A stretch of 6,331 nt of DNA from a virus. Numbering within the stretch: the stretch's first letter is position 1; each line of letters opens with the position of its first letter. This document shows positions 1 to 6,331 of the stretch, one piece after another. The DNA is taken from positions 1 to 6,331 of the IMG/VR virus record IMGVR_UViG_3300008807_000711; one strand, given 5' to 3'. A model generated the notes under the pieces. The model made no database searches, was not told the origin of the DNA, and saw only the letters and a list, made by a program, of their open reading frames with translations. The position numbers and the translations under genes are program-made.

Positions 1-99
1 AGAGCGCGGACTCGTGCCCAGCTGGTGCTACTGCTGGCACTGCCAGTGACGGCTCCAGTACTTGTACCTGTTCTGCTGGCCTTCGCCCGTATAACGGGC
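1..99. repeat. Terminal direct repeat, left copy (identical to 6233-6331); circularisation overlap
   Basis: Base-by-base comparison: agagcgcggactcgtgcccagctggtgc...cgtataacgggc is present at both window ends in the same orientation. Confidence 0.97.
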
Positions 100-1169
100 A
101 ATGCGTGTCTACTCCAGCATGTCCTGCTGGGCAACACGACGAGGGCGGTGCTTGCGTCCCCGATAACTGCAAGCCCAACGAGACACGCGTTAACGGCATT
201 TGTGTCCCTGAGCCTCCGTGCCCAGCTGGTGAGACTCGCGTTAATGGCGTCTGCAAAAAGGCTAACTGTAAGGCGGGCAGCACTGGCAGTTACTACGACA
301 TGACCAGTCCGACGTCTGTTGCTACCTGTGCGAATAGTGATGGCAACTACTGCACCATGGTCGTTCAGTGGACTATGACCGTTCCCGACACGCCTCCTCG
401 TTATTACGGCATAGGCTACTTAACTGGTGCTAGCTGTGCGCCTCGCCCTGATGGCCCCTTGAGCCCTTCTGATCCTGAGAAGGATCCCGACCCTAACAAG
501 CCTGAGCCAACAAAACCAGACCCTAACAAGCCTGGCAGTAAGCCCGGTGATGCTCCGGGTTCTCCTCAGCCTGGCACCCCTCCTGGCTCAGATGGCAAGT
601 GCCCTCCTGGTACATACAAGTCGAATGGCGCTTGTTATCCCAACGACCCCCCAAAGCAGCCTCCTGATAACGACGGCAAGTGCCCGTCTGGTTATGTCAA
701 GGTGGGTAGTGAGTGCATTCCTTTGAAGCCGCGTCCTGATGATTCGGATGGCAATGGTGTGGACGACAAAGACGAGGATAAAGATCGCAGTTCATTTGGT
801 GGTCAGTGCGATGCCGTGGCATGTGAGGGTGACGCCATCCAGTGCGCCATTGCTCGCGATCAATACCGCCGTTCTTGCCAGCTCATGGACAAGGAAAGCG
901 CGGAATCGCAGCTCTACGCGGCGAACAAGGGCAAAGAAGGCAATCAGACCGGCAGCCTTCCCGGCAATGAAACCATCAGCCTGCAAGGTCGCATCGATAC
1001 ATCGGATGCGCTCGGCGGCGGTTCCTGCTTCGGTGATCTGAACATTACCGTCTGGAATCAGGCAGTAACGCTGCCGCTCTCCAGCCTCTGTCAATACCTC
1101 GCCATGCTCGGCAATATCCTGGTTGCCGTCTCCATGCTCATGGCTGCTCGCATCGTCACAAGGGGGTAA
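3..1169 (+). CDS. C-terminal part of the pIII-like adsorption/minor coat protein: Cys-rich modules, Pro-rich linker, conserved C-terminal domain with membrane anchor
   Basis: The frame is open from position 3, so the track start at 105 (GTG) is an artefact of linearisation. Layout: Cys-rich CPAG modules; PDPNKP-type Pro-rich linker; two DGKCP.G..K.G..C.P repeats; an acidic stretch; then FGGQCDAVACEGDAIQCAIARDQYRRSCQ and a C-terminal hydrophobic anchor LAMLGNILVAVSMLMAARIVTRG. It sits immediately upstream of the pVI-like and Zot genes. Stop TAA 1167-1169. Confidence 0.85.
   Translation, partial: SADSCPAGATAGTASDGSSTCTCSAGLRPYNGQCVSTPACPAGQHDEGGACVPDNCKPNETRVNGICVPEPPCPAGETRVNGVCKKANCKAGSTGSYYDMTSPTSVATCANSDGNYCTMVVQWTMTVPDTPPRYYGIGYLTGASCAPRPDGPLSPSDPEKDPDPNKPEPTKPDPNKPGSKPGDAPGSPQPGTPPGSDGKCPPGTYKSNGACYPNDPPKQPPDNDGKCPSGYVKVGSECIPLKPRPDDSDGNGVDDKDEDKDRSSFGGQCDAVACEGDAIQCAIARDQYRRSCQLMDKESAESQLYAANKGKEGNQTGSLPGNETISLQGRIDTSDALGGGSCFGDLNITVWNQAVTLPLSSLCQYLAMLGNILVAVSMLMAARIVTRG
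180..281 (+). repeat. Two tandem 51-nt (17-aa) units inside the adsorption protein (ETRVNGICVPEPPCPAG / ETRVNGVCKKANCKAGS)
   Basis: gagacacgcgttaacggcatttgtg at 180 versus gagactcgcgttaatggcgtctgca at 231. In frame, period 51 nt. Confidence 0.7.
489..534 (+). repeat. Exact 16-nt direct repeat gaccctaacaagcctg at 489-504 and 519-534 (period 30 nt; PDPNKP x2) in the Pro-rich linker
   Basis: Both copies read directly from the sequence. Confidence 0.9.
591..752 (+). repeat. Two tandem 81-nt (27-aa) Cys-pair units (DGKCPPGTYKSNGACYPNDPPKQPPDN / DGKCPSGYVKVGSECIPLKPRPDDS)
   Basis: gatggcaagtgccctcctggt at 591 versus gacggcaagtgcccgtctggt at 672. In frame, with conserved Cys spacing. Confidence 0.7.
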
Positions 1170-1172
1170 CCC

Positions 1173-1472
1173 ATGCCAATGTTCGTTGCTGCCATCGGCG
1201 GCATGTTGATTAACCTCGTCGGCACCCTGGCTGGTCGAATCCTTATTGCCCTGGGTATCGGTGTCATCACTTACACCGGCGTTTCTACATCGTTGGATTG
1301 GATGAAGTCCGGCGCAGTGTCCGCGCTCGGTGGCCTGCCTGCTGACATGCTCGGCCTGATTGCCTTCATGAAAGTTGGCGTCTGCATCAGCATCATCACT
1401 AGCGCCATTGCCGCTCGCGCCATCATCAATGGCATCAGCGGCGATAGTTTTAAAAAGTGGGTTCTCAAATGA
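1173..1472 (+). CDS. pVI-like minor coat / assembly membrane protein (DUF2523-type small hydrophobic protein)
   Basis: 99 aa, Gly/Ile/Ala-rich with several hydrophobic segments (MFVAAIGGMLINLVGTLAGRILIALGIGVITY..., LGLIAFMKVGVCISIITSAIAA). AGGGGG Shine-Dalgarno at 1161-1166. Canonical position between the adsorption protein and Zot. Confidence 0.8.
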   Translation: MPMFVAAIGGMLINLVGTLAGRILIALGIGVITYTGVSTSLDWMKSGAVSALGGLPADMLGLIAFMKVGVCISIITSAIAARAIINGISGDSFKKWVLK

Positions 1473-1600
1473 GCGTTAACACGGTTTCCCCTCAATTGGC
1501 CCGATGGTGCATGCCTCAGTGGCGTCAGTATTGCGGCGGTGTACATCTGCTGCTGGCGGCATCTAACGCGATCATCATTCAGCGCTGGGGCAAACAATGA
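1469..1600 (+). CDS. Candidate 43-aa micro-ORF bridging the pVI-like gene and zot (MSVNTVSPQLARWCMPQWRQYCGGVHLLLAASNAIIIQRWGKQ)
   Basis: Its ATG (1469-1471) overlaps the upstream TGA (1470-1472) as ATGA. Its TGA (1598-1600) overlaps the zot ATG (1597-1599) as ATGA. It exactly fills the otherwise non-coding 124-nt gap. Below the track length cutoff. No recognisable motif. Confidence 0.35.
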   Translation: MSVNTVSPQLARWCMPQWRQYCGGVHLLLAASNAIIIQRWGKQ

Positions 1601-2778
1601 TTTACCTTACTACCGGCGCGAACGGCGCAGGCAAAACGCTGCTTACCCTAAAAGACGTTCGCGCGCAGCAGCTCAAGGAAAATCGTCCGGTCTACTATCA
1701 CGGCTTCGAAATGGACGAGGTCAAAGCGGCCGAATTCGGCTGGCAGAAGTTCGACCCCAAGGATTGGCAAAGCTTGCCCGATGGGTCCATCTGCATCATG
1801 GACGAGTGCCAGAACGAATTCCCATTGCGGCGCTCTGGCTCCGATGTCCCGGATTACATCCAGGCTATTGCGCAGTTCAGGCGCAAGCGCGGTTTCGACT
1901 TCTGGATGATCTGCCCGCACCCATCGTTGATCGATGTGTTCGTCCGTCGCCTGATCGATAAGCCATCATGGCACCGCCACCTGAAACGCGCCTTCGGTGC
2001 CGATGTGGTCAGCGTGCTGCGCTTTTCCGCGCCTGACATGAAGTGCGAAGAACCCGGCGCAGGCGCTCGCGGTGAGGTGTCGATGGTGGCCTATCCCAAG
2101 GAGGTGTATAGCTGGTACCGCTCCGCCAGCCTTCACACCGGGAAAAAGAAAATCCCGCGCGCCGTGTTCGTCTTGGCTGCCTGCGCCATCGCTGTGCCTT
2201 CTGCGATGTACTTTGCAATCACCGGTGTTTACAGCAATGCCACAAAGCAGGCCAAAGCCGCTGAGCCTGCGCCAGTTGCAAGCGCCCCAGGTGCCCCAGG
2301 TCAAAACGCTCGCCAGGTTAGCCAGGTCATGACCGCTGCTGAGTACGTGGACGCTCGCACCGCTCGCCTGAAAGACTTCCCGCACACTGCCCCGGCCTAC
2401 GACGACGTCACCAAGCCCACCGAAGCGCCATACCCTGCCGCATGCGTCCAGATGGGCAAGACCTGCAAGTGCTACACCCAGCAAGCAACGCTACTGCAGG
2501 TGTCCGGCGCTGTCTGCGTCCAGATCGTGCATCAGGGCTTCTTCATGGACTGGAAAACGGCCCAGCGCGGCGAATTCAGCCCAAGGGATAGGGGCGACTA
2601 CCGGCACCAGCGCGAAGCGCTGCCACAGGCCCAGCAAGTGGCCCAGCAAGTGGCCCAGGTGGACCCGGTTCGCACCGTCCCGGCTCCGATGCCTGCCGCT
2701 CGTCCTGAGCCGCCGCATAGCCAATACCTTCAGGGCCTTGCTGCTCGCAATGCCCAGGTGCGATCAAGTTTGCAGTGA
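1597..2778 (+). CDS. zot: Zot-family / pI-like phage assembly ATPase
   Basis: N-terminal Walker A, MIYLTTGANGAGKTL. Walker B-like hydrophobic strand plus acidic pair, SICIMDECQ (1789-1812). Single TM helix AVFVLAACAIAVPSAMYFAITGV (about 2161-2229) after a KKK stretch. Pro/Ala/Gln-rich periplasmic C-terminal domain. 393 aa, a typical pI/Zot architecture. Confidence 0.93.
   Translation: MIYLTTGANGAGKTLLTLKDVRAQQLKENRPVYYHGFEMDEVKAAEFGWQKFDPKDWQSLPDGSICIMDECQNEFPLRRSGSDVPDYIQAIAQFRRKRGFDFWMICPHPSLIDVFVRRLIDKPSWHRHLKRAFGADVVSVLRFSAPDMKCEEPGAGARGEVSMVAYPKEVYSWYRSASLHTGKKKIPRAVFVLAACAIAVPSAMYFAITGVYSNATKQAKAAEPAPVASAPGAPGQNARQVSQVMTAAEYVDARTARLKDFPHTAPAYDDVTKPTEAPYPAACVQMGKTCKCYTQQATLLQVSGAVCVQIVHQGFFMDWKTAQRGEFSPRDRGDYRHQREALPQAQQVAQQVAQVDPVRTVPAPMPAARPEPPHSQYLQGLAARNAQVRSSLQ
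2629..2661 (+). repeat. 12-nt tandem repeat gcccagcaagtg x2 plus a partial third copy (gcccaggtg), encoding AQQVAQQVAQV in the Zot C-terminal domain
   Basis: Read directly from the sequence. The in-frame period is a multiple of 3. Confidence 0.9.
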
Positions 2779-2779
2779 G

Positions 2780-2992
2780 TCAGCCGCGCCGCGATTGTTC
2801 GCGCGCGTCGGCTTCTTCTTCAAGCATCAGCACCCACCGGTAACCCTCTGGCGCTTCGGGTCGGCTGAATGGTGATGGCCCGCCGTTCTTTTCTTCCTTG
2901 TCGGCAAAGAACAGCAGATAGGCCGCTTGAATCAGGCCCATGCCGGACAGCGCCAGCAGCGCGTAATAGGTGAAGTAAGGCAGTTGCTTCAT
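2780..2992 (-). CDS. Small membrane protein, unknown function (70 aa, N-terminal TM helix, acidic C-terminus)
   Basis: MKQLPYFTYYALLALSGMGLIQAAYLLFFADKEEKNGG.... Codon usage is strongly G/C-ending (many CTG, GCG, GGC), consistent with real coding. It lies downstream of the repressor on the same strand. No clear Shine-Dalgarno. Confidence 0.55.
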   Translation of the reverse strand: MKQLPYFTYYALLALSGMGLIQAAYLLFFADKEEKNGGPSPFSRPEAPEGYRWVLMLEEEADAREQSRRG

Positions 2993-3016
2993 GCGCCGGA
3001 AGGTAGCACATGCACT

Positions 3017-3535
3017 TCACTGAAAGACAACGGGGACCCGGACCGGAGACCTTGTGTCGTAGGTTTGGGGCGGGGGTATGGGGCCGCAGGGCACCATGGA
3101 GGACCGTTGTGCAACCCGTACCCCATGAAAAAGGCCCCTTAAATCGGGGCCTTCTTCATAATATTTATACATCGTATCTAGCCACCGCACTATGTCTGGC
3201 ACTCGCTCACAGGTGGCTGAATAGATCTCCTGCGCGCTTACTCCAGCGGAAGCGATCACCCCGCCAGTCGCTACCAAGAACTTTCCCAGCACTCGCGCTA
3301 GCTGGTCTCCCTTCTCTGTCCCTTCGTGGCGCTCGATATGCGCTCTAACCAGCGTTTGTATCGGGTCAAGGCCAGCAATGGCCGCAAGTCTCGCTTGATC
3401 TTCAGGCGGGCAAGGCTTTGCGCCGCTTTTCCACATCGAAACCATAGATGGCGGAATGCCTAGCGCTTTGCCAAGCGCTGACACAGTTCCGGTCTTTTGT
3501 AAAGCCCGGTCGATTAGCTCGGGTATTTGGCTCAT
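3017..3535 (-). CDS. HTH transcriptional regulator, Cro/CI-type phage repressor
   Basis: Starting at ATG 3535: MSQIPELIDRALQKTGTVSALGKALGIPPSMVSMWKSGAKPCPPEDQARLAAIAGLDP. This is the classic helix-turn-helix pattern G(T/S)xxxLAxxLGxxxxxVSxWxxG with a following P and a second helix. It is divergent from the Rep operon across an operator-like array. AAGGT lies 8 nt upstream of the ATG. I preferred 3535 over the track start at 3556 because 3556 sits inside the first operator copy. The last 35 or so codons lie beyond an internal hairpin and may be a fortuitous extension. Confidence 0.8.
   Translation of the reverse strand: MSQIPELIDRALQKTGTVSALGKALGIPPSMVSMWKSGAKPCPPEDQARLAAIAGLDPIQTLVRAHIERHEGTEKGDQLARVLGKFLVATGGVIASAGVSAQEIYSATCERVPDIVRWLDTMYKYYEEGPDLRGLFHGVRVAQRSSMVPCGPIPPPQTYDTRSPVRVPVVFQ
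3067..3091 (+). other. Canonical G-quadruplex motif on the plus strand (GGGG c GGGGG tat GGGG ccgca GGG)
   Basis: Four G-tracts of at least 3 nt with loops of 1, 3 and 5 nt, read directly. It is on the strand sharing the sense of the structural genes, which is the packaged ssDNA strand in known inoviruses. Function unknown. Confidence 0.4.
3125..3159. terminator. Strong GC-rich hairpin, candidate bidirectional intrinsic terminator or ssDNA structural signal
   Basis: atgaaAaaggcccc-ttaaatc-ggggccttCttcat: an 8-bp perfect stem (3131-3138 / 3146-3153), a 7-nt loop, and 5 more bp after one mismatch. On the minus strand the stem is followed by TTTTTCAT, on the plus strand by CTTCTTCATAATATTTAT. 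It lies inside the 3-prime part of the repressor ORF. Confidence 0.5.
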
Positions 3536-3540
3536 GTTGC

Positions 3541-3601
3541 TACCTTTTTGGTACAAACGCTACCAAGTTGGTAATACCTATTTGGTATGACCTTTTTGGT
3601 A
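3541..3601. promoter_or_regulatory. Array of four 13-bp palindromic TACC-N5-GGTA sites (operators or origin iterons) in the divergent repressor/Rep control region
   Basis: TACCTTTTTGGTA 3541-3553, TACCAAGTTGGTA 3561-3573 (perfect palindrome), TACCTATTTGGTA 3575-3587, GACCTTTTTGGTA 3589-3601. Spacings are 20, 14 and 14 nt. All four share TTGGTA. The array lies between the divergent start codons at 3535 (minus) and 3587/3623 (plus). A possible sigma70-like pair is TTGGTA 3548-3553 and TAATAC 3572-3577 (18-nt spacer), which is speculative. Confidence 0.6.
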
Positions 3602-3895
3602 ACGACCGAACTTTACACCGCTATGGCTTCGCCTGTCACCACCTACACCATCGACTGCCCTCCGGGCATGCTCCACGCCCGTAAGACGCGCAAGCGCTTC
3701 ACCAGCGTGTCTGCCTTTGATGGCTATATCGGTGAACTGCGCCGCGTCGGTCGTGTGGTCGATTTCGTTTCGCCTACACATGCCATCCTGGCTCCGCTCG
3801 ACCTCCCTTGTCAGTCGGGGGTGCTGTTCATGTTCGCTCAGGCAGCGCCCACGGTGGGCGGCAAGCGAAGCGCCGCCGCCGGGGGTGTTGCATGA
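3587..3895 (+). CDS. Hypothetical protein, first gene of the plus-strand operon, translationally coupled to Rep (102 aa; alternative start ATG 3623)
   Basis: G/C-ending codon bias typical of the coding genes here (ACC, GAC, TGC, GGC, CTC, CGC...). Its stop TGA 3893-3895 overlaps the Rep ATG 3892-3894 (ATGA). The ATG at 3587 lies inside operator copies 3/4 and has no Shine-Dalgarno. No recognisable motif. Confidence 0.5.
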   Translation: MTFLVTTELYTAMASPVTTYTIDCPPGMLHARKTRKRFTSVSAFDGYIGELRRVGRVVDFVSPTHAILAPLDLPCQSGVLFMFAQAAPTVGGKRSAAAGGVA

Positions 3896-4863
3896 GCGAT
3901 TTCATGGCCCCCCGTCCTGTAACACGGGGGGAAAGTCCGAAGGACCAGCAGGTCGCAAAAATCGACTGGCTGAACTGCACATTTGCAGAACCTGCAATGT
4001 CTGTCGAAGGCTTTGTGGCCTTGCTGGGGCGCATGCTGGGCCGTCCAGTCTCTGGCATCGCTGATCGCGGCATGCTCGGTTTTGATAGCTCCGTGAAGCT
4101 CTTTGCGCGCCATGGCTCCCTGACCAGTCCCATCGGCTGCATTGCCTTTGGCGGTGAATCACAGCGCGGTCGCTGGCTGTTCCAGTTGACCGGCGGCGGC
4201 TGTCAATTCGTGCGCGATTGGGCTGGCCTTCGTGACCTCCTCGAAAGCCTCGATGCAAAGCTAACCCGCGTCGATTTGGCTGTTGATTTTCTCGAAGGGG
4301 AACACACTGTCGAGGAGGCCGTTACCTTGTATCAAGCGGGCGGCTTTCAGCTTGCTGGGCGTTCACCTTCAAGCCGCATTGACGGTGATTGGATTGACGG
4401 CCAGCAGGGCCGTACGCTGTACATCGGCAAAGCCCAAAACGGCAAGATGCTTCGCGTCTACGAAAAGGGCCGCCAGCTTGGCGACCCCGATAGCGAATGG
4501 ACCCGCTTTGAAGTCCAGATAGGCAGCAGGGACCGCGTTATCCCTTTCGACGTTCTCACGGACCGAGACGCCTTTTTCGCTGGCTGCTATCCCGCCTTGG
4601 CTTCCTTCATTGATGTAGCTGCACAGGCTATCCCAACGCTTACCAAGGGCGGCGAAGTCACGCTGGCTCATCTCGTCTATCACGCGAAGCGCTGTTACGG
4701 CAAGTTGTTTGGGACTTTGCTGGAACAGACCAACGCAACCAACGCCGATCTGGTCGAGGAAGTCCGCATTGTCGGTATCCCGCGCCGGGTCAATCTTTCC
4801 AGTCTGGCGGCTGGCGTCACTTGGGCCGACGTTCAGGCCCAGCACCAAAGGGTATCGCTATGA
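3892..4863 (+). CDS. Rolling-circle replication initiation protein, Rep_trans / RstA-like (gene II analogue)
   Basis: Motifs LTRVDLAVDF, TLYIGKAQNGKMLRVYEKGRQLG and WTRFEVQIGSRD match my recollection of the Rep_trans family pattern (RxDxAxD ... Y.G......R.Y.K ... R.E.Q). I chose the start at 3892 (MSDFMAPRP...) because of ATGA coupling to the upstream ORF. The 28 codons upstream from the track start at 3808 (GTG, Arg-rich) overlap that ORF. Confidence 0.9.
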   Translation: MSDFMAPRPVTRGESPKDQQVAKIDWLNCTFAEPAMSVEGFVALLGRMLGRPVSGIADRGMLGFDSSVKLFARHGSLTSPIGCIAFGGESQRGRWLFQLTGGGCQFVRDWAGLRDLLESLDAKLTRVDLAVDFLEGEHTVEEAVTLYQAGGFQLAGRSPSSRIDGDWIDGQQGRTLYIGKAQNGKMLRVYEKGRQLGDPDSEWTRFEVQIGSRDRVIPFDVLTDRDAFFAGCYPALASFIDVAAQAIPTLTKGGEVTLAHLVYHAKRCYGKLFGTLLEQTNATNADLVEEVRIVGIPRRVNLSSLAAGVTWADVQAQHQRVSL

Positions 4864-5165
4864 GCAAAATGCAAATTGTGGGTTTCGAGGGTTCTTCTGG
4901 CGTTGGCAAGACCAGCGGCAAGGCTTACGCAATGGGCCAGATTCACACTCTGGCAACACTGGCCGAACCGTTCAGCGAGAACGGCATTTCCAAGGGCCAG
5001 ATGGGCACCACCTACCGCTGCCCTCTCCCTTTGGTCGAGAAGATCAAGCATCTCCAGCCGCCCTTTGCTGCTGACGTCGATGTTCGGCCCGTCATGCGTT
5101 TTGGCAAGCGCGAGGACGAAGTTTTCGACATCCTGCCTGTCACTACGGCCAAAGCTGCTGCGTGA
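4860..5165 (+). CDS. Putative ssDNA-binding protein (gene V analogue), 101 aa
   Basis: Position directly after Rep, with an ATGA overlap (ATG 4860-4862 / TGA 4861-4863). AAGGG lies 9 nt upstream. Small, soluble and Gly/Lys-containing: MSKMQIVGFEGSSGVGKTSGKAYAMGQIH.... The assignment rests on synteny and size only. Confidence 0.65.
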   Translation: MSKMQIVGFEGSSGVGKTSGKAYAMGQIHTLATLAEPFSENGISKGQMGTTYRCPLPLVEKIKHLQPPFAADVDVRPVMRFGKREDEVFDILPVTTAKAAA

Positions 5166-5371
5166 TGGAATTCGACCTCGCATTTTTCGCCCAGCGCGTC
5201 GCCATGATCGCGTGCCTTTCCGGCTTCGTCGGCGGTCTGCTGTTCGTGCTGGTGTATGGCGCAGTAGTCGCCCTCGCTGATCGTCTGCGCTCTCGCGCCA
5301 GCACAGCCGAGCGCATCGCCCAGGCACGCATTCGGGCGCAATCCATCATGCGGGCCATGCCACGTGGCTGA
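5165..5371 (+). CDS. Small membrane protein (68 aa; possible pVII/pIX-type minor virion or assembly protein)
   Basis: One TM helix, VAMIACLSGFVGGLLFVLVYGAVVAL, followed by an Arg-rich tail. Its start overlaps the SSB stop (TGATG; GTG 5162 is an alternative). It sits between SSB and the major coat gene. Confidence 0.55.
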   Translation: MEFDLAFFAQRVAMIACLSGFVGGLLFVLVYGAVVALADRLRSRASTAERIAQARIRAQSIMRAMPRG

Positions 5372-5576
5372 CCCAACAGTCATCGAATGCCCCAGCACCT
5401 GCGCGGTGACTGTGGTGCACGAATTAAGCCTTCCGCCTCTGCAGCTCACTGCGGAAGAGGGAGCAGCCATCGCGGGCGCCGTCCTCGCGATCTGGGCCGT
5501 TGGCTATGCCTTCCGCATGGCTATACGCGCCTTGAACATCGACGGCAATTCATCAACCACCAATGAGGAAAACTGA
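5364..5576 (+). CDS. Small membrane protein (70 aa from GTG 5364; start uncertain)
   Basis: TM helix AAIAGAVLAIWAVGYAFRMAI. Overlaps the previous ORF by 8 nt and ends 1 nt before the coat-gene ATG. No clear Shine-Dalgarno for the GTG. Confidence 0.5.
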   Translation: MADPTVIECPSTCAVTVVHELSLPPLQLTAEEGAAIAGAVLAIWAVGYAFRMAIRALNIDGNSSTTNEEN

Positions 5577-5577
5577 C

Positions 5578-5835
5578 ATGAACGTGATCGAAAAAACCCG
5601 CGCTGTTGCATCGCAAACCATGGATTGGGCTAAGTCCAAGACTGCCACTGTTGTCGCTATCGGTACCGCTGGCGCCGCTGCATTTCAGCCTGCTCATGCC
5701 GCCGCAATCGACGTTGCCGCCGTGACCACCGATATCGCCGCCCAGGCTGCCCCTGTCGCCGCTATCGGCGCAGCAGTGCTCCTGCTGTACGTGGGCATCA
5801 AGGCATTTAAGTGGGTGCGCAAGGCTCTGTCCTAA
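5578..5835 (+). CDS. Major coat protein precursor (pVIII-like), 85 aa, predicted 44-aa mature peptide
   Basis: GAGGAA Shine-Dalgarno 7 nt upstream of ATG 5578. The leader ends ...AAAFQPAHA / AAIDV. The mature peptide AAIDVAAVTTDIAAQAAPVAAIGAAVLLLYVGIKAFKWVRKALS has an acidic N-terminus, a hydrophobic core and a basic C-terminus (K, K, R, K), the signature of inovirus major coat proteins. Confidence 0.85.
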   Translation: MNVIEKTRAVASQTMDWAKSKTATVVAIGTAGAAAFQPAHAAAIDVAAVTTDIAAQAAPVAAIGAAVLLLYVGIKAFKWVRKALS

Positions 5836-5917
5836 GCCCTCACTGCATGTGCTCCCTGACCGGCCGGCAGGGGCCTTGCAAAAGCTCACGCGGTGGGCTT
5901 CTTCAAGGTGCAAATAA

Positions 5918-5977
5918 ATGGGCCTCTTCGTCATCCTCGCAATCCTCGGTGCAGCATGGTTCATCTTTACCGCCTGA
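5918..5977 (+). CDS. Candidate 19-aa hydrophobic mini-ORF (MGLFVILAILGAAWFIFTA)
   Basis: AAGGTG Shine-Dalgarno at 5905-5910, 7 nt upstream of ATG 5918. The peptide is entirely hydrophobic. Its 3-prime end overlaps the adsorption-protein start (5956) by 22 nt. Too short for the ORF track. Confidence 0.3.
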   Translation: MGLFVILAILGAAWFIFTA

Positions 5978-6331
5978 TTTGCGCCCTTGTGCTTGCTTCC
6001 GTCGCTTCCTTGGCGTTTGCCGATGGCGGGCCATTTCCTGCCACTCCGGGCGCCTGGGATTCGTCCGTCTGCAATCCTGGCAACTACCCTGGCACCTCTG
6101 GCGGTGAGGGCGTAACTAAAGCCTGGGTCTGTAAGGCCAGCACGAATGGCAGTTCACGAAGCTGTGGCTGGTCGTATTCGTCTGCAGACTACGGCCCTGA
6201 TTACTACTTCGCGGGCCAGTGCTCGCAGTTCAAGAGCGCGGACTCGTGCCCAGCTGGTGCTACTGCTGGCACTGCCAGTGACGGCTCCAGTACTTGTACC
6301 TGTTCTGCTGGCCTTCGCCCGTATAACGGGC
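5956..6331 (+). CDS. N-terminal part of the pIII-like adsorption/minor coat protein (runs off the window end and continues at position 3 after circularisation)
   Basis: ATG at 5956 gives MVHLYRLICALVLASVASLAFA/DGG, a classic Sec signal peptide (basic n-region, hydrophobic core, AFA cleavage motif). The frame stays open to the window end. 6235 (=3+6232) is in phase with 5956, so it joins the 3..1169 frame. The joined ORF is 1446 nt, 481 aa. It is absent from the supplied ORF track because it has no in-window stop. Confidence 0.8.
   Translation, partial: MVHLYRLICALVLASVASLAFADGGPFPATPGAWDSSVCNPGNYPGTSGGEGVTKAWVCKASTNGSSRSCGWSYSSADYGPDYYFAGQCSQFKSADSCPAGATAGTASDGSSTCTCSAGLRPYNG
6233..6331. repeat. 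Terminal direct repeat, right copy (identical to 1-99)
   Basis: Same as the left copy. Offset 6232 nt. Confidence 0.97.

Follow-up and report, generated by a model that had tools for sequence, protein, structure and literature searches.

A 6,331-nt stretch of viral DNA (the window; IMG/VR record IMGVR_UViG_3300008807_000711, positions 1 to 6,331) carries the same 99 bases at both ends, which raises the question of whether it holds an entire phage genome and, if so, how such a phage lives and which bacteria it infects. The evidence described below makes it very probable that a temperate inovirus with a circular genome of 6,232 nt is represented here by a single full copy, to which the assembly has added an overlap of 99 nt.

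Closure of the genome

Bases 1-99 and 6233-6331 are an exact direct repeat, as a sequence-only reading of this DNA had stated, and 99 nt is the longest overlap between the two ends. Identity of this extent cannot be due to chance, and merging the ends gives a circular unit of 6,232 bp, a length that fits those of att-bounded relatives (6,200 and 6,281 bp). Two relatives that are also circular assemblies have overlaps of other lengths (88 and 125 nt), so the 99-nt repeat stems from the assembler rather than from the biology of the phage. In addition, the contig crosses the phage attachment site (attP) unbroken and ends at an arbitrary point within the pIII gene, which is the expected outcome of a circular template, and the uninterrupted dif-like attP indicates that host DNA is absent from inside the unit. 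The earlier proposal of a complete, circular inovirus genome of 6232 bp is therefore supported by closure, by the marker profiles described below and by the size of the att-bounded relatives.

Tandem arrays are common for CTXphi-type phages, and a contig derived from at least two head-to-tail prophage copies at dif, rather than from a free circle, would also be one unit long, end in a k-mer overlap and enclose an intact attP. A census of inoviruses records prophages integrated in tandem (PMC6813254), and the relatives of the window are clearly integrative. However, judging from how assemblers behave, the junctions of an array with the chromosome are expected to branch the assembly graph at attP, whereas the contig is continuous through 3155-3182, has no host sequence attached and breaks at an arbitrary pIII site, so a tandem array is an unlikely source. 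The attL and attR hybrids of such an array would join a phage arm to a TTATGTTAAAT-type host dif; the gene content of the genome is the same for a free circle or an array.

Gene content

Three features by which Inoviridae are recognized are present in the unit: a Zot-type ATPase, short structural proteins (30-90 aa) with a single membrane segment, among them a pVIII-type major coat protein, and a small circular genome (range about 5-15 kb) with the usual gene order. A full minimal inovirus gene set had been read from the sequence, and Pfam and PHROG profile searches matched every gene class on that list (Table 1), including the Zot and Rep_trans families whose absence would have spoken against the proposal. 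Pfam bit scores lie above the curated cut-offs for Zot (PF05707, 54 versus 20.3), Rep_trans (PF02486, 91.4 versus 29.6), Phage_Coat_B (PF05356, 53.9 versus 23.5) and DUF2523 (65 versus 22.1), and PHROG profiles match pIII, the single-stranded DNA-binding protein (SSB), a minor coat protein and the regulator. The genes run in the order orf90, Rep_trans and SSB; orf69, orf70, pVIII, pIII, pVI, (orf43) and pI/Zot; orf70rev in reverse; an intergenic region that holds the structured element, the hairpin and attP; and a reverse helix-turn-helix (HTH) regulator with its four-site operator array. This order is canonical for inoviruses.

Table 1. Features of the window in order of position.
Feature	Position	Strand	Comment
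Terminal direct repeat, copy 1	1..99		Inside pIII gene; assembly overlap
pIII-like adsorption protein, 3' part	1..1169	+	Cys-rich repeats, Pro/Asp-rich linker, conserved C-terminal domain
pVI-like minor coat protein	1173..1472	+	99 aa, multi-pass hydrophobic; DUF2523 6.4e-18; phrog_1242 1e-21
orf43	1469..1600	+	Small insert between pVI and pI; ATGA start/stop overlaps at both ends
pI/Zot morphogenesis ATPase	1597..2778	+	393 aa; PF05707 2e-14; phrog_197 1e-63
orf70rev	2780..2992	-	70-aa single-pass membrane protein
HTH (Cro/CI-type) regulator ORF	3017..3535	-	172 aa; phrog_638 4.8e-16
Conserved structured cis element	3018..3127	+	110 nt, adjoins attP; nhmmer and covariance-model matches in 20 loci
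GC hairpin GGCCCC-N7-GGGGCC, then T5 run	3128..3151	-	Terminator-like, downstream of regulator gene
dif-like attP	3155..3182	-	XerC arm and central region TAGATACGA-TGTATA at 3166-3180; XerD-side arm AATATTATGAA, degenerate
Operator array	3541..3601		Four tandem 13-bp palindromes (T/G)ACC-N5-GGTA, between divergent regulator and Rep operon
orf90	3623..3895	+	Upstream of Rep, ATGA overlap with it
Rolling-circle replication initiator, Rep_trans family (RstA-like)	3892..4863	+	323 aa; PF02486 7.8e-26; phrog_453 5.7e-80
Candidate ssDNA-binding protein (RstB-like)	4860..5165	+	101 aa; directly after Rep
orf69	5162..5371	+	Small single-pass membrane protein; pVII/pIX-position minor coat candidate
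orf70	5364..5576	+	Small single-pass membrane protein, minor coat candidate; phrog_4644 6.3e-10
pVIII major coat protein precursor	5578..5835	+	PF05356 1.8e-14; phrog_2374 8.7e-17; alternative start 5563
pIII-like adsorption protein, 5' part	5956..6232	+	Signal peptide and N-terminal Cys-rich domain; continues at base 1
Terminal direct repeat, copy 2	6233..6331		Codes for pIII residues 93-126

The proteins predicted to build and export the virion have the expected architecture. For example, the pVIII precursor, whose start at 5578 is preceded by the Shine-Dalgarno (SD) motif GAGGA, has a signal peptide ending in AHA, an acidic N-terminus, a hydrophobic core and a basic C-terminus, and pI/Zot has Walker A (GANGAGKT) and Walker B (CIMDE) motifs followed, C-terminal to the ATPase, by a single membrane segment (residues 186-211). 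Of the two minor coat candidates upstream of pVIII, orf70 (81-94% amino acid identity in relatives) also has a weak Phage_Coat_B match, and orf69 (67-84%, one membrane segment) had no match in family profile searches. Protein-family searches also gave no match for orf43 or orf70rev. Among relatives, the 124-nt stretch at 1473-1595, within orf43, is present only in L003, from which it differs by 13 synonymous and 5 non-synonymous codon changes.

Comparison with relatives L001-L003 shows that pVI and orf70rev are under purifying selection. The pVI protein is 95-96% identical, with 31-37 synonymous and 3-4 non-synonymous codon differences, and orf70rev is 98% identical, with 12-23 synonymous differences versus 1 non-synonymous, mostly at third codon positions in the minus frame. 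This selection, together with the intact state of every core gene for replication, coat and assembly, argues against a defective element, either the remnant of a cryptic prophage or a satellite of the TLC/RS1 type, in place of an autonomous phage. Such an element could account for the lack of a secretin (pIV) gene in the 6,232-bp unit, for several small ORFs without an assigned function and for a genome seen once, but many autonomous inoviruses lack pIV, CTXphi for instance using the host EpsD, and a defective element is very improbable. No toxin genes were found in the window.

Joining the ends also recovers the 481-aa secreted protein that had been reported from its two halves. The junction ORF (5893/5956..6232+1..1169) has 502 codons from a GTG or encodes 481 aa from an ATG ('MVHLYRL...'), matches phrog_4352 at 4.7e-25 and has a hydrophobic, signal-like N-terminal segment (residues 1-26) and a C-terminal membrane anchor (residues 454-479). 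Its homologues in L001 and L002 align with residues 1-481 in a single HSP that crosses the join, and those in L016 and L005 align over residues 1-238. Since the joined protein is colinear with its homologues and no piece of the 99-mer of at least 20 nt recurs elsewhere in the 6,232-bp unit, the join is real. The rival view, that the ends were joined wrongly across a repeat within this gene and that the true element is longer or linear, could draw on the repeated Cys-rich motifs of pIII and on the 15-nt piece of the repeat found again at position 217, but is effectively refuted by these two observations, by a unit length like that of the att-bounded relatives and by the presence of each expected inovirus gene exactly once.

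Integration site, host and predicted life cycle

A 15-mer within attP, TAGATACGATGTATA (3166-3180, minus strand), is identical to the XerC arm and centre of the Acidovorax dif, corresponding to bases 3-17 of the site published for Acidovorax sp. JS42 (ACTAGATACGATGTATATTATGTTAAAT), and has one mismatch to the dif of A. citrulli, one to that of Delftia and two to that of Verminephrobacter. This 15-mer matches once in the window and in none of 200 shuffles, and only one dif-like site is found in the window at up to 1 mismatch. None of the 13 predicted genes matches an integrase or recombinase in Pfam or PHROGs, and the 6.2-kb unit has no spare coding space. Thus, as in the Xer-exploiting integrative elements (IMEX; CTXphi, VGJphi, XacF1 and the RSS types), an attP that fits the XerC arm and centre of the host dif is found in an element without its own integrase.

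Integrated relatives lie in Acidovorax, Comamonas, Delftia, Verminephrobacter and Hylemonella genomes, and dif-flanked copies are seen for L016, L019 and L026. For example, the A. delafieldii DSM 64 prophage (L016, 2636416192_000001) occupies 6,200 bp between 15-nt direct repeats of the same 15-mer, with host SDR and UDP-GlcNAc 2-epimerase genes as neighbours. The same 15-mer bounds L002 (IMGVR_UViG_3300024934_000006), and in L019 and L026 the ends of the prophage carry dif-like sites. With respect to the structural genes, the attP of the window is oriented opposite to those of L016 and L002 and as in L027 (IMGVR_UViG_3300034682_000207), which shares its Rep module. A gene-position index and scans of GTDB and JGI metagenomes gave no integrated copy of this exact genome. 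The match between attP and dif supplies a confident host prediction, most probably Acidovorax or another member of the Comamonadaceae close to it.

Family knowledge suggests a life cycle for this phage. The Rep_trans initiator would nick the replicative form and start rolling-circle synthesis, the RstB-like protein would coat the plus strand, and pI/Zot together with a host secretin, whose use is suggested by the absence of a pIV gene, would extrude DNA in a pVIII coat with the minor proteins as caps. Host XerC/XerD would insert the phage, through its dif-like attP, at the chromosomal dif, and the HTH regulator may control the divergent Rep operon through TACC-N5-GGTA operators.

Uncultivated relatives and mosaic ancestry

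The suggestion that the proteins might belong to an undescribed lineage holds in that no isolate or ICTV phage is near (up to 39% amino acid identity), but not for the sequence databases, as IMG/VR and GTDB hold relatives whose Zot is about 80-93% identical and comparison with bacterial genomes finds prophage relatives in the Comamonadaceae. Under the criterion of 95% DNA identity for inovirus species (PMC6813254), no catalogued species reaches at least 95% over most of the genome, the best being L002 (83% over 54%) and L039 (83% over 36%). The exact Zot protein sequence is absent from a large gene-position index and an identical genome was not found in IMG/VR, GTDB or JGI metagenome scans, so this genome has been seen only once. 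By these comparisons, the window represents a new species of a well-known, already catalogued kind of phage, in a lineage that is uncultured but not undescribed.

The genome is a mosaic in which the structural module and the Rep module have different relatives. IMG/VR genomes and Comamonadaceae prophages of the L002 and L016 type share its gene order, a structural and assembly module at 79-88% nucleotide identity, Zot at 81-92% and pVI at 85-96% amino acid identity, unit sizes of 6.2-6.3 kb, the 15-nt att core and the 110-nt cis element, and the coat protein is matched locally at 100% in L002. No more than 46-54% of the genome is alignable with these relatives, however, far under the 95% species criterion. 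In L016, replication is assigned to an HUH REP_ORF2-G2P initiator and a gVp-type SSB that are non-homologous to the Rep_trans and RstB-like proteins of the window, and the pIII linker is Gly-rich rather than Pro/Asp-rich. In contrast, L027 and the metagenome contigs L039 (Ga0160182_115573) and L041 (Ga0160183_119424) share the Rep_trans and SSB module (Rep 83-96% amino acid, about 75-90% nucleotide identity), the attP orientation and the regulator reading frame across attP. Of these, L039 runs on into the same structural module (83% nucleotide identity over window positions 3763-5996), whereas L027 has an unrelated one (Zot 27% amino acid identity); L039 and L041 are fragments, with identity below the species level.

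Replication, regulation and a conserved structured element

The Rep protein, preceded by the SD motif GGGGG, covers positions 1-193 of the 201 in the Rep_trans profile and is 83% identical to that of L027 and 96% to that of L039. The following 101-aa protein is a candidate SSB on the basis of PHROG matches near 1e-6 (phrog_929 'RstB', 8.6e-7; phrog_4994, 1.7e-6); it has 72-79% amino acid identity in L027/L028 and no match in Pfam or PDB. Upstream of Rep, orf90 has a 55% amino acid match in L002 and L029 and neither a family nor a PDB match.

The regulator, with the SD motif AAGG upstream of its ATG at 3535, also has weak matches to HTH_3, HTH_31 and P22_Cro. Homology is confined to the HTH part (about residues 1-100), and the tail of the ORF spans attP, the hairpin and the cis element, with a similar read-through across attP in L027 and L036. 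The operator pattern (repeat family D1) has 7 strand-matches, all within 3541..3601, where 0.28 were expected. The GC hairpin is kept in L016, L002 and L027.

The 110-nt element is common to otherwise unrelated inoviruses and has no entry in Rfam. Its fold comprises P1 (an 8-bp stem with an inner hairpin), P2 (a 5-bp stem) and P2a (an 8-bp hairpin). In the alignment 93.5% of cells are paired, versus 30-54% in slid controls, double changes occur at 10 of 24 pairs with a covariation score reached in 0 of 500 shuffles, and the element is co-oriented with the phage genes in 19 of 19 loci. It is a candidate for a complementary-strand origin or for another ssDNA signal that depends on the host. We tentatively propose, with somewhat less than even confidence, that it is an undescribed, horizontally exchanged, strand-specific signal of dif-integrating Comamonadaceae inoviruses, most plausibly a host-recognized minus-strand origin, that moves independently of the replication and assembly modules.

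Significance

The census, which covers 10,295 sequences and 5,964 species, describes inovirus genomes as abundant, modular and mostly uncultured (PMC6813254). With the window, an uncultured Comamonadaceae lineage gains a complete genome that appears intact; established inovirus biology is left unchanged. This genome is also a clear case of whole-module exchange, with Rep_trans/RstB in place of HUH-Rep/gVp on a common structural backbone. Acidovorax includes plant pathogens, and this synthesizable 6.2-kb genome could become the first culturable filamentous phage for that genus. The 110-nt element is the one feature able to open a specific question, as minus-strand origins and packaging signals are still poorly mapped in integrative inoviruses.

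Comparison with known systems

No deposited phage exceeds 39% amino acid identity, megablast gave no match and the blastn match was limited to ~170 nt of Rep. The closest isolates are the betaproteobacterial inoviruses Ralstonia PE226 (genus Parhipatevirus), RSS1-type phages and p12J (5.5-7.3 kb), which resemble the window in their Rep_trans initiator, Zot-like pI, lack of a secretin and overall gene order. They differ in host family and in having only 33-36% (Zot) and 37-39% (Rep) amino acid identity, so by any usual measure the window falls outside their genera. RSS-type phages are reported to integrate at dif via XerC/D (PMC4471427).

Xanthomonas phage XacF1 integrates at dif through host XerC/D, and its attP lies within a regulator ORF that is split on integration (PMC5666396). 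The regulator ORF of the window also spans attP, but XacF1/Cf1c infect another host and have no detectable DNA similarity to it, and the packaging signal mapped in Xanthomonas phages is a 20-26-nt hairpin inside gII, unlike the 110-nt element.

Vibrio phage CTXphi (Affertcholeramvirus) shares with the window an RstA-type Rep_trans and, after it, an RstB-like protein, a divergent repressor, a Zot-type pI, the lack of both integrase and secretin, and Xer/dif integration, which is predicted for the window. In CTXphi two inverted sites fold into an ssDNA attP, whereas the window has a single dif-like site, and the similarity between the two is at the level of the family only.

Gene content and closure of the genome

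The sequence-only reading had taken the window to be a complete inovirus genome with a full inovirus gene set, an interpretation supported by closure of the circle and by HMM and PHROG matches. Four predicted proteins score above the curated Pfam cut-offs, Zot and Rep_trans among them, and further genes are assigned through PHROGs (see the table below). The weakest assignment is that of the RstB-like SSB candidate, whose putative identity comes from PHROGs; neither it nor orf90 had a match in a PDB sequence search, and the SSB candidate has no Pfam match. Hydrophobicity profiles indicate a signal peptide and C-terminal anchor in pIII, one membrane segment C-terminal to the ATPase in pI, and a single segment each in orf69, orf70 and pVIII, topologies that are as expected for these proteins. 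The starts at 3892, 4860, 1173, 5578 and 3535 are backed by Shine-Dalgarno motifs. No secretin gene and no integrase or other recombinase gene is present in the genome, Pfam and PHROG scans returned no match for orf43, orf70rev, orf90 or orf69, and a tRNA scan, used as a test for tRNA-type integration, found no tRNA genes in the window. Scans for sigma-70 promoters and terminators performed no better than shuffled expectation.

Features of the window and their counterparts in related loci (window coordinates unless another locus is named)
Feature	Coordinates	Strand	Evidence
DUF2523 protein, pVI position	1173-1472		Pfam, 65.5 bits (cut-off 22.1)
orf43	1469-1600	+	ORF in 124-nt insertion
Zot/pI	1597-2778		Pfam, 54 bits (cut-off 20.3)
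orf70rev	2780-2992	-	codon differences
Structured element	3018-3127	+	conserved in 20 loci
Structured element, other loci	L002 6042-6151; L016 11203-11312; L027 2081-2190; L029 5493-5602 (-); L031 5883-5993; others		
Terminator-like hairpin	3128-3151		
att core (15-mer)	3166-3180	-	0 in 200 shuffles
att core, other loci	L027 2264-2276 (-); L016 5243/11443 (+); L002 and L004 (+)		
Cro/CI-type HTH regulator	3017-3535	- (opposite strand)	phrog_638, 5e-16
Regulator ORF, other loci	L027 2163-2645 (-); L036 2837-3319 (+)		no stop codon before attP
Rep_trans	3892-4863		Pfam, 91.4 bits (cut-off 29.6)
RstB-like protein, directly 3' of Rep	4860-5165		PHROGs, about 1e-6
Minor coat protein	5364-5576		phrog_4644
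Inovirus Coat protein B	5578-5835		Pfam, 53.9 bits (cut-off 23.5)
pIII-position protein	5893 (GTG) or 5956 (ATG), across the join, to 1169		phrog_4352, 5e-25

As had been claimed, bases 1-99 are identical to the last 99 bases of the window, and this is the longest terminal overlap; dropping one copy leaves a unit of 6,232 bp with 58.8% G+C. The 481-aa protein said to be restored by joining the ends is indeed a single ORF of the circularised unit, with 502 codons from the GTG start or 481 from the ATG start. Related contigs are closed independently by other overlaps, of 88 and 125 nt, so the 99-nt repeat reflects the assembly and not the biology of the phage; the k of the assembler may have been 99. 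A tandem prophage would yield the same contig as an episome, with identical genome content in either case; the contig is continuous across attP and its ends fall at an arbitrary position within pIII, which mildly favours a circular template. Closure through an internal repeat of the cysteine-rich gene is ruled out, since no fragment of the 99-mer of at least 20 nt occurs elsewhere in the unit and the pIII alignments run over the join: residues 1-481 align in one HSP with the homologues of the related loci L001 and L002 and residues 1-238 with those of L016 (the Acidovorax delafieldii DSM 64 prophage) and L005, and the repeat encodes residues 93-126, inside both spans.

Relationship to known phages and mosaic ancestry

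The possibility of an undescribed lineage, also raised from the sequence, stands in that no close deposited phage exists and falls in that relatives are already catalogued in IMG/VR and GTDB. Megablast against 50,697 phage records gave no match, and the blastn similarity to deposited phages was confined to about 170 nt of Rep, shared with Ralstonia RSS-type phages; among PLSDB plasmids there was no match besides this Ralstonia Rep fragment. The closest deposited-phage proteins, with 36% (Zot) and 39% (Rep) identity, both belong to Ralstonia phage PE226 (genus Parhipatevirus), and the exact Zot protein has no record in an index of 153 billion gene positions. IMG/VR contigs carry Zot at 51-93% aa identity, and the proposed search for prophage copies found integrated relatives in GTDB species genomes of A. 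delafieldii DSM 64 (81%) and an Acidovorax MAG (91%, partial), as well as in Comamonas, Delftia, Verminephrobacter and Hylemonella. Every match falls short of the 95% inovirus species criterion, the best having 83% identity over 54% of the genome. The virus is thus a new species within a known, catalogued, uncultured inovirus lineage, a finding that is solid but ordinary.

Some related contigs have peculiarities of their own. L018 (JAFDVK010000059.1; 7,151 bp, 125-nt terminal repeat) is a circularly closed relative, with Zot at 64-65% aa identity, that has been assigned to an 'Acidobacteria' MAG; since its nearest relatives occur in the Comamonadaceae, it is probably a free phage contig that was binned wrongly and no evidence of an acidobacterial host. 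In the IMG/VR contigs L027 and L036, terminal genes occur as diverged or duplicated copies (the pIII C-terminus at 33-731 and 4728-6068 in L027, a 66-aa ORF at 99-299 and 6089-6289 in L036), which suggests contigs of more than one unit, or tandem or mixed-strain assemblies.

The two halves of the genome have different relatives. The half with the structural and assembly genes, which extends from about 5165 across the join to 2992-3137, is 79-88% identical at the nucleotide level to L001-L003, to which the regulator-Rep-SSB half does not align; the latter is 75-76% identical to L027 and L028, whose structural genes are unrelated to those of the window (Zot 27% aa). In the A. delafieldii prophage, the replication module in the same place (L016 5684-7300) is non-homologous to that of the window: a Phage_DNA_bind (gVp-type) SSB precedes an HUH initiator of the REP_ORF2-G2P type. 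The rest of the backbone is similar, which makes this a clear case of an entire module being replaced. A metagenome fragment (L039, contig Ga0160182_115573) combines the Rep module (96% aa identity) with the structural module of the window (83% nt, window 3763-5996), so this pairing recurs.

The gene orf70rev runs antisense to the structural operon, and its product, a membrane protein of 70 aa with a single pass, is 98% identical to those of L001-L003. With 12-23 synonymous and 1 non-synonymous codon differences from relatives, orf70rev is a real gene under strong purifying selection; it may serve in immunity, exclusion or host modification. The 124-nt insertion between pVI and pI is shared with L003 only, other relatives lacking it; its 43-codon ORF has an ATGA start/stop overlap at either end and differs from that of L003 by 13 synonymous and 5 non-synonymous codons. 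The inter-domain linker of pIII (about 380-700) is rich in Pro/Asp/Lys (…PSDPEKDPDPNKPEPTKPDPNKPGSKPGDAPGSPQPGTPPGSDG…), unlike the long Gly/Thr/Ser-rich repeat of the A. delafieldii prophage (L016 8700-9330); both proteins have two copies of the N-terminal Cys-rich motif C-P-x-G-E-T-R-V-N-G-x-C.

A conserved structured element

Just past the assembly module and adjoining attP lies a 110-nt element that is found, always on the gene-sense strand of the non-coding region between assembly and replication modules, in phages with either Rep type and with unrelated assembly modules, some of which have no other DNA-level similarity to the window. Its structure was specified by hand and the sequences were then re-aligned with a covariance model. 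Covariation backs three helices: in this alignment, itself fitted to the structure model, 93.5% of cells are paired compared with 30-54% in slid controls, 10 of 24 pairs have changes on both sides, and the score was reached by none of 500 shuffles. Because of its G-T/G-U pairs, the structure is specific to one strand. Thermodynamic z-scores are unremarkable (+0.2 to -2.1), so stability alone gives it no support, and RNAalifold on a plain MAFFT alignment yielded a poor consensus, as indels put the stems out of register.

The element's independence of Rep type, assembly module, attP distance and attP orientation leads us to favour a candidate host-recognised minus-strand origin, and argues against a plus-strand origin, a module-specific packaging signal or a Xer accessory site. 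In the window, L027 and L036, the regulator ORF stays open past attP and the terminator-like hairpin and extends into the element; a coding tail at 3015-3137 was rejected as the main explanation because this block is conserved in L016 and L002 outside any regulator ORF, has compensatory stem changes, and has indels of lengths not divisible by three. The element was not found in Rfam, where an asX2 match (E=0.96) is at chance level and absent from 9 homologous loci, and it does not conform to the hairpin model of the Xanthomonas packaging signal.

Regulation, integration and host

The stretch that separates the regulator from the Rep operon contains four tandem 13-bp palindromes, (T/G)ACC-N5-GGTA, which are absent from the rest of the genome (7 strand-matches compared with 0.28 expected) and which we read as a candidate operator array. 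Since the regulator ORF is still open where it reaches attP, dif integration would swap its C-terminal tail, and a transcript ending at the hairpin would be non-stop for this ORF. In XacF1, attP likewise lies within a regulator ORF, ORF12 (PMC5666396).

The A. delafieldii prophage has a host SDR gene on one side and a UDP-GlcNAc 2-epimerase gene on the other, and its ends are direct repeats of 15 nt, TAGATACGATGTATA, at a spacing of exactly 6,200 bp. With E. coli dif as reference, the right-hand repeat runs on as TGTATATTATGTTAAAT, the canonical dif central region and XerD arm. The published dif prediction for Acidovorax sp. JS42 is ACTAGATACGATGTATATTATGTTAAAT, and those for A. citrulli, Delftia and Verminephrobacter have 1, 1 and 2 mismatches to the 15-mer. 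The window contains the same 15-mer once, identical to the Acidovorax att core/dif, and so has an intact attP whose XerC arm and centre are host-identical and whose XerD-side arm is degenerate. This is probably the genome of a dif-integrating inovirus with an Acidovorax host. Relative to the structural genes, the att core is inverted between phages with a Rep_trans module (window, L027) and those with a HUH-Rep module (L016, L002), so attP moves together with the module for replication and regulation.

The CTXphi model, with two dif-like sites inverted to each other, was not adopted because allowing 1 mismatch yields a single 15-mer match in the window. A dif-like attP in a genome lacking its own recombinase is the Xer-exploiting pattern of XacF1, RSS-type phages and CTXphi, and the window has the same arrangement.

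Follow-up and report, generated by a model that had tools for sequence, protein, structure and literature searches.

Aca-type proteins are small helix-turn-helix (HTH) proteins that repress their own promoter via inverted repeats. The operators of phage 434, for which indirect readout has been described, have the form ACAA-N6-TTGT, and in P2 and 186 the promoters stand face-to-face. RstR, the repressor of CTXphi, gives long footprints as a dimer of dimers. It represses the rstA promoter through the allele-specific ig-2 region (PMC11509585). In Pf4, Pf4r binds the pf4r/xisF4 overlap region (PMC7379572, PMC8402870); transcription of the repressor gene starts beyond the start codon of the opposing gene, and the two 5' UTRs overlap (PMC7379572). 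Here, we describe four short palindromic sites packed between the start of an HTH gene and that of the replication operon in an inovirus genome. From a comparison of this locus with its relatives, we consider it probable (about 0.85) that the sites are operators of the phage's own Cro/CI-type HTH repressor (3535..3017, minus strand).

The window, by which we mean the whole stretch of DNA analyzed (6,331 nucleotides), is a circularly closed inovirus assembly. Its positions 1-99 recur exactly as 6233-6331, and this 99-nt terminal redundancy therefore defines a complete circular genome of 6232 nt. The ORF for the adsorption protein spans the junction. The other genes referred to below are as follows:

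1173-1472: DUF2523 (g6-like) protein
1597-2778: Zot
3017..3535, minus strand: repressor gene, HTH protein of 172 amino acids (aa; PHROG 638)
3623..3895, plus strand: orfX, the first rightward ORF (90 aa), whose stop overlaps the Rep start
3892-4863, plus strand: Rep, a Rep_trans/RstA-type rolling-circle initiator (Pfam PF02486, E=7.8e-26; PHROG 453)
4860-5165: RstB-like gene (PHROG 929 'RstB', E=5.6e-7)
5578-5835: coat B protein

A prophage of Acidovorax delafieldii DSM 64 encodes Zot and DUF2523 (g6-like) proteins with 81-86% identity to those of the window, and on this similarity the host is probably Acidovorax-like, in the Comamonadaceae. A whole-genome near-identity search of GenBank phages returned no match, and the only repressor-like matches in GenBank were the distant Xanthomonas Xf409/Xf109. 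Among named phages, Ralstonia phage PE226 has the closest Rep (39%). No tRNA genes were found in the window, and its sole Rfam match, asX2, is far below threshold (21 bits vs a gathering score of 70; E=0.96).

The four sites lie between the repressor start codon and orfX:

3541..3553: putative operator A, TACCTTTTTGGTA, with an equivalent first site in all relatives
3561..3573: putative operator B, TACCAAGTTGGTA, a perfect palindrome
3575..3587: putative operator C, TACCTATTTGGTA, 1 bp from B
3589..3601: putative operator D, GACCTTTTTGGTA, GACC-N5-GGTA, with one mismatch

A motif search of the window places the 13-bp sites at 3541, 3561, 3575 and 3589, exactly where a preliminary description of this DNA had put them, and recovers the perfect palindrome that it reported among them (TACCAAGTTGGTA at 3561). 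The same description gave all four sites the form TACC-N5-GGTA. This is exact for three of the four (A, B and C) but not for D, which begins with GACC (GACCTTTTTGGTA); the nearest relative, L034, has T at that position and thus a fourth perfect site. Nor are the sites evenly phased, as had been proposed, since their starts are 20, 14 and 14 bp apart (gaps of 7, 1 and 1 bp). Allowing up to one mismatch (<=1), TACC-N5-GGTA matches the window 5 times against 0.86 expected, a count reached in 0 of 200 shuffles, and 61 bp hold four of these five matches. Most sites have a T-run at their center, always on the same strand, which may reflect indirect readout as in 434, or descent by duplication. We also observed a 15-nt inverted repeat (3498-3512 / 3603-3617; 87% complementary) that flanks the repressor gene start and the entire array and does not look conserved in L037.

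Site A is 5 nt from the repressor ATG (3535). It had been described as abutting the ribosome-binding region of the repressor gene; the position is correct, but the left half of the site overlaps the likely Shine-Dalgarno sequence (the reverse complement of 3541-3547 reads AAAGGTA on the minus strand). On the other side of the array, the ATG at 3587, previously taken as the rightward start, exists only because of the G3589 substitution in site D. It is absent from L034 (TATTACC), L035 and L037, and the conserved start, which is also the one that gene finders call in the relatives, is at 3623; its 90-aa product is likewise conserved. The gap between the start codons is therefore 87 bp (3536-3622), of which the array occupies 61.

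The repressor has an N-terminal Cro/CI-type HTH domain. It matches PHROG 638 ('transcriptional regulator', E=1.8e-16), and its best PDB profile match is Aca7 (E=1e-5), ahead of Xfaso-1 Cro (4e-3). The Pfam families HTH_3, HTH_31 and YdaS were also matched, all below their curated cutoffs. No Pfam match to a Peptidase_S24 autocleavage domain was obtained, and the PHROG and PDB searches gave no RstR-named match. An AF2 model built from 43 homologues is confident over aa 1-90 (mean pLDDT >85 for aa 1-80), with predicted helices at 4-15, 18-25, 29-37, 44-53, 58-69 and 74-89. With the N-terminal domain of this model, Foldseek retrieved local matches to Xfaso-1 Cro, P22 c2, 434 Cro and SinR with probabilities of 0.97-1.0, albeit with weak E-values; Aca7 superimposes with an rmsd of 0.9 A over 53 columns. 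The codons for the presumed DNA-reading part of the fold are located as follows:

3425..3484, minus strand: repressor HTH helices 2 and 3 (aa 18-37; recognition helix PSMVSMWKS)

Beyond the HTH domain, aa 86-121 are hydrophobic, rich in small residues and modeled with low confidence. The repressor family shares a conserved HEGTEKGD motif followed by a hydrophobic Gly/Ala/Ser-rich stretch, FLVATGGVIASAGVSA (aa 86-107; window 3215-3280). To judge from the model, aa 86-107 could be a membrane or oligomerization helix. One structural neighbor of the repressor is YmfM, which according to the PDB is a putative membrane protein that binds DNA.

The window's repressor is longer than those of its relatives (172 aa vs 121-143 aa), and the family core is about 121 aa. 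The 172-aa length arises from a 35-bp deletion at the 3' end of the gene in the window, which shifts the frame so that the ORF reads through a hairpin and a conserved element; its minus-strand tail (3017-3172) crosses the terminator-like hairpin GGCCCCttaaatcGGGGCC (3134-3152). In L034, L035 and L037, the repressor is 143 aa long and stops at a TAA within the hairpin loop. The extra tail of the 172-aa form is probably not functional protein. We considered whether the 143- and 172-aa C-termini distinguish integrated from free forms of the phage and rejected this, since L034, L035 and L037 are homologous to the window on both sides and the C-terminal difference is therefore the 35-bp deletion in the window.

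The region at the 3' end of the repressor gene has further features of its own. A dif-like site, GATACGA-TGTATA(G)-...GTTAAAT, occurs at the 3' end of the repressor ORF in all relatives (window about 3150-3180; L034, L035, L037, L001-L004, L022, L039, L040, L042). L001, L003, L004 and L042 have a perfect central region and a perfect XerD arm (TGTATATTATGTTAAAT), and in these four the site encloses the stop codon of the repressor gene. The window has lost the GTTAAAT arm through its 35-bp deletion and may be incapable of XerCD-mediated integration. Inovirus contigs and Acidovorax prophages that are otherwise diverse (L007/L015, L008, L010-L014, L016) share, at 85-97% identity, a GC-rich non-coding element found at 3033-3125 in the window. 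The one G-quadruplex motif in the genome, GGGGCGGGGGTATGGGGCCGCAGGG (3067-3091), falls within this element on the plus (coding) strand, the strand that inoviruses normally package. The weak asX2 match mentioned above also belongs to this element. A possible hairpin in the element, in which GGGGTATGGG pairs with CCCGTACCCC, shows little covariation. The element is a candidate origin or packaging signal and occupies the position of CTXphi Ig-1.

To relate the sites to the proteins around them, we gathered repressor relatives from IMG/VR, from JGI/NCBI metagenomes and from Logan assemblies and read the region between the repressor and the opposing gene in each. Every relative that we examined has an analogous array of dyad-symmetric sites. 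Position B is the most symmetric site in these arrays and defines their specificity. Relatives with near-identical repressors, in which absence of the motif would have spoken against the preliminary description, retain it: L034, whose repressor is identical to the window's over aa 1-123, has four exact TACC-N5-GGTA sites, as do L040/41, and L039 has three, all exact. Three of the four sites in L022 are exact, and the fourth reads TACC...GGTC. The HTH regions (aa 1-40) of L040/41 and L022 are 85-88% identical to the window's, and their rightward flank and first rightward gene are unrelated to those of the window. Even so, L034, L040/41 and L022 have the same 7/1/1-bp gaps. Among the sites of the window, L022 and L040, half-site positions differ in 4 of 96 cases and central positions in 20 of 60 (Fisher p=1.4e-6).

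The converse comparison concerns close relatives of the whole phage. L037 shares 84% nucleotide identity with the window over 3 kb, and its Rep and orfX are 95% and 91% identical. Its repressor is 91% identical over aa 41-121 but only 45% over aa 1-40, and its sites read TTTCC-N5-GGAAA or GGTAA. In L035, an N-terminal Rep fragment is 90% identical to the window's, repressor aa 1-40 are 52% identical, and the sites are GTTAC-N7-GTAAC. Searches for TACC-N5-GGTA found none in either L037 or L035. L042, by contrast, has an HTH 95% identical to that of L037 and identical TTTCC...GGAAA sites, together with a Rep that is only 25% identical; L003 has the recognition helix (PPHITLWKK) and half-site of L037 on yet another Rep and a third backbone. 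That the sites co-vary with the HTH and not with Rep argues that they belong to the repressor, and we regard the earlier proposal of operators for the divergent HTH protein as supported by this comparison.

Identity to L037 and L035 delimits the segment that varies:

3420..3588, no strand assigned: variable immunity cassette (HTH codons plus operators A-C), marked by a drop in identity to L037 and L035

Across 3420-3579, identity to these two relatives is 0.33-0.75 per 40-nt block, and in the flanking blocks it is mostly 0.85-1.0. Over operators A-C, it is about 0.40-0.45. For L037, the values are 0.40-0.55 in 3420-3499 and 3540-3579 and 0.70 in the intervening block. In L035, L037 and L042, which have other specificities, site D and 20 bp to its right are conserved as ACCTTTTAGGTAAC, and the cassette boundary therefore lies between C and D. 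The last site of the three-site relatives is likewise TACC-like, regardless of the specificity of the other two. Rather than a cassette-specific operator, site D may thus be a weaker or hybrid site common to these phages, or it may belong to the promoter region.

Within the cassette, a change in one half of the dyad is matched in the other (TACC/GGTA, TTCC/GGAA, TAAC/GTTA and TTAC/GTAA across classes). Complementarity is retained in 97% of cells, and 5 cells are changed on both sides, a number that 0 of 500 shuffles reached. The residues that vary between specificity classes fall in helices 2-3 (for example, PSMVSMWKS in the window and PPHITLWKK in L037), and an identical helix goes with an identical half-site in unrelated backbones. 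We distinguish five classes by recognition helix and half-site:

Class 1: helix P(S/A/Q)MVSMW, half-site GGTA
Class 2: helix PPHITLWKK, half-site GGAAA
Class 3: helix PPNITVWKK, half-site GTTAA
Class 4: helix PPNITLWKK, half-site AGTAAA
Class 5: helix ASHVTMWKT, half-site GTGTAAC

A separate scan of IMG/VR for two adjacent sites (TACC-N5-GGTA-N-TACC-N5-GGTA) yielded 5 contigs, which we set aside as chance or unrelated matches because they encode no relatives of the window's proteins. An unrelated viral contig that the motif scan picked up (L020, IMG/VR contig 3300026382_000005) has dense CATACC-N5/6-GTATGG-like repeats at 13700-13900, which may be another operator or iteron cluster.

The arrangement of promoters around the array was predicted as follows:

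3610..3639, minus strand: predicted sigma-70-like repressor promoter (-35 GTGACA at 3639-3634, 18-nt spacer, -10 TAAAGT at 3615-3610)
3548..3577, plus strand: weak candidate rightward promoter (TTGGTA, 18 nt, TGG-TAATAC), read from the sequence

A consensus scan of 2950-3950 found only one sigma-70-like promoter, which points towards the repressor from beyond site D. The sole promoter found in each of L037, L040 and L022 has the equivalent position and orientation (0.2-0.4 expected per region). In L022 and L040, the flank that holds it has no homology to that of the window, so that two unrelated flank types are covered. The repressor mRNA is predicted to start near 3603, with a leader of about 68 nt. 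With the leftward promoter beyond site D, all four operators would lie in this leader, D at about +2 to +14 and A on the Shine-Dalgarno sequence. No rightward promoter was found by the consensus scan (2950-3950), and a hand search gave weak candidates only. Our best guess among these is TTGGTA(3548)-18-TGGTAATAC, although TTGGTA-18-TAATAC is not conserved in the three-site relatives. We place the orfX-Rep promoter over the array because 3536-3622 is the only space available to it, and this is our one reason for doing so. The two promoters are thus probably face-to-face and not back-to-back.

Some observations on the surrounding sequence belong here. In the other flank type (L001-L004, L022, L024, L039), a palindrome, CAAATCTGATTTG, directly precedes the rightward start codon and is kept whatever the specificity of the repressor; it may be a second regulatory site. 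In the same flank type, the -35 (ATGACA) of the predicted repressor promoter overlaps the rightward start codon. LexA-box-like matches (CTGT-N8-ACAG, <=1 mismatch) number 3 in the window against 2.3 expected, with none in 3536-3622. The nearest of them (3633-3648) falls within orfX, 11 nt beyond the start codon, where it overlaps the predicted -35.

We propose the following mechanism for the repressor and its operators. One repressor dimer would bind each 13-bp site and recognize its outer tetranucleotides, TACC and GGTA, in consecutive major grooves (9 bp center to center); the T-rich central 5 bp would not be contacted base by base. Bound repressor would occlude the orfX-Rep promoter that overlaps the array. 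Occupancy of the array would shut off Rep and, with it, rolling-circle replication and virion production, which would provide maintenance and superinfection immunity. At higher levels, the repressor would also throttle its own synthesis, a form of negative autoregulation. The HTH codons and sites A-C would form a mosaic immunity cassette, passed from phage to phage and giving rise to new specificities. At a center-to-center spacing of 14 bp, neighboring dimers would be about 120 degrees apart round the helix, a geometry for cooperative binding that we count against the operator reading.

The array could have a second role at the RNA level, all four palindromes being transcribed into the stably folding leader of the repressor mRNA. 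One 61-nt sequence would then set the dosage of repressor twice over, with bound operators acting as a transcriptional roadblock on DNA and the leader providing translational or stability control. In a related scenario, dimers on the almost adjoining sites (14-bp pitch) would assemble into a short helical filament, held together by the conserved HEGTEKGD motif and the hydrophobic C-terminal region, unlike the pairwise cooperativity of the lambda type. We consider such additions to operator function rather unlikely.

A lambda-type bistable switch, the geometry put forward in the preliminary description, is distinctly unlikely. It would require a Cro-like rightward regulator that competes with the repressor for the four sites with the opposite order of affinity. 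Several adjacent operators between oppositely oriented genes would suit such a switch, and in Pf4 the rightward-encoded XisF4 and Pf4r do repress each other (PMC7379572). The first rightward ORF here, orfX, has neither a Pfam nor a PHROG match. Its predicted fold is beta-beta-alpha-beta-beta, and a structural search with this model gave no HTH-like match, although the low confidence of the model (pLDDT 65) leaves some doubt. Moreover, phages with the same operators (the window compared with L022 and L040) have different first rightward genes. The leftward promoter predicted beyond site D would make the promoters face-to-face, and no S24 domain was found in the repressor; the proposed geometry is therefore not supported. 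We also tried orfX as an analogue of Cro or Xis, and neither its sequence nor its fold supports this. The gene was found in close relatives only (9 clusters), which share an invariant YTIDCPPGMLHARKTRKRF core and differ in the length of their N-terminal extensions.

The palindromes might instead work as hairpins, whether in single-stranded DNA or in the repressor mRNA leader, sequestering the ribosome-binding site or setting mRNA stability, and not, or not only, as duplex operators. As DNA, the 87-nt intergenic strand folds at -12.4 kcal/mol (z=-3.4 vs shuffles). For the predicted leader RNA (3603->3521), the folding energy is -25.4 kcal/mol (z=-4.6), and the Shine-Dalgarno sequence falls within the site-A hairpin; half-site co-variation preserves complementarity. 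Long structured 5' UTRs are described as regulatory in another filamentous phage, SW1 (PMC4762005). However, clustered palindromes give fold stability automatically, and single stems here are only 4 bp. Copies within one genome have the same arms, which change in concert with the HTH, and independent hairpins would not require this. In L002, L003 and L004, the first site combines two different half-sites and is unable to pair. A hairpin role is not needed to explain the data, and we hold it to be very unlikely.

Iterons are frequent at replication origins, and the repeated sites adjoin the Rep operon. They could accordingly be iterons of a plus-strand origin, recognized by a Rep that nicks nearby, as the preliminary description had allowed. 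The relatives contradict this alternative, which we regard as highly improbable. L037 has a Rep that is 95% identical and no such site, and the same applies to L035 with its 90% identical N-terminal fragment; L037 and L042 have common sites and Reps that are 25% identical. In CTXphi, RstA, which belongs to the same Rep family, nicks Ig-1 beyond rstR and not ig-2 (PMC8265649), and in the window the corresponding position is occupied by the strongly conserved non-coding element at 3033-3125. Because of this analogy, we place the replication origin more probably in the conserved non-coding stretch 3033-3165. Finally, chance or neutral tandem duplication of a functionless 14-bp unit, suggested by the period of 14 in B, C and D, is hardly credible, as architecture and half-sites are kept while centers drift, and co-evolution with the HTH has run in parallel in several lineages.

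Reading the sites as operators of the repressor gives a role to the one large non-coding gap beside the replication genes of this uncultured inovirus of Comamonadaceae type. It indicates that cassette-style immunity exchange, as in CTXphi and lambdoid phages, operates also in environmental filamentous phages. The module is of a type already known, and it reveals no new mechanism. Mildly new are the very tight packing of the operators, the location of all of them in the predicted repressor leader and the natural series of co-evolved helices and half-sites. These natural variants are a compact resource on how a Cro-type recognition helix reads DNA: five half-site classes differ by 1-2 bp and are matched to 2-5 residue changes in one helix. 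The set could also be used for orthogonal repressor/operator pairs.

Among known systems, Aca-type (Aca7) and YdaS/Cro-like regulators resemble the repressor itself, Aca7 being its best PDB sequence match. Unlike Aca7, it stands in an inovirus replication module and has the added HEGTEKGD motif and hydrophobic C-terminal region. The lambdoid OR regions (lambda, 434, P22) share the Cro/CI-fold HTH and the three to four tandem pseudo-palindromic operators. In lambdoid phages, too, immunity regions are swapped as cassettes, and the outer bases of operators are conserved while the centers vary. The window differs from lambdoid OR in having no Cro partner or S24 domain, in its probably face-to-face promoters, in its 14-bp center-to-center spacing (about 20-24 bp in OR) and in carrying all operators in what is predicted to be the repressor's own leader. 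The layout of facing promoters that follows from the predicted promoter at 3639-3610 is the same as in Pf4/Pf5. There, however, Pf4r is a P2 C-type repressor acting on non-palindromic direct repeats (PMC8402870), whereas the window has a Cro/CI-like protein and palindromic sites; the Pf4 partner gene encodes an excisionase-type regulator, a fold that the model of orfX does not show. CTXphi RS2 is the closest in function and organization, with a repressor opposite an initiator of the Rep_trans/RstA family, followed by an RstB-like gene. Unlike in CTXphi, the operators of the window are short, clear 13-bp palindromes packed 1 bp apart (B-C, C-D), an extra small ORF (orfX) precedes Rep, and LexA-box-like matches in the window are no commoner than chance. 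As with Ig-1 of CTXphi, the probable origin/att region is on the far side of the repressor gene (PMC8265649). Furthermore, as in CTXphi, the repressor and the intergenic region vary together in an allele-specific manner while the replication genes are conserved (PMC11509585).
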